Assembly: GCA_965197585.1 (NCBI GenBank)
Contig: OZ240215.1
Coordinates: forward strand, 1,600,001-1,664,000
Direction of reading: 5' to 3'
Length of the DNA stretch: 64,000 nucleotides
Source of the DNA: Dehalococcoidia bacterium
GTDB lineage: Bacteria > Chloroflexota > Dehalococcoidia > Plut-88900
The notes under the pieces were generated by a model. It was not told where the DNA came from. It saw nothing but the letters and a program-made list of their open reading frames with translations, and did not search any database. Positions 1 to 64,000 of this stretch are shown in pieces. Both the position numbers and the translations under genes were made by a program. The stretch's first letter is position 1. Every line of letters begins with the position of its first letter.

Positions 1-1189
1 CTACATATTCAACCGCGGAGTCACCGAGGTAATCCGCCGCGAGGAGTTGGAGCAGCTCCTCGACGCTGGTAAGCCTCTCCGACTCAAAATGGGGTTCGAC
101 CCCAGCCGCGCCGATATCCATCTTGGCCACACCGTCGGGCTCCGTAAACTGCGCCAGTTCCAGGACCTCGGCCACCGCGTAATCCTCATCGTCGGCGACT
201 GGACCGCCCAGATCGGCGACCCCAGCGGCCAGTCCGCCACCCGGCAAATGCTCTCCGCCGAGACCGTCCGCGAAAACGCCCAGACCTACATGGACCAGTT
301 CTTCAAGGTCGTGGACCGTGACCACACCGACGTCCGGTGGCAGAGCGAGTGGTTCGGCAACTTCACCCTCACAGAGGTCATATCCCTCACCAGCCGCTTC
401 ACCGTCGCCCAGATCCTCGCCCGTGAGGACTTCTCCAACCGCTTCAAAGCCAACCGCCCCATCGCCATCACAGAGCTCCTATACCCACTCCTCCAGGCCT
501 ACGACTCCACGGAGATTGAGGCTGACGTCGAGTTCGGCGGCACGGACCAGAAGTTCAACCTGCTCCTCGGCCGCGAGCTCCAGTCCATGGTAGGCCAGAG
601 GCCCCAGCAGTGCCTGCTCGTCCCCATACTCGTCGGCACCGATGGCGTACAGCGCATGAGCAAGAGCCTCGACAACTACATAGGCGTCGCCGAGTCCCCC
701 AAGGACACCTATTTCAAGGTCATGCGCCTCAACGACGACCTCATCCCCAACTACCTAGAACTCGTCACAGACATCTCGGACAACGATATCTCCGATGTCA
801 AAGAAGCGATGGCATCCCGCTCCGTCAATCCCATCGAGATCAAGAAGCGCCTCGCCCGCAATATCGTCTCCCAGTTCCACTCCACCGAGTCCGCCTCCAC
901 CGCCGAGACCGAGTTCGAACGCATCGTCCAGCGCAAAGTGGCCGACGACCTGGTCACTGAAGTTCCATTATCATCTCTCAATGCCGGAGAGACCGCTTTC
1001 ATCCCCCGGCTTCTCGTCGAACATAAGGCCGCTTCCTCCTCCGGCGAAGCCCGACGCCTCATAGACGGCGGCGGAGTCGAGATCGGCGGAGACAGGCTCT
1101 CCGAATACACTGTTGACCGCTCGAAGCTGGTGCCTGGCACCCGGATGAAAGTCGGCAAACGCCGTACCCTCATCTTCGTCGATAGCTAG
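1..1189 (+). CDS. tyrS: Tyrosyl-tRNA synthetase (5'-partial; the frame is open from position 2, YIFNRGVTEVIRREELEQ...)
   Basis: KMGFDPS, HLGH (HIGH), YPLLQAYD, GGTDQKFN and RMSKS (KMSKS) motifs, plus a C-terminal S4-like domain. Confidence 0.97.
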   Translation, partial: YIFNRGVTEVIRREELEQLLDAGKPLRLKMGFDPSRADIHLGHTVGLRKLRQFQDLGHRVILIVGDWTAQIGDPSGQSATRQMLSAETVRENAQTYMDQFFKVVDRDHTDVRWQSEWFGNFTLTEVISLTSRFTVAQILAREDFSNRFKANRPIAITELLYPLLQAYDSTEIEADVEFGGTDQKFNLLLGRELQSMVGQRPQQCLLVPILVGTDGVQRMSKSLDNYIGVAESPKDTYFKVMRLNDDLIPNYLELVTDISDNDISDVKEAMASRSVNPIEIKKRLARNIVSQFHSTESASTAETEFERIVQRKVADDLVTEVPLSSLNAGETAFIPRLLVEHKAASSSGEARRLIDGGGVEIGGDRLSEYTVDRSKLVPGTRMKVGKRRTLIFVDS

Positions 1190-1239
1190 CGACCTTCTCC
1201 TCGGCGCTTAATCCGCTAAAATCTATTCGAGAAAGTGCT

Positions 1240-2349
1240 ATGACAAACGCAAAAGTCCACCTCCGTATCCCCGGCCCCACCCCCTGCCCCGAGGAAGTCC
1301 TCGAGGCCATGACCGCCCAGATGATAAATCACCGCGGGCCTGCGTTCAAAGACATCCTGGAGCGAGTCACCGACCGCCTCAAGCAGTTCTTCCAGACGGA
1401 CAACGACCTTTACGTCATGACCAGTTCGGGCACAGGCGCTATGGAAGCCTCGGTAGTGAACACCCTCTCGGCCGGAGACCGAGTCCTAGCCCTCACCATC
1501 GGCTCTTTCGGACAACGCTTCGTCCAGATCGCAGAGGCATTTGGTGCGGACGTAGTCAAATTGGAAGCCCCCTACGGCAAGGCCATCAACCCCGACGACG
1601 TAGACAAGGCCCTCGCCGACGACCCCTCCATCAAGGCCGTCCTAATCACCCACAACGAGACCTCCACCGGCGTAACTAACCCCCTCTGCTCTATCGCTGA
1701 GATCACCCGTTCCCACAATAGACTCATCCTCGTCGACGCCATCAGCAGCATCGGCTCCATCGACCTCCCCGTCGACGCCTGGGACTGTGATGTAGTATCC
1801 ACCGCCTCCCAAAAAGGCTGGATGGCACCGCCGGGCCTCTCCATGATCAGCGTCAGCCAGCGGGCGTGGGAAGCTTGGGAGTCTGCCAAAATGCCCCGCT
1901 TCCACTGGGATTTCGGGCAGCTGCAGTCCTATCTGGAGAAGGGCCAAACGCCCTGGACCCCCGCCGTTTCCACCTTCTACGCCCTCGACGCAGGCCTTGA
2001 AGTAATGGCTAAAGAGGGTCTCGCCAACATATTTGAACGCCACGCCTCCGTTGCCCGGCGGGCCCGAGACGGCGCTCGGTCCCTCGGTCTCTCCCTCCTC
2101 GCCGACGAAGAGATTGCCTCCAACACCGTCACCGCCATCAACGCCCCCGAAGGCATCGACCTCGCCCAACTCCTCAAGATCACCCGCGAGGAGTACGGCG
2201 TGGTCCTGGCCGGGGGCCCCGGCCCTCTTGCAGGCAGGGTATTCCGCATAGGTCACCTCGGTCACGTTACCGAGCAGGACATCGACGTGGTGATCGACAC
2301 CCTCCGAGAAGTCCTACAACGCCTCGGGTTCCGGGGATCGGGCCAGTAG
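1240..2349 (+). CDS. Class V PLP aminotransferase (alanine-glyoxylate/serine-pyruvate type)
   Basis: IPGPT, HNETSTG, VDAISS, ASQKG (PLP Lys) and FRIGHLG motifs. Confidence 0.92.
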   Translation: MTNAKVHLRIPGPTPCPEEVLEAMTAQMINHRGPAFKDILERVTDRLKQFFQTDNDLYVMTSSGTGAMEASVVNTLSAGDRVLALTIGSFGQRFVQIAEAFGADVVKLEAPYGKAINPDDVDKALADDPSIKAVLITHNETSTGVTNPLCSIAEITRSHNRLILVDAISSIGSIDLPVDAWDCDVVSTASQKGWMAPPGLSMISVSQRAWEAWESAKMPRFHWDFGQLQSYLEKGQTPWTPAVSTFYALDAGLEVMAKEGLANIFERHASVARRARDGARSLGLSLLADEEIASNTVTAINAPEGIDLAQLLKITREEYGVVLAGGPGPLAGRVFRIGHLGHVTEQDIDVVIDTLREVLQRLGFRGSGQ

Positions 2350-4404
<2,055 letters not shown>

Positions 4405-5019
4405 ATGTGGCCCTTCAAGAAGAAAAAGTGGTCTGGCGGAGGCTTCGACCTGGCGGTGGTTGGCCTCGGTAACCCCGGCCCTGAATACGACGGCACCCGA
4501 CACAACGTCGGCTTCGACTGCGTCGACAAGTTCGCCTCCGAGCACGGCCTGAAGTGGACAGGGCGTCGCGGCCCCCTCAAGTGGGCCGAGGGTGGGGTAA
4601 CAATTGACGGTTCAGTCAAGCGTGTCCTCCTCGCCAAGCCCCGCACATTCATGAACCTCAGCGGCGAGGCCGTACGCTATATCACCACCCGCTGGTCCGT
4701 CCCCGAGACCAGCCTGCTCATAATCTACGACGACATGGACCTGCCCTTAGGCACTATCCGAATCCGTATGCACGGGAGCGCCGGGGGCCATAATGGGATC
4801 AAGTCCATCATCCGCGCTCTCGGTACCGAGAACATACCCCGCATAAGGGTTGGCATCGGGCGGGATGCCACGGGCCGGACTGGTGCCATCTCCCGGGTCC
4901 TCGGCCACTTCTCGGATGACGAAAGACAGGCTATGGACAGCTCAGTATCCACCGTCTCCGAGGCCATAGCCTGCATCCTGTCCAAGGACCTGGACGCGGC
5001 CATGTCCCGGTATAACTAG
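4405..5019 (+). CDS. pth: Peptidyl-tRNA hydrolase
   Basis: VGLGNPG..Y..TRHNVG, KPRTFMNLSG and GGHNGIKS motifs. Confidence 0.97.
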   Translation: MWPFKKKKWSGGGFDLAVVGLGNPGPEYDGTRHNVGFDCVDKFASEHGLKWTGRRGPLKWAEGGVTIDGSVKRVLLAKPRTFMNLSGEAVRYITTRWSVPETSLLIIYDDMDLPLGTIRIRMHGSAGGHNGIKSIIRALGTENIPRIRVGIGRDATGRTGAISRVLGHFSDDERQAMDSSVSTVSEAIACILSKDLDAAMSRYN

Positions 5020-5056
5020 CAGAGGCTTCCTCATTGGCAGCATTTGCCGCACCCTG

Positions 5057-5314
5057 CTATGGGACAATAACCTCCATAGCTTCCACCTCACCTTCCACGC
5101 CATAATCTGAGCTAGACTCCGCAACCCCGGAATGCCGAGGGTCCGGCAGGGGAAGGCCATCTTTTCTCATCTCCTCGACATACAGTCCCACAGCTTCTGC
5201 GATGAGCTGACACACCTCCTCCTTGGACTCGGCGGCTGCTATGCACCCCGGCAAATCCGGCGCATACGCACTGTAATTCCTGGGTCCCTTCTCGATTATT
5301 ACGGCGTATTTCAT
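5057..5314 (-). CDS. hicB: HicB-family antitoxin
   Basis: YAVIIEKG..NYSAYAPDLPGC motif; directly downstream of hicA. Confidence 0.9.
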   Translation of the reverse strand: MKYAVIIEKGPRNYSAYAPDLPGCIAAAESKEEVCQLIAEAVGLYVEEMRKDGLPLPDPRHSGVAESSSDYGVEGEVEAMEVIVP

Positions 5315-5326
5315 GACCGCCTCGCT

Positions 5327-5515
5327 TTATTTCAAACCTGCCTGTTTCAGAATGTTGTTGTAGGTCCCTTTATGCAGATCGTATCCCTCATTTCCTGCGA
5401 TTACGACTGTGCCCGGCTTATCCGGGTGCTTATATATCCTATGACTCCCTCGCGTTCTTGCAAGTCGCCAGCCGTCCTCATGCACAATTCGCATAGCCTC
5501 TCTAACCTTTGGCAT
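5327..5515 (-). CDS. hicA: HicA-family toxin (mRNA interferase)
   Basis: DGW...RTRGSHRIYKHP...GTYNNILKQAGL. Confidence 0.92.
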   Translation of the reverse strand: MPKVREAMRIVHEDGWRLARTRGSHRIYKHPDKPGTVVIAGNEGYDLHKGTYNNILKQAGLK

Positions 5516-5535
5516 GTACGTCTACCCAATGATCC

Positions 5536-6312
5536 CTACCAGATACTCCAACCCCCATCGACCATAATCGTTTGGCCGGTTATGTAGCTGGAGTTCTCGG
5601 AGGCCAAAAGCAGCAGAAGCCCGACCAACTCCTCCGGCTGCCCGACCCTGTTCATAGGCGAAAGGGCCGAGAGTTCCGCCTTCACGTCGGGTAACTTCAG
5701 GAAACGGTCAGTCAGCTCGGTGTGAAAGAATCCTGGCCCGATCTGGTTGACCGTTACACCCCTCTTGGCCCACTGCTTGGCTGTCTCTCGGGTCAGTCCC
5801 GCCATCGCGTGCTTGGCCGTGCAGTACCCAATGCTGGGGTCGTTCTCCGGCGCGGCCTGCACTCCCTCCACCGAGGAGATGTTGATAATCCTGCCCCACC
5901 CCCTGTCGAGCATCACCCGACCCGCCTTCTGCGTCAGCATGAACACTCCGAAAAGGTTGGTGTCCAGAATGGTGCGGTATTCTTCAAGCGTCGTGGTTTC
6001 GGTCCACATCGCCATTCCGCCCCGAGCCGCGTTGTTCACCACGATGTCTATCCTGCCAAACTCCTCCATCGTCCTCGAGACCAGTTCGTCTATCTGGTCC
6101 TCCTGCGAAACGTCGGTCTGCATCACGAGGCACCGCCGTCCCCGCTCCCTCACCCCCTCGGCAGTCTGTTCCAGCCGCTCTTTCCGCCTCGCTGCCACCA
6201 CAACGTCCGCCCCCGCCTCGGCGAGCGCGTGGGCAAACACCACCCCGAACCCCGAGGATGCGCCCGTCACTATAGCCACCCTGTCTGTCAGATCGAACAA
6301 TTTCTCTATCAT
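5536..6312 (-). CDS. Short-chain dehydrogenase/reductase
   Basis: TGASSGFG, VNNA and YCTAK (YxxxK) motifs. Confidence 0.92.
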   Translation of the reverse strand: MIEKLFDLTDRVAIVTGASSGFGVVFAHALAEAGADVVVAARRKERLEQTAEGVRERGRRCLVMQTDVSQEDQIDELVSRTMEEFGRIDIVVNNAARGGMAMWTETTTLEEYRTILDTNLFGVFMLTQKAGRVMLDRGWGRIINISSVEGVQAAPENDPSIGYCTAKHAMAGLTRETAKQWAKRGVTVNQIGPGFFHTELTDRFLKLPDVKAELSALSPMNRVGQPEELVGLLLLLASENSSYITGQTIMVDGGWSIW

Positions 6313-6334
6313 GGCTCCTCCTCAGTTAACGCGA

Positions 6335-6367
6335 AACGGCAACCTGCGCGCTGCGCAGGTTGCCGTT
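6335..6367 (-). terminator. Perfect 15-bp hairpin between glnA and the SDR gene (terminator or mRNA-stabilising stem)
   Basis: AACGGCAACCTGCGC-GCT-GCGCAGGTTGCCGTT; only a short U tract follows. Confidence 0.55.
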
Positions 6368-6380
6368 GCCTTGTCTCGTT

Positions 6381-7826
6381 CTAAGCGTGGTAGTACAGAG
6401 CGAACTCGAACGGGTGTGGTCTCATTCTCACCGGGTCGACCTCGTTGACCCGCTTGTATTCGATCCACGTCTCTATCAAGTCCGGCGTGAAGACGCCGCC
6501 CTTCAACAGGAAGTCGTGGTCGGCCTCCAGAGCGTCCAATGATTCTTCCAGGCTGCCAGGTACTTGGGGAATTCCCTTGGCTTCCTCCGCCGAGAGCTCG
6601 TACAGGTCCACGTCCATCGGGTCTCCGGGGTCCATCTTCTTCTCTATCCCGTCCAGCCCCGCCATCAACAGGGCCGAGAAGGCAAGATACGGGTTGGAAG
6701 TGGGGTCTGGAGGTCGGAACTCGATGCGTACCGCATTGGGCGAAGTCGAGTAGGCCGGAATCCTGATACAGGCGCTTCGGTTCCTGCGAGAGTAAATCAG
6801 GTTTACCGGGGCCTCGTACCCGGGGACTAGACGCTTGTAGGAGTTGGTGCCGGGAGCGCAGAAGGCCATCAAGGCCGGAGCGTGGGCCAGCAGACCGGCT
6901 ATGTAGTGTCGGCACATGTCGCTGGTGAAGGCGTAGCCGTCCCCGTAGAAGAGGTTGATGTCGTCTTTCCTCAGGCTCTGGTGGACGTGCATCCCCGTGC
7001 CGTTGTCCCCGAAGATCGGCTTGGGCATGAACGTCGCCGTCTTCCCGTGACGCTTGGCAACGTTCTTGGCAATGTACTTGTACAGCAATGCCTTGTCACC
7101 CATCTTGGTGAGCGTGTCGAACCGGATGCTGATTTCACTCTGGCCCCCGGTTGCCACCTCATGATGGTGCATTTCGACCCGGATCCCGACCTTCATCAGT
7201 TCCGTTGCTATATCGTTCCGGATGTCCGTGAGCGAATCCATGGGTGGAGCCGGAGAGTAACCCATCTTGGCTGGCGGCCTGTGTCCCAGGTTAGGAAAAG
7301 GTTTCCCTCTGTCTCCCATTGCCCTATCGGCCCCCCTATTCCAAACGGCCTCCTGCGAGTCTATGTAGTAGTACGCTGCATTTGGCTGGTTGTCGTACCG
7401 GATGTCGTCCAGGATGAAGAACTCCAACTCCGGCCCCCAGGCACTCGAATCGGCGATGCCCGTGCTTACTAGGTAGGCTTCCGCCTTCTTCGCAACGTAC
7501 CTCGGGTCCCGAGAATACTCACCACCCAGCACCGGGTCCCGTACGTCGCAGATCATACTGAGAGTCGGGCGCTCGAACACCGTGTCAATGAACGCGGACG
7601 CCGGATCGGGCACTATAAGCATGTCGCTTTCATTGATTGCCTGAAAGCCCCTGATGCTCGAACCGTCAAACCCCATCCCCTCTTCGAACAGCGCTTCATC
7701 CACCTCTACTGATGGCACCGAAAAGTGTTGAAGTCGCCCGAACAGGTCGGTGAACTTCAGGTCAACGTACTCTATCCCCTCGTCCTTACACCTCTTGATT
7801 ATGTCTTTGCCGCTGGTCTCCGCCAT
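6381..7826 (-). CDS. glnA: Glutamine synthetase type I
   Basis: FDGSSIRGF, HHHEVATGGQ, FMPKPIFGDNGTGMHVH, NSYKRLVPGYEAP, and DLYEL (adenylylation Tyr region). Confidence 0.98.
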   Translation of the reverse strand: MAETSGKDIIKRCKDEGIEYVDLKFTDLFGRLQHFSVPSVEVDEALFEEGMGFDGSSIRGFQAINESDMLIVPDPASAFIDTVFERPTLSMICDVRDPVLGGEYSRDPRYVAKKAEAYLVSTGIADSSAWGPELEFFILDDIRYDNQPNAAYYYIDSQEAVWNRGADRAMGDRGKPFPNLGHRPPAKMGYSPAPPMDSLTDIRNDIATELMKVGIRVEMHHHEVATGGQSEISIRFDTLTKMGDKALLYKYIAKNVAKRHGKTATFMPKPIFGDNGTGMHVHQSLRKDDINLFYGDGYAFTSDMCRHYIAGLLAHAPALMAFCAPGTNSYKRLVPGYEAPVNLIYSRRNRSACIRIPAYSTSPNAVRIEFRPPDPTSNPYLAFSALLMAGLDGIEKKMDPGDPMDVDLYELSAEEAKGIPQVPGSLEESLDALEADHDFLLKGGVFTPDLIETWIEYKRVNEVDPVRMRPHPFEFALYYHA

Positions 7827-8020
7827 GGGGCCTCCTTTAATCGTGTGGTAACTCTCTTGCTCTTCTCTTGCTTGGTTACGTTAATGTCTCCCGTTGGCCG
7901 AATCACGCCGCGCAATCTCTAGAAATGTGTATTGTCGGTTCGGCGCGAGGCCGCAGGGGAATATACCAACTTGCCAACTCACACACAACGACGAACGCCC
8001 CACGGGCCCCGAAATTAGAG

Positions 8021-8049
8021 AGGGCGCCCTCCGGATGGAAGGGCGCCCT
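8021..8049 (-). terminator. Hairpin downstream of the moeB-like gene
   Basis: AGGGCGCCCT-N9-AGGGCGCCCT (self-complementary arms). Confidence 0.45.
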
Positions 8050-8091
8050 ATACAAGACGTGTCCATTTCTCTTTGCGTACAGGTCGATCGG

Positions 8092-8910
8092 TTAGGCGTG
8101 GGCCAGCACGCCGCAAAAGGCCTCGTAGTCGATTAGTTCCGTGACCGTGGGGTTGTCGCCGCACACCGGGCAGTCCGGGTCTCGACGCACCTTCACCTGC
8201 CTGAATTCCATGTCCAGCGCATCGAAGATCATCAGCCGGCCCGTCAGTGGATCACCCAGCCCGAGCAACAACTTTATCGTCTCGATTGCCTGGATAGTCC
8301 CTATGATGCCCGGTAGAACTCCCAGCACTCCGGCTTCGGCGCAACTCGGCACCATGCCGGGGGGAGGGGGGTCCGGGTAGAGGCAGCGGTAGCAGCCCTT
8401 GTCATGGGTGAACACTGACGCTTGCCCCTCGAACAGAAATATGCTGCCGTGCACGTTCGGCTTCTTGGTCATTACGCAAGCGTCGTTGACAAGGTAGCGA
8501 GTGGGGAAGTTGTCCGTGCCGTCCACGATAACGTCGTAGTCGGCCATTATGTCGAAAATATTCTCGGAAGTGAGGCGTACGGGGTGGGATATGACGTTGA
8601 CGTCCGGGTTGATGCCCTTGAGCGTGTCCGTCGCCGAGTCCACCTTGGGCCTCCCCACGTCACTGTTTCGATGCAGTATCTGCCTCTGCAGGTTGGTGAG
8701 GTCTACTACGTCGAAATCTACGATCCCCAAAGTCCCGACCCCCGCAGCTGCCAAGTACAGCGCTGTCGGCGATCCAAGACCCCCCGCCCCGATCAGAAGC
8801 ACCTTCGAGTCAAGCAGTCTTCTCTGCCCTTTGCTCCCGACCTGCGGCATTATAAGATGTCTGCTGTATCTCTGGACCTGTTCTTTAGTGAAAGCGAGCG
8901 ACGTTGCCAT
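8092..8910 (-). CDS. moeB: MoeB/ThiF-family sulfur-carrier adenylyltransferase
   Basis: RYSRH, GAGGLGS, NLQRQ, CYRC, PSCAEAGVLG and CPVC motifs; no rhodanese domain. Confidence 0.9.
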   Translation of the reverse strand: MATSLAFTKEQVQRYSRHLIMPQVGSKGQRRLLDSKVLLIGAGGLGSPTALYLAAAGVGTLGIVDFDVVDLTNLQRQILHRNSDVGRPKVDSATDTLKGINPDVNVISHPVRLTSENIFDIMADYDVIVDGTDNFPTRYLVNDACVMTKKPNVHGSIFLFEGQASVFTHDKGCYRCLYPDPPPPGMVPSCAEAGVLGVLPGIIGTIQAIETIKLLLGLGDPLTGRLMIFDALDMEFRQVKVRRDPDCPVCGDNPTVTELIDYEAFCGVLAHA

Positions 8911-9065
8911 TAAGACAATTCCTCCTAGGGATTCAAGCCTGTTTCTTCGGCCAGTCCATCCCCTTTTCCGCTATCCAATGACAATATATGATAACATAGC
9001 GCTCGCTCCCCTTCAATTTGGGTGCTAGCTAGAAAACGATAACACAGACCGGAGATACCGATCCT

Positions 9066-9707
9066 ATGGACACCATACAGTTGGCCGTAGATGTTCGCGA
9101 AGCAATGGGCAAGAAGGCCCGATTCCTGAGGCGCGATGGCCTCACCCCCGCCAATATCTACGGCCGAAACCTCGATTCCGTCGCCCTTCAACTCCCCTCC
9201 GCCGACCTTATCCAGGCACTGTCCCAGGGAGGCCAAAACGCTGTCCTGGACGTCAAGGTTAAGGGCGAGAAAACTGCCAGAACTGCCGTTATTCGCAACA
9301 TCCAACGTAATCCCGTCACTGACGTGGTAATCCACGTTGACTTCCTCCAAGTGGACGTCACCCGGGCCATCACCTCTGACGTGCCTCTGGTGTTTGTCGG
9401 AGAGTCACCCTTGCCCAAGACGCAGACAGTGATATCTCAGATCCTCGCATCCATACAGGTCTCCGGGCTGCCTATGCAAATCCCGAACTCAATTGAGGTA
9501 GACGTTTCGGTGCTGGAGGAAATAGACCAGTCGATATTCGTGCGTGACCTTCAGCTCCCCGACGACATTGAGGTCATCACAGACGGTGATCAGATGATAG
9601 TCAGGGCCACTCCGGGCCGCGTCGCAGAGGTGCTCCCCGGAGAAGAGACGGAGGACGCCGAAGACGGGATTCCCGCCGAGGCCCCCTCCGAATCAGAAGA
9701 ATCCTAA
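9066..9707 (+). CDS. rplY: 50S ribosomal protein L25/Ctc
   Basis: R..GKKARFLRR.G.TPANIYG and HVDF motifs, C-terminal Ctc domain, acidic tail. Confidence 0.93.
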   Translation: MDTIQLAVDVREAMGKKARFLRRDGLTPANIYGRNLDSVALQLPSADLIQALSQGGQNAVLDVKVKGEKTARTAVIRNIQRNPVTDVVIHVDFLQVDVTRAITSDVPLVFVGESPLPKTQTVISQILASIQVSGLPMQIPNSIEVDVSVLEEIDQSIFVRDLQLPDDIEVITDGDQMIVRATPGRVAEVLPGEETEDAEDGIPAEAPSESEES

Positions 9708-9749
9708 CCCCTTGCTCTTGTCCTCCTGTCAATCTGAGGCTCCTTCTCT

Positions 9750-9776
9750 GTAATTCCGAGGCTCCGCGAGGAATCT
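9750..9776 (+). repeat. 27-bp intergenic repeat A, copy 1 (consensus GTCATTCCGAGGCTCCGCGAGGAATCT)
   Basis: Near-identical copies at 20383, 35601, 40303 and 45385. Confidence 0.85.
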
Positions 9777-9839
9777 GGGACTTGCCTAGCTTCGTCTCTC
9801 CTCTGTATGTCGCGCCCCATCCACCCTTTCTCGCCCCCA

Positions 9840-9888
9840 TTGACACCCTCTGTCCACTTTGTTATTATTTCCTTAGAACGCCCGTTCC
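9840..9888 (+). promoter_or_regulatory. lexA sigma70 promoter with LexA (SOS) box
   Basis: TTGACA (9840-45), 17-bp spacer, TGn-extended TATTAT (9863-68), then AGAAC-GCCC-GTTCC (9875-88) matching the GAAC-N4-GTTC box. Confidence 0.85.
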
Positions 9889-9902
9889 CAACAGAGGTGC
9901 GC

Positions 9903-10535
9903 ATGAAAGCTTTGTCAAAAAAACGTAAGCAAGTCCTTAACGCCATTACTGGCTTTATGGACCGGCACAAGTATCCTCCCAGCGTCCGGGACGTCGTCCA
10001 TATGTGCAGCATGAGCTCTACTTCAGTGGCCGACTACCACCTCAAAGCCCTCGAGAGGGAGGGCTACATCCGCAGGGAGTCGGGCGTATCCCGGGGAATA
10101 GAAGTCATCGGCTACGATGGTCGGGACGCCAACATCTTCAGGGCCCCACTCCTGGGCACCATCGCTGCCGGCGAGCCTCTCCCAGTCCCCACCTCAGAGC
10201 CCTGGGCTTCCTTGGAAACCCTCGAAATTCCCGAGGACATGGTCGGCGGCAGAGAGAATGTCTACGCCCTCAAAGTCAAGGGCACTTCAATGATCGACGC
10301 CCTAATCGACGACGGTGACATCGTCCTCCTCCAGCACGTCAACACCGCCGACGACGGCGATATGGTCGCCGCCTGGCTTGAGGCCGAGGAGGAAGTCACC
10401 CTCAAGCGCCTCTACCGAGAGCCGGATAGGATCAGGCTTCAGCCCGCCAACTCCCAAATGGCCCCCATCTACGTCCACCCCTCTAACCTCTCCGTCAAGG
10501 GCAGAGTCATAGGCGTCATACGCAAACTGGCCTAA
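9903..10535 (+). CDS. lexA: LexA repressor (start moved to ATG 9903)
   Basis: YPPSVRD wHTH, IAAG cleavage site, VKGTSM (catalytic Ser) and VTLKR (catalytic Lys). Confidence 0.97.
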   Translation: MKALSKKRKQVLNAITGFMDRHKYPPSVRDVVHMCSMSSTSVADYHLKALEREGYIRRESGVSRGIEVIGYDGRDANIFRAPLLGTIAAGEPLPVPTSEPWASLETLEIPEDMVGGRENVYALKVKGTSMIDALIDDGDIVLLQHVNTADDGDMVAAWLEAEEEVTLKRLYREPDRIRLQPANSQMAPIYVHPSNLSVKGRVIGVIRKLA

Positions 10536-10573
10536 CTCCTCGTCCTAGGCTTAGCCCATCGCTTAACGAAGAT

Positions 10574-10724
10574 GAAGAGATGGCTGGGGTAAGACGGTTA
10601 CTCTACTCAATCAGCGGGCCGAGCAGAGCGCACTCAACACCCATGTTATCGTGAGGTTCCACACTGAAAGTGGAACATCCGCCTCTGGCAGGAGATATCT
10701 AGGACTTACCCCCTCACATCCTTC
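10574..10724. ncRNA. Candidate rod-shaped structured RNA (possibly 6S-like), unconfirmed
   Basis: GAAGAGATG/CATCCTTC and GGGGTAAG (10586-93)/CTTACCCC (10705-12) outer stems; internal GTTCCAC-N7-GTGGAAC hairpin; no ORF in the track. Confidence 0.3.
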
Positions 10725-10854
10725 TCTGCCACCCCTTTCCCTCAATGAGTCCTTTGAACAACCCACCAAGGATTACCGCGGACTGGCATGTTAGATCCTG
10801 ACAGGAATCCGTCCGCACTGATCCCCATTAAGCGCGAGCGTATTCTGCGTGGGG

Positions 10855-10914
10855 TGAAAAAGAAAAATGAGTCTGGCTCAACTCCTCCCCCCCATCGGAG
10901 GAAGAGGGCGAGCC
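10855..10914 (-). terminator. Probable intrinsic terminator for the microprotein pair
   Basis: Minus strand GGCTCGCCCTCTTCCTCC...GGAGGAGTTGAGCC stem followed by AGACTCATTTTTCTTTTT. Confidence 0.55.
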
Positions 10915-10950
10915 AAAAATAATGAGACGTTTAGTCTGTGGGGTCTGGCT

Positions 10951-11094
10951 CTAGTCCGCCGAGGGAAGAGGCTTCGGCTGCTGGAGTGTCATCTCCACGC
11001 TGCAGCAGTTCACCACACCCTCTCCCGCCTTGGTGCACAGCACCTGGCTCCCGCAGTTCTCACAGACGAACCGTTTGCCCAACAAGTTTGGCAT
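10951..11094 (-). CDS. 47-aa desulforedoxin-like CxxC...CC microprotein (absent from the ORF track)
   Basis: Translated by hand: MPNLLGKRFVCENCGSQVLCTKAGEGVVNCCSVEMTLQQPKPLPSAD; GGAGAGG RBS upstream. Confidence 0.8.
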   Translation of the reverse strand: MPNLLGKRFVCENCGSQVLCTKAGEGVVNCCSVEMTLQQPKPLPSAD

Positions 11095-11154
11095 TCCGCT
11101 AAATCCTCTCCGACGTTTTAAGTTGACCAGTCCCTGAATGGACCGTGGTGGTCG

Positions 11155-11271
11155 CTACTTGAGGACCATCTCATTTTCGCAGCACATTATTGTGCCATTC
11201 CCGCCCCGGGTCACAATGAACTCCGACCCGCAGGTCTCGCACTTGTACCGCTTGCCAGTCTGATTTGCCAC
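11155..11271 (-). CDS. 38-aa desulforedoxin-like microprotein (GTG start)
   Basis: MANQTGKRYKCETCGSEFIVTRGGNGTIMCCENEMVLK; AAGAGG RBS; paralog of the adjacent ORF. Confidence 0.8.
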   Translation of the reverse strand: MANQTGKRYKCETCGSEFIVTRGGNGTIMCCENEMVLK

Positions 11272-11374
11272 GTAGTGCCTCTTGGAAAATCGGGCCCGAG
11301 TCCAAAACCCGCGCCCGACAAGATTTTGCGCAATTATAGCCACCCCCATTTAAGAGGGTCAAGGGAGCGTGGGG

Positions 11375-13407
11375 CTACAGCGCCCACACGTTGAAATTTA
11401 AAAACTGAGCGTCACCCCTGTCACCTTCGAAAAATCCAGCCATCGCACTAACCTCGCCAACATCTTGATTATGTCCCAAGTCCAACTTGAACACTAATTG
11501 GTCGTTTATGAAAACCCACCCCGAGCCCGCAACAGCTATCAATGCCAGCCGATTCCGATTCGAAGACAGACGGCACCCAGAACTGGAAAGGAAACCAGAA
11601 GACACCTCGGTGTATTCGGTGTCCCCAACGTCCCGAGTATTGTGGAACCACCATTCATCATCCGTCACACCAATAACTTCCAATCGATTGAACTCGGGGT
11701 TCCTTATTACGAATCCATAGTCCCAGTTTTGACCCCCCGGATTGATAAACTCCACTTCTACCACCAAATCCCTGGTCCACACTCTGCTTCCGTGTTCTCC
11801 GATAACACCCGGCCTATCCTCCATGACTCCGTCCACAGGTCCATACTGCCTCCTCAACCTATAGCCCTTGAAACCCTCGTATCGGGTCACGGCCCCGGTA
11901 ATTTCATTCCCCCCGTAATATCCAGTGAAGACCACGACGTCACCGGCATGTGGCACTGTTGCCAAGTCTACAAGCGTGACAAAATCTCCATTCACAAAGA
12001 ACCATCCCCGCTCTCCTAGAGTCACAACCATCAGGTGATTACGGCCTCCGACACTCGAATCGAAGTTCCCGATTTTTCCCGCATCCAGGAGGCTGGAAGA
12101 AGACCCAATGCCAGATTTTACCTCCCAGCTATGGTCGCTAGTTACGATAAACCCCAGAAACGAACCAATGCTATCCTGCCAGTTATAGCGCAAGAACATC
12201 CCGTAGTCCCATGAGTTAGTCGAAGCCGCATATGGGTTCACGAACCTGGTCTCAACAACCATGTCTGATGCCAAGACGTTGGCATGGATGATCTTTGAGT
12301 AATTCGCGGATGCATTGTGGCGGAGCTCTCCGTTCAAAGGCCCAAAGTCATATCCCTGACTCGCAAAAGGTGTTGGGGTAGGGCTTGTAGGAGTTGCAGT
12401 CGGCACCGCCGTCCCAGCCCTCAGGACCGGCACCCGCTCTGTCACCGTCCTCGCTGATATCGCAAACCCGATCCCCTCCGCACCATAGTCCGACACGTAT
12501 ACAAACGAGTTGATCCCCAGCACTCGGCCTTCAGGCGAAAGCATAGGGCCTCCACTGTTGCCCGGGTTTATCGACGCGTCCGTTTGGATCACATACGCCT
12601 GATGATCTGAGTCGTAGCGCAATGCCGATACTATCCCCTTTGTAACAGTAGCCTGCCCTTCGATGCCCAACGCATATCCAATGTTCACCACTTCGTCCCC
12701 TACTTCCAGCGCCGTCGCATCCCCGAACTCCAGAGCTGTGAAATCGCCGCAACAGTGCTTACAACCGCCAGATCCCGAGTTGCGTCTACCCCCAACACCG
12801 TCCCGTTATAAGTCGTCGAATCGTTTACCGTCACATTCACTCTTGACAGCGCCTCTACAACATGCTCATTAGTGACCACGTATCCCGTCCGGCCCTGCGT
12901 GTCGAATATGACCCCAGTACCGCTGATCGTGCTACTGGTTATCCTCACCACGGCCGGCCGCGCCCGTCTAACCATCACACTAATCGGCTCCGAGCTGGAC
13001 GTTGCAGTGGGCACAGGCGTAGGTATGGCCGTAGGCACAGGCGCTGGTGTGGCTGTAGGCACGGGTGTGGGTGTGGCCGTAGGTAGGGGCGTGGGCGTGG
13101 CTGTAGGCACAAGTGTGGGAGTGGCTGTAGGCACGTGTGTGGGAGTGGGCGTCGAGACCAGTGTGGGCGCAGGTATAGCCGTGGGGGGCATTGCCGCCAT
13201 GGTGGCCGCCAGCCGTGCCTCAACTGTGGCGTCGATGTCCGGGAGAGGGGTTGGCGTAGCTGTAGGCAGGGCTTCCGCGACCGCCGTCCTCACCTCCGCC
13301 CCCACGTCGGTAGTAGGCGTAGGGGCTTCACCCGACCCGCTGCACGCGCCCATCAATAGCGCAAGGGTGATTGCCACCACACCAAGGACTCTCATTTGTT
13401 GCCCCAA
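11375..13407 (-). pseudogene. Lipoprotein trypsin-like (HtrA-type S1C) serine protease with Pro/Thr linkers and two C-terminal repeat domains, split by a 1-nt frameshift near 12756
   Basis: Lipobox LMGAC, (PTATP)n, TNEHVV (His) and DLAVV (Asp) in ORF 12700-13407; QTDASINPGNSGGP (Ser) in ORF 11375-12691. Adding one base restores DLAVVSxCCGDFTALEFGDATALEVGDEVVNIGY. Confidence 0.85.
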
Positions 13408-13491
13408 CTACTCCTACGTATAAGCCTGCTCCGGAGTTCGCGCAATATCCCGTACCCTCTAAATCATCCCGTCTCCCCCACACCCGACTCC

Positions 13492-13884
13492 CTACACGCT
13501 CCCCGCATCTTCTACGTACGCGGGCCCCGCATTGTCCGGCCTGAGATTTCTGGCGTCTTTCATATATACGTGCTTTATGTCTTTTGCCGTCTTCTCAGTG
13601 TTAATCAGAACCATTGCCCGGATCACCTTTTTGAGTCCCTTAGGCACGTTCATCTCGTGGCCGCAAAGAAGGGCCGTGTCCACCCAACCCAGCCGCCGGG
13701 CCGCGACCGCCGGATACTCCGCATTCAGGTCCTCCGTAGTAGTAAACGTCGCCGAGGCTATCTGATCAGCCTCGATGTCGTTCGCCTTGATCATCTGTTG
13801 GAGAAGCTCAGTCGTAGCCTTAAGGATCGATTCCTCACTGTTCTCTGTTGCCGTAATGGCCCCGCGTATTCCTCTGCACCACAA
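13492..13884 (-). CDS. aroH: AroH-class chorismate mutase (TTG start after an AGGAG RBS)
   Basis: CRGIRGAIT, FTTTEDLNAEYPAVAAR, HEMNVP and NLRPD motifs. Confidence 0.93.
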   Translation of the reverse strand: MWCRGIRGAITATENSEESILKATTELLQQMIKANDIEADQIASATFTTTEDLNAEYPAVAARRLGWVDTALLCGHEMNVPKGLKKVIRAMVLINTEKTAKDIKHVYMKDARNLRPDNAGPAYVEDAGSV

Positions 13885-13900
13885 AATAAAAACTCTCCTG

Positions 13901-14701
13901 TTACAAAGCCTCAGCGCAGCCCCGAAGCCCGCGCACAAAATTCCTTACATTCTCTTCCCGGTCCCCAGGCACCGACTGCTCGATCAGGTTTATTAGAGCG
14001 CTTCCCACAGCCACTCCATCTGACATCGAAGCGGCCCTTTCCACGTGCTCTCTTGTCGAAATCCCAAACCCGACCAATAACGGCAAGTCCGTCTCGGCCC
14101 TCACCCTGCCCAGAAACTCCGGAAGATCGGCTCCCATCTCCCGCCTCGCCCCCGTGACACCCGTCAAGCCGACGCAGTACACGAACCCCGATGACACCGC
14201 CGCCACTCTTTTTATCCGCTCCTCCGTGCTGGTAGGGGCCAGAAGAAATATGAAGTCCATGCCGCGGGCCTTCGCCTCGCTCTGCAATGGCCCCGCCTCT
14301 TCGAGAGGCAAATCGACAACAATCAGCCCATCGAGACCCGCCTCCGACGCATCATCGGCAAACTGGTTCAGACCATAGCTCAGCAGCGGATTGTAGTATC
14401 CCATCAATATCAACGGAACGTCCGGGAATCGGCTTCGTGCGTTCCGGCAGCAATCGAGGCAGTCCGCAAGAGTGATGTTCTGATCAAGAGCAACCTGGCT
14501 GGACCTCTGTACGGTCGGCCCTTCCGCAAGGGGATCACTGAACGGAGCCCCAAGCTCGATAATGTCGGCCCCACCCTCCACCATTGCCCCTACCATAGCC
14601 TGGGTCAACTCCCTCTCAGGAAACCCGACTGTTAGAAACGTTGCAATAACGGGTCTATCAGCAGCTCGGGCCCGTTCAAATGTATCGGATAAACGGCTCA
14701 T
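13901..14701 (-). CDS. trpA: Tryptophan synthase alpha chain
   Basis: ELGAPFSDPLAEGP, LMGYYNP, GVTGAR, VGFGIS and VGSALI motifs. Confidence 0.96.
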   Translation of the reverse strand: MSRLSDTFERARAADRPVIATFLTVGFPERELTQAMVGAMVEGGADIIELGAPFSDPLAEGPTVQRSSQVALDQNITLADCLDCCRNARSRFPDVPLILMGYYNPLLSYGLNQFADDASEAGLDGLIVVDLPLEEAGPLQSEAKARGMDFIFLLAPTSTEERIKRVAAVSSGFVYCVGLTGVTGARREMGADLPEFLGRVRAETDLPLLVGFGISTREHVERAASMSDGVAVGSALINLIEQSVPGDREENVRNFVRGLRGCAEAL

Positions 14702-15003
14702 TTGCTTATCAACATCCGGTCTTTTTTCAAACCCAACCCCCTCGGCCTTGCTCCCCGCACCAATAAGGGTGGAATACTAGCACCCCCCTCCCCCCCTTTC
14801 AAGAAACGTAGACAGACCCTCATATTCTCGATATTTCAAGCTACTAGTCAGGGGAGCCCGTGAAAATTGCCATGCCGTATAAGCTGAGTTTCTTCATAGT
14901 CACTCGCTCCTCTCCACTCCTACACTCCCCGCCGTATCTACTGCTTATTATCCGACTTGCGAAATACGGCCCAACTACCTCCCCTCCTTCCCTTCCCACA
15001 CCC

Positions 15004-15032
15004 TTGACACAACTTTAGCCTATCGGTATCTT
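15004..15032 (+). promoter_or_regulatory. sigma70-like promoter for the Mo-hydroxylase operon
   Basis: TTGACA-17 bp-TATCTT. Confidence 0.6.
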
Positions 15033-15119
15033 GGAACCGCTTCATTAGGAAGTAATACCCGTGGCCCTAAGCCTAGGACTCAACCTGTCCCTCGTTTGAG
15101 GGGGAAAAGAGGCCCGCCT

Positions 15120-15992
15120 TTGAAATGGATCGATTACCTTAGCCCTACGTCCCTTAGCAAGGCTGTCGAGATCCTCGCCCGTGACGGCGACCGCACCCGT
15201 GCCCTCGCCGGCGGCACTGACATCCTCGTTCAGCTTCGCGCCAGGCGTCGCCAACCCGATTTGCTGCTCGACGTCAAAACCATCCCGGAGCTCAATGAGC
15301 TCTCCTACGACTCCGCCTCAGGCTTGACCATTGGCGCAGCGGTCGAATGTTGCAAGATCTACGAAGACGCCGCTGTGATGGCGCATTACCCCGCCCTCGT
15401 GGACTGCACCTCAATCATCGGCGGCATCCAGATCCAGGGTCGAGCCTCCGTTGGCGGCAACCTCTGTAACGCCGCCCCCAGCGCCGACTCCATTCCCGCT
15501 TTGATAGCCTACGGCGCAACCGCTAATATCGCCGGACCCAACGGCACCCGTAGCGTCCCCGTCGAGGACGTCTGCACCGGCCCCGGTCTGAGCATACTCG
15601 CCGCCAACGAGATTCTTGTCTCGATTAGCGTCCCAGCCCCCGCTGCCAACTCCGGCGCCCGCTACATCCGCTTCATACCCCGTAACGAAATGGACATCGC
15701 CGTAGTCGGGGCAGGCGTATCGGTGGAGTTGGACGGAGACACCATCAAGTCCGCCCGCGTGTCCCTCGCCTCCGTCGCACCAACTCCCCTCTTCGTCAGG
15801 GAAGCCGGCGACGCCCTCGCCGGGCAGCCTATAAGCGACGAGTCCATTCGTAAGGCTTCCGCGCTCGCCCAGGCCGCTGCCAGACCCATTACCGACATGC
15901 GCGGCACCATCGAATTCAGGACACACCTCTGTGAAGTTTTGACCCGACGAGCTTTAAACACCGCCATCGAGCGGGCCAAGGAGGCGTCTTAG
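15120..15992 (+). CDS. Xanthine dehydrogenase/CoxM-family FAD-binding subunit
   Basis: LAGGTD, ASVGGNLCNAAPSAD and PITDMRGT motifs. Confidence 0.93.
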   Translation: MKWIDYLSPTSLSKAVEILARDGDRTRALAGGTDILVQLRARRRQPDLLLDVKTIPELNELSYDSASGLTIGAAVECCKIYEDAAVMAHYPALVDCTSIIGGIQIQGRASVGGNLCNAAPSADSIPALIAYGATANIAGPNGTRSVPVEDVCTGPGLSILAANEILVSISVPAPAANSGARYIRFIPRNEMDIAVVGAGVSVELDGDTIKSARVSLASVAPTPLFVREAGDALAGQPISDESIRKASALAQAAARPITDMRGTIEFRTHLCEVLTRRALNTAIERAKEAS

Positions 15993-16478
15993 ATGCCCAG
16001 GAAAACCTACGTACAGACGACCATTAACGGCGAAAACGTCGAGTTCCTCTGCGAACCCCGACAAAGCCTCCTCGAGTGCCTGCGCGATGTAATCGGGCTC
16101 ACCGGCTCTAAAGAGGGCTGTAATGACGGCAACTGCGGCGCCTGCACCGTGAACATGGATGGCCGCATCGTCACCTCCTGCCTCGTCCTCGGCGTCGAGG
16201 CCGAAGGCAAGAACATCGAAACCATTGAGGGCGTAGCCGACGGCAACAACCTCCACCCCATACAGCAGGCCTTCCTCGAAAATGCAGCCCTCCAGTGCGG
16301 CATCTGCACCCCCGGCTTCATCGTGGCGGCCAAGGCGCTCCTTGAAAGGGAACCCGACCCCTCAGAGGACCGCATCCGCTTCTGGCTCGCCAACAATCTT
16401 TGCCGCTGCACGGGCTACGACAAGATCGTTAGAGCCGTACTCGACTCCGCGAAGAAGATGCAGGAGGCTAAGAGTTGA
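15993..16478 (+). CDS. CoxS-family 2x[2Fe-2S] subunit
   Basis: GCNDGNCGACTV, QCGICTPG and NLCRCTGY motifs. Confidence 0.96.
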   Translation: MPRKTYVQTTINGENVEFLCEPRQSLLECLRDVIGLTGSKEGCNDGNCGACTVNMDGRIVTSCLVLGVEAEGKNIETIEGVADGNNLHPIQQAFLENAALQCGICTPGFIVAAKALLEREPDPSEDRIRFWLANNLCRCTGYDKIVRAVLDSAKKMQEAKS

Positions 16479-18754
16479 CAACAAGGCAGGGCACCGACTC
16501 CAACGTAGTCCTAGTTAATCAGGAGTTCGATGTAGTCGGCACCCGGCCCATCCGTCATGACGGCGCGGATAAGGTAACGGGCCGCGCCCGTTACGGCGCC
16601 GACTTCCAGGCCGCCGACCTCCTTCGCGCCAGGGTACTGCGCAGCCCCCACGCCCACGCCCGCATTAAGTCCATAGACACCTCCAAGGCCGAGGCCCTGG
16701 AAGGCGTCCGCGCCGTTGTCACCTCTAAAGACTTCCCCACCAACGGCGCCGACAAGCCTGCCAGACACTACCAGCGGGAGAACGTCCTCGCCGGAGAGAA
16801 GGCCCTCTACGTCGGCCATGCCATAGTAGGCGTAGCCGCCGTGAGCGAACATGTCGCCGAAGAGGCCCTTTCCCTCATCGATATCGAATACGAGGTCCTT
16901 CCGCCCGTCACCAGTGCCCCCCAGGGCATGGCCTCCGACGCGCCTATTCTCCACGAGGAAATGCGCACCGACGAGTCCGGTGAAAAAGGCGCTGAGCCCA
17001 GCAATGTCGCCACCCACTTCCAACAGGTCATCGGCGATATCGAAGAGGGTTTTGCAAAGGCCGATTTCATCATCGAAAGAGATTTCGACACCGCAACCGT
17101 CCACCAAGGCTACATCGAGCCCCAGAACGGCACCGCCCTCTGGAACAATGATGGCCGTCTCCACGTCTGGACCAGTACTCAGGGCGCCTTTCCCGTAAGG
17201 ACCTCCATGTCTCAGATCTTGGACATACCCGTTTCCAAGATACGCGTAACACCTATGGAGATCGGTGGAGGGTTCGGCGGCAAGATACCCGTCTACTTGG
17301 AACCCGTGGCCGCGCTCCTCTCCAGGAAGACCGGCCGACCCGTCAAGATGCAGATGTCCCGCAGAGAGGTTTTCGAGGGCACAGGCCCGACCCCCGGCTC
17401 CCACGTAAAGGTAAAGATGGGCGCCACCAGGGACGGCAAACTTACCGCCGCCCAGGCCCACCTCGCCTACGAGGCCGGAGCCTTCCCCGGCTCCCCCGTT
17501 GGTGCCGGTGCTACTTGCGTTTTCGCCTGCTACAACATCCCCAATATCGTCATTGACGGCTACGATGTTGTCGTAAACAAGCCCAAGACGGCGGCCTACA
17601 GGGCCCCCGGCGCGACCAACGCGGCCTTCGCTTCCGAGACAGTGGTAGATATGCTCGCCGAGAAGGTTGGCATGGACCCCTTGGACTTCCGTATGCTCAA
17701 CACCTCGAAGGAAGGCACCCGTCGCGCAGACGGCACGTCCTACGGCGTGGTCGGCTGCGCCGAGGTTATCGAGGCCATGAAGTCGCATCCCCACTACGCT
17801 TCCAAGCTGGAAGGACCCAACCGGGGACGAGGTGTCGCAGTCGGGTTCTGGATGAATATCGGCTGGAGGTCGGCCTGCTCCATCAGCGTCAACTATGATG
17901 GCACCATCAATCTGCTCATCGGCTCCACCGACATCGGCGGAACCCGAGCCTCCATCGCCATGCAGGCCGCAGAGGTCCTGGGCATCTCTCCCGAGGACGT
18001 TAACCCCGCCGTCGTCGACACAGACTCTATAGGCTACACCGACGTCACTGGCGGCAGCCGTACCACCTTCGCCACCGGCTGGGCCGCCCACGAGGCCGCG
18101 GTGGACGTCCGCAACGAAATGGTAAAACGGGCCGCCATCCTCTGGGAAATAGAGCCGGAGAACATTGAGTTCAACAAGAGCGTATTCAGGTCCAAGTCGG
18201 ACCCTGAACTCTCCATCTCCTTCAAGGAGTTGGCTCGCAAGATGAACGATACCGGAGGTGGCGTCGTAGGCAAGTCCACCGTCGACCCCAAGGGCGTAGG
18301 CGTCTCCTTTGCCGGTGCAATCGCCGACGTGGAGATAGACCCCGAGACTGGCAAGGTCACCGTCCTCCGCTTCACCTGCGTCCAGGACGTAGGCAAAGCC
18401 GTTCACCCGTCCTATGTGGAAGGCCAAATGCAGGGCGGCAGCGTCCAGGGCATCGGCTGGGGCCTCAACGAGGAGTATTACATGAACCCCGAGGGTGGCA
18501 TGGACAATTTCACCCTCCTAGACTACCGGATGCCCACTTCCCTCGACATCCCCATGATCGACACCGTCATCGTCGAAGTCGCCAACCCCGGCCATCCCTA
18601 CGGAGTCCGGGGCGTGGGAGAGGCAAGCATAATCGCTCCCCCCGCGGCCATCGCCGACGCCATACACAACGCCATGGGCATTAGGCTGGAAAACTTGCCA
18701 ATGAATCCCCCGGCAGTCCTGGCCGCTCTGAGTAACGGTAACTCCGAGAGTTGA
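16475..18754 (+). CDS. Xanthine-oxidase-family molybdopterin-binding large subunit (not a form I CO dehydrogenase)
   Basis: LRSPHAHARI, GGGFGGK, AYRAPG active-site loop, EGQMQGG and RGVGE motifs. Confidence 0.93.
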   Translation: MTTRQGTDSNVVLVNQEFDVVGTRPIRHDGADKVTGRARYGADFQAADLLRARVLRSPHAHARIKSIDTSKAEALEGVRAVVTSKDFPTNGADKPARHYQRENVLAGEKALYVGHAIVGVAAVSEHVAEEALSLIDIEYEVLPPVTSAPQGMASDAPILHEEMRTDESGEKGAEPSNVATHFQQVIGDIEEGFAKADFIIERDFDTATVHQGYIEPQNGTALWNNDGRLHVWTSTQGAFPVRTSMSQILDIPVSKIRVTPMEIGGGFGGKIPVYLEPVAALLSRKTGRPVKMQMSRREVFEGTGPTPGSHVKVKMGATRDGKLTAAQAHLAYEAGAFPGSPVGAGATCVFACYNIPNIVIDGYDVVVNKPKTAAYRAPGATNAAFASETVVDMLAEKVGMDPLDFRMLNTSKEGTRRADGTSYGVVGCAEVIEAMKSHPHYASKLEGPNRGRGVAVGFWMNIGWRSACSISVNYDGTINLLIGSTDIGGTRASIAMQAAEVLGISPEDVNPAVVDTDSIGYTDVTGGSRTTFATGWAAHEAAVDVRNEMVKRAAILWEIEPENIEFNKSVFRSKSDPELSISFKELARKMNDTGGGVVGKSTVDPKGVGVSFAGAIADVEIDPETGKVTVLRFTCVQDVGKAVHPSYVEGQMQGGSVQGIGWGLNEEYYMNPEGGMDNFTLLDYRMPTSLDIPMIDTVIVEVANPGHPYGVRGVGEASIIAPPAAIADAIHNAMGIRLENLPMNPPAVLAALSNGNSES

Positions 18755-18758
18755 GCTC

Positions 18759-19022
18759 ATGGCCACCGTATTTATCCCGTCCCTGATGCGGACCCTATCC
18801 GGCGGTAAGGACCGCGCCGAGATTGAGGGTTCAACCGTGCGCCAGATCATCAAGAACCTTGACGAGGTCTTTCCCGGAATGCAGAACCGGCTCACCGAGA
18901 ACGGACGCCTCAAGGCCGCTTTTGCCGTCGCCGTAGACGGCGAAGTCTCCCAGCTTGGCATCCTCGAAAAAGTCCGCGAGGACAGCGAGGTCCACTTCCT
19001 CAACGCCATAGCCGGCGGCTAG
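18759..19022 (+). CDS. MoaD/ThiS-family ubiquitin-like sulfur carrier
   Basis: 87 aa, beta-grasp pattern, C-terminal AIAGG. Confidence 0.88.
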   Translation: MATVFIPSLMRTLSGGKDRAEIEGSTVRQIIKNLDEVFPGMQNRLTENGRLKAAFAVAVDGEVSQLGILEKVREDSEVHFLNAIAGG

Positions 19023-19040
19023 ACGGGGCACCGCACCAAC

Positions 19041-19515
19041 ATGGAGCAGCCCAACCCCATAACCGAACTCACCTACGAAGACGCCCAGATCGGCTTCGAG
19101 TTCGTCCCCTACACCTTCGAGGTCACCCGAGACCTCGTTGACCACTTGGCTGACCTCCTCGAAGAAGATCTCCCCGTCTTCCGCAATTCCGACGCTGCCA
19201 AAGATGCCGGCTATTCACAAATCGTAGCCATGCCCGTGCTTATGAACTGCTATGCCCACTTCATAGCTATCATGGATGGCGCGGGTTATCGACGCCCGGG
19301 CGAGTCCTTCCACTCCCGTTCCGGCTTCACCTTCATCGCACCCGTCTACCCCGGCGACACCATCACCAGCAAGATGAAGATCGTCGACAAGTGGGTTAAG
19401 CGAGACCATCAGTATCTCGCATTCCGCATCGAGAGCCGTAACCAGAACGGTCCGTCGCCGAGAAATACCACGCCAGCGTCTGGCCCAGCGAGAACAATCC
19501 GCCCGCCCTTAGGAG
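19041..19515 (+). pseudogene. MaoC-like (hot-dog) dehydratase subunit, frameshifted near 19450
   Basis: FIAPVYPGDTI...NQNG motif, then the frame runs into nonsense; the alternative frame gives VAEKYHASVWP. Confidence 0.65.
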
Positions 19516-19521
19516 AGCGTC

Positions 19522-20240
19522 ATGGCCCAAGCCGGAGATCCGAAAAGGCGACACCGTCCCGACCCTCACCCGCACCGAGGAGATGGTCATCGCCTACGAA
19601 AACCCTTCGAGAGAATAGCCGCCCGCAGGAGAGCGTCATGGCCCAAGCCGGAGCGACTCACCGAGGCCCTCTTCTCCGTCCTCCTCACCCGCTGGCTCCC
19701 CAAACCCAAGGGTTGGAAAGGCGGCACCCTCACCACCAAGTTCACCGTCTGGTACCGACACCCTCACCTACAACGCAGAAGTCTCACCCGCCACCGTCCA
19801 CCTCAACATCTGGGCCGAAGACGGCAAAAAAGTCATCGTCGGCGAAGGTCCTGTAGCCTATCGCCTACGAAAACCTCTTCGAGAGAATAGCCGCCCGCAG
19901 CGATTGGAAGGCCAGCTTCCACGCCGACCGGGAAGCCGCCTCCCAGACCATGTACCAGGAGCCCATTGCCCAGGGCGTCCTCACTGAGGTCCGCTCTTCT
20001 CCGTCCTCCTCACCCGCTGCCTCCCCAACCCTAAGGGTTGGATCGAAGGCGGCACCCTCACCACCAAGTTCATCGCCCCAGTCTGGTACGGAGACACCCT
20101 AACCTACAACGCAGAAGTCTCCAAAGTCGAAGACACCACCCCCCGCCCCACCGTCCACCTAAACATCTGGGCCGAAGACCAGAACGGCAAAAAAGTCATC
20201 GTCGGCGAAGCCATCCGCCCGATATCAGACTCATTGAACC
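19522..20240 (+). pseudogene. Second MaoC-family subunit, present as two scrambled tandem copies
   Basis: Fragments such as EGGTLTTKFIAPVWYGDTLTY and NIWAEDQNGKKVIVGEA; the segments at ~19660-19855 and ~19985-20215 are duplicates differing by many small deletions. Confidence 0.6.
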
Positions 20241-20382
20241 CACGTCCCATTCATCCCGCCCTCCCCCGTAGGGGTAGGTCTCGTGCGCTACACCTCCCGG
20301 ACAACTTCTTGGCCACAAAATGTGGATGTTAAGTACTGGGAAGGAGGTACTCGCTCTCGGCAGACTCAACGCTAACTACCCT

Positions 20383-20409
20383 GTCATTCCGAGGCCCCGC
20401 GAGGAATCT
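20383..20409 (+). repeat. 27-bp repeat A, copy 2
   Basis: GTCATTCCGAGGCCCCGCGAGGAATCT. Confidence 0.85.
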
Positions 20410-20569
20410 AACGCGCTTCATTAACAATCTGTCTCAGGAAACCCCCTCACCGAATGGCCCCGAATCCTCTCTTCCTCAACCAGTGTCCAGAGAACAACTG
20501 AAACTGATCAGTACCACTCGTTCGGGGACTTAGGTAACACATTCCATAGGATCACGTTGCAATGCTCCT

Positions 20570-21763
20570 TCACGGAATAACCCCCTCCCCCTTCATCCCC
20601 TCAATCTCATCCCAGGAATACCCACACTCCAGCAGCACCTCTTCCGTATGCTGCCCCGTCTCGGGCGCCGGCCCCCGAGCCCCATTCTCCGTCGCACTGA
20701 ACTTCACCGGAAAGTTAATCGTCCTGTACTCCCCAAACTCCGGGTGCTCCAGCGTCTCAAAAGCCCCAATCGCCTCGGCCTGCGGGTCCTCCGAGACCTC
20801 CATCAGGTTCTGGATCGGGGCCCAGATCACCTCGTTTTCGGTCAAGAGCGGGGCCCACTCATCCCGGGTCTTCGTCGCGAAAATCTTGTCGAACAATGCG
20901 TTTAGCTCAACGCAATGCTCTAGCAGTCCTTCCACCGTGGAGTACTCCGGCACATTCTCCAGGTCGGCAAGCCCCAGGGCCCGACACGTCCGCTGCCAGT
21001 AGGGGCAGGGATTTGGGTTCTCCAAGATCAACCACTTCCCGTCTTTTGCCTGGTACCAGTTCGTAATGGGACTTTCGTTCTCGTGGCGGTAGGGTCTGCG
21101 CTCAGCGTCTCGGCCATTCACCAAAGTCCTCTGCAGGTCAGCCCCGATAACCCACAGACCAGTGCCGAACAGCGACCCCGACACCTCCTGCCCCTCCCCC
21201 GTCCTCTCCCGGTAATACAGCGCACCCAGCACCCCCGCCAGCAGCCCCAGGGAAGTGGCGTGGTCTCCCATCCCGCCTCGCTGCAGGATGGGCGGTTCGC
21301 CCGGCCAACCCATCAGGTTCATGATACCCGACCGAGACCAGAATGCCCCGAAGTCCATACCTAGCCTGTCATATTGTGGCCCCTTCTCCCCGTATCCCGT
21401 GAAGGAAACATAGATAAGCCGGGAGTTGATGGCTTTCAAGTCTTCGTAGGTAACCCCAAACCTTCGCCTGCGTCTGGGCAGCAGGTTGGTCACGAACACG
21501 TCCACGCCCTTGGCAATCTTGTGCACTATCTCCTGCGACCGGGGATGGCCCAGGTCAAGCGCTATGTCCCTTTTGCCCCGATTGTCCTGTTCGAAAGCAT
21601 AGTTAACCGGGTCTCCAGCACGATACCCTCGCCACGGGTCTCCCCTGTGAGGCTCGACCTTTATGACGTCGGCCCCCAGGTCAGACAGCAGGGCCGCTGC
21701 CGCCGGCGCCGCCAGCCAGTTGGCTATTTCCAGGACCTTTATTCCATCAAGTATTCTGGTCAT
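20570..21763 (-). CDS. Family III CoA-transferase (CaiB/BaiF)
   Basis: LSDLGADVIKVE, NRGKR, GYGEKGP, MGD and APETGQHT motifs. Confidence 0.93.
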   Translation of the reverse strand: MTRILDGIKVLEIANWLAAPAAAALLSDLGADVIKVEPHRGDPWRGYRAGDPVNYAFEQDNRGKRDIALDLGHPRSQEIVHKIAKGVDVFVTNLLPRRRRRFGVTYEDLKAINSRLIYVSFTGYGEKGPQYDRLGMDFGAFWSRSGIMNLMGWPGEPPILQRGGMGDHATSLGLLAGVLGALYYRERTGEGQEVSGSLFGTGLWVIGADLQRTLVNGRDAERRPYRHENESPITNWYQAKDGKWLILENPNPCPYWQRTCRALGLADLENVPEYSTVEGLLEHCVELNALFDKIFATKTRDEWAPLLTENEVIWAPIQNLMEVSEDPQAEAIGAFETLEHPEFGEYRTINFPVKFSATENGARGPAPETGQHTEEVLLECGYSWDEIEGMKGEGVIP

Positions 21764-21863
21764 AGGTTAGAGATGTCCGAACTGCAAATGCCGGTCAAGT
21801 ATAATGGCCTCGGCAAACAAGCGACAACGCAGACTCCGACACCCCAGAAAGGGACGGCCAAAC

Positions 21864-22961
21864 ATGCTTATAGACGGCCACGCTTACATATTCGAGCCAA
21901 TGGACTCTGCCGCCGGATACCCGACCCTCGAGCAAAAGATGCAGGCGGTCCAGCAGGAACTGTCGATTCACCACCAACCCGTCTGGCGAGTCCGCGACCG
22001 AGCCCACGCCGACAACTCCGTCCTCGCCGACCCCGACTCCGGCGCCCTTCACGAAGTCTCTTGGGGCCGGGACAAGGACCGCCTGACCTGGACGTATGAG
22101 GGTGAGACTTACACCAAGCAGTACCTTCCGCCCATGCTCAACAACCTCGAAATGCCCCCCGAGCGTCTCATCGCCGAGATGGACTACGCCGGCGTCGACT
22201 TAGCAATTCTCCACAACGCCTCCCACCTGGGCCGCAACAACAAGCTCCACTCCGAGGCCACCTCCCAATACCCCGACCGCCTCAAGAGCCTCATGCACGT
22301 GCCCGAGACCGACATCCCCTCCGACCCATACGCCGCCTTAAAGGAAGTCGAGCATTGGCTTAACGCCGGTGGCGTATGCGGATTGCAATTCTTCACGCGC
22401 CCTTACTCGACCGGCGGCTTTGCGGAAAGCTGGAATATGGGCCCCATGCGCGAATTCTGGCAGGGCATCTCTACGCTTGGACTCCCCGTATACTTCACAG
22501 TACAACCTAGGGCTGGTCAGGCATTCGCAAAGTCCGGCACCGCAAGCTACCTCAGTGAACTCGATACGGTTCACGACTGGCTGGAAGATTATCCCAACCT
22601 CCCCGTCGTCCTTACCCATGGCCTTAGCTGGGGCAACTTCCGCCAGGACGACCGCATCATTCTCCCCGAAGCCGTCTGGCGTGTATTCGAATCCGACAAA
22701 TGTCACCTCCAACTCCTCTTCCCCATCCAACTCGGCGGCATCTGGCAGTACCCTTTCAAGAACGTCGAGCCAACCGTTGAAGAGATAGTTCAACGCATCG
22801 GGTCCGACCACGTCATCTTGGGCACCGACTTACCCATGGTCGCCCGATTCTGGACTTACCGACAAACCATCGACCAGTACCGCGTCCACTGCCCCTTCCT
22901 CTCCGACGAAGACCGAGCCAACATCCTCGGCGGAACCGTCGCCCGAATTCACAACCTTTAA
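21864..22961 (+). CDS. Amidohydrolase-2 family protein
   Basis: IDGHAY, VLTHG and ILGTDLP motifs; ILGGTVAR C-terminus. Confidence 0.8.
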   Translation: MLIDGHAYIFEPMDSAAGYPTLEQKMQAVQQELSIHHQPVWRVRDRAHADNSVLADPDSGALHEVSWGRDKDRLTWTYEGETYTKQYLPPMLNNLEMPPERLIAEMDYAGVDLAILHNASHLGRNNKLHSEATSQYPDRLKSLMHVPETDIPSDPYAALKEVEHWLNAGGVCGLQFFTRPYSTGGFAESWNMGPMREFWQGISTLGLPVYFTVQPRAGQAFAKSGTASYLSELDTVHDWLEDYPNLPVVLTHGLSWGNFRQDDRIILPEAVWRVFESDKCHLQLLFPIQLGGIWQYPFKNVEPTVEEIVQRIGSDHVILGTDLPMVARFWTYRQTIDQYRVHCPFLSDEDRANILGGTVARIHNL

Positions 22962-22986
22962 ATACAACATCCTCCGGAGGACACCT

Positions 22987-24156
22987 ATGAACAATGGCTT
23001 CAAAGTCATGGACAGCGACATCCACGTCTCCGAGCCCCCCGACCTGTGGATCGACTACATCGACCCCGCCTTCCGAGACGTTGCCCCGCGCAAGATGTCC
23101 ATGAACGGCCGCTCCGAGACCTGGCACTGCCTTGGCAAGCCTCTCCCCGCCTTCATCGACAGGCCCGAACGCCAGCGTGGACTCGATATCCGCAACGAGA
23201 TCGCCCGTCAGAAAGCTGAAAGCGAAGGGATATACCAGCCCGAAAAGCACGAGTCCGGTAGCCCGGGCGTTGAGGAGGAAGAAGGCTCCCGCCCCGAGCA
23301 CATGCTCGAGGCAGTCAAGGTGGAAGGCCTGGACGCGGCCGTCTGTTTCCGTACCATGGCTGCCCACGTCATCGGCATCGACGACATGGACCCCAATATA
23401 GCCGCCGCCATATGCCGGGCCTTCAACCGCTGGCTCCGGGACTTCTGCGATGCGGACCCATCCGTCCTCAAGCTCGGCGCCCTAGTCCCCATGCACGATG
23501 TCAACCTCGCCGTCCGGGAAGCCGAGTTTGCGGTCAACGAACTCGGTGCCGTGACTCTCGTCCTACCCAGCAACCCCGTCCGCCAACTCCCCTGGTACGA
23601 CCCCTCCTACGAACCATTCTGGGCTGCAGCCCAATCCCTCGGAGTCCCCGTCTCATTCCATGGCATCCAGATGGCCTACCAGGACCATCTAGCCAGGCGT
23701 TACATGGACAACCACGCACTGGGCCACTCCGTTGCCCACCCCGTCGAAATGATATGCACCCTCGGCGCAATGATCACCGGCGGTGTCCTCGAAAGAATGC
23801 CCACCCTTAAGGCCGCCTTTCTGGAGGGCCACAGTAGCTGGGTCCCATGGTGGCTCTACTGCCTCGACGAGCACGAGGAAATGATGGGCGACAAAGACCG
23901 CTTTGGCCTCACCCGTGCCCCGAGTGAATATTTCCTCGAACACTGCTTCGTCTCCGTTGACCCCGACGAGGCCCTCGTCAAATACACCATCCAGGCCATA
24001 GGCTCCAGGAACCTGGTCATCTCCACCGACTGGCCCCACAACGACTCCGCCTACCCCCATGCCATCGAGACCTTCCTCTCCCTCGAAGACGTCCCCGAGT
24101 CCAGCCAGCGAGAAATCCTCTGGGACAACTGCGCCCGCCTGTACAACATCTCGTGA
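22987..24156 (+). CDS. Amidohydrolase-2 family protein
   Basis: DSDIH, SFHG, AFLEG, STDWPH and ILWDNCARLY motifs. Confidence 0.9.
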   Translation: MNNGFKVMDSDIHVSEPPDLWIDYIDPAFRDVAPRKMSMNGRSETWHCLGKPLPAFIDRPERQRGLDIRNEIARQKAESEGIYQPEKHESGSPGVEEEEGSRPEHMLEAVKVEGLDAAVCFRTMAAHVIGIDDMDPNIAAAICRAFNRWLRDFCDADPSVLKLGALVPMHDVNLAVREAEFAVNELGAVTLVLPSNPVRQLPWYDPSYEPFWAAAQSLGVPVSFHGIQMAYQDHLARRYMDNHALGHSVAHPVEMICTLGAMITGGVLERMPTLKAAFLEGHSSWVPWWLYCLDEHEEMMGDKDRFGLTRAPSEYFLEHCFVSVDPDEALVKYTIQAIGSRNLVISTDWPHNDSAYPHAIETFLSLEDVPESSQREILWDNCARLYNIS

Positions 24157-25151
24157 GTAAAACCTTCTTGCTGAATAAAGCCGGGATTACCGTCACGTCC
24201 GTAGTACTCGCCGTCCTGCTGATGTGTATCGCCTGTGGCCCGACACCCCCCGCCCTACCCCTCCTCGACGCCATAGACCAGGAGGATACGGATGTCGTCC
24301 GGGCCCACATGGAGATCGGCACAGACCCCGACAAGACATTCATCCCACCGGGCATCCCATTTGCCGGTGCCTCGGCCCTCCACGTTGCAGTCCTTAAGGA
24401 CAACCGAGAAATAGTCCAACTCCTCCTCGATAACGGCGCAGACATCGATATAAGGGCGCTGGACGATTCCAAGGGCTCACCTCTCGAATGGGCGGCCTAC
24501 TTCGGGCTCAAGGACATGGCCGTCTTCCTCGCTAAGTCGGGCGCATATATCAACGCCAGAAACGCTTACGGCACCACGCCCCTTGACGCCGCCTATGCCA
24601 ACAACCCCTTCATCCCCGAAGAGGATCGCAACCGGTTCAACGCAAACCGCGACCTCATAAGTGCATATCTGATTGAAAAAGGCGCACAGTCCACCACCCC
24701 GGTCCTCACCCTCTTGGACGCCATCGATCAGGACAACACCAACGCCGTACGTGCTCACATGGAGTCCGGTACAGACCCTGACAAGACTTTCATCCCGCCG
24801 GGACTTCCCTTCGCCGGCGCCTCAGCACTCCACGTCGCAGTCCTTAAAGATAACCGGGAGATCGTCCAGATTCTCCTCGACAACGGTGCAGACATCGACA
24901 TGCAGGCATCCGACGAATTCAAAGGCTCGCCTCTGGAATGGGCTGCCTTCTTCGGCATCAAGGACATGGCAGTCTTCCTGGTAGAGTCCGGCGCCGACAT
25001 CAACTCTAGGAACGCCTACGGCACAACCCCCCTCGACGCCACCTCATCAGACAATCCTTTCATTCCCGAAGAGGACCGCAAGCAGTTCGACGAAAATCGC
25101 TTCTTCTTAAGACAATACCTCTCCGAAAAAGGCACCCAGTCCGGCCGGTAA
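24153..25151 (+). CDS. Putative lipoprotein with two tandem ankyrin-repeat modules
   Basis: Hydrophobic signal ending CIAC; SALHVAV, GSPLEWAA and GTTPLD motifs, each present twice. Confidence 0.85.
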   Translation: MSKTFLLNKAGITVTSVVLAVLLMCIACGPTPPALPLLDAIDQEDTDVVRAHMEIGTDPDKTFIPPGIPFAGASALHVAVLKDNREIVQLLLDNGADIDIRALDDSKGSPLEWAAYFGLKDMAVFLAKSGAYINARNAYGTTPLDAAYANNPFIPEEDRNRFNANRDLISAYLIEKGAQSTTPVLTLLDAIDQDNTNAVRAHMESGTDPDKTFIPPGLPFAGASALHVAVLKDNREIVQILLDNGADIDMQASDEFKGSPLEWAAFFGIKDMAVFLVESGADINSRNAYGTTPLDATSSDNPFIPEEDRKQFDENRFFLRQYLSEKGTQSGR

Positions 25152-25161
25152 ACCCCTCCCC

Positions 25162-26073
25162 CTACCCCCCACCAAACAGCGGAATAACCTCCCGCGCAAT
25201 CCTCTCCGGCATCTCCGCTGTCACTTCCTCCGGCCCTGACGGACTGAATATGAAGTGCTCGACCCCTGCATCCCGGTACTCCTGCATCCGAGCCACAATC
25301 TGCTCCGGCGTCCCCAAAAGCGCGTACCTCCGCACTATCTGATCGAATGACTGACCGTAGTCGCCCCCCAACGCCTGACTCGACATCCGGGCCGCCTCGT
25401 CATAGCTGTCGTCTATGCAGATTGGTACCCATACCGTCGGCTCTATCTCCTTCGGGTCCCGACCCACACCCTCGGCGATCTCTACAATCTGCTGCCACCC
25501 CTCCTTGAACAGTTCCGGCGAGTACATGTACGGAATCCACCCATCGCCGTACAGTGCCGTCCTCCGCACCGACTTCCTCCGCCCGCCGATGTAAATCGGC
25601 GGATGCGGTTTCTGCACCGGTTGCGGTTTCAGCCCCACGTCTTCCAGTTGATAAAACCGCCCGGAAAACGTCACTGACTCCTCAGTCCACAGCCGTTTCA
25701 TTAGCCGCATGATCTCGTTGGCCCTCGGCCCTCGCTCATTCACCGGCACACCCATTGCCTCGAACTCTTTCGTGTATTCCCCCCCAATCCCGATCCCGAA
25801 CTTAACCCTCCCCCCCGAAAGATGGTCCAGCGTGGTCACCGCCTTGCACATCAGTATCGGGTGCTTAAGGGGGATCAGTACTATCGCCGTGCCCAGCTCT
25901 ATGCGCTCGGTGACCGCGGCCGCAGCCGCCATCTGCATCAGGCTGTCCTGGATCGGGTGTCGCCACACGACGTGCTCTCCCGCCCACACCGAGTCGAAGC
26001 CCAGGTCCTCGGCCTTGCGCGCCTGCCCCGCGGGGTCTCCCCCACTCTCCTTAAGCGTAATCCCGAACTTCAT
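25162..26073 (-). CDS. LLM-class (luciferase-like, possibly F420-dependent) oxidoreductase
   Basis: AEDLGFDSVWAGEH, LDHLSGGR, PPIYIGG and GTPEQI motifs. Confidence 0.92.
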   Translation of the reverse strand: MKFGITLKESGGDPAGQARKAEDLGFDSVWAGEHVVWRHPIQDSLMQMAAAAAVTERIELGTAIVLIPLKHPILMCKAVTTLDHLSGGRVKFGIGIGGEYTKEFEAMGVPVNERGPRANEIMRLMKRLWTEESVTFSGRFYQLEDVGLKPQPVQKPHPPIYIGGRRKSVRRTALYGDGWIPYMYSPELFKEGWQQIVEIAEGVGRDPKEIEPTVWVPICIDDSYDEAARMSSQALGGDYGQSFDQIVRRYALLGTPEQIVARMQEYRDAGVEHFIFSPSGPEEVTAEMPERIAREVIPLFGGG

Positions 26074-26089
26074 AGTAGGCGTTCGGGCC

Positions 26090-27454
26090 CTACCCCAGCT
26101 CCGAGCTCACGTCGCTTAGGATTTCGTTCAGATTGCTGACTATGTAGTCCACCTCATCCCTTGTCACACACAGTGGAGGACTGAGGAAAATCAGGTTGCC
26201 ACGCTGCCGAGTCAAGATGCTGTGCTTTAGGAAGCCCTTGGTCAGCTTCTCTCCCAGCCCCGAGTCTTCTGCAAACTTCTCCTTCGTGTTCCGGTCCTTC
26301 ACTATCTCCACCGCCGCCAGAAGCCCGAGACCCCCCCGCACGTCCCCGACTATCGGGTGCTCGTACAAGGTCTGAAGTTGCTCATACATGTAAGTGCCCA
26401 TCTCTGCGGCATTCTGCACCAGCCCCTCGCCTTCCAGGATGTCCAGGTTGGCCAGCGACGCCGCGCACGAAACAGGGTGACCGCCGAAGGTCAGCAGGTG
26501 TTTGAACGTCTTATCCTCACCTCCGATGAATGTGTCGGCCACCGACTTCCGAGCCACCGCCGCCCCTATGGGCAAGTATCCGCTCGAAAGGCCCTTGGCC
26601 ATCGTCATTATGTCCGGCTGCAGGTCCCAGTGCTCCGATGCGAACATCTTTCCCGTTCGCCCGAACCCCGTGATCACCTCGTCCACAATGAGGAGCACGC
26701 CGTATTTGTCGCATATCTCCCTGATCGTCGGCCAGTATTCGGGATGAGGCACCATCATAGTCGCCGCCGAAATCGGCTCCGCAATGATCGCCGCTACCGT
26801 CTCTGGCCCCTCGTGCAGTATCGCTCTCTCGAAGTCCCTGGCACACTCCACGTTACACTGACCGGCCATACTGCAGAACTGGCACCGGTAGTTGTTCGGC
26901 TGGGAAACGTGAATGTTCCCCGGGATCAGAGGCCCGAATCCGCTTGTGCCGGGGTATCCTCCCAGGCTCATCAGCGCGAACGTAGCCCCGTGATAGGAGT
27001 TCTGGCGGCTGATGATCTTGTACCGACCCTTGTCTCCCCTCACCTGGTGGTACGCCTTCGCCATCTTCAACGCCGATTCCACCGCCTCCGACCCACCGCT
27101 CACCATGAACACCCGAGACTCCTTGTCCCGTGACAAGCTAGCCAGCCTTGTGGCCAGCTTAAGCGCCGGAACGTTAGTCGTGTTCTCCGGCGAGTATGTG
27201 ATGTGCTGCATCTGCTCATACACCGCATCGGCTATCTCCGTCCGGCCGTATCCAATGTTCTTCAGCCACATCCCCGACAGTACGTCAATGTATTTCCTGC
27301 CATCCGTATCCTCTACCCAGCAGCCCTTCCCGTCTGCCATCACGTGGAGCCCGTCCTCCTTATCGAAGTCGGCTACCTGCTGAGAGTGAGGCCAGAAGTG
27401 ATCGCGGGCCATTTTTTTCAGCTCGTCTGCGCTGGGGGATTGGATAGACGCCAT
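26090..27454 (-). CDS. Class III PLP aminotransferase (omega-amino acid/taurine-pyruvate type)
   Basis: GGSEAVE, SYHG, LIVDEVITGFGRTG and MAKGLSSG motifs. Confidence 0.92.
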   Translation of the reverse strand: MASIQSPSADELKKMARDHFWPHSQQVADFDKEDGLHVMADGKGCWVEDTDGRKYIDVLSGMWLKNIGYGRTEIADAVYEQMQHITYSPENTTNVPALKLATRLASLSRDKESRVFMVSGGSEAVESALKMAKAYHQVRGDKGRYKIISRQNSYHGATFALMSLGGYPGTSGFGPLIPGNIHVSQPNNYRCQFCSMAGQCNVECARDFERAILHEGPETVAAIIAEPISAATMMVPHPEYWPTIREICDKYGVLLIVDEVITGFGRTGKMFASEHWDLQPDIMTMAKGLSSGYLPIGAAVARKSVADTFIGGEDKTFKHLLTFGGHPVSCAASLANLDILEGEGLVQNAAEMGTYMYEQLQTLYEHPIVGDVRGGLGLLAAVEIVKDRNTKEKFAEDSGLGEKLTKGFLKHSILTRQRGNLIFLSPPLCVTRDEVDYIVSNLNEILSDVSSELG

Positions 27455-27604
27455 AACGTGACTCCTTTGGAGAGCATTCCTGAGACTTGTGGGTAACGGG
27501 CACAGCCCCAACTAATCGGGGCCTCTGGCCTCGATTCTATACCCGCCCGCGAGGCTCGGTCAAACCTGTGTACTCATTCGGTAGACTAGCGACACACCGG
27601 GTTT

Positions 27605-28245
27605 TATTCAGTTGTGGGGTTTTGGGTGTTGGTTGTTTTGTTGGGGGGGTGGCGATGGAAGACGCCCGTTTGGCAGAGCTGCTTGTTCGTGGACTTGCAG
27701 CCAGTATGCCCTGATGCTAGATGGTATACACGGACAATTCTCGGGCCAGACGTCCGGCAGAGGCTCCTTATGGGGGCTGTATGCACGTGGGGGCATGTCA
27801 GGGCCAGGGATCCAGCTGTGCGAGGCCCCACAGCCTAACTAATAGTGTCCAAGTTCGCCGGAAAAGGACAGGAGCGAATATCCTCCGGGCACCCCCGCGC
27901 CGTAGCGCCAAACTCCAGCAATGCGGCCCGACGTTCGAGATGGTTCTCCATGGGGGTTAGGCGGTCCGCGGAGTGTATGCTCCGGTCACCCTTGATGCAA
28001 TCTCCCATGCAGGGAGCGGGGTGGGAGCGTGAAGGCCAGGGCGTCTTTCCATCGCCTGGGGGTCAGGGAAGGGTACACGGGACCCGGTGGGGATGAGGAG
28101 ATGGCGCCGGTCGCTTGTGCCGCGGGCCTGCGCGAGGGCCGTTGGGATAGGCTGAGGCGTTGAGTCCTCGGGTGGGGCCGGGTGGACTTCCCTAGTTTTT
28201 GGTTCCTCCTTAAGGTGGTTGAGGGTAGTGGTCGGGTCTAGACCT
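27605..28245 (-). ncRNA. Candidate large (~640 nt) structured non-coding RNA under a LexA-boxed promoter
   Basis: No credible ORF; long-range stems 28064-71/28187-94 and 27651-74/28035-56; many local hairpins including GCGC-UACG-GCGC; G-U pairs mostly favour the minus strand. Confidence 0.55.
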
Positions 28246-28251
28246 GGCTCC

Positions 28252-28281
28252 AATATAGAACATAAGTACTTACGATGTCAA
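28252..28281 (-). promoter_or_regulatory. sigma70 promoter with a LexA-type box between -35 and -10
   Basis: Minus strand TTGACA-18 bp-TATATT; the spacer holds AGTAC-TTAT-GTTCT (28257-70), one mismatch from the GAAC-N4-GTTC core at lexA. Confidence 0.75.
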
Positions 28282-28573
28282 GGGGGTGATGTTACCCCTC
28301 TATGTGAACGGGATCATCTGCCCCTCTCGTCCCCCTCTCCCTCATCCCCGTGCCCCGACATGTGAATCCATTCCACGGGCGGGGCCGCTCACTTGATCAT
28401 CCTTAGTCTGCTAAACGTTACAATTCCATTACATTGTTGGTGTTTCAGATAAACCTGTTGGGGTGTATTGAGGAACGGCGCTTCTCCCCGTCATTGTCCC
28501 TCTATCCTTCCCTGTGATATACTCGCAGACGCTAATTTTAAGGCTATACGGGAAGGGAAAGAGCAACCTAAAC

Positions 28574-29464
28574 ATGGTACAAGAGACCGTAACGGAAGCA
28601 CCAGCGGAAGCACAGGTAGAAGCGCCTCACCCCCAGGAGCAACGCCCTCCCGAGCCCGTGCCCGTAACCATGAAGCTGCTTCTCGAATCAGGCGTGCATT
28701 TCGGCCATCAGACTCGCCGTTGGCATCCCAAGATGAAGCGCTACATCTTCACCCAGCGCAACGGCATCCACATCATCGACCTTCAGCAGACCATTACAAT
28801 GCTCGACGACGCCTGCGATTTCATCCGCTCCATCGTCCTTGAAGGTGGCGAAATCCTCTTCGTCGGTACCAAGAAACAGGCCCAGGACGTAATACAGGAA
28901 GCGGCAGGCCGCTGCGGAATGCACTACGTCAACATACGTTGGCTCGGTGGCACCCTGACCAACTTCAACACTATCCAGTCCCGCATCGACCACCTGGTCC
29001 GACTCGAAGACCAGAAGGAGAAGGGCGTATTCGAGTCCCTCCCCAAGAAGGAGGCGCAGAAGCTCGAGGACAAGATCGTCCGTATGAACCGGCTCCTCGG
29101 CGGCATCAAGGAGATGACCAAGCTCCCCGACGCCGTATTCATCGTCGACCCCGGCAAGGAGGACATCGCCGTCAAGGAGTCCCGACGCGTTGATGTCCCC
29201 CTCGTAGCCATCGTGGACACGGACTGCGATCCTAATCTCATCAACCGCCCGATCCCCGGCAACGACGATGCCATACGTTCCATCAAGCTCATCAGCGGCA
29301 AAATCGCCGACTCCGTCCTTGAAGGTATTCAACTTCGCCAGAGGCTCGCCGAAGAGCAGCAGAAGGCCTACGAAGAGGCCATGGTAGAGCCGGAAGACGT
29401 TTCCCAAACCTTCGTATCCGAATCCGAATTTCAGGACTCCACCCCGTCCACCCCTCAGGAATAG
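28574..29464 (+). CDS. rpsB: 30S ribosomal protein S2
   Basis: [29 protein letters not shown] and [10 protein letters not shown] motifs. Confidence 0.98.
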
Positions 29465-29467
29465 ACA

Positions 29468-29971
29468 ATGCCAATTTCAACCGATTCCATTAGAGACCTC
29501 CGGGAGCGTTCCGGGGCCGGTATCATGGACTGTAAGCGTGCCCTCGAAGCGACCGATGGCGCAATAGAAGCGGCCGAAAAGCTCCTCGCCCAGAAGGGCC
29601 TCGCCGTCGCCTCTAAGAAAGCAGGCCGCACCGCCGGTCAGGGACTCGTAGACTTCTACGTCCACTCCGGTGGCAAGCTCGGCGCCATGATCGAAGTAAA
29701 CTGCGAGACAGATTTCGTCGCCAGGACTGACCAGTTCAAGTCCCTGGCCCACGATCTCGCGATGCAAGTCGCTGCCATGAATCCCCAATTCGTCCGCGCC
29801 GACGAAATCCCCGAGGACTCCGCCTACTCCCCCGAGGAAGCAGCCCTCCTTTCCCAGACCTTCATTAGAGACCCCTCCAAGACTGTCCAGGACCTCGTCA
29901 ACGAGACCATAGGCCAAGTCCGCGAGAATATCCAGGTACGTCGCTTCACCAGGTTCGAGATCGGTAAGTGA
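29468..29971 (+). CDS. tsf: Elongation factor Ts (short form)
   Basis: [26 protein letters not shown] and RRFTRFEIG motifs. Confidence 0.96.
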
Positions 29972-30693
29972 CGGCACCTGCCAACCCCAAATACCGCCGC
30001 CTCCTCGTCAAGATCAGTGGCGAGGCCCTCGCCGGCAGTAAGGGTTTTGGCATCGATAACGCCACCGTCTCGCTCGTTGCGCGCCAGATAAAGGAAGCCA
30101 AGACCCCCGACTGCGAGATAGCTATGGTCGTCGGCGGCGGCAACATCTGGCGTGGCGCCGACGCAGCAGCCAACGGCATGGATCGGGCTACTGCTGACTA
30201 TGCAGGGATGCTCGCCACCGTCATAAACTCCCTCGTCATGCAGGACGCCCTCGAGAAAGAGGGGATTGTCACTCGGGTCCAGACCGCCCTGCCCATCCAG
30301 TCCGTCGCCGAACCCTACATTCGCCGACGCGCACTGCGGCACCTCGAAAAAGGCCGCGTTGTCATCTTCGCCGCAGGCACCGGCAACCCCTATCTCACGA
30401 CCGACACCACCGCCGCCCTGCGCGCCGTCGAAATTTCCGCCGACGTCGTCCTAATGGCCAAGAACGGCGTCGATGGCGTATACGAGGCCGACCCCAAGTC
30501 CCACCCCAACGCCAAAAAGCTCCCGACTCTAAAATACCTCGAAGCCCTCAACCTGCGCCTCGGAGTCATGGACAGCACCGCCCTCTCCCTCTGCCTCGAC
30601 AACGACATTCCAATCATCGTCTTCAACTTCCAGGCCCCCGACTCCCTCAAACGCATCATCCGCGGCGAACACGTCGGCACCCTAATCTCATAA
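29968..30693 (+). CDS. pyrH: UMP kinase
   Basis: [24 protein letters not shown] and VMDSTA motifs. Confidence 0.97.
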
Positions 30694-30698
30694 GCTAT

Positions 30699-30758
30699 CC
30701 CCTCTCCTGTTGAGGCAGAGGATTAGGGCCGAAGGCTCGCTAAGGAGAGTGAGGGTGA
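30699..30758 (+). repeat. Palindromic repeat C (CCCTCTCC...GAGGGCTAGGG...GTGAGGGTGA type), variant
   Basis: Related copies at 41091, 45427 and 51638. Confidence 0.6.
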
Positions 30759-30967
30759 CCCCTCCCTCGTGGTTGCCCTCCCCGCCCGTCACAGACAATC
30801 AAAATTCATGCCTGTCCTCCGCAAACAATCAAACACAAACCTAATTGCTTCTGTTTGTCCGCACCTGACTTGACTGTAATATGTCAACTGATTCCCACCC
30901 CTTGCCCCTTCCACCCCCACGCTATTAAACTTGCCCCCATCACCTCTCCGCCTGGAAGGCTATTGCT

Positions 30968-31531
30968 ATGCCAGAAACCGACAAATTGCTAGAAGAAGCC
31001 GAACTTAAGATGGAGGACTCCGTCGATGCCATTGCAAGGAGCCTCGCCTCCATCAGAACAGGCCGGGCCAGCCCTGCCCTCATCGAGGGACTCCAGATCG
31101 ACTATTACGGTACCTCCGTTACTCTCAACCAGCTCGCCTCCATCTCCGTCCCGGAGGCCAGACTCCTCATGGTACAACCTTGGGACAAGCGCTCCATCCC
31201 CGCAGTCGAGAAGTCCATCCTCAAGGCCGACCTCGGCCTCAACCCGTCCTCCGACGGCGAGCTTATCCGAATCCCAATCCCCGCCCTCACCGACGAACGG
31301 CGCAGGGACCTCGCCAAGCTCGTCAGCCGACGGGTCGAGGAGGGACGCGTCAGCGTCCGGACCGCCCGACGCGAATCGGTGGACCAGGCGCGGTCACTGA
31401 AGAAGGCCAAGGAGATATCAGAGGACGAGGAGCGTCGCACCACAGAACAGCTTCAGAAACTCACCGACTCCTTCGTAAAGAGGATCACCGGCCTCGGCCA
31501 GGCCAAAGAGCAAGAGCTCATGGAAAGCTGA
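30968..31531 (+). CDS. frr: Ribosome recycling factor
   Basis: IRTGRASP, YYG, QPWD and LTDERR motifs. Confidence 0.97.
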   Translation: MPETDKLLEEAELKMEDSVDAIARSLASIRTGRASPALIEGLQIDYYGTSVTLNQLASISVPEARLLMVQPWDKRSIPAVEKSILKADLGLNPSSDGELIRIPIPALTDERRRDLAKLVSRRVEEGRVSVRTARRESVDQARSLKKAKEISEDEERRTTEQLQKLTDSFVKRITGLGQAKEQELMES

Positions 31532-31558
31532 TCCCCGCGTTCATTCACTGATGCTGTT

Positions 31559-32314
31559 TTGGAACAACCGGCAGTCCAACCCAAGCCCGTAGAGCAACCC
31601 GAGAGCGCGTCCGCGCTCCTCGGTCCTGTTCCCCGTCACGTGGCCGTAATCATGGATGGCAACGGAAGATGGGCCCAGCGCCGCAACCTGCCTCGCCTCC
31701 AAGGACACAGCGCCGGTATCTCCAACATCCGCCCCGTCATTGACAGCTTCGCCGAACACGGCGTCGAGTACCTAACCCTATACGCCTTCTCCACCGAAAA
31801 CTGGACTCGCCCCCAAGAGGAGGTTGCAGGCCTCCTGGAGTTCCTCGCTGCCGCCATCAAGGACGAGACCCAGTATTTCCACGAAAAGGGCGTCCGACTC
31901 GTTCACCTCGGCCGTATCGACCGCCTGGCCCCGGACATCCAGGCAGCTATCCGCGAAGCCGTCGATCTCACCAAGGACAACCGCTACATCACCGTCTGTA
32001 TCGCCTTCGACTACGGGGGCCGCGCCGAGATCCTTGGCGCCATCCGCCAGATCGTCGAGGACGGCGTCGATCCTTCTACCATCGACGAAGACCTGATATC
32101 TGACTATCTCTACACCAGGGACATCCCAGACCCCGACCTCATTATCCGCACCGCCGGCGAAATGCGCCTCAGCAACTTCCTCATCTGGCAGTCCGCCTAC
32201 AGCGAGTACTATTTCACCCCCAAAGCGTGGCCCGAGTTCGACCGGGAGGAGATCCGCAAGTCTCTGCTGGCCTTTTCCCAAAGGCAAAGACGGTTCGGTG
32301 GCGTCAACTCCTGA
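31559..32314 (+). CDS. uppS: Undecaprenyl diphosphate synthase
   Basis: HVAVIMDGNGRWA, YAFSTENW and IIRTAGEMRLSNFLIWQ motifs. Confidence 0.97.
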   Translation: MEQPAVQPKPVEQPESASALLGPVPRHVAVIMDGNGRWAQRRNLPRLQGHSAGISNIRPVIDSFAEHGVEYLTLYAFSTENWTRPQEEVAGLLEFLAAAIKDETQYFHEKGVRLVHLGRIDRLAPDIQAAIREAVDLTKDNRYITVCIAFDYGGRAEILGAIRQIVEDGVDPSTIDEDLISDYLYTRDIPDPDLIIRTAGEMRLSNFLIWQSAYSEYYFTPKAWPEFDREEIRKSLLAFSQRQRRFGGVNS

Positions 32315-32343
32315 CCTTTCCTTCCCCTCTCCTTTCCCTCAAT

Positions 32344-32478
32344 GAGACCTATGCATAACCCACGTTGGAGGGGCCGGGCCCGCTCGTGCTGAGGCCCTCG
32401 AAGTATGAGCGGCGGAAGAGGTAGGAGCGATCTTGGTGGCACAACACCTATTATATGCAGTTACCCGGAATTCCCTCT
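32344..32478 (+). mobile_element. MITE-like element B, copy 1 (degenerate right end)
   Basis: GAGACCTATGCATAAC left end and internal CCGCTCGTGCTGAGGCCCTCGAAGTATGAGCGG hairpin. Confidence 0.7.
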
Positions 32479-32517
32479 TTAGGTGAAGGCCAGGACGAGG
32501 GTAAGATAGGCCAAGCC

Positions 32518-33330
32518 ATGAGCACCACCCCTCCCCGCACCTCAAACCTCCTCACCCGCGTCATTACCACAGCCTTCGCCCTGCCCATAATCTTCGCCGT
32601 CATCTGGTTCGGCGGCCCACTATTATCGATAGCTGTCGCCGCAATTGCCGTGGTCGGAGTCCTGGAGTTCTACACTCTCCTAGCCATGCGCTGGCGGTCG
32701 CCCGCAACCCTCATAGGCGTCTCCCTGACTGCTCTATTCTTGGTAGGCGTTGCATTCTTCGCCCAGGTGGTCCTTCCAGTGCTTGCCGCCGCCACCGTAG
32801 TCCTCTGCCTTGGCGTGCTCTACCTGAAGCAGCGCCAGCAGTTGAAGTTCGTCGGCCCCGTGATGTGGGGCGGTCTGGGCGCCTTCCTCATAGCGTGGCC
32901 TCTCTGCCACTTCATCCTTCTCAGAGACCTCCCCGAGGGCCGATACTGGGTCTTCTATTCCCTCGCCACGGTATTCGCCGCCGACACCGGCGCATACTTC
33001 GTCGGTAAGGCTGTAGGCTGGCACAAGCTCGCCCCCCGGATCAGCCCCAACAAGACGATGGAGGGTGCAGGAGGCGGCATCGCCGCTGCGGTTGTCCTCG
33101 GCACACTGGCCCACGCCCTTATGGGCCTCCCCGGCGCCCTCGCCCCGATAATCGTCCTCTCCGCCATCGTTGCCTTGGTGTCCATGTTGGGAGACCTCGC
33201 CGAGTCCTACCTCAAGCGACGAGTCGGGGCCAAGGAGTCTAGCAAGCTGCTCCCAGGGCATGGCGGCGTGCTCGACAGGCTCGATAGCGTTGTCTTCACC
33301 GTGCCCCTTGTGTACTATTACGCCGCATGA
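32518..33330 (+). CDS. cdsA: Phosphatidate cytidylyltransferase
   Basis: DTGAYFVG, ISPNKT, GDLAESYLKR and PGHGGVLDRLDS motifs. Confidence 0.96.
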   Translation: MSTTPPRTSNLLTRVITTAFALPIIFAVIWFGGPLLSIAVAAIAVVGVLEFYTLLAMRWRSPATLIGVSLTALFLVGVAFFAQVVLPVLAAATVVLCLGVLYLKQRQQLKFVGPVMWGGLGAFLIAWPLCHFILLRDLPEGRYWVFYSLATVFAADTGAYFVGKAVGWHKLAPRISPNKTMEGAGGGIAAAVVLGTLAHALMGLPGALAPIIVLSAIVALVSMLGDLAESYLKRRVGAKESSKLLPGHGGVLDRLDSVVFTVPLVYYYAA

Positions 33331-34454
33331 ATGACGGGCGTAAAGGTCTCGCAGTCGTGGGGTCCACCGGCTCCATTGGCACCCAAACCCTAGATGTGGT
33401 TCGAGCTTTCCCGGACCGCTTCAAGGTCGTCGGCCTCACCGCGGGCCGAAACACCGACCTGTTCAACCAGCAGGTCAAGGAGTTCTCCCCGCCCCTCGTC
33501 TGCTGCCAGGACCCCTCCCCCGAGACCCGCGCCCTCATGGGCCAAACCTCCCAATGGGCCTCCCCAGAGGAAATCTCCTCCCACCCCGATGTCGATATCG
33601 TTGTAATGGCCACCTTCGGCCGCGTGGGTTTGGAGCCGACCCTCGCAGCCCTTCGCGCTGGCAAACGCGTCGTCCTCTCCAACAAGGAGGTCATAGTCTC
33701 CTCAGGCGAGCTTGTGGTCAAGGAAGCCAAGGCCTCGGGCGCCGAGATAATCCCCGTCGACAGCGAACCCAGTGCCATTTGGCAATGTCTCCAGGGTGAG
33801 GGTGAGGTCTCTCGTCTCGTCCTCACGGCCTCCGGCGGTCCCTTCCGACAGCGTCCTATTGATGAACTCCAGGACGTAACCCCCGAGGAAGCCCTCCGAC
33901 ACCCCACCTGGCGCATGGGCAACAAGATCACCATCGACTCCTCAACCTTGATGAACAAGGGCTTCGAGGTCATCGAGTCCCACTGGCTCTTCGACATGCC
34001 CTACGAGAAAATCGAGGTCGTCGTACACCCACAGAGCACCGTCCACTCCTTCGTCGAATACGCAGACGGCTCGGTCAAGGCCCAAATCGGCCCCACCGAC
34101 ATGCGGCTCCCTATCCAGTACGCCCTCTCCCATCCCGAACGCTGGCACAACGCCCACACTCCCCGCATGGGGAACTTGGCCACCATGGAACTCACCTTCC
34201 AGGAGCTGGACACCGAGCGATACCCCTGCTTCACCCTGGCCGTCGAGGCTGGAAAGAAAGGCGGCACCTACCCCGCCGTCCTCAGCGCCGCTGATGAAGT
34301 TGCCGTCCAACTATTCTTAAACCGACGCATCGGTTTCAACGACATCTTTCATGTCGTCGAAAGAGTCCTTGAGCGTCACGAACCCGTGTTCGAACCCTCC
34401 TACGAAGATATCCTCACCGCCGACCGCTGGGCCCGTGACCTGGCCTCGGGTTAG
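33327..34454 (+). CDS. dxr: 1-deoxy-D-xylulose 5-phosphate reductoisomerase
   Basis: GSTGSIGTQT, PVDSEP, LTASGGPF and HPTWRMGNKITIDSSTLMNKG motifs. Confidence 0.97.
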   Translation: MNDGRKGLAVVGSTGSIGTQTLDVVRAFPDRFKVVGLTAGRNTDLFNQQVKEFSPPLVCCQDPSPETRALMGQTSQWASPEEISSHPDVDIVVMATFGRVGLEPTLAALRAGKRVVLSNKEVIVSSGELVVKEAKASGAEIIPVDSEPSAIWQCLQGEGEVSRLVLTASGGPFRQRPIDELQDVTPEEALRHPTWRMGNKITIDSSTLMNKGFEVIESHWLFDMPYEKIEVVVHPQSTVHSFVEYADGSVKAQIGPTDMRLPIQYALSHPERWHNAHTPRMGNLATMELTFQELDTERYPCFTLAVEAGKKGGTYPAVLSAADEVAVQLFLNRRIGFNDIFHVVERVLERHEPVFEPSYEDILTADRWARDLASG

Positions 34455-34466
34455 AGCCGTGGCCCT

Positions 34467-35582
34467 ATGACCACCGTCCTCCTCTTCTTCGTAGTCATTA
34501 GCGCCCTGATCGTCATCCACGAATTTGGCCACTTCATCGCTGCGCGGCTTTTCGGAGTCCGGGTTGAAGAGTTCGCCCTCGGCTTCCCACCCCGTATAGC
34601 CTCGATCGTCCGCGGCGAGACCCGATACAGTCTGAACGCCATCCCAATCGGCGGTTACGTCAAGCTCACCGGCGAGGAAAACCCCGAAGACCCAAGAAGC
34701 CTTGCAGGGCGCAGCATCCCCGTCCGAGCTACCATCCTCACCGCCGGCATCTTCATGAACCTCGCCCTCACTCTCGTCCTTTTTGCTGTCTTCTTCACCT
34801 TCCCGCCTGAGGTAGTCGGAACTCAAGTTATTGTCTCCCACGTCGAGTCCAACTCCCCTGCCCAGAGCGCCGGTATGCTTCCCGGAGACGTCTTCCTTCG
34901 AAAAGACATCTCTCTGGATAGCTCAACCCTCATCCTGGAACAACCTGCCGACTCAGACCTTTATGGAGGCCAACAAATCGACTCCCTCCGGGACGTCACC
35001 GAATACACCGAGGCCAACCTTGGTCGGGAGGTCACCTTCCTCCTAGCCCGAGGCAACACGCCCGTGATCGTCCGGCTCACTCCTCGCGCCATCCCACCTC
35101 CGGAACAGGGGCCCATGGGGATAGGCGTGGGAGTCTCAGGTGGAGAGGTTGTCACGCGTTTCAGTCCCAGCTTCAGCGTCATCCCAGAGTCATTCCGTCA
35201 GCTCTACCGTTTTGTCGTCACCCTCGGCTCGTCCATCGGCAACATCTTCACCTCCGCCGAGGGCCGGGAGGGGCTCGCCGGGCCCATAGGCATCGCTCAG
35301 GTCACCGGAGAAGTCGCAAAGACCGGCATCCTCCCCTTCGTCGGCTTCGTCGCCATCCTGAGCCTCAACCTCGCCATCTTCAACCTCCTCCCCATACCCG
35401 CCCTTGACGGCGGACGCTTGCTCTTCGTCATGATCGAATGGGTGCGCGGCGGACGCCGGGTCCCGCCCCAGAAGGAGGCACTGATTCACCTCATGGGCTT
35501 CATCGCCCTAATCAGCCTCATCGTCCTGATCAGCTTCAGCGACATCAACCGCCTAATCCGAGGCGAACAATTCCTCCCCTAA
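34467..35582 (+). CDS. rseP: RseP/RasP site-2 membrane metalloprotease
   Basis: HEFGH, IPIGGYV, PDZ domain and NLLPIPALDGG motif. Confidence 0.94.
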   Translation: MTTVLLFFVVISALIVIHEFGHFIAARLFGVRVEEFALGFPPRIASIVRGETRYSLNAIPIGGYVKLTGEENPEDPRSLAGRSIPVRATILTAGIFMNLALTLVLFAVFFTFPPEVVGTQVIVSHVESNSPAQSAGMLPGDVFLRKDISLDSSTLILEQPADSDLYGGQQIDSLRDVTEYTEANLGREVTFLLARGNTPVIVRLTPRAIPPPEQGPMGIGVGVSGGEVVTRFSPSFSVIPESFRQLYRFVVTLGSSIGNIFTSAEGREGLAGPIGIAQVTGEVAKTGILPFVGFVAILSLNLAIFNLLPIPALDGGRLLFVMIEWVRGGRRVPPQKEALIHLMGFIALISLIVLISFSDINRLIRGEQFLP

Positions 35583-35600
35583 TCACACACCCTTTAACCT

Positions 35601-35627
35601 GTCAGTCCGAGGCTCCGCGAGGAATCC
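35601..35627 (+). repeat. 27-bp repeat A, copy 3
   Basis: GTCAGTCCGAGGCTCCGCGAGGAATCC. Confidence 0.8.
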
Positions 35628-35768
35628 AAGGCGCAAATCCATCGCTCACGTCCTTCATAACCCCTCACTTCGAACTACAGACGCAGTCCCGCCTTCGGCC
35701 CATCCCCTCCCCCTTCCTGTTGTATAATCAGCCCGTCGGCGGCCCCATAAGCAAACGGAGGTACCCTC

Positions 35769-36998
35769 ATGGTGAGATTCGGTTCCCAGCGTGACTTGCT
35801 CGGCCAGGAAATCGTAGACTTCGACGAGAGAGTTAATATAACTCGCCTCAAGAGGGAGCGCCTCGCCCGGCTCCAGGGCCAAATGGCCAAGGCCGACCTC
35901 GGCGGCATCCTCATATTCGACCCCGTCAATATCCGTTATGCCACCGGCCATCGCCATCCGGGCGTCTTCGGCATGAGGACCTTCGGTCAGTACGCCATCG
36001 TCCCCCAGGAAGGGGAACCCTGGGTCTCCGAGTACGCCGAAGACGGCTCCTGGGCCCTCGAAAAAGGCACCCTATTCGACTTTTTCCCCGCCGGACAATA
36101 CGCGCAGGACGCCGCTCGGCTCTGGGGCGACCGAATAACCTCAAAACTCAAGGATATGGGTATCCTGGGACAGCGCCTCGGCTTCGACAGGCTCGACTTC
36201 AACAGCATGGAATCCCTCCGTAACCACGAAATACCCCTCGCCGACGCCCGCATCCCCTTCGAACTAGCTCGCTCCATCAAGACCGAGGACGAAGTCTCCC
36301 TCATCCGCCAGGCCTGCGCCGTCGCCGACATTGCCATATGCGCCGTCCGGGACGCCATCAAGCCCGGCGTTACGGAGCAGGAGCTCTTCGCCGTTATGAC
36401 CTACACCAACCTCAAGCACGGCGGCGAGCACATGGACGCACGGCTCCTCTCCGCCGGTGGCAACACCAACCCCTGGGGCCAGGGTTCCACCGACCGCATT
36501 GTCCGGCCCGGAGACCTCGTCGGCTACGACACCGACATGGCCGGGCCTATGGGCTATTTCGCCGACTTCTCTCGCACCTACCTCTGCGGCGATGGGCCTC
36601 CCAATGCCGAGCAGATGGAAGCCTACAAGCTCGGCTACAATTTTATCTACGAATCCCTGGAGCACTTCCAGGTCGGGGCCAACTTCCAGGAGATCGCCGA
36701 GAAGTGCCCCGAGTACCCCGAAGAGTACAGGTTCCAGCGCTACCCCATGATCGCCCACGGCGACGGCATGTCCGACGAGTGGCCCTGCATCTACTGGCCC
36801 GACCAGTCTTGGAGCGGTTTCGGCAACGACGACGAAGTCCTGCAGGAGAACATGGTCCTCTCCCTTGAAGGCCTTGCCAGCAAGCGCGGGGCCCGGGAGA
36901 GCGTCAAGCTCGAAGAGGAGATCCTCATAACCAAGAACGGCCCCGAGGTCCTCTCCCACGCTCCCTACGACTCCCGGTTCGTAAGCCATTCCCGCTAG
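35769..36998 (+). CDS. M24-family (pita-bread fold) enzyme, DddP-like
   Basis: FDPVNIRYAT, RLLSAGGNTNPW, DTDMAG..G..ADFSRT, HGDGMSDEWP and KLEEEILIT motifs. Confidence 0.8.
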   Translation: MVRFGSQRDLLGQEIVDFDERVNITRLKRERLARLQGQMAKADLGGILIFDPVNIRYATGHRHPGVFGMRTFGQYAIVPQEGEPWVSEYAEDGSWALEKGTLFDFFPAGQYAQDAARLWGDRITSKLKDMGILGQRLGFDRLDFNSMESLRNHEIPLADARIPFELARSIKTEDEVSLIRQACAVADIAICAVRDAIKPGVTEQELFAVMTYTNLKHGGEHMDARLLSAGGNTNPWGQGSTDRIVRPGDLVGYDTDMAGPMGYFADFSRTYLCGDGPPNAEQMEAYKLGYNFIYESLEHFQVGANFQEIAEKCPEYPEEYRFQRYPMIAHGDGMSDEWPCIYWPDQSWSGFGNDDEVLQENMVLSLEGLASKRGARESVKLEEEILITKNGPEVLSHAPYDSRFVSHSR

Positions 36999-37064
36999 TA
37001 GATACTTCCGCACAACCCAACTCTCTCTTGGGGATGGGGGGGGTCTTATCCCCTCTCCCTTGAT

Positions 37065-37170
37065 GTGACCTCTGCATAACCAGTGTTGGAGGGCCCCAGG
37101 GCCGCTCGTGCTGAGGCTCTCGAAGTATGAGCGGGGGGCGGAGTTTAAGTGATCTGGATGGCACTAAGGA
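37065..37170 (+). mobile_element. MITE-like element B, copy 2 (truncated)
   Basis: GTGACCTCTGCATAAC end plus the same internal hairpin; preceded by CCCCTCTCCCTTGAT. Confidence 0.7.
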
Positions 37171-37194
37171 CTCCCTGATTGCAAGACAACGCAC

Positions 37195-37944
37195 ATGAGG
37201 CTTGAAGGAAAAGTAGCCCTCATATCCGGCGGAGCCCGAGGCATCGGCGGCGCCGTCGCCCGACGCTTCGTCTCCGAAGGGGCATCCGTAGTCATCGGGG
37301 ACGTCCTTCTTGAGGAGGGCCAACTCCTCGCCGACGAAATCCGACACTCCGGCGGCGAGATTACCTTCACCCCTCTAGACGTCACCTCCGAATCCTCTTG
37401 GGCCGACGCCGTCGTCCTCGCCATCGACCGCTACGGCAAGCTCGACATCCTCGTCAACAACGCCGGCATCACCAAACGGGACCGCATAGAGGACGAGACG
37501 CCCGATAATTGGGACCGTATCATGGAGATAAACTCCAAGGGCGTGTTCCTCGGCACCAAGGCCGTCCTTGACGAGATGAAGCGCCACGGCAACGGCTCAA
37601 TCGTCAATCTATCCTCGTCCTACGGCCTGGTCGCTAGCCCCAATTCCGCCATTTACGGTGCATCCAAAGCAGCCGTAAAACTCCTTACGAAGTTCACGGC
37701 CATACAGAACGCCACGCTGGGGATTCGGGCTAACTCCATCCACCCGGGCCCGATCAACGCCCCACTGATTCAGGAGTTTTTCGGCTTTCCCGAAAAATTG
37801 AAGATGCTGGCGTCACTCGTACCCATGGGTAGGATCGGTGAGGCCGAGGAGGTCGCCAACGCAATCCTCTTCCTCGCCTCCGACGAGTCTTCCTTCGTCA
37901 CCGGCTCCGAGCTTGTCATCGATGGCGGCATAACTGCTCAATAG
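37195..37944 (+). CDS. SDR oxidoreductase (3alpha,20beta-HSD-like), paralog 1
   Basis: [19 protein letters not shown] and NSIHPG motifs. Confidence 0.92.
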   Translation: MRLEGKVALISGGARGIGGAVARRFVSEGASVVIGDVLLEEGQLLADEIRHSGGEITFTPLDVTSESSWADAVVLAIDRYGKLDILVNNAGITKRDRIEDETPDNWDRIMEINSKGVFLGTKAVLDEMKRHGNGSIVNLSSSYGLVASPNSAIYGASKAAVKLLTKFTAIQNATLGIRANSIHPGPINAPLIQEFFGFPEKLKMLASLVPMGRIGEAEEVANAILFLASDESSFVTGSELVIDGGITAQ

Positions 37945-38054
37945 CCCGACCTAAAAGAACGCGAAATGTCATACAAAAGCCCAACCAGCCTCGTTTCCGG
38001 AGATGGCGTCTAGATCGGCGTAGGCAGATAGTTCTCACCTGTGGGGTGACCAAC

Positions 38055-38804
38055 ATGAGACTTGAAGGAAAAGTAGCCCTTATATCCGGCGGAGCCCGAG
38101 GCATAGGCGCCGCCGTCGCTCGACGCTTCGCCTCCGAAGGAGCCTCCGTAGTCATCGGTGACGTCCTGCTTGAAGACGGTCAACTCCTCGCCGACGAAAT
38201 ACAGCAGTCCGGCGGCGAGATAGCCTTCACCCCTCTCGACGTCACTTCCGAGTCCGCGTGGAGCGAAGCTGTGGCCCTCGCCATCGCCCGCTACGGCAAG
38301 CTCGACATCCTCGTCAACAACGCCGGCATCATCAAGCGTGACCGCATAGAGGACGAGACTCCCGAGATTTGGGACCGCACCATGGAAGTCAACGCCAAGA
38401 GCGTGTTTCTCGGTACCAAAGCCGTCCTCAACGAGATGAAGCGCCACGGCAACGGTTCCATCGTCAACCTCTCCTCCACTGCCGGCCTGGTCGCAGGCCC
38501 CGCCACCGCGGCTTACGGTGCATCCAAAGCCGCCGTGAAGCTCTTTACCAAGTCCACAGCAATACAGAACGCAAAGCTGGGCGTCCGAGCTAACTCGGTT
38601 CATCCGGGCCCTATCAACGCCCCCATGATGCAGGAGATCATAGACATTCCGGATAAGCACGTGGAGAATAAGGCCCGGGTCCCCATGGGCCGGTTCGGAG
38701 AGCCCGAGGAGGTCGCCAACGCAATCCTCTTCCTGGCCTCCGACGAATCCTCCTTCGTCACCGGCTCAGAGCTGGTTGTCGACGGCGGCATTACCGCCCA
38801 GTAG
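38055..38804 (+). CDS. SDR oxidoreductase, paralog 2
   Basis: Same motifs; close tandem duplicate of 37195-37944. Confidence 0.92.
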
Positions 38805-38827
38805 CCTCGACTGGTTATACTATCTAC

Positions 38828-40051
38828 ATGTCTAACCGACGCCCAACCAAGCTAGTATCCGTAGGTGGCGTTCCTATCGGTGGCGGCAACCCAATTGTCG
38901 TCCAGTCGATGACCGACACCGACACCGCTGACGTCGACGCTACCGTCTCTCAAGTCAAGCTCCTGTCGGACGCCGGCAGCGAGCTGGTTCGCGTCACCGT
39001 CAACAATGATGCTGCCGCCGCCGCCGTGCCCCGCATCCGCGAGCGGTTGGATGACATCGGCTGCCATGTCCCCATAATCGGAGACTTCCACTTCATCGGC
39101 CATCGCCTCCTCCGCAACCACCCCGACTGCGCCCGTACGCTGGCCAAATTCAGGATCAACCCCGGCAACGTGGGACGCGGCCCCCGCCACGACGGTAACT
39201 TCAGGACCTTCATCGAAATCGCCCGTGACCTCGATAAGCCCGTCCGGATCGGTGTCAACGCAGGAAGCCTGGACCCCGACCTCCTTGCCAAGAAAATGGA
39301 CGACAACTCCCGCAGGCCCGATCCCGTCTCGGGTGATGCAGTTGAGCGCGAGGCTCTGGTCGAAAGCGCCATATCCAGCGCCGAGGCCGCCGTCGATCTT
39401 GGCCTCCCAGAAGACCACATCATCATCTCCTGCAAAGTCTCCCGCCTCAACCAGATGGTCGAGGCCTACCGGGAAATTTCCCGTCTGTGCGACTTCCCTC
39501 TTCACCTCGGCCTCACCGAGGCTGGAATGGGCACCAAGGGCATGGTCGCCACCACATCCGCCCTCTCTATCCTCCTCTACGAAGGCATCGGGGATACCAT
39601 CCGTTCCAGCCTCACCCCCGAGCCCGGCGGCGACCGCGCCCGAGAAGTGCGCCTCTGCCAGGAGGTCCTCCAGGCCCTGAATCTCCGCTCCTTCCGGCCT
39701 GCCGTTACCGCTTGTCCCGGCTGTGGCCGCACCACCTCCACCCTCTTCAGAGAGCTGGCCCGCGACATTCAGCAGCACCTGGACAACAAGATGCCCGAGT
39801 GGAAGTCCCGCTACGACGGCGCCGAGACCCTCAAGGTCGCCGTCATGGGATGCGTGGTCAATGGCCCGGGAGAGTCCCGCGTCGCCGATATCGGCATATC
39901 ACTCCCCGGAACCGGCGAAACTCCCCGCGCCCCCGTCTTCGTCGACGGAAAACGCCGCAAGTTTCTCGAAGGCCCCACCATCGCCGACGACTTCGTCCAA
40001 ATGGTCGAAGACTACGTCGAAACCCGCTGGGGCGGCTCCCCTCTCAACTAG
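38828..40051 (+). CDS. ispG: HMBPP synthase
   Basis: [35 protein letters not shown] and [12 protein letters not shown] motifs. Confidence 0.97.
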
Positions 40052-40073
40052 CCCCCTCCCACACCCAGCCAAG

Positions 40074-40265
40074 ATGACTGACCGCAACACATATCAAGTC
40101 ATGTGGTCGCAGGAGGATGCTTCCCACATTGGGCTTTGCACCGAATTTCCCTCGCTAAGTTGGATAGCCCCCACGCCCGACCAGGCCTTCTCCGGAATTC
40201 GAAGTCTTGTCAATGACATCCTCGCGGACACGGAGAAACTCGGAGAATCCCCGCGCGCCCGTTAG
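40074..40265 (+). CDS. Orphan or truncated HicB-like antitoxin domain
   Basis: MTDRNTYQVMWSQEDASHIGLCTEFPSLSWIAPTPDQAFSGIR; no RHH tail and no toxin partner. Confidence 0.6.
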   Translation: MTDRNTYQVMWSQEDASHIGLCTEFPSLSWIAPTPDQAFSGIRSLVNDILADTEKLGESPRAR

Positions 40266-40302
40266 CCAGATCGATTCTATAGCAGCGCGGGTTATATCAC
40301 TT

Positions 40303-40329
40303 GCCATTCCGAGGCTCCGCGAGGAATCT
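40303..40329 (+). repeat. 27-bp repeat A, copy 4
   Basis: GCCATTCCGAGGCTCCGCGAGGAATCT. Confidence 0.85.
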
Positions 40330-40356
40330 AAAGCACTCCTCACCCCAATCAACCCT

Positions 40357-41055
40357 CTAATGCAGGCCTCGGCCTCTCTCGCTCTCCCCTCCCTCCTCCA
40401 AAATCCCCTTCACCACATCCGGAAAGTCCGACACGACCCCATCCACTCCCAACCCCGATAACGTACTTACTCCCTTCGAGTCCTCCACCCCCCACCCAAA
40501 CACCATCCTCCCTAACGCCTGTACTCTATCCACCAATCCTCGCGTTATGTGAAGCACACGCACCCCGATAACCTCACACCCAAGTGTTGCTAACATCACC
40601 TCAGGGTTCTCAGGCGGAGCATCCACTATCAACCCCAACCGGATTCCTGCCTTAACATCTCGCACCCTCATCAAAAGCTCCGGCTGAAAGGAGCATATCC
40701 CAACTTCTCCATCCATCGCCGAGCCTCTAATGCTCTCAAAGATTCTGCCTAGTGACCGAACCTCCTTGAACTCCAGCACGACCCCAACCCTCCCCCGACA
40801 CAAATCCAGCGCCTCTTCCAAAGTCGGCGCCCGACACCCGTCCCCCACATCCAGCCCCATTACTTCACCCAGTGCCATTTCCCGAATGACCCGACCCTCG
40901 ATAATCGGATCGTGAGCCAACACGAAGCCCCCGTCCCGGGTCTCCTGAACGTCCACCTCAACCGCATCCACCCCGAGATTTATCGCCGCCTCTATCGCCT
41001 CCAGCGTATTCCCCGGCCAATCTCTCGTATACCCACGATGCGCAATGTTCAACAT
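40357..41055 (-). CDS. Glycerophosphodiester phosphodiesterase family protein
   Basis: IAHRG, GNTL, EVDV..T.DG...LAHD and GVDGVVSDFP motifs. Confidence 0.9.
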   Translation of the reverse strand: MLNIAHRGYTRDWPGNTLEAIEAAINLGVDAVEVDVQETRDGGFVLAHDPIIEGRVIREMALGEVMGLDVGDGCRAPTLEEALDLCRGRVGVVLEFKEVRSLGRIFESIRGSAMDGEVGICSFQPELLMRVRDVKAGIRLGLIVDAPPENPEVMLATLGCEVIGVRVLHITRGLVDRVQALGRMVFGWGVEDSKGVSTLSGLGVDGVVSDFPDVVKGILEEGGESERGRGLH

Positions 41056-41194
41056 CCCCGTTCAATCTCCCTAAACTCCGATGCCTCTATCCTATCTCCC
41101 GCGCTGGGGAGGGCTAGGCTAAGGGTGATAACTCCATACCTCCCAATGCTACAATCTACACCTATCCCGCAATGCGGCAAATCAGGAGCCATTC

Positions 41195-42892
41195 ATGCGA
41201 CTCTCCCGAATGTTCGGTAAGACCCTTAGAAGCGAGCCCGCAGAGGCCGAGTCCATAAGTCACCGCCTCATGCTCAAGGCCGGCATGGTCCACCAGGTCT
41301 CCGCCGGCATCTACAGCTACATGCCCCTCGCATGGAGAGTCCTCCGCAACATCGAAAACATAATCCGTGAAGAGATGAACGCCGCTGGCGGGCAGGAAGT
41401 CAAAATGCCCGTTATCCAGCCCCTGGAACTGTGGGAAACCACGGGCCGAGCCTCCGCCTTCGGAGACGCCCTCTTCAAGCTCAAGGACCGCCGAGACCGA
41501 CCCCTCTGCCTGGCCCCCACCCACGAGGAGGTCATCACCCAGATGGCCATCCAGCACATCCACAGCTACAAAGACATGCCCCAGATGCCATACCAGATCC
41601 AGACCAAGCTGCGTGACGAGCCTCGACCCCGCGCCGGCCTCATGCGCGTCCGTGAGTTCGATATGAAGGACCTCTACAGCATGGACGTCGACCAGGACGC
41701 CCTCGACGTCAGCTACGAAAAGATGGTCCAAGCCTACAAGAACATCTACCGGCGCTGCGGCCTCCCCGCGTTGGCCGTGGAAGCCGACAGCGGTGCGATA
41801 GGTGGCAAGGACTCCCACGAGTTCATCCTCATCGCCGAAAGCGGCGAGGACCAAATTGTCCAATGCTCGGCTTGTGGTTTTGCCGCCAACCTTGAGCGGG
41901 CCTCGGGTGTCAAATCCCCCCAGTCCAAGACTGGCCCCATACCCCTTGAAGAGGTCTCGACACCCGGCATCAAGACCATTAAGGGTCTCGCAGATTTCAT
42001 TGGCGTCCCCGAGTCCAAGACCCTAAAAGCCGTCTTCTACTCCGCCGACGGCCAAATAGTCTTCGTAGTCATCCGCGGCGACCTCGAAGTCAACGACGTC
42101 AAGCTCAAAAACCTCCTTCATGCCGCCGACCTCCGTCTCGCCACCGACGAAGAAATTAAGGCCGCAGGCCTCGTCGCCGGCTCCGCCTCACCTGTCGGTA
42201 GGGGAGACCTGAAGTGTATCGCCGACGACTCCATTGAGCTCGGCGACAACTTCGTGGTCGGCGCCAACAAGCCCGACACCCACCTCCTGAACGCCAACTA
42301 CCCCCGCGACTTCGGCGCCGACGCCATCACTGACATCGCCGAAGTCCAGGCCGGCCAGGGTTGTCCCCAGTGCGGCGAGCCCCTGACCATCACCCGGGGC
42401 ATTGAGGTGGGCCACGTATTCAAGCTAGGCACCTTCTTCAGCGAAGCCCTAGGTGCGTATTATTCAGATCGCGAAGGGCACCAGAAGCCCATAGTCATGG
42501 GTTGCTACGGCATCGGTGTAGGTAGGCTCATGGCCGCCGCCATGGAGCAGAATCACGATGAGCATGGCATCGTCTGGCCCCTCCCCATCGCCCCCTACCA
42601 AGTCCACCTCTGTGCCCTTTCCCTGGACCGGCCCGGCGTCGCCGAGGCCGCAGACCAGCTCTACGAGTCCCTTGAAGCCGCCGGCCTGGAAGTCCTCTAC
42701 GACGACCGCGACGAGTCCCCCGGCGTAAAGTTCAACGACGCCGATCTCCTCGGCATCCCCGTCCGCCTCACCGTCAGCCCTCGCAACCTCAAACAGGAAG
42801 CCGTCGAAATCACTGACCGTACCACCCTCGAAAAACACATGGCCCCCATGTCCGACGCCGTGATCGAGGCTAAGGCCATGCTCGGTGTGTAG
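41195..42892 (+). CDS. proS: Prolyl-tRNA synthetase with INS editing domain
   Basis: LAPTHEE, RPRAGLMRVREF, DSGAIGG, GIEVGHVF and MGCYGIG motifs. Confidence 0.98.
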   Translation: MRLSRMFGKTLRSEPAEAESISHRLMLKAGMVHQVSAGIYSYMPLAWRVLRNIENIIREEMNAAGGQEVKMPVIQPLELWETTGRASAFGDALFKLKDRRDRPLCLAPTHEEVITQMAIQHIHSYKDMPQMPYQIQTKLRDEPRPRAGLMRVREFDMKDLYSMDVDQDALDVSYEKMVQAYKNIYRRCGLPALAVEADSGAIGGKDSHEFILIAESGEDQIVQCSACGFAANLERASGVKSPQSKTGPIPLEEVSTPGIKTIKGLADFIGVPESKTLKAVFYSADGQIVFVVIRGDLEVNDVKLKNLLHAADLRLATDEEIKAAGLVAGSASPVGRGDLKCIADDSIELGDNFVVGANKPDTHLLNANYPRDFGADAITDIAEVQAGQGCPQCGEPLTITRGIEVGHVFKLGTFFSEALGAYYSDREGHQKPIVMGCYGIGVGRLMAAAMEQNHDEHGIVWPLPIAPYQVHLCALSLDRPGVAEAADQLYESLEAAGLEVLYDDRDESPGVKFNDADLLGIPVRLTVSPRNLKQEAVEITDRTTLEKHMAPMSDAVIEAKAMLGV

Positions 42893-42976
42893 TGGCGGTA
42901 GTTTGATTGCCCGACAAGCGGATAGTATGATGGCCTCAATCGGCCCCACCCCACCCACACCGAAAGGAAGCGTCTC

Positions 42977-44134
42977 GTGACAAAAAATGGCTTCAAGGTC
43001 ATGGACAGCGATATGCACGTCAACGAGACTTGGGACGTGTGGCTCAACAACATCGATCCCGAGTACCGTGATCTCGCCCCCGTCGGGATAACCAAAGAGC
43101 AATTGGTCATGAACATGGCCATCCAGGGAAAGCCCATAGCTGGCTTTCTGGCTAACGCCGACATCCAAGTCCACGAGGAAGAATCAAACCGCCGCAAGGT
43201 AGAGGCCGAGCACGGGAACAAATACTTGAAGCTCGCCATAGAACGGGGCTTCGACCCCGTGTCCCAGCTCCACGCCATGGATACTGAGGGACTGGACTTG
43301 GCCATTATCTTCCCCACCCGCGGCATGTCAGTTGCCGGTGTCCCATATGAAGACGGCAAATACGCGGGCGCCGTGGCCCGCGCCTACAACGATTGGATCT
43401 CCGAGTTCTGCAGCCAGGACCCGGCCAAGATGCGCCCCGCCGCAATGATCCTGGCCGCCGACGTCGAGGAGGCAGTCATAGAGGTTCGCCGCACCCGCGA
43501 AGAGATGGGATTCCTATCCGCTTACCTGCACCCGAATCCCGTCCGAGGACGCAACTGGCACAACCCCGTCTACGACCCTCTATGGCAGCAGTGCCAGGAC
43601 CTCGATATGCCCATCACCTTCCACGAGACTTTCAAGTGCAGCCTCCCACAGGGCATCGCCGACCGCTTCTATAACGAGCCGGACAAGATCTGGACTATGG
43701 GCCACGTGGCCTGCCATCCCATCGAGCAGATGTACGCCTGCCTCTGCTTCTGCGCCGGCGGCATCCTGGATCGCTATTCTGACCTAAGAGTCGCCTTCCT
43801 GGAGTGCAACACCGGCTGGCTCCCATTCTGGCTCTGGCGCATGGACGAGCACTACGAGCACCGCATCGACCAGGCGTCTCGCTATCAGTCCATTCTCCCC
43901 AGCGAATGCTTCAAACGCCAGTGCTACCTCGCCATCGACCCCGACGAAGGCCCCGCCAAATATGCCGTCGACTGGATTGGCGACGATAATTTCGTATTCT
44001 CTACCGACTACCCCCACGCCGATGGCAAGTACCCTTTCGCCATCGACGAATTTCTGAAACTTCCCCTGACCGAAGAGTCCAAAAAAAAGGTCCTCTGGGA
44101 CAACTGCGCCAAACTGTACGGCATCGCCAACTAG
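42977..44134 (+). CDS. Amidohydrolase-2 family protein, paralog
   Basis: DSDMH, TFHE and FSTDYPH motifs. Confidence 0.9.
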   Translation: MTKNGFKVMDSDMHVNETWDVWLNNIDPEYRDLAPVGITKEQLVMNMAIQGKPIAGFLANADIQVHEEESNRRKVEAEHGNKYLKLAIERGFDPVSQLHAMDTEGLDLAIIFPTRGMSVAGVPYEDGKYAGAVARAYNDWISEFCSQDPAKMRPAAMILAADVEEAVIEVRRTREEMGFLSAYLHPNPVRGRNWHNPVYDPLWQQCQDLDMPITFHETFKCSLPQGIADRFYNEPDKIWTMGHVACHPIEQMYACLCFCAGGILDRYSDLRVAFLECNTGWLPFWLWRMDEHYEHRIDQASRYQSILPSECFKRQCYLAIDPDEGPAKYAVDWIGDDNFVFSTDYPHADGKYPFAIDEFLKLPLTEESKKKVLWDNCAKLYGIAN

Positions 44135-44173
44135 CAAGATGGAACATTCGCCGTAGGAGAAAGGAACCCCCCA

Positions 44174-45331
44174 ATGGCAAAAAACGGCTTTAAAATCATG
44201 GACAGTGACATGCACACCCACGAGCCTTGGGACCTCTGGCTCAACTATATCGACCCCGCCTTCAAGGACCGCGCCCCCATCGGCACCAGCAAAGACCCCG
44301 TCGACATGAACACCACCATCGAAGGGGACATACTCGGCGCTTTCCTCTCCAACCAGAAACACCTCGATCATGAGGAGGAGAAGGCCCGACTCAACATCTC
44401 CCACTCTCGCAGCAGCAAGCACATGCAGGAGGGCATAGACCGCGGCTTCGACCCCGTTTCCCAGGTCAACGCCATGGAGGTCGAGGGCCTTGACGTAGCC
44501 AACCTCTACCCCTCCCGAGGCATGGTTGTCGCGGGCGTGGACTACGAGGACGAGCCCTTCGCCGACGCCATCGCCAAGGGTTACAACAACTGGCTCGCCG
44601 ACTTCTGCTCCGAGAGCCCGGCCCGCCTTAAAGGTGTGGCAATGATCTTGTGTTCCAATATCGACAACGCCGTCGCCGAGGTCCGCCGCACCCGAGAAGA
44701 GCTCGATTTCGTCGGTATCTATCTTCACCCGAACCCCATCCGAGGCCGCAACTGGCATAGCAACGAATACGACCGCCTGTGGGCCGTCTGCCAGGAGCTC
44801 GACATGGCCGTCACCTTCCACGAGACTTTCAAGTGCAACCTCCCCCAGGCCATCGCCGACCGCTTCTATGACGAACCAGACAGGATATGGACAATGGGCC
44901 ATGTCGCATGCCATCCCATTGAGCAGATGTACGCCGCGCTCTGCATGTGCGCCGGCGGCATCCTGGAGAAGTTCCCCGGTATCAGGGTCGCCCACCTGGA
45001 GTGCAACTCCAGCTGGCTCCCCTTCTGGCTCTGGCGTATGGATGAGCACCACGAGCACCGGGAAGAGCAGGCCTCGAAGTATCTGAACATGCTCCCCAGC
45101 GAGTACTTCAAGCGCCAGTGCTTCGCCGTAATCGATCCCGACGAAGAGCCCTCCAAGTACGCCATCGACTGGGTCGGCGAAGACAATTTCGTATTCTCCA
45201 CCGACTACCCCCACCCCGACTCCATATACCCCTTCGCCACCGACAGTTTCCTTAAACTCCCCCTCAGCGAAGAAGCTAAGAAAAAAGTAATGTGGGACAA
45301 CTGCACCCGCCTCTACTCCCTCTCCGTATGA
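44174..45331 (+). CDS. Amidohydrolase-2 family protein, tandem paralog
   Basis: DSDMH, TFHE and FSTDYPH motifs; highly similar to the upstream gene. Confidence 0.9.
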   Translation: MAKNGFKIMDSDMHTHEPWDLWLNYIDPAFKDRAPIGTSKDPVDMNTTIEGDILGAFLSNQKHLDHEEEKARLNISHSRSSKHMQEGIDRGFDPVSQVNAMEVEGLDVANLYPSRGMVVAGVDYEDEPFADAIAKGYNNWLADFCSESPARLKGVAMILCSNIDNAVAEVRRTREELDFVGIYLHPNPIRGRNWHSNEYDRLWAVCQELDMAVTFHETFKCNLPQAIADRFYDEPDRIWTMGHVACHPIEQMYAALCMCAGGILEKFPGIRVAHLECNSSWLPFWLWRMDEHHEHREEQASKYLNMLPSEYFKRQCFAVIDPDEEPSKYAIDWVGEDNFVFSTDYPHPDSIYPFATDSFLKLPLSEEAKKKVMWDNCTRLYSLSV

Positions 45332-45384
45332 CTCGACTTCGTCAAACTTACAAACTTATCCTTCGAGGACACCCTCACGTAACC

Positions 45385-45465
45385 GTCATTCCGAGGCTCC
45401 GCGAGGAATCTGGGGCGGGGTCCCGTCCCCTCTCCCTTGACGGGAGAGGGCTAGGGTGAGGGTGA
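45385..45465 (+). repeat. 27-bp repeat A, copy 5 (45385-45411), followed by an intact palindromic repeat C (45427-45465)
   Basis: GTCATTCCGAGGCTCCGCGAGGAATCT; CCCCTCTCCC-TTGAC-GGGAGAGGG-CTAGGGTGAGGGTGA. Confidence 0.85.
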
Positions 45466-45493
45466 ATCTACTCAAACCAAAAAGGAGCCCAAA

Positions 45494-46666
45494 TTGGCAC
45501 ACAAAGCAGACGTAGTAGTCATCGGTGGCGGCATCGTAGGCACCGCCTGCGCCTACTTCCTTACCGAGGCCGGAGCCAAAGTCATCATCCTTGAGCGCGA
45601 CGCCCTGGGCAGTGGAGCCTCGGGCCACGGGGCCGGAGCCTTCGGCGTCCCCCTCCACTGGATCGAGCCCCCATTCCACGCCGACTTCATGCGCCGTGCC
45701 GTCCGCTTCCTTAAATACGTCGTACCCGACGTCGCCGAGCAAGCCGGTATCGACATTTTGATGAGAGAGATGCCCTGGATGGAAATTGCACGTAGCCAGC
45801 CCACCTGGGACTACATGCTCGAATGGGGCCCGACCTCCGGCCAAGTCATGCTCACTCCGGAGGATATCCGGCGCATAGAGCCCCGTCTCTCCGGTCCCAT
45901 CCTCGGCGGAATGATGGATGAAGCAGCCGGCCAGTTGGACGCCTACAGGACCACCCTCGCCTACGCCAAAGCCGCCGAGAACCGCGGCGCTGAAGTCGTG
46001 ATCGGCGAAGCTACTGGCCTTAGGCAAAGCGGGGGCAAAATCACCGGCGTCGAGTCATCCGTCGGTACCATAGAGTGCGACGGAGCAGTCCTGGCAATGG
46101 GTGCCTGGACTGGCGTGGCCAAAGAATGGACTGAGTTCCCCCTGGAGATCAGTGCAATGAAGGGTGAAATCCTCACCCTCCGCAAGCCTGATGAGGACTA
46201 CTGGCCCTACTGGGTCGCCAGCTACGAGACCTCCGACAACGGCGAAGAGCTGCCCATCTACCTCCATCGCCGAGCCAACGGCCTCATCTACGCAGGCACC
46301 ACCGCCGAGCCAGACATATTCGACAACATCCCTACCGCCGCCGCCCGTCAGGGCATCCTCGAACGCGCCTCCCGCATGATGCCCTTCATAGAAGACGCAG
46401 AGCTCGTCGAGCACCTCGCTGGCCCTAGGCCCAATCCCGCAGACGGCATCACCGTCCTCGGGGGAGTTCCCGGCTGGGAAGGCCTGTTCACCGCCGTTAC
46501 CTTGCCCGGCATCCTATGCAGTGCCTACCTGGGCAAGATCATTGCAGACCTCGTCTTCGACAGACCCCTCCCCACCGACATCGACAAGCTCAAGCCGGAT
46601 AGATTCACCAAACCCCTAACCACCCAATACGGCTACCACAAACTCGTCGCCGACAGAGGCATCTAA
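45494..46666 (+). CDS. FAD-dependent oxidoreductase (DadA/glycine oxidase family)
   Basis: VIGGGIVG, GASGHGAG, LAMGAW and AGPRP motifs. Confidence 0.88.
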   Translation: MAHKADVVVIGGGIVGTACAYFLTEAGAKVIILERDALGSGASGHGAGAFGVPLHWIEPPFHADFMRRAVRFLKYVVPDVAEQAGIDILMREMPWMEIARSQPTWDYMLEWGPTSGQVMLTPEDIRRIEPRLSGPILGGMMDEAAGQLDAYRTTLAYAKAAENRGAEVVIGEATGLRQSGGKITGVESSVGTIECDGAVLAMGAWTGVAKEWTEFPLEISAMKGEILTLRKPDEDYWPYWVASYETSDNGEELPIYLHRRANGLIYAGTTAEPDIFDNIPTAAARQGILERASRMMPFIEDAELVEHLAGPRPNPADGITVLGGVPGWEGLFTAVTLPGILCSAYLGKIIADLVFDRPLPTDIDKLKPDRFTKPLTTQYGYHKLVADRGI

Positions 46667-46686
46667 CCCCACATTCCCCCCTTTAT

Positions 46687-46838
46687 GTGACCTTTGCATA
46701 ACCCGTATCGGTGGGGCCGGGGCCGCTCGTGCTGTCGTAGATCCGCCGAGGCGGGAGATTCTCGAAGTATGAGCGAGGGCGGAGGTTAGGCTATCTGGAT
46801 GGAACGATAAATGCGAAGTGCAGTTACGCATGCGTCCC
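46687..46838 (+). mobile_element. MITE-like element B, copy 3 (with an extra internal hairpin)
   Basis: GTGACCTTTGCATAAC left end; degenerate right end GTTACGCATGCGTCCC. Confidence 0.7.
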
Positions 46839-46957
46839 TAAATGCACCGAAGCGTGAGAGGGCTAGAGCCTGCACTGGGTTACTGCGAGTCCGCCTCCGG
46901 CGGGCCTACGGGGTGAAGGTGTTTCCCCTCCTTGATTCCCCGTAGGGGCGATTCGCG

Positions 46958-48633
46958 GAGTCTGTTTCATAAGTTATAGGCATATGGAGTAGGCTATGGT
47001 GGACAAGGTAGACAGCGTCATAAGGAGGTGACTGGGGATGCCACATCGACCGATGAACCGGGAACAGGTATGGATGTTGCCGCCGAGTCTCGACGAGATG
47101 CTGGGGGCCGGTCATTCTGCTCGATTTGTTGCTGAGTTCGTCGATGCCTTGGATGGAGAGGGCTGGGCAGCGATTGGGATTGATAGAGACGGGGAGGCGA
47201 TGGGAGCGCCGGCCTACCATCCCCGTGCGCTGTTGGGTGTGTGGCTGTACGGCTTCATGACCGGTGTGCGATCGAGCCGCAAGCTGGAGGCGGCCTGCTG
47301 CGACCAGATACCGTACCTTTGGCTGACGGGCTGCCAGCGCCCGGACCACGTGAGGTTGTGGCGGTTTTACAGCTCGCATCGGGATGGTATGAGGAAGCTG
47401 CTCAAGCGGACGGTGCAGACGGCGGTTAATATGGACCTGGTGGAGATGGCGGTGCAGGCGGTGGACGGGACGAAGATTAGAGCGAATGCGGCAAAGGACC
47501 GGACCTACGACGCCGCTGGGTTGCGCCGTCTGTTGGGCCGTTTGGAAGGTGCGATAGACGAGTTGGAAGCGCAGAACGAGGCTGGGGAGGAGTCGGCTAT
47601 CGGCCATCTGCCGGAGAGGTTGCAAGACCGCAAGGCATTGCGTGAGCGGGTGCGTGAGACGGTGCACAGACTTGCCGATCGGGATGGGCAAAAGCAGATC
47701 AACCTGACCGATCAGGACGCCCGGATGATGAAGACGCGACAGGGTTATGCGGTGGCCTACAACGCCCAGGCGATGGTCTCTACGGTAGCAGCGGCTGAGG
47801 GTAAAGCGCCCGGCATGCTGATCACGGCAGTTGATGTGGTGAACGACATATCCGACAGACGGCAACTGGGTGCGATGATGGAGAAGGCTGAGGAGACGTT
47901 GGGACAAAGGACGGAGATGACGTTGGCGGATGCGGGCTATCACTCCGGGAACAATCTACAGGAGTGCGCCCTAAGAGGCCAACGGGTGGTGATGCCTGAG
48001 TCGCAGGACCGGGCGCTGCAGAGCCCGTATCACAAAGACCGTTTCACCTACGACGAGGCGAGCGACAGCTACCGTTGCCCCGAGGGCCGGTTGCTGCGCT
48101 TCACTCGCACCAAGCGCACTCGCAACACAGCAATGCGGCTCTACCGGGCATCAGGGGCCGTGTGCCGGGCCTGCCCGGCCTTCGGGGTCTGTACGAAAGA
48201 CAAGCGTCATGGGCGTGCCCTGGAGATCGGTTCCCACGACGCTGCGTTGCGTCGACACCGGGCCTGGATGTCCACCGAAGAAGCCAAGGGTGCGTATAAA
48301 CAGAGAATGCAACTGGTAGAACCGGTCTTCGGCATCATCAAGGAGCAACAGCAAGCCCACAGGTTCCTGTTGCGTGGCTTAACCAACGTCTCGGCTGAAT
48401 GGAGCCTGCTCGCCACAGCCTTCAACTTGCGCACCCTGTGGAGGATACGGCGAGCCGCAGCTGCCTGGACAAAGCATTGGGTAGCCGAGGGCGCATACTC
48501 GGCCTATCGGGCGCTTCAGACGGCAATCGTGGGCACACTCAGCCCCCTGCTTCGATTAATGCGGCTCCGCCATCAGCCAGCCCGACCAAGCCAACTCCCC
48601 ACGTCAAGCACAACCTACATCTGAAACAGACTC
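46958..48633 (+). mobile_element. IS1182-family insertion sequence, complete (1676 bp)
   Basis: Terminal IRs GAGTCTGTTTCATAAGT / GAGTCTGTTTCAGATGT (15 of 17 match); CGCG duplicated on both sides. Confidence 0.92.
47038..48624 (+). CDS. IS1182-family DDE transposase
   Basis: GAPAYHP..LL..WLYG, SSRKLE, VDGTKIRANA, TDQDARMM, YNAQ, LADAGY and VEPVFG motifs. Confidence 0.95.
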   Translation: MPHRPMNREQVWMLPPSLDEMLGAGHSARFVAEFVDALDGEGWAAIGIDRDGEAMGAPAYHPRALLGVWLYGFMTGVRSSRKLEAACCDQIPYLWLTGCQRPDHVRLWRFYSSHRDGMRKLLKRTVQTAVNMDLVEMAVQAVDGTKIRANAAKDRTYDAAGLRRLLGRLEGAIDELEAQNEAGEESAIGHLPERLQDRKALRERVRETVHRLADRDGQKQINLTDQDARMMKTRQGYAVAYNAQAMVSTVAAAEGKAPGMLITAVDVVNDISDRRQLGAMMEKAEETLGQRTEMTLADAGYHSGNNLQECALRGQRVVMPESQDRALQSPYHKDRFTYDEASDSYRCPEGRLLRFTRTKRTRNTAMRLYRASGAVCRACPAFGVCTKDKRHGRALEIGSHDAALRRHRAWMSTEEAKGAYKQRMQLVEPVFGIIKEQQQAHRFLLRGLTNVSAEWSLLATAFNLRTLWRIRRAAAAWTKHWVAEGAYSAYRALQTAIVGTLSPLLRLMRLRHQPARPSQLPTSSTTYI

Positions 48634-48662
48634 CGCGAACCGCCCTCCCCGTCCTGAAGTCA

Positions 48663-48770
48663 CTAATTTGATCGCCAGTCCATGTAACCGGCAACCCACC
48701 GCGCCGTTTGCTTATCCAGCTTTCGCAGTTGGGGTCTCGCAGTCACGGTTAATTCATTCGTCTAGGCCAA
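48663..48770 (-). pseudogene. RelE/ParE-like toxin remnant
   Basis: Hand translation: M(TTG)A*TNELTVTARPQLRKLDKQTARWVAGYMDWRSN*. It resembles RelE N-termini (MAWxIE...QLRKLDK..ARRI), with Trp3 changed to TAG and the gene truncated; it overlaps the antitoxin end. Confidence 0.65.
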
Positions 48771-48981
48771 GATCTTCCCTGACCTCGGCGGCGGAATACA
48801 CCCGTACCTGACCCTTGCGTACGCGCTCTAGTACGTCCGCTGCTAGATAGTAATCTTCGAGATCATCGAGCCCGCGCTCAATGATCTCCCGTAGATAGAA
48901 AGCCTTAGTGCGTCCCGTTTGGGAAACCAGAAAGGCTAAGCGCTCCTCTATTTCAGTAGACAATCGAATTGACGTAGCCAC
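48754..48981 (-). CDS. RHH (RelB/CopG-like) antitoxin
   Basis: ATSIRL..EIEERL..L...TGRTKAFYLREII...LEDYYLA. Confidence 0.85.
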   Translation of the reverse strand: MATSIRLSTEIEERLAFLVSQTGRTKAFYLREIIERGLDDLEDYYLAADVLERVRKGQVRVYSAAEVREDLGLDE

Positions 48982-49042
48982 AAACCGTCTCCCAGGGCGC
49001 GATAGGTGTATTCATTGAATCACACCCAAATATGTGCACCCC

Positions 49043-50059
49043 CTACTCCCCACCCACAATAATCTTCGACAAACTATCACCCTCCACGTTGGCGACCCAC
49101 ACGTTCTTCCCGTCGAAGGCCAAAGAAACGGGCCCCTTGCCCACATCGAACCTCCCCAGGCGTAGCCCCGTCAGCGACAACCTCATCACGTTGTTGCTGC
49201 CTGCGTTGGCCACCCACACCGTCTCTCCATCGAACAGGATGTCCACGGGCCCGTTCCCGACCTTGAACTCTCCCAACCGTGTCCCGTCCAGGGCCAACCT
49301 CGTCACCGAATCTGCCATATCATCTTCCAGAGGGCCGCTGTTCGCGATCCACATGCTGCCCCCATCGAAGGCCAGGGCTATCGGCCGAATCCCAACCTCG
49401 TACTCTGCCACTACCCGACCATCCCCATCCAGCTTCTGGACCGTGTTTCCTTCCGAGGTCGGCGACCCCAAGATTGTCACCCAAACATGCTCCCCATCAA
49501 ACGCCAGCCCCGAGGGCCCGTCCCCCACCCCGAACGTCCCCAATATCGCCCCCTCTTTAGATATCTTTGTTGCCGAGTCTTCAGTCGGGTTGACGACCCA
49601 TAAGTTCTCCCCATCAAACGTCATCGCAAATGGGGAATTGCCTGCTTCATATACCCCCAGTTCGGCCCCTTCCCCCGACAGCCTCACCACCCTGCTTCCC
49701 GGTTCAGTCGGGATCCCCAGCTCGGCTACCCACACATCCTCGCCGTCGAAAAGGATTGTTCCGGGAGTCCTCCCAATATCAAAGCTGCCCATCTCCGTCC
49801 CATCTAGCCCAAACCGCAGCACCTCCGTGTTCAATGTATCCAGCCTCCCGACGCTCGACACCCAAATACTCTCACCATCCGACTCCAGATGCGTCGGCGC
49901 AATCAAGCCCAGGTCGAACTTCTCAACCCTCGGTGGTATGTCCCCGGATTCGACTATCGGTATTGGCGTCGGCGTTGCATATGCCCCACCGCAGCCCAAC
50001 CCCACCAAGATAGTTATTAAAGCCAACGTTGCGAATGCCAAATATCTTCTAACTTTCAT
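49043..50059 (-). CDS. Putative lipoprotein with tandem beta-propeller-type repeats
   Basis: Signal ending LGC; about six GxxPxx(L/M)xFDGxx(V/L)WV(A)N repeats. Confidence 0.8.
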   Translation of the reverse strand: MKVRRYLAFATLALITILVGLGCGGAYATPTPIPIVESGDIPPRVEKFDLGLIAPTHLESDGESIWVSSVGRLDTLNTEVLRFGLDGTEMGSFDIGRTPGTILFDGEDVWVAELGIPTEPGSRVVRLSGEGAELGVYEAGNSPFAMTFDGENLWVVNPTEDSATKISKEGAILGTFGVGDGPSGLAFDGEHVWVTILGSPTSEGNTVQKLDGDGRVVAEYEVGIRPIALAFDGGSMWIANSGPLEDDMADSVTRLALDGTRLGEFKVGNGPVDILFDGETVWVANAGSNNVMRLSLTGLRLGRFDVGKGPVSLAFDGKNVWVANVEGDSLSKIIVGGE

Positions 50060-50205
50060 ATATGTTGAAGAGCCCCTTATCGGTTTGTAATTTTAGCCCC
50101 CATACTCTATACGCTCGCGCCTCGGGTTGAACAGGTGACCGGGAAGCCCTGGACCCGTGCAATGCTATACTTTCTCTACGAAAATCCGAATGCAGGCAAG
50201 GCGAA

Positions 50206-51432
50206 ATGGCACAAAATGAGTCCTACGTAATTGTTGGAGCGGGTATAGCCGGGGGCACGGCCGCCGAGACCCTCCGAAAACAGGGTTTCGACGGTGAAGT
50301 CCACCTTGTGGGTGCTGAGCCCCACCGGCCCTATGACAGACCACCCCTCTCCAAAGAGTTCCTGAGCGGCGCCAAAGAGGAATCCAAGCTCTTTTTCAAG
50401 ACAGAGGATTTCTACGCTGAACAGTCCATAGAACTACACCTCGGCGCCGAGGCCGCCTCTCTCGATCCATCCTCTCACACCGTGACCCTATCCAACGGCG
50501 AGTCTCTCCACTACGACAAGCTTCTCCTTGCCACGGGGTCGCAGGTCAAAAGGCTGCCCATCTCCGGTTCAAACCTCGACGGCGTCCACTATCTACGCAA
50601 CATTGAGGACTCCAAGGCCATCGCCCAGTCCATGAAAGACGCTGGTAGAGTGGTGGTAGTCGGGGCCGGGTTCATAGGCTCCGAGGTTGCCGCAGTCTGC
50701 AAGACCGCCGGCCTCGAAGTCACCGTCCTTGAAATCCAGCCTCAGCCCATGGCCCACATCCTCGGAGCCGATATGGGCGCAATCTACGCCAACCTCCACA
50801 CGAGCCGGGGCATCGACCTCCGGCTCGGCGAAGGCATCTCCGAAATCCGAGGCCAGTCCCGCGCCCAGCAGGTCATTACAGACAAAGGCAACGCCATCGA
50901 CTGCGATCTCGTAGTCATAGGCGTAGGCATCGCCCCCGACACCTCCCTCGCTGTGACTGCCGGCCTTGATGTCGAAGCGGGCATTCTCATCGACGAGCAC
51001 TGCCGCACCTCCGACCCCAACATATTCGCAGCTGGGGACGTGGCTAACTGGTTCCACCCCGGCCTCGGCCATCGGATCCGTGTCGAGCATTGGGACAATG
51101 CCCTTAATCAGGGCGCTGCAGCGGCAAAGTCCATGCTCGGCAACCCCGAGGCCTACGCCCCAGTCCTCTACTTCTGGTCCGACCAGTACGACCTCAATAT
51201 TCAGTACTTGGGCCACGCCACCGAGTGGGACGACATCGCCGTCCGAGGCGACCCTGCGGAGGAGAAGTTCTCAGCCTTCTACCTGAAAGACGGCTCGGTC
51301 CACGGAGCCCTCATCGTCAACAACTTCCGCGACATCAGGCCCACCCGCACCCTCATCGGCCAGAAAACCCCCGTCGACGCCAACTCCCTCTCCGACACAT
51401 CCACCAACCTCAAACAGCTAGCCCGCGGCTAG
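50206..51432 (+). CDS. Ferredoxin-NAD(+) reductase-type flavoprotein
   Basis: VGAGIAG, PYDRPPLSK, GAGFIGSE, FAAGDVA, RVEHW and FWSDQY motifs. Confidence 0.93.
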   Translation: MAQNESYVIVGAGIAGGTAAETLRKQGFDGEVHLVGAEPHRPYDRPPLSKEFLSGAKEESKLFFKTEDFYAEQSIELHLGAEAASLDPSSHTVTLSNGESLHYDKLLLATGSQVKRLPISGSNLDGVHYLRNIEDSKAIAQSMKDAGRVVVVGAGFIGSEVAAVCKTAGLEVTVLEIQPQPMAHILGADMGAIYANLHTSRGIDLRLGEGISEIRGQSRAQQVITDKGNAIDCDLVVIGVGIAPDTSLAVTAGLDVEAGILIDEHCRTSDPNIFAAGDVANWFHPGLGHRIRVEHWDNALNQGAAAAKSMLGNPEAYAPVLYFWSDQYDLNIQYLGHATEWDDIAVRGDPAEEKFSAFYLKDGSVHGALIVNNFRDIRPTRTLIGQKTPVDANSLSDTSTNLKQLARG

Positions 51433-51481
51433 AGTCGCCAAAGTGGGATAAGCGACGGATTCCACTCCCCTATCCTTCGAT

Positions 51482-51612
51482 GAGACCTTTGCACAACCTC
51501 TCGCGGTGGGGCCGGGGCCGCTCGTGCTGAGGCTCTCGAAGTATGAGCGGGGGGAGAGGTCATGTGATCTGGACAGTACAGCAGAGGCAATCTGTAGTTG
51601 TGCAAGAGTCTC
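51482..51612 (+). mobile_element. MITE-like element B, complete copy 4 (131 bp)
   Basis: TIRs GAGACCTTTGCACAAC / GTTGTGCAAGAGTCTC; TCGAT repeated directly on both flanks; lies within a repeat-C palindrome. Confidence 0.8.
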
Positions 51613-51740
51613 TCGATAGGTCGAGGATGCGCCGAGGCGTTAGAGGGCTAGGGCCGTAGGCTCGCTGAGGAGAGTGAGGGTGAACTCAGAGGTCTAATGG
51701 CCTGGCAATCAATCAGACAGTGCTCACCTGGCAGCCGACC

Positions 51741-52661
51741 TCACCCAAAAATAACCGCCCCACCCAACCCCGCTGCATACATCATCCCCGACTGACCATG
51801 CAGCTTGGCCGTCTTCACCAACCCCATGCTCATCTCCCGCCGGTCTTTCCCCGTCAGCACCCTTCTCGCCGCCAGGAACGCCCAAAGTAGCGACGCCAGC
51901 CCTACCAGCCCCCATATCGAGACCACCCCCGTCACCGCGATTATCACCAGACCGCCGTAGGAAGCCAGCAGAAACCCGACATATATAACCCTTCCCGCCC
52001 CCGGCCCCAGCATCGTCACGAACGTCCTCTTGCCATTCTCCCTGTCCTCGTTCACATCCCTCAGGTTATTGCAGTGCAGAATGGCCGTTACGAGGAAGGC
52101 CACCGGCATCGACCCCCAGAAGGGCGCCCAAGCCAACTCTTGAGTTTGCACGTAGTATGCCGCCACCACCATCAAAGGCCCCATGAAGAAGAAAACCGTC
52201 GCCTCCCCGACTCCCGTGTCCCCCAACGGCTTCGGGCCCGCGCTATATAGCACCGCCACCAAAACGCTCCCCAATCCCACCGCCAGTATCGGCCAGCCGA
52301 CCTCCGTCACTATGTACAACCCCATCCCTATCCCAACCGCAAACGTTGCTATACACCCGATAAGTACCTCCCGCTCCGTAAGCAGCCCCCGAGCCAGCAC
52401 TCTGTGCGGTGCTGGAAACTTCGCTTGCCCGCCCTCCCGACGATGGTCCGCGTACTCATCCGTCAAATTGGTGCCGATCTGTATCGCCAACGACCCGACC
52501 AGCGCAAAAGCAAACAGCAGCCAGTCGAGGCTCACCCGCTCCGCTGCAATCGCGCTTCCCACCAGCACCGGCACCACCGCCGCACTCAGCGAAAACGGCC
52601 TCGATGCCCAGAACCACGCCCGACCGTAGTTCACAGTTCGATTCATCATTACGTTCACCAA
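51741..52661 (-). CDS. menA: 1,4-dihydroxy-2-naphthoate prenyltransferase
   Basis: RPFSL, NLTDEYAD, YSAGP and NNLRDVNEDRENGKRT motifs; position in the men cluster. Confidence 0.9.
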   Translation of the reverse strand: MVNVMMNRTVNYGRAWFWASRPFSLSAAVVPVLVGSAIAAERVSLDWLLFAFALVGSLAIQIGTNLTDEYADHRREGGQAKFPAPHRVLARGLLTEREVLIGCIATFAVGIGMGLYIVTEVGWPILAVGLGSVLVAVLYSAGPKPLGDTGVGEATVFFFMGPLMVVAAYYVQTQELAWAPFWGSMPVAFLVTAILHCNNLRDVNEDRENGKRTFVTMLGPGAGRVIYVGFLLASYGGLVIIAVTGVVSIWGLVGLASLLWAFLAARRVLTGKDRREMSMGLVKTAKLHGQSGMMYAAGLGGAVIFG

Positions 52662-52665
52662 CCAG

Positions 52666-53469
52666 CTACCAAGGCATATGCCTGTACGGCGAAAAGTCCG
52701 GCTGCCGCTTCTCTAAGAAGGCGTTGCTACCCTCCAGCGCCTCCTCCGAGCCGTAGAACAGGCTGTTCGCACCATGCGCCACCGCTTGCAGGCCATAGAC
52801 CCAGTCCGTCGCCGCGTTGAAGGAGGCCTTGAGCATCCTGAGTGCCGTGGGGCTCTTCTTCAGCATCTCGTTGCACCAGCGCACTGTCTCGGCCTCCAAC
52901 TCCTCCCGTGGCACGACCTTGTTGACCAACCCCATCGCCTCCGCCTCCCTGGCCGTGTACTGCTGGCACATGAACCAGAATTCCCGGGCCTTCTTCTCTC
53001 CGATAATATTCGCCAAGTACACCGCCCCGAACCCTCCGTCAAAGCTCCCGACCTTCGGCCCCGTCTGCCCGAATATCGCCGTCTCGCTCGCTATCGTCAG
53101 GTCGCACAGCACGTGGAGCACGTGCCCTCCGCCTATAGCGTAGCCGTTCACCATGGCTATCACCGGCTTCGGTATCGAGCGCATCGTCCTGTGTAGCTCC
53201 AGTACCTGCATCCGAGTCGACCCCGAGTCGTCCCGATAACCGCCGGGCCCCTTCAACCGCTGGTCTCCCCCCGAGCAGAACGCCCGGTCCCCGACCCCCG
53301 TCAGAACTGCCACTCCCACCTTCTCATCGAACCACGCATCCTTGAACGCGTCCACCATCTCGTCTATGGTGCGGGGCCGGAAAGCGTTCAGCACCTCCGG
53401 ACGGTTAATGGTGATCTTGGCTATGCCGTCGCCTTTTTCGTATATGATGTCTGTATAGGTTGAAGTCAT
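52666..53469 (-). CDS. menB: 1,4-dihydroxy-2-naphthoyl-CoA synthase
   Basis: [23 protein letters not shown] and [12 protein letters not shown] motifs. Confidence 0.97.
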
Positions 53470-53537
53470 GTTACCTCCCGGAAGTCAGTTAAATCGAGTG
53501 TGGTAGCTATTTTTGACTCCCCTGCTCACCTGATCTT

Positions 53538-54632
53538 ATGTTAATCACCGGTATCGAATGGCAGAGCGTAGCCGTCCCATTCAAGCGCCCTTTCCGCACG
53601 TCATCGTCCCTAATAGACGCCCGATATAGCTTGTTGGTCCAGATCGAGACCGACAACGGCATCATCGGCCTCGGCGAAGCCCCCGCCTCCCTCACCCGCA
53701 GTCCCGCATCCCTCCGATACCTCGCTACCGCCCTAGAGACCGTTGCCCCTGCCCTGCTCACGAGGCCCCTTGCCTCGACCCCATTTCCCGCCATTCCTCC
53801 ACCCTCTCTCGCCTTCGCCCTTGAGACCGCAGCACTGGACTGTCTTTCCAAATCCGAGGCCAAGCCCCTCGCTGTCTTCCTTGGCGGCTCACCCAGACCT
53901 GTTGAAGTCAACGCCATAATCGGCGAAGCAGCCCCCGCTGAGACGGAATTTCTGGCAACAAAAGCCGTCGAGGAGGGCTTTCGAACCCTCAAGCTCAAGG
54001 TCGGTGGCCGAGACCTCGACGTCGACGAGGACGCCCTAACCCGCACACGCAATGCCGTGGGTGCTGCCGTCAATCTCCGCCTGGATGCCAACCAAGCTTG
54101 GGCCGAGAACCAGGCCTCGCTTGCCCTCGACCGTCTTTCCAAATTCTCCCCCGAGTTCATTGAAGAACCCGTAACCCCACCCGACATCCCAACCCTCTCT
54201 CGACTCCACCTCAACTCCCCCATCCCCATCGCCGCCGACGAGTCCGTCGAGAATGCGCAGTCCGCCGCAACCCTCGCCGAGTCTGGTGCCGTAGACTTCC
54301 TTGTCATCAAGCTCGCAAGAGTCGGCGGTATCACCGCTGCCCGCTCTATTATCGAGCACGCCCAAGTCCGTGGCTTGGGGGCCGTGCTTACTTCCTCTCT
54401 GGAAACAGGCGTCGGTCTGGCCGCCGCGTTACATTTAGCAGCTGCACTAAACATCCCCCAAGCCTGCGGCCTGGCCACCGGGCCCCTACTCACCCACGAC
54501 CTCCTCCAAGCGCCCCTTTCCCCCGACAGCGGCTTCCTCATCACCCCCGACTCCCCCGGACTCGGCATCTCCCCCGACCTCGATGCTATCCAACACTTTG
54601 CCCTCGGGCCTCGCGGGCAAGTCCGGCTGTAG
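53538..54632 (+). CDS. menC: o-succinylbenzoate synthase
   Basis: Enolase superfamily KLKVG, RLDANQ, IEEP and AADES motifs; men context. Confidence 0.88.
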   Translation: MLITGIEWQSVAVPFKRPFRTSSSLIDARYSLLVQIETDNGIIGLGEAPASLTRSPASLRYLATALETVAPALLTRPLASTPFPAIPPPSLAFALETAALDCLSKSEAKPLAVFLGGSPRPVEVNAIIGEAAPAETEFLATKAVEEGFRTLKLKVGGRDLDVDEDALTRTRNAVGAAVNLRLDANQAWAENQASLALDRLSKFSPEFIEEPVTPPDIPTLSRLHLNSPIPIAADESVENAQSAATLAESGAVDFLVIKLARVGGITAARSIIEHAQVRGLGAVLTSSLETGVGLAAALHLAAALNIPQACGLATGPLLTHDLLQAPLSPDSGFLITPDSPGLGISPDLDAIQHFALGPRGQVRL

Positions 54633-55464
54633 ACCCGTTATAGCGGTTCCCGTCTAAGGCGTTTAGGAACTCGCAAACCTTGGTCTCAAACTCTTTCGGA
54701 TTCTCCAGGTGAGCACAGTGACCCGCGTTCGGAATCGAAGCGTAGTCGCCGATGGGAGTCAGTTCACTCATGGTTCGGGCCAACGTCAGGAACTTCTGGT
54801 CATCCTCACCCGCAAGGAACAGTGTCGGCTTCCGAAATTCCGGAAGACGATGGTAAACGGTGGGCTGCGCCCCGGTCCCCATCCCCCTGAGACTGTTGGC
54901 CAGCCCCGTGGCCCGATTCCCCAGCCTCTGCCGCCTCAACTCCATTCGTACCCGCTCTTCCATCCGATCTTGGCTGGCAAAAAGGGCCTGAGACTCCCAG
55001 TGTTCGACAAAGGACGCTACGCCCCGGTCCTCTATCCGAATAGCAAGCGCCCTGTCCGCTGACACCCTCGTCGCCCTCTCCCGTTCACTACCTATTCCCC
55101 CTGAAGCCCCCTCCAGAATCAACGCCCGGCATCGCTCCGGTGCGGTCGTGCCCAGGCATAGTCCAACCCGCCCACCCATCGAATATCCCAGCCAGACCGC
55201 TTCATTTATTTTGAGATGATCGGCTAGGGCGAGCAGATCATCGACACACCGCTCCATCGAATATCTCGCTGGGTCTTCCGGCGCATCCGACTCCCCATGC
55301 CCTATCAGATCGACCAGTACCGTCGTGTACCGTCCCCCGAGTGTCCCAGCCAATGGGCGCCAGGTGCTCAAGTCGCCCGTGAAGCCGTGAAGCATGACCA
55401 AGGGTGGACCCTGTCCTTCAACCTCCACGTTCAACCGGATCCCGTTGACTGGCACAAGCGCCAC
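54586..55464 (-). CDS. menH: SHCHC synthase (alpha/beta hydrolase)
   Basis: LHGFTG, GYSMGGR, LANSLRGMGTGAQ and AGHCAH motifs. Confidence 0.92.
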   Translation of the reverse strand: MALVPVNGIRLNVEVEGQGPPLVMLHGFTGDLSTWRPLAGTLGGRYTTVLVDLIGHGESDAPEDPARYSMERCVDDLLALADHLKINEAVWLGYSMGGRVGLCLGTTAPERCRALILEGASGGIGSERERATRVSADRALAIRIEDRGVASFVEHWESQALFASQDRMEERVRMELRRQRLGNRATGLANSLRGMGTGAQPTVYHRLPEFRKPTLFLAGEDDQKFLTLARTMSELTPIGDYASIPNAGHCAHLENPKEFETKVCEFLNALDGNRYNGSTAGLAREARGQSVG

Positions 55465-55466
55465 GG

Positions 55467-57218
55467 CTAACCCCTCTCCACGCTGCGGAGCGCATCCGAG
55501 GCCGCGGCCCACGCTTCTCGATGCAGAGCCACGTTCCGCTCCCGGGAACTCGGGACCTCAATGATCGACGTTCCTATGTCGGCAGTTCCCCGATCCACGG
55601 CTTCACCAAACTCCTCCCACGTCGAGACCCGCGTGTACTCCAATCCATACAACTCCGCCACTGACCCAAACGTCAGCCCGTGCGGCGTCCCGTAAACCTT
55701 TTCAAAATGTGCCGGGTGCTCAGCCTGGGGCAGGAATGAAAATATGCCCCCACCATCGTTGTTCACGACCACAATGGTCGCGTTTATCTCACTGTTCCTG
55801 GTCATAAGCAGTCCCGTCATGTCGTGGAAAAAGGATAGGTCGCCTACCACCGCCACCACCGGCCTCCTCGCCCCGCCCCCCGCCCCTAACGCCGTCGATA
55901 TCACCCCGTCGATGCCGCTCGCCCCCCGATTCCCCATTACCCTGATATTTCGATGCGAAGCAGGCATGAACGTGTCCATATCCCTCACCGGCATACTGTT
56001 CCCTGCAAACAGGATCGTAGATGCGGGGATGTGCTCTTGGATTTCGTGAAAGATCTTCCCCTCGAAAAGCTCGTCTAACCCTGCCATATGTCCCCCCGCC
56101 CCCTCCCCGACAGATCGGCCGAAACCGACCCACTCGTCGAGCCACGGGGACCCGCCGTCCCGCCCACCGCCACCCGCGGCCAGCCCACGGCAAAAGGTTA
56201 CCGGATCCACCTGCACTACGTCTGCGGCTAAATGATGCGGGTCCGGCCAGCCGGTCTCTGGCACCAGCACGTGCCGTGCGTCCCTGAATCGTGTAAGGAA
56301 CGTGCCCAACGACTTGGAAGTCGGCCAGGCCCCGAACCGCAGCACCACCTCCGGCTCGAGCCTCTCCCACAAACCCTGGTCGCGCAGTATCAAATCGTAG
56401 ACGCTAATAACCTGTGAAATATCATGCGTCCCGCACCTGACTTGCGATAGCGGATCGGCAAGAATCGGATACCCTAGGCTCCGCGCCGCCTCCGACACCG
56501 CTCCCGTCAGCTCCGGATTGCTCTGCGGCCCGCAAACGATCAACCCCCGCTCAACCCCCTCCAACCTCGCCCCGGCTTCCCTCCCCGCCTCCCATCCATC
56601 CGGTGCACCCGCGACCTCTACGTCATCCAAAATTCCCCCACCCCCGGATACCTCAATCTCCTCTCCTGTGATGGCAACTGGAGCCAACGGCTCACGAAAC
56701 GGCACGTTAAGGTGCACCGGCCCCGACGGATAGCCTGCAGCCGTGGCATAAGCCCTCCGCCCGATGGCCAAGGCGTAGTCTGTGAGCCGAACGTTCGCTT
56801 CCGGGACTGGCAGGTCGGCGGCCCACTTCACGTGCGCACCGTAGATTCTGCTTTGCTCGATGGTCTGGTTGGCCCCCCAGTCCACCAGCTCCGAAGGTCG
56901 GTCCGCCGTAATCACTATAAGAGGCGCCCCCGTCAGCCGAGCCTCGACTACCGCAGGCAGCAAATTTGCCGTCGCCGTCCCGGATGTGGTCATAACCGCA
57001 ACTGGCCTCTTAGACCCCTTGGCAATTCCCAGTGCAAAGAAACCCGCAGAGCGTTCGTCAAGGTGCACCCAGGTCTTAATGGCGGTGCTCCTGGCAAAAG
57101 TAATCGCAAGCGGCCCCGACCGAGACCCGGGGCACATGACCACATCTCGTAACCCGGCCGACGCCAACCCCTCCCCCAGACCCCCCGCCATTGCGTAATT
57201 CCGGTTCTCCGTCTTCAT
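55467..57218 (-). CDS. menD: SEPHCHC synthase
   Basis: CPGSRS, DERSAGF, TSGTA, GNRGASGIDG, GDLSFFHD and NNDGGGIF motifs. Confidence 0.97.
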   Translation of the reverse strand: MKTENRNYAMAGGLGEGLASAGLRDVVMCPGSRSGPLAITFARSTAIKTWVHLDERSAGFFALGIAKGSKRPVAVMTTSGTATANLLPAVVEARLTGAPLIVITADRPSELVDWGANQTIEQSRIYGAHVKWAADLPVPEANVRLTDYALAIGRRAYATAAGYPSGPVHLNVPFREPLAPVAITGEEIEVSGGGGILDDVEVAGAPDGWEAGREAGARLEGVERGLIVCGPQSNPELTGAVSEAARSLGYPILADPLSQVRCGTHDISQVISVYDLILRDQGLWERLEPEVVLRFGAWPTSKSLGTFLTRFRDARHVLVPETGWPDPHHLAADVVQVDPVTFCRGLAAGGGGRDGGSPWLDEWVGFGRSVGEGAGGHMAGLDELFEGKIFHEIQEHIPASTILFAGNSMPVRDMDTFMPASHRNIRVMGNRGASGIDGVISTALGAGGGARRPVVAVVGDLSFFHDMTGLLMTRNSEINATIVVVNNDGGGIFSFLPQAEHPAHFEKVYGTPHGLTFGSVAELYGLEYTRVSTWEEFGEAVDRGTADIGTSIIEVPSSRERNVALHREAWAAASDALRSVERG

Positions 57219-57251
57219 GAGGCCTTTGCGTAACTCGGCACTTAACACTCA

Positions 57252-57392
57252 GAGGGACTATATGCCCTTGCTCGGGGGTGGGGCCGGAATCCGCTCACCC
57301 TGTCGAAGATCCGCCTAGGCGGGAGCAGGGTCGAAAGGTCAAGCGGATTCCGGGCGGGGTTCCCATTTGTTGACAAGTTGCGCACAGGTCTC
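57252..57392 (+). mobile_element. Divergent MITE-like element B copy between menF and menD
   Basis: Right end AGTTGCGCACAGGTCTC; internal GGAATCCGCT...AGCGGATTCC stem carrying the same GATCCGCC.AGGCGGGAG insert as copy 3. Confidence 0.55.
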
Positions 57393-57399
57393 TTCATGC

Positions 57400-58728
57400 C
57401 TAACCCAAATTCAGAGCTTCCTTTAGACCGAGCATCTTCAGCTCCGTCTCCGCAAACTCCCTCTTCGCGTCAGATCCTTCCACGATTCCCGCCCCCGCGT
57501 ACAGATAAGCCCGGTCTTCCGTAATTAACCCGGACCTGATAGCTATGGCAAACTCCCCCCGACCCTTGTGGTCCATCCACCCCACAGGCCCCGAGTACCA
57601 TCCTCGGTCCATCTCCTCTAGCTCCTGGATCAAGGCCAAAGCCTTCCAGGTGGGAACACCGGCCACGGCGGGAGTCGGGTGCAACGCCTCAACAAATTCC
57701 AGGATGTCCCGACGCTGGTCATTGGCACCGTGGAACGCAGTAGACAGATGCTGCACATTCTTCAGTTTCGACAGTCGCGGTGTCGAGTCCCATGTAAGCT
57801 CATCACACAGCCCGCTCAAAGCCTGCTCGACCGAACTGGCCGCAAGATAGTGCTCCCGCTGCTCCTTCGGATCGTTTAATAGCGCCTCGCCCAGCTTCCT
57901 GTCTTGCTCCGCCGTCACACCCCGGGCCGCCGACCCCGCATGGCATATGCACTCTAGCTTTCCATCGGCGAGGGTCACCAGTGGTTCGGGACTGGCGCCC
58001 AGAAAAGTGTCCGGCCCAACCCCGAATGAGAATACCGAGCACCTTGCCTCGCCATCCATCAATCGTTCCAATGTCCCCGGCACGTCCATCTCTCCCGACC
58101 CATCCACCGCAGCCCTACGCGCGATCACTACCTTGTCCGCCTCCCCCGACCTCACCGACTCCAACGCCCCTTCCACCGAACGCGTCCATAGGTTTGCCAT
58201 GCCCGAATTAACTACAGGGTCAGCATCGTGCACGGACGTAAATAGGGTTTCCGCCCCGTTGGAAGATAGCAGTCGATTCTCGGTCACCCAGCACCCGTCG
58301 GGAGTCCACGCGTAGCACACCCGGGGCACGACCATCATCCCGTCGGCAAACCTCCTCCATTCAGGAGATTCCTGCGCCTCGGCATCAAACCGGAACCCCC
58401 CGAGGGCCATTGGCCCCGTCCCGGCAACATCCGGCCCCTGAACCACCGCTTCCTCAATCAGGTCGCGGTACCACTCCCTCACCCGCATAAACCTGTCCGC
58501 CCCCGACACCTTGACCCCGCACGCTACCCCCAACCCCACAATAACCAGGTCCCGGTCCCGCTGGGCCCAGAACACCCGAAACTCCTCGCCGGGCTCCGCG
58601 TTTCGGTAAACCTCCGTTGGGCTCGCTTCCTGCCGAAGCAAGCGCGACCGGCTAACGAGTCCGGGCCCGTACTCGGCTCGTGACAACGTGGACGGGCCAA
58701 GAGTGGATGTCCGGGAATTGGGACTCAT
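57400..58728 (-). CDS. menF: Isochorismate synthase
   Basis: KVVIAR, FLGASPE, KEQREH, VQHL, LHPTPAV, RGWY and AGAGIV motifs. Confidence 0.93.
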   Translation of the reverse strand: MSPNSRTSTLGPSTLSRAEYGPGLVSRSRLLRQEASPTEVYRNAEPGEEFRVFWAQRDRDLVIVGLGVACGVKVSGADRFMRVREWYRDLIEEAVVQGPDVAGTGPMALGGFRFDAEAQESPEWRRFADGMMVVPRVCYAWTPDGCWVTENRLLSSNGAETLFTSVHDADPVVNSGMANLWTRSVEGALESVRSGEADKVVIARRAAVDGSGEMDVPGTLERLMDGEARCSVFSFGVGPDTFLGASPEPLVTLADGKLECICHAGSAARGVTAEQDRKLGEALLNDPKEQREHYLAASSVEQALSGLCDELTWDSTPRLSKLKNVQHLSTAFHGANDQRRDILEFVEALHPTPAVAGVPTWKALALIQELEEMDRGWYSGPVGWMDHKGRGEFAIAIRSGLITEDRAYLYAGAGIVEGSDAKREFAETELKMLGLKEALNLG

Positions 58729-59372
58729 ACCGCCGCCTCTTCCGTTTTTGTTACGCGCCCCCCGACCGCCTCTCCCTCCCCCGCCTGAACTCCTATGCCA
58801 TTCATAAGCAATTCACGAACGGCGGGCGCACTTTCCATCAGGGGCGACGGCTTGTCTCGCAGAAGCCACCTGAGGATTATCTCGTTTAGCGCCCCCAACC
58901 ACAGCTGCGAAACCAGGCTCGTATCTACCGGCCTGATCGCCCCTGCCTCCACCGCCGCATCCAGCTCCCGGCGAATCAGCCCCGCGAATTTGTCCCGTAT
59001 CGGCAGGAACTTGCGGTCCATCGCGCGCCCCTGCCCCACGATGTTTACCATCAGTATCTGGGCCAGCTTCCTCTGCTTGGAGAAGGTGGAAAGCAGCGCG
59101 TCTATCGCCAGCGGTATCCTCTTCAGTGGGTCGGTCTCCGACGCTATGGACCGCTCCAACTTCCTGACCAGTTTCTCGCTCAACTGGTCGACAAGGCCGA
59201 GCGCCATCTGCTCCTTGCTTGGAAAGTGGAAGTAAAAGCTGCCCTTGGATGTCCCCGACTGCTGGACTATCTCGTCCACGTTGGAGTTGTAGTAACCCCG
59301 CCGTGCAAAGAGACTCGCCGCTGCATTCAGGATGCGCTCGCGTGCGGTGCGGGTTTCGGTTCTAGCAGTCAT
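58725..59372 (-). CDS. TetR/AcrR-family regulator, translationally coupled to menF
   Basis: ILNAAASLFARRGY...SKGSFYFHFPSK; 4-bp overlap with menF. Confidence 0.93.
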   Translation of the reverse strand: MTARTETRTARERILNAAASLFARRGYYNSNVDEIVQQSGTSKGSFYFHFPSKEQMALGLVDQLSEKLVRKLERSIASETDPLKRIPLAIDALLSTFSKQRKLAQILMVNIVGQGRAMDRKFLPIRDKFAGLIRRELDAAVEAGAIRPVDTSLVSQLWLGALNEIILRWLLRDKPSPLMESAPAVRELLMNGIGVQAGEGEAVGGRVTKTEEAAV

Positions 59373-59392
59373 TGTAGACGACTCCCAACACT

Positions 59393-59447
59393 AGACCGAC
59401 CGGTCTGTTTACTCCGTCAGTCTATAGGGAGACAATCTAGTCGTCAA
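59393..59447 (-). promoter_or_regulatory. tetR-menF promoter with a palindromic operator
   Basis: Minus strand TTGACG-17 bp-TAGACT (59447-59419); AGACCG-AC-CGGTCT palindrome at 59393-59406. Confidence 0.7.
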
Positions 59448-59458
59448 CCGATATCGGA

Positions 59459-60130
59459 CTACTGCACCGTCCCAGCGACCAGATACTCGGCCAACGCCCG
59501 CTCTATGATCCGTTTCACGTTGTACGCCACGTAGCCCCTCTCCACCGACGCCTCGATTGCAGTCTGGGCCTCGGCGGACATATCAAGCATCGAGTAGGCA
59601 ATCGCCTGTCCCACATAAGCCTTCCCCAGATCCGCGTCCAGCCCGATGGCCTTGTCAAAGTCCTCCAATGCTAATCCCGGGAGCCCCATTTCGATGTACA
59701 TGCTGCCCCGGTTGGCGAATGCCTGCGCGTTCCCCGCGTCACGCTCCACAACTTCCGTGTAGTCCGACACCGCGTCCTGCGGTCTTCGAAGCTGGGAATA
59801 TGCAAACGCCCTGTTGTAATAGGCAGCGACCCTCTCAGGGTCTAGTGCTAATGCCTCGTCGTAATCGTCGATGGCGTCATTCCATCGCTTTGTTGCCAGC
59901 CAAGCGAGACCCCTGTCGAAATAGGCGTCTGAGAATTCTGGATCGGCGCGTATGGCTTTGGTGAACGCCGCAATGGAGGCCCCTAGTTGGCCCTTGCTGA
60001 AGAGCTCCTCGCCCTCCCGATAATGCGCCAGTGCAGCCTCAGACTCGGTATCCGGGCCTCGAGCGCCCTCCCCACCCCCACACGCGATTAACAGCAGGAG
60101 GCAGATCCCGGCCAGAACGAGTTTCAGCAT
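59459..60130 (-). CDS. TPR-repeat lipoprotein
   Basis: LLLIAC lipobox; AYFDRG, AYYNRA and AFANRG TPR repeats. Confidence 0.88.
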   Translation of the reverse strand: MLKLVLAGICLLLLIACGGGEGARGPDTESEAALAHYREGEELFSKGQLGASIAAFTKAIRADPEFSDAYFDRGLAWLATKRWNDAIDDYDEALALDPERVAAYYNRAFAYSQLRRPQDAVSDYTEVVERDAGNAQAFANRGSMYIEMGLPGLALEDFDKAIGLDADLGKAYVGQAIAYSMLDMSAEAQTAIEASVERGYVAYNVKRIIERALAEYLVAGTVQ

Positions 60131-60147
60131 CCCACTGATCGGGACCG

Positions 60148-61353
60148 CTAAACTACGCTTTCTTGCCGCAGTTTCTCTATGCGCTCTTCGGAGTAGCCCA
60201 GCACGCCTGCCAGGACCTCATCTGTGTCCTGCCCCAATAGGGGTGCCGCTCTGTATTCAGTCGGGGAGTCCGACAGATTGATCGGGTTCCCGATCATCTT
60301 CCACTCCCCTCTCTGCGGGTGCTCCATGGTGGCTATCATCCCCCGCTCCTCGATGTGCGGGTCTTCGAACAGGTCCTTGGCGTTCAGAACCGCCCCAGCC
60401 ACGACCCCCTGGCTCGCGCACGTGTTCATAACCTCATACTTGGTGTGCTGTAGCGTCCAGTCCTCGACCATCTTGTCCACCTCTTCCTTCCGATTGAACC
60501 GGAGTTCCGAGGAGGTGTAGCGCTCGTCGCCGACGAGGTCTTCCCTGCCGATTATCCTGAGCAGGCTGTTCCACGAATCTGAGATGCTCTCGGTGGCGTA
60601 GACATAGCAGTAGTCATCGAGACCGCCGGGCTTGCACCGGTACATCCGGGAGGGCGCGGTGTTCCAACCGTCGTCTCCCTTTCTCATTATCATCTCGGGA
60701 TTGTGGTAGTACCACATCATCGCAACCCTGCCAAAGTTGAACACCGACTCCTGCATGGAAACCTCAACTACCTGCCCCTTCCCAGTCCGCTCCCTCTGAA
60801 GCAATGCCGCCACAACTCCCAGAGCCGCGTGGTAGCCCGTCCCAATATCCCCGATGGACGTTCCCATCGGTACAGGCGGCCCATCTTTGTATCCATTTGT
60901 GGCATACGACCCGCCCGTGCACTGCGCGATCATGTCGAAGCACTTGTAGCGACTGTAGGGCCCGTATGTCCCGAACCCCTTGACCCGCCCCAGCACTATC
61001 TTCGGATTCACCTCCGACAGCACATCGTATCCCAGTCCTAATCGCTCGAGGGTCCCGGGTCCCTGGTTCTCCGCCACTACGTCTGCATTTCTCACCAGTT
61101 CCAGGAACACAGCCTTCCCCTCCTCCGACTTCAAGTTCAGAGTGATGCTCCGCTTGTTGGAGTTCAGGATCAGAAAATAAGGACTGTCGATCCCGGCAAT
61201 GTCCTGCGGCGCTACCCGACCCGGATCCCCTCTCCCTGGGGCCTCCACCTTGATCACATCCGCCCCCAGCCAGGCCAGAGCCTGAGTAAAGGAAGTTCCG
61301 GCCTCCCACTGTGTCAAGTCGACCACCCTGTAGCCTTCCATTGCCTTTTCCAT
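60148..61353 (-). CDS. Family III CoA-transferase (formyl-CoA transferase-like)
   Basis: TQWEAG, LAWLGADVIKVE, LNSNKRS, IGD and APLLGQDT motifs. Confidence 0.92.
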   Translation of the reverse strand: MEKAMEGYRVVDLTQWEAGTSFTQALAWLGADVIKVEAPGRGDPGRVAPQDIAGIDSPYFLILNSNKRSITLNLKSEEGKAVFLELVRNADVVAENQGPGTLERLGLGYDVLSEVNPKIVLGRVKGFGTYGPYSRYKCFDMIAQCTGGSYATNGYKDGPPVPMGTSIGDIGTGYHAALGVVAALLQRERTGKGQVVEVSMQESVFNFGRVAMMWYYHNPEMIMRKGDDGWNTAPSRMYRCKPGGLDDYCYVYATESISDSWNSLLRIIGREDLVGDERYTSSELRFNRKEEVDKMVEDWTLQHTKYEVMNTCASQGVVAGAVLNAKDLFEDPHIEERGMIATMEHPQRGEWKMIGNPINLSDSPTEYRAAPLLGQDTDEVLAGVLGYSEERIEKLRQESVV

Positions 61354-61529
61354 CTTTGTCCCCCTTTGCTTGGTTACCGGTGGTTGCAGAGCGTATATAA
61401 TCCCAACTGCGCCCCGGGTGAAACATCCGCCTGGCTGAAAGTCCGCCGTGGGCGGAGCGGGGCCGTTACATTCTACACCACCAAAAGACTGCGCCAAGGC
61501 CCTGCGCCCTGGCCCCTAGGGAGGAGAAC

Positions 61530-61964
61530 ATGGCAACAGACTTGAGCTTCGTTTGTATCGCCGTCCACGACCTTCAGGAAGCCTCCGACAGATTCTGCAA
61601 CCTCTTCGGCTTGGAGGTTATGCAGCTGCCCAACGACAACACTCAACTCGGCTACAGCAGCACCTACCTCGGCAACGGCTCCAAAGCCCTCATCGAGCTC
61701 ATCGAGCCCCTCGGCGAAGGCAGTGCCGTCGGCAAGTTCCTTGAAACCCGAGGCGAAGGTGTCTACCTAATCACCTTCGAGGTAGATGACATCCGCGACT
61801 CTGTAAAAAAGGTCCGCTCCCACGGCGGCCGTGTCACCGGCATCCCCGATGACGAAGAGCCCGGCCCCAACGCCGACTACCTATGGGTCCATCCCAAAGG
61901 CACCCACGGAGTCTTCGTGGAACTCCTGCAAAAAGGCTTCGGCCCCCTCCCCGGCGGAAGCTAA
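61530..61964 (+). CDS. VOC-family protein (methylmalonyl-CoA epimerase-like)
   Basis: IELIEP, KFLETRGEGVY and HPKGTHGVFVEL motifs. Confidence 0.85.
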   Translation: MATDLSFVCIAVHDLQEASDRFCNLFGLEVMQLPNDNTQLGYSSTYLGNGSKALIELIEPLGEGSAVGKFLETRGEGVYLITFEVDDIRDSVKKVRSHGGRVTGIPDDEEPGPNADYLWVHPKGTHGVFVELLQKGFGPLPGGS

Positions 61965-62011
61965 CCCCACACTATCCCTATTGATCCTTTGCCCGCTCCC
62001 CCTCCCCCCGT

Positions 62012-62035
62012 AAGGGCGATTCGTGAATCGCCCTT
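62012..62035. repeat. REP-like palindrome; empty counterpart of the IS1182 target
   Basis: AAGGGCGATTC-GT-GAATCGCCCTT between convergent genes. Confidence 0.7.
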
Positions 62036-62057
62036 CCCCTCGCCATCACACAGTTGT

Positions 62058-62879
62058 CTACCCAACACCCACCGTAGGCTGACAAACCGGACAAAAATAA
62101 GTCCCCCTCCCCCCGACCACCATCCTCTGTATCTCCCCGGAACACCCGGGACACGACGCCCCGCTCTTCCGAGGAACCAGGAATATCTTGTCTCCCAAAT
62201 CCTCCGTAGGGGGCGCATCTGCCGGGAGATTCTCCTGCAATATCTCAATGGCCCGCGTCAGTATCACTACTATCGAATCGTGAATCGCACCTATCGACTC
62301 CGCACCTAGCTTCTTCGCCGGTGTCTGAGGATGCACGCCTGACCTGAACAGAATGTCGTCCGCGTAGATGTTCCCAATCCCGGCAATCCGCTTCTGGTCC
62401 ATCAGCAGCGACTTTATCACCGTGCTCCGTCCCTCAACGATTCCCTCCAGCACTCCCGGAGTGAATGAGGGCTCCAGTGGCTCGGGCCCGAGCCCCCCGA
62501 CCACCGACTCCGCATCATCAACTAACCACACCGCCCCAAACTTGCGCGGGTCCACGAACCGTAGGTCGTACCCGTCTTCAAAGTGAAATACCGTCTGCGT
62601 ATACCGGTGCATCTCCTCCGAGGACTCTACAACCCGCAGCGAGCCCGTCATCCTCAAGTGCACTATCAGGGTGCGCGTATCCCTCAGTTGGAATAGAAAA
62701 TACTTCGCCCTCCGGCCCACGTCATCAATGGTCGCGCCTAGAATGTCCTCCCGGAACTCCCCAGCCGAAGGGGTCTTGACCGCCTTCGGCCAGTTCAGCG
62801 TCACCCCACCGACGGTACGGCCCCTTACTTCAGGCGCTATCACCCGACGCATCGCCTCAACGTCCGGTAATTCCGGCAT
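62058..62879 (-). CDS. mutM: Formamidopyrimidine-DNA glycosylase
   Basis: MPELPDVE, HLRMTG, DPRKFG and AGIGNIYAD motifs; C4 zinc finger. Confidence 0.97.
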   Translation of the reverse strand: MPELPDVEAMRRVIAPEVRGRTVGGVTLNWPKAVKTPSAGEFREDILGATIDDVGRRAKYFLFQLRDTRTLIVHLRMTGSLRVVESSEEMHRYTQTVFHFEDGYDLRFVDPRKFGAVWLVDDAESVVGGLGPEPLEPSFTPGVLEGIVEGRSTVIKSLLMDQKRIAGIGNIYADDILFRSGVHPQTPAKKLGAESIGAIHDSIVVILTRAIEILQENLPADAPPTEDLGDKIFLVPRKSGASCPGCSGEIQRMVVGGRGTYFCPVCQPTVGVG

Positions 62880-62882
62880 CGG

Positions 62883-64000
62883 TTACGCCATGTCTCCCCA
62901 GTTGGGGCCCATCTTTACATCCACGTTCAGGGGTACGCTCAACTCCAGCGCCGAAGACATGACCTCTCTCGCCAGCCCAGCCATCTCCTCCACTTCATCC
63001 GACGGCGTCTCGAAGATTAGCTCGTCGTGGACCTGAAGAAGCATCCTGCTCCTCATATGGGCCTCGTCCATCCGGTTCTGCATCCCGATCATCGCCAGCT
63101 TCGTTATCTCCGCCGACGTGCCCTGGATGGGCATGTTGATAGCCATCCTCTCGGCAGCCATCCTAACGTTGTGGTTCCTCGAGTTTAACTCCGGGAAGTG
63201 CCGCCGCCGACCCAGCACCGTCTGCACGTACCCCTGCGCCCGAGCCTTGTGCTTCGTCACCTCCATGTACTCCTTGACTCCCGGGTACCGCTCAAAATAC
63301 TGGTTTATGAAGGTCTGGGCCTCTTCGTTGGAAAGCTCCGTCCAGGACGCCAGCCCGAACCCGCTGATCCCATAGATGATCCCGAAGTTTATCGTCTTAG
63401 CAATCCGGCGCATTTCCGATGTGACCTCGTCCATCGGGACACCATATACAAATGAAGCAGTTGCAGCGTGAATGTCCGCCCCGTCATGGAATGCCTTTAT
63501 CAGGCTCGGGTCCTCCGATATATGCGCCAGCACCCGTAGGTCTATCTGCGAATAGTCCGCCGCCAGCAATACCCAGTCCGGGTGGTCCTGCGCAATGAAC
63601 GCATGCCGCACCTGGCCGCCCAGTTCCGTGCGAATCGGTATGTTCTGCAGGTTCGGATCGTTGCTCGACACCCGACCCGTCACAGTCCCCGTCTGGTTGA
63701 ACGTCGTGTGCACCCGACCCGTGTTCGGGTTCACCAGCGACGGCAAAGCATCCAGATATGTCGATTTGAGCTTAGATATCTGCCGGAACTCGAGCATCTT
63801 TTCCACCATCGGATGCGCGCCCCTCAGTCCTTCCAACACCCGTGCATCCGTCGAGAACCCGCTCTTGGTCCGCTTGGCGCTCGGCAGCGACAGCTCTTTG
63901 AACAGTACGTCACCAAGCTGCTTCGGCGAATTAATGTTGAACCGGTGCCCGACGTCGTCATAGATCCCCCCCTCCAGCACCGCCATCCGCTCCCCCAACT
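62883..64000 (-). CDS. polA: DNA polymerase I, C-terminal polymerase domain (partial)
   Basis: TGRVSSNDPNLQNIP, ADYSQIDLR, AKTINFGIIYG and LQVHDEL motifs. Confidence 0.98.
   Translation of the reverse strand, partial: LGERMAVLEGGIYDDVGHRFNINSPKQLGDVLFKELSLPSAKRTKSGFSTDARVLEGLRGAHPMVEKMLEFRQISKLKSTYLDALPSLVNPNTGRVHTTFNQTGTVTGRVSSNDPNLQNIPIRTELGGQVRHAFIAQDHPDWVLLAADYSQIDLRVLAHISEDPSLIKAFHDGADIHAATASFVYGVPMDEVTSEMRRIAKTINFGIIYGISGFGLASWTELSNEEAQTFINQYFERYPGVKEYMEVTKHKARAQGYVQTVLGRRRHFPELNSRNHNVRMAAERMAINMPIQGTSAEITKLAMIGMQNRMDEAHMRSRMLLQVHDELIFETPSDEVEEMAGLAREVMSSALELSVPLNVDVKMGPNWGDMA

Follow-up and report, generated by a model that had tools for sequence, protein, structure and literature searches.

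Analysis of the window, a 64,000-nt stretch of contig OZ240215.1 from a Dehalococcoidia bacterium, indicates that positions 27569-28316 (minus strand) very probably represent one copy of a non-autonomous DNA transposon of about 0.75 kb that contains no ORF. With the same high confidence, the element is classified as MITE-like, but larger and GC-rich, encoding a structured RNA and occupying about 55 sites per genome in one Dehalococcoidia genus. A sequence-only reading of this region had proposed a large structured RNA under LexA control and had offered three options for it: a scaffold, a ribozyme or the RNA of a non-autonomous mobile element. The last of these fits the evidence of repetition and mobility described below. 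The features of the window copy are listed in Table 1.

Table 1. Features of the element copy in the window and of its immediate flanks
Feature	Positions	Strand	Remarks
Target-site duplication, left copy GGCAGATG, degenerate	28324-28317	-	
Left terminal inverted repeat TGATCCCGTTCACATAGAGGGGTAACATCACC	28285..28316	-	Within the 750 bp missing from the G005 empty site
Element's own sigma-70-type promoter	28252..28281	-	-35 TTGACA 28281-28276; -10 TATATT 28257-28252
Operator-like dyad AGTAC-TTAT-GTTCT, LexA-box-like, in promoter spacer	28257..28270	-	7/8 GAAC/GTTC core positions
TAAGGAGG, Shine-Dalgarno-like, no start codon after it	28205..28212	-	AAGGAGG core nearly invariant across copies
Rod (domain 1)	28064..28194	-	Covariance model R1 matches 28060-28211
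Rod helices UAGGGAAG/CUUCCCUG, ACCCGG/CCGGGU, GAGGA/UCCUC and apical GGCC/GGCC hairpin			
Closing stem, 5' strand GGCGAUGGAAAGACGCCC	28039..28056	-	MFE folds and comparison of copies
Variable interior, sequence class A (domain 2)	27668..28038	-	12 class-A copies among 9 interior classes
Closing stem, 3' strand GGGCGUCUUCCAUCGCC	27651..27667	-	Stem in 43/54 copies, plus 1 partial
C/A-rich, G-poor tail	27603..27650	-	Terminates in conserved motif CUGAAUAA (27611-27603)
Right terminal inverted repeat CCGGTGTGTCGCTAGTCTACCGAATGAGTACA	27569..27600	-	25 such right ends in the genome
Target-site duplication, right copy CAGGTTTG	27561..27568	-	
Host promoter of class-III aminotransferase gene, TTGACC-N18-TAGAAT	27534..27563	-	Outside the element, already in the empty site

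Searching the window's own genome (G000) by blastn revealed 54 copies of the 5' module, 12 matches to the class-A interior of the window copy and at least 13 matches to the 3' module. A motif scan of the same genome located the rod core motif 57 times with at most one mismatch, and two further element copies were seen beyond the main count. The claim of a single locus divergent from rpsB was thus overturned by 54 to 57 dispersed copies. When the search was extended across Dehalococcoidia genomes, as the sequence-only reading had suggested, the element proved to be multi-copy and restricted to one genus among the genomes searched: blastn was positive in all eight other genomes of the genus and in none of 32 other genomes. 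A covariance model of the rod gave matches in the own genome and in 5/5 sampled genomes of the genus, compared with 0/145 other genomes of the class. A scan of public genomes yielded at least 91 stretches, and among the matches listed, all were titled as Dehalococcoidia MAGs. In a metagenome scan, matches were confined to five short contigs of a single assembly. Phages and plasmids gave no blastn match to the element, and the rod motif had no match in viral contigs; the single match of the promoter cassette in viral contigs was dismissed as chance, lying inside a coding region without -10 context. The element measures about 750 bp; the part between the -35 box and the closing stem varies among copies from about 550 to 745 bp. 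Its G+C content is 0.56 to 0.66 (0.61 to 0.71 in the rod matches). No description of the element, of a MITE targeting -35 hexamers or of a LexA-box MITE in Chloroflexota was found in the open-access full-text literature.

Empty sites in congeners, target-site duplications of about 6 to 12 bp and imperfect TG...CA terminal inverted repeats show that the element is mobile. Comparison of the left end with the reverse complement of the right end revealed 22 identical positions out of 32. The terminal inverted repeat score was 7, whereas shuffled sequences scored -6.95 +/- 3.2 and none of 2,000 shuffles reached 7. For the at least 54 copies, recognisable left ends were located at 16 places in the genome and right ends at 25. 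Direct repeats of at least 6 bases abutted the ends in 7 of 13 two-ended copies, compared with 0 of 156 mismatched pairings. To treat the copies as a single element with a single pair of ends is to simplify, because most copies have no recognised ends and bear other flanking repeats instead.

The insertion geometry was found to be exact. TTG begins precisely 5 nt past the right end in 16 of the 25 cases; it belongs to the -35 hexamer of a host promoter, which the target duplication leaves intact, and the element has the same orientation as the gene downstream of it. At the window locus, exactly positions 27576-28325 are missing from G005, and the element is also missing from the congener G003. 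G001 carries an independent insertion of opposite orientation, with its right end 5 nt ahead of the -35 hexamer TTGTCC of rpsB. Since this locus is empty in two congeners and occupied in the opposite orientation in a third, the position beside rpsB is incidental. A second copy (L030) is missing from both G003 and G001 and is flanked by a 12-bp duplication, GTACATGCTTTT, in G000, and a third (L040) is missing from G001. The orthologous L040 site of G004 holds a 2.5-kb insert with a 452-aa ORF, which on visual inspection looks like a methyltransferase-HNH gene.

A DDE-type transposase encoded elsewhere would move the element. The search for a partner covered the own genome, and no autonomous IS with matching ends was found there. 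A solo left end upstream of groES and a solo right end at G000:3316181 had no transposase alongside. A 423-aa gene with an rve domain in copy c660725p, the sole transposase gene located within a copy, was rejected as a candidate; it belongs to a single-copy unrelated IS, which has its own inverted repeats and is inserted in the promoter of the element. Typical MITEs are shorter than 500 bp and AT-rich (PMC10969869). Promoter-bearing MITEs such as Correia/NEMIS of Neisseria resemble the element in having no transposase gene and many dispersed copies, in terminal inverted repeats and target-site duplications that become degraded as copies age, and in sigma-70-like promoters, locations mostly just upstream of genes and folding transcripts (PMC10969869). 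The element likewise combines the absence of an ORF with inverted repeats, duplications and empty sites, but its length of about 750 bp and its G+C content of 60-67% exceed what is usual for MITEs (<500 bp, AT-rich; PMC10969869). It further differs in its fold, which consists of an internal, covarying 130-nt rod and a closed domain with interchangeable interiors rather than a simple pairing of the ends, and in an insertion site set 5 bp apart from a -35 hexamer, and it is not known to have a parent IS.

Structured RNAs of other mobile elements were considered as models. The HEARO/omega RNA of IscB (IS200/IS605) is a large structured ncRNA that was noticed by its many copies per genome, many of them ORF-less. 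The bridge/seek RNAs of IS110/IS1111 are hairpin RNAs with internal loops carried on a mobile element. On the pattern of either the IS110/IS1111 bridge/seek RNA or the IscB/TnpB omega RNA, the RNA could be the guide, bridge or other cofactor of a recombinase encoded elsewhere, most copies then being guide-only derivatives. Judged from the comparisons made here, this reading is very improbable. It draws on nine matches to the DEDD (IS110-family) transposase domain in the genome, on two DEDD genes located directly upstream of copies and co-oriented with them, on an IS-end-like motif 139 to 149 nt before the rod in eight copies and on the rod itself, a hairpin with internal loops on either side. 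Only two of the nine DEDD genes adjoin copies, however, and no such gene is near the remaining 52 or more copies. The loops of the rod are conserved while the target flanks differ except for the TTG, and the element is three to four times longer than bridge/seek RNAs. Its copies have target duplications and inverted ends; to our knowledge, elements of the IS110 family and of IS200/605 have neither. The element shares with the HEARO/omega RNA a multi-copy structured RNA within a mobile element, but it has no Rfam match, and the TnpB zinc-ribbon domain PF07282 gave no match in the genome (92% completeness). The features that define an IS200/IS605 omega RNA were not found in it.

The earlier failure to assign the RNA to tmRNA, RNase P, SRP, 6S or group I/II introns was borne out, as no Rfam model reached its gathering threshold. 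The proposed cmscan with Rfam 15 gave no match in the whole window; between 27300 and 28600 at E <=10, only a 21.8-bit chance match to a flavivirus 3'UTR model appeared. Representatives of the nine interior classes gave no Rfam match at E <=0.01, the Rfam 15 models of OLE, GOLLD, ROOL, HEARO and raiA were likewise without a match, and ARAGORN predicted no tRNA or tmRNA gene. The RNA resembles 6S RNA in being rod-like with internal loops, but it is unmatched by the Rfam 6S models, multi-copy and mobile and has an additional 400-nt domain. These results support a structured, promoter-driven ncRNA outside the known families.

No conserved ORF was detected. The longest frame, of 98 aa, starts at a TTG inside the -10 box, and no ATG, GTG or TTG follows TAAGGAGG at 28212-28205, both as previously described; indels between copies break every frame. 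It is hardly credible that the element encodes one or more small proteins, with AAGGAGG as a real ribosome-binding site and CTGAATAA as stop codons. The near invariance of the Shine-Dalgarno-like motif would suit such a role, the conserved CTGAATAA supplies TGA and TAA in two frames, and ORFs of 57 to 98 aa exist. Against this, the aligned copies have no start codon after the motif and differ by indels that are not multiples of three, the conserved ATG in GGCGATGG opens frames of just 4 to 31 codons depending on class, and at least seven of the interior sequence classes are unrelated. The protein-coding reading was rejected on the grounds of its unconserved frames and the missing start codon after AAGGAGG.

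The two folding domains of the sequence-only reading were reproduced in MFE folds, both the rod (28194-28064) and the long-range stem, which forms 17 to 21 bp (28056-28039 with 27667-27651) around an interior of about 370 nt. MFE folds of the individual copies also formed this rod. RNAalifold on a MAFFT alignment of 54 rods recovered only 12 invariant pairs, and a column-pair scan of that alignment performed no better. Because indels had misaligned the rod arms in the MAFFT alignment, a seed was built by hand and the sequences were realigned with a covariance model. In the resulting alignment of 83 distinct rod sequences, 92.8% of cells were paired, and double changes occurred in 15 of 26 pairs (117 cells); these pair counts are inflated, as the alignment was fitted to the structure of the model and the copies are related. 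None of 500 shuffles reached the cell count, the paired fraction or the covariation score, one reached the pair count, and slid controls had paired fractions of at most 58%. The maintenance of the rod by compensatory changes is thus supported. The suggested covariation check succeeded for the rod but not for domain 2, where compensatory change was found in only 7 of 78 predicted pairs.

The closing stem is present in 43 of 54 copies, plus one partial case, and encloses at least seven interiors that are unrelated to one another. The inner block of the stem reads either GACGCCC/GGGCGUC or GGUCC/GGACC, and the two forms alternate in step with the class of the interior. The interiors fall into nine sequence classes and are about 320 to 500 nt long. 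The RNAfold z-scores that had been proposed as a check were unremarkable, at -1.1 for the whole region, -1.36 for the rod and -2.52 for 27646-28062, comprising the interior and closing stem; the plus strand gave +1.4. The inverted G/C skew relative to the flanks was reproduced by computation. The claim that G-U pairs mostly favour the minus strand failed, the rod alignment containing 60 GU/UG and 87 AC/CA cells. As wobble pairs do not tell which strand folds, a hairpin at the DNA level remains conceivable.

The element could accordingly be seen as a selfish repeat acting purely as DNA, with the rod and stem as palindromes used in transposition, e.g., for transposase binding or as single-strand hairpins, and the RNA as a functionless by-product. 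We regard this as unlikely. It agrees with AC/CA mismatches that are no rarer than GU pairs, so that the opposite strand folds about equally well, with the weak MFE z-scores and with the joint change of stem inner block and interior, which is expected of cassette swapping and not of stepwise compensation; MITE transcripts commonly form stable stem-loops as well (PMC10969869). The rod, however, is distant from the element ends and asymmetric, with the invariant single-stranded segments GAGGACUCAACG, CCCAUCCCAA and GCCAUCUCCUC, and compensatory changes occur in three of its helices. A strong promoter and the invariant AAGGAGG precede the rod in every copy examined, and the region is present in RNA libraries.

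The promoter TTGACA-N18-TATATT (28281-28252, minus strand) was confirmed, matching 11 of 12 consensus positions. A promoter scan detected three promoter-like sites, against 0.6 +/- 0.8 in shuffled sequences. The dyad AGTACTTATGTTCT at 28270-28257 was also verified; it resembles the box AGAACGCCCGTTCC in the promoter of the genome's own lexA and lies in the spacer abutting the -10 box, so that the operator overlaps the core promoter. The conservation of box and promoter had been proposed as a check. The promoter was conserved in every aligned copy, and the AC-N4-GT core of the dyad was kept in 52 of 52 scored promoters, but a perfect GAAC-N4-GTTC core occurred in none of the 52 (7/8 positions in 21, 6/8 in 31). 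Perfect 8/8 boxes were found at lexA (window 9903-10535), at a radical-SAM/HhH repair-type gene and at two other sites, and recA has a half site only. The assignment of the LexA motif is sound because of the perfect boxes at lexA and at the radical-SAM/HhH gene. About 75 promoters in the genome share one operator-like dyad, including those of phage-packaging genes. The promoter cassette also precedes two terminase-like operons, an AAA ATPase gene and a tRNA, and a phage-type repressor is therefore as good a candidate as LexA. A dimeric repressor, either LexA or of prophage type, may occupy the dyad; if so placed, it would allow the RNAs to be made upon DNA damage or prophage induction.

From the sequence, the locus had been read as a host gene for a LexA-repressed, DNA-damage-inducible large structured RNA, a scaffold or ribozyme. 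Such a gene is possible but doubtful. Its promoter, dyad and lexA box were all confirmed, the dyad core and the perfect boxes at lexA and the repair-type gene are in keeping with it, and Rfam offers no competing family. The 54 to 57 copies are not one gene, however, and are polymorphic for presence and absence with target duplications. The lack of an 8/8 box in the 52 promoters, the half site of recA and the use of the same cassette by terminase-like operons, an AAA ATPase gene and a tRNA also speak against it. LexA-box-bearing repeats are known from REP13E12 of M. tuberculosis. The 6C RNA of Corynebacterium is a C-rich, SOS-linked small RNA (PMC5014011). Both resemble the element in being repeated or C-rich and non-coding with SOS-type operators in their promoters, but the box of the element is off-consensus in every copy and its operator putative, and its RNA is much larger.

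The promoter would drive a minus-strand RNA of about 0.6 kb, predicted to comprise, in order, a 5' hairpin, AAGGAGG, the rod, the closed domain and the C/A tail. Contigs from four RNA libraries of two studies covered 27646-28176 with 90 to 99% identity, although DNA carry-over is possible; being contigs, they carry neither strand, ends nor level. Three parts were left uncovered, namely the 5' leader (about 28177-28270), the beginning of the aminotransferase gene and the C/A tail (27570-27645); nothing was inferred from this. Contigs of two studies end at 27646, one of them beside adapter letters. This stop could be the 3' end of the RNA five bases past the closing stem, and could equally be an assembly break where sequence common to all copies starts. 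A joint of 27670 to 28090 has just 20 letters on one side and probably derives from a copy with a different interior. No intrinsic terminator was found in 27350-28650, and the C/A tail is a possible Rho-loading region. The RNA may serve the element or may have been recruited for a host role.

Downstream of 39 of the 54 copies, a co-oriented ORF is found within 700 nt. The functions of these 39 ORFs are unrelated; they include six Amidohydro_2 proteins, transporters, tRNA synthetases and one UvrA, and three have no Pfam match. The copies might be domesticated, portable promoters, inducible and with transcripts that run on into the downstream gene of the same orientation; the structured RNA and C/A tail would then serve as a leader or insulator that tunes read-through. 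We consider this rather improbable. The fact that in 16 of 25 cases the right end precedes a host -35 by 5 bp, in the orientation of the gene, would suit this role, as would the frequent co-oriented ORFs and the missing terminator, and MITE-borne promoters are known to drive neighbours (PMC10969869). The downstream genes, however, have no common theme, and every host promoter is intact, so that these genes need no element. Congeners have the orthologous loci without it, and the insertion mechanism explains the orientation bias equally well.

High-copy structured RNAs in mobile elements have repeatedly proved to be the functional cores of new systems: HEARO turned out to be the omega RNA of IscB, and bridge RNAs were recognised in the non-coding ends of IS110. 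The element described here combines a 130-nt rod with covariation support and a modular closed domain, neither with an Rfam counterpart, and its insertion 5 bp ahead of the -35 hexamer is unusually exact and leaves the host promoter unharmed. We put forward as a decidedly improbable reading that the RNA is the working part of an undescribed mobile or satellite system, in which about 55 promoter-seeking elements are co-induced with a prophage-like unit or the SOS response and the rod and the exchangeable domain of about 400 nt place the elements or act in trans. Co-induction is suggested by the one operator-bearing cassette that the elements share with the terminase operons. If this were true, the rod and domain would recruit machinery such as RNA polymerase/sigma or a recombinase, which sets the elements 5 bp away from -35 hexamers, or would, alternatively, act in trans on translation via the invariant AAGGAGG, the anti-SD-like segment CUCCUC and the C-rich loops. 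The shared dyad could put about 55 RNAs and the genes downstream of them under one stress signal. The elements make up about 1.2% of the genome and leave long, seemingly empty intergenic regions, which look like unique RNA genes if one window is viewed in isolation. The annotation of Dehalococcoidia MAGs is affected by such element-made intergenic regions.

Searched by blastn, the 3.43-Mb genome that contains the region gave 69 matches to it. Finer blastn searches of this genome counted 54 copies for the 5' module (promoter through 5' strand of the closing stem), 12 for the interior present in the window, and at least 13 for the 3' module. The rod core motif occurred 57 times with at most one mismatch. 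Two additional copies were found beyond those passing the copy filter. The window itself contains a single copy of the element. The sequence-only reading, which had described a large structured RNA divergent from rpsB, was largely right in its observation, but it concerned one member of a family of about 55 mobile elements and not a lone locus. By blastn, the element was present in all eight other genomes of the genus and in 0 of 32 other sampled genomes. A covariance model comprising AAGGAGG and the rod matched the genome of the window and all five sampled genomes of the genus, with no match in 145 other sampled genomes of the class (109 other genera). An exact-motif scan of public genomes yielded at least 91 stretches, and every one listed was titled as a Dehalococcoidia MAG; the same scan of metagenome contigs yielded five short contigs. 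On the chromosome, copies were located mainly on the plus strand at 0.38 to 2.54 Mb and mainly on the minus strand at 2.68 to 2.98 Mb, with a single copy seen below 0.38 Mb. This pattern probably follows gene orientation relative to replication.

All copies share one order of parts: an upstream GTGACAY; 7 nt, then TTGAC; a spacer with an RNAC-N4-GTNC dyad; TATATT or TATTAT; a short palindromic 5' hairpin; a near-invariant AAGGAGG; the rod; CAGGCGAUGGAAG; an interior of about 320 to 500 nt; CUUCCAUCGCC; a C/A-rich stretch of about 45 nt; CAAYYGAAKA; zero to three mini-hairpins (UCCGCCUnnGGAGGA); and CUGAAUAA. The interiors formed nine blastn clusters (classes A to I), seven with at least two members and two singletons, and by eye some blocks appeared common to classes A, C, and E. 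The mini-hairpin module of about 20 nt (TCCGCCTnnGGAGGA, often with GGAACA just before it) varies in its insertion position, occurring in the apical region of the rod in some copies and zero to three times in the tail (e.g., at loci L045, L051, L065, and L071); 30 of its 46 genomic matches lie within 1.6 kb of an element copy. A REP-like hairpin repeat (...ATTCCGAGGCTCCGCGAGGAATCTGGG...) located between lexA and the gene upstream of it recurs in the flanks of several element copies.

Coordinates of the element and associated features (G000:C1, chromosome of the window's own genome; G004 and G005, other genomes of the genus; L-numbers, individual loci)
Feature	Record	Position	Strand
Element copy	window	27569-28316	minus
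Promoter TTGACA-N18-TATATT	window	28281-28252	minus
Dyad AGTAC-TTAT-GTTCT	window	28270-28257	minus
TAAGGAGG	window	28212-28205	minus
Rod	window	28194-28064	
Long closing stem	window	28056-28039 / 27667-27651	
lexA, preceded by TTGACA-N17-TATTAT, then AGAACGCCCGTTCC	window	9903	
REP-like repeat	window	9745-9790	
Flanks aligned by G005	window	26502-27575; 28326-29300	
419-nt RNA-library contig	window	27646-28062	
Tiling RNA-library contigs	window	27646-28176	
DEDD transposase domains (two of nine)	G000:C1	1396256; 3412979	
Rod-less AATAAAACAGGGCGGGTGGG site		1590747	
IS with rve-domain transposase	L029	1184-2531	
Solo left end	L102	2462-2570	
452-aa ORF in the G004 insert	L100	3433-4791	
Terminase-like operon	L227	1275-3279	minus
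Terminase-like operon	L228	830-2831	minus
Radical-SAM/helix-hairpin-helix gene	L196 (G000:C1 ~1347459)	2096-3484	minus
Second repeat family	G000:C1	near 62860 (covered by L231), 684518, 1590859, 2280200, 3022084, 3035253, 3062928, 3386770	

At the window locus, the features proposed from the sequence were recovered. The promoter matched 11 of 12 consensus positions and carries the dyad in its spacer, and a promoter scan found three promoter-like sites versus 0.6 ± 0.8 in shuffles. No start codon follows TAAGGAGG, the longest ORF is the 98-aa frame starting with a TTG within the -10 box, and the GC skew runs opposite to that of the two flanks. The box ahead of lexA was confirmed, and both the rod and the long stem were present in the MFE fold. 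A search of the whole window against Rfam gave no matches at gathering thresholds, and a search of 27300-28600 at E values up to 10 gave only a 21.8-bit match due to chance; ARAGORN detected no genes.

The folding energy by itself was unremarkable: the z-score was -1.1 over 646 nt (plus strand, +1.4), while the rod scored -1.36 and the closed domain -2.52. Each copy folded individually gave the same rod. In a structure drawn by hand for a 14-copy seed, helix 2 was given the register ACCCGG/CCGGGU proposed by the sequence-only reading, and an A-U to G-C exchange was seen in it by eye. Realignment gave 84 matches from 82 loci in several genomes, and statistics were calculated on the 83 distinct rows. 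In this alignment, which was fitted to the structure and consists of related copies (as applies to all covariation counts), 92.8% of rod cells were paired, compared with 86.0% in shuffles and at most 58% with slid partners; 15 of 26 pairs changed on both sides (reached in 1 of 500 shuffles), and 117 cells carried double changes (reached in 0 of 500). Covariation was found in all four pairs of the apical hairpin (variants including GGCC/GGCC, GGGCGGC/GCCGCCC, and GGUCGC/GCGACC), in all six of helix 2, and in five of the eight of helix 1. GAGGA/UCCUC and GGC/GCC were invariant and are therefore uninformative either way on pairing. The closing stem was seen in 43 of 54 copies and partially in one more; in the remaining 10, its 3' strand was missed or mis-assigned by the script. 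Beyond a constant part of 10 bp, the stem continues as GACGCCC/GGGCGUC in six classes (A, C, D, E, H, I) and as GGUCC/GGACC in the other three (B, F, G). RNAalifold analysis of 15 class A interiors predicted 78 pairs with compensatory changes in 7, so the individual interior hairpins drawn earlier are plausible but not established. Wobble pairs had been said to favor the minus strand; 60 GU/UG cells versus 87 AC/CA cells picked no strand, and the sole argument for the minus strand as the RNA is the promoter.

Element contigs were present in four RNA libraries from two studies (labelled sponge metagenome); these give no strand, ends, or level and may include DNA carry-over. One such contig, 419 nt long, carried 13 differences from the window sequence, and further contigs tiled the region. 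In one run, rpsB was covered at 99 to 100% identity, indicating that the organism or a near relative was present in the sample.

Comparison with other genomes of the genus revealed an empty site at the window locus in G005, which aligns to both flanks with nothing between; the element is also absent from G003 and is present in G002. The empty site reads ...GGGGGACGAG|TGCATAGGTTTGACC..., and thus the aminotransferase promoter (TTGACC-N18-TAGAAT) predates the insertion. The copy at locus L030 is missing from G003 and G001 and in G000 is flanked on both sides by a perfect 12-bp duplication, GTACATGCTTTT, overlapping the TT of a TTGACA -35 box. The copy at locus L040 is missing from G001. G001 carries an oppositely oriented copy of a different class upstream of rpsB, with 5 nt separating the right end from the rpsB -35 box TTGTCC; this copy inserted independently into the intergenic region that also received the window copy. 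Abutting direct repeats of at least 6 bases were found in 7 of 13 copies with both recognisable ends versus 0 of 156 mismatched left/right pairings, and 16 of 25 right ends have a TTG starting exactly 5 nt past ...GAGTACA. When the right end is reverse-complemented, the left end, TGATCCCGTTCACATAGAGGGGTGACATCACC, agrees with it at 22 of 32 positions, and 0 of 2000 shuffles attained the same score. Because only 16 left and 25 right ends of the window type occur in the genome and other copies have other repeat families at their flanks, the element family is a mosaic. The groES promoter region, which has a CIRCE-like inverted repeat (TTAGCACTC-N9-GAGTGCTAA), carries a solo left end (TGATCCCGTTCACATAGAGGGGTGACATCACCCCCTTG) fused to it; this end may be the footprint of a deletion between two -35 boxes. 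At the site of the G000 copy c1286569p, G004 carries a 2.5-kb insert with a 452-aa ORF whose motifs read as a putative DNA methyltransferase fused to an HNH nuclease.

By an ORF heuristic, 39 of 54 copies are followed within 700 nt by the start of a co-oriented ORF. The products of these ORFs include six Amidohydro_2 proteins, oxidoreductases, transporters, LeuRS, a class I E/Q tRNA synthetase, Lgt, FAD synthetase, and one UvrA, while three had no Pfam match; one copy sits ahead of a tRNA. Since the downstream families are unrelated, the element is not the leader of one regulon.

No partner enzyme for the element was identified in the genome (92% completeness), which had no match to a TnpB-type domain. 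The IS110-family DEDD transposase domain gave nine matches; two of these genes are located directly upstream of element copies and co-oriented, and the IS-end-like motif AATAAAACAGGGCGGGTGGG was found 139 to 149 nt before the rod in eight copies. The motif also occurs at three rod-less sites, at least one of which precedes a second-family promoter by about 110 nt. The placement looks like site-specific insertion of that IS beside the promoter cassette, with a functional link as a less likely reading. In copy c660725p, the left end is separated from the -35 box by an inserted IS that occurs once in the genome, has inverted repeats of its own, and codes for a 423-aa rve-domain transposase.

Perfect GAAC-N4-GTTC sites, which we take to be the Gram-positive-type LexA motif, numbered only 32 in the genome. 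Those at promoters precede lexA, a radical-SAM/HhH protein gene (AAGAACACAAGTTCTA), and two others, which fits a LexA box of this type; at recA, the corresponding position contains just a half site. Among 52 scored element promoters (two further copies were mis-anchored by the script), none matched all eight core positions, 21 matched seven, and 31 matched six, and AC-N4-GT was retained in all 52. The conserved dyad in the spacer argues for a putative operator. The cassette GTGACAY-N7-TTGAC-dyad-TATATT was found at 18 places beyond element copies, including an apparently non-coding second repeat family (at least eight copies), a tRNA, an AAA_15/DUF3696 ATPase gene, and two paralogous operons. 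Each operon encodes a 132- to 134-aa protein of no known family, followed by a 430- to 463-aa protein with no Pfam or PDB sequence match and a weak match to the PHROG terminase large subunit (E = 7e-6 and 8e-5). The operons may be remnants of a prophage-like or gene-transfer-agent-like unit and, because they share the cassette with the elements, a prophage-type repressor is as good a candidate for acting on the dyad as LexA. The radical-SAM/HhH promoter, in which a perfect AGAACACAAGTTCT box abuts a -10-like TATTAG, is the clearest SOS-type promoter apart from that of lexA; upstream of it lies GTGTGACCCCTTGACA, similar to the element cassette. The second repeat family has the cassette without the rod, continues with CAGGCCCGAC...CGTCGGCCCTAATCAAGGAAAGG...AAGGAGTCCCATGAGTCGCACC, shares a 110- to 185-nt block with class B interiors, and has an ATG after AAGGAG, a putative small-gene start.

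None of the known RNA families fits the element, and a search of open-access literature found no published description of it. It resembles MITEs in lacking an ORF and in its inverted ends, duplications, and copy number, and departs from them, as defined in PMC10969869, in size and base composition. The window copy thus belongs to a family of about 55 ORF-less mobile elements, restricted to the genus, that target promoters and encode a structured RNA whose mode of action is presumptive.
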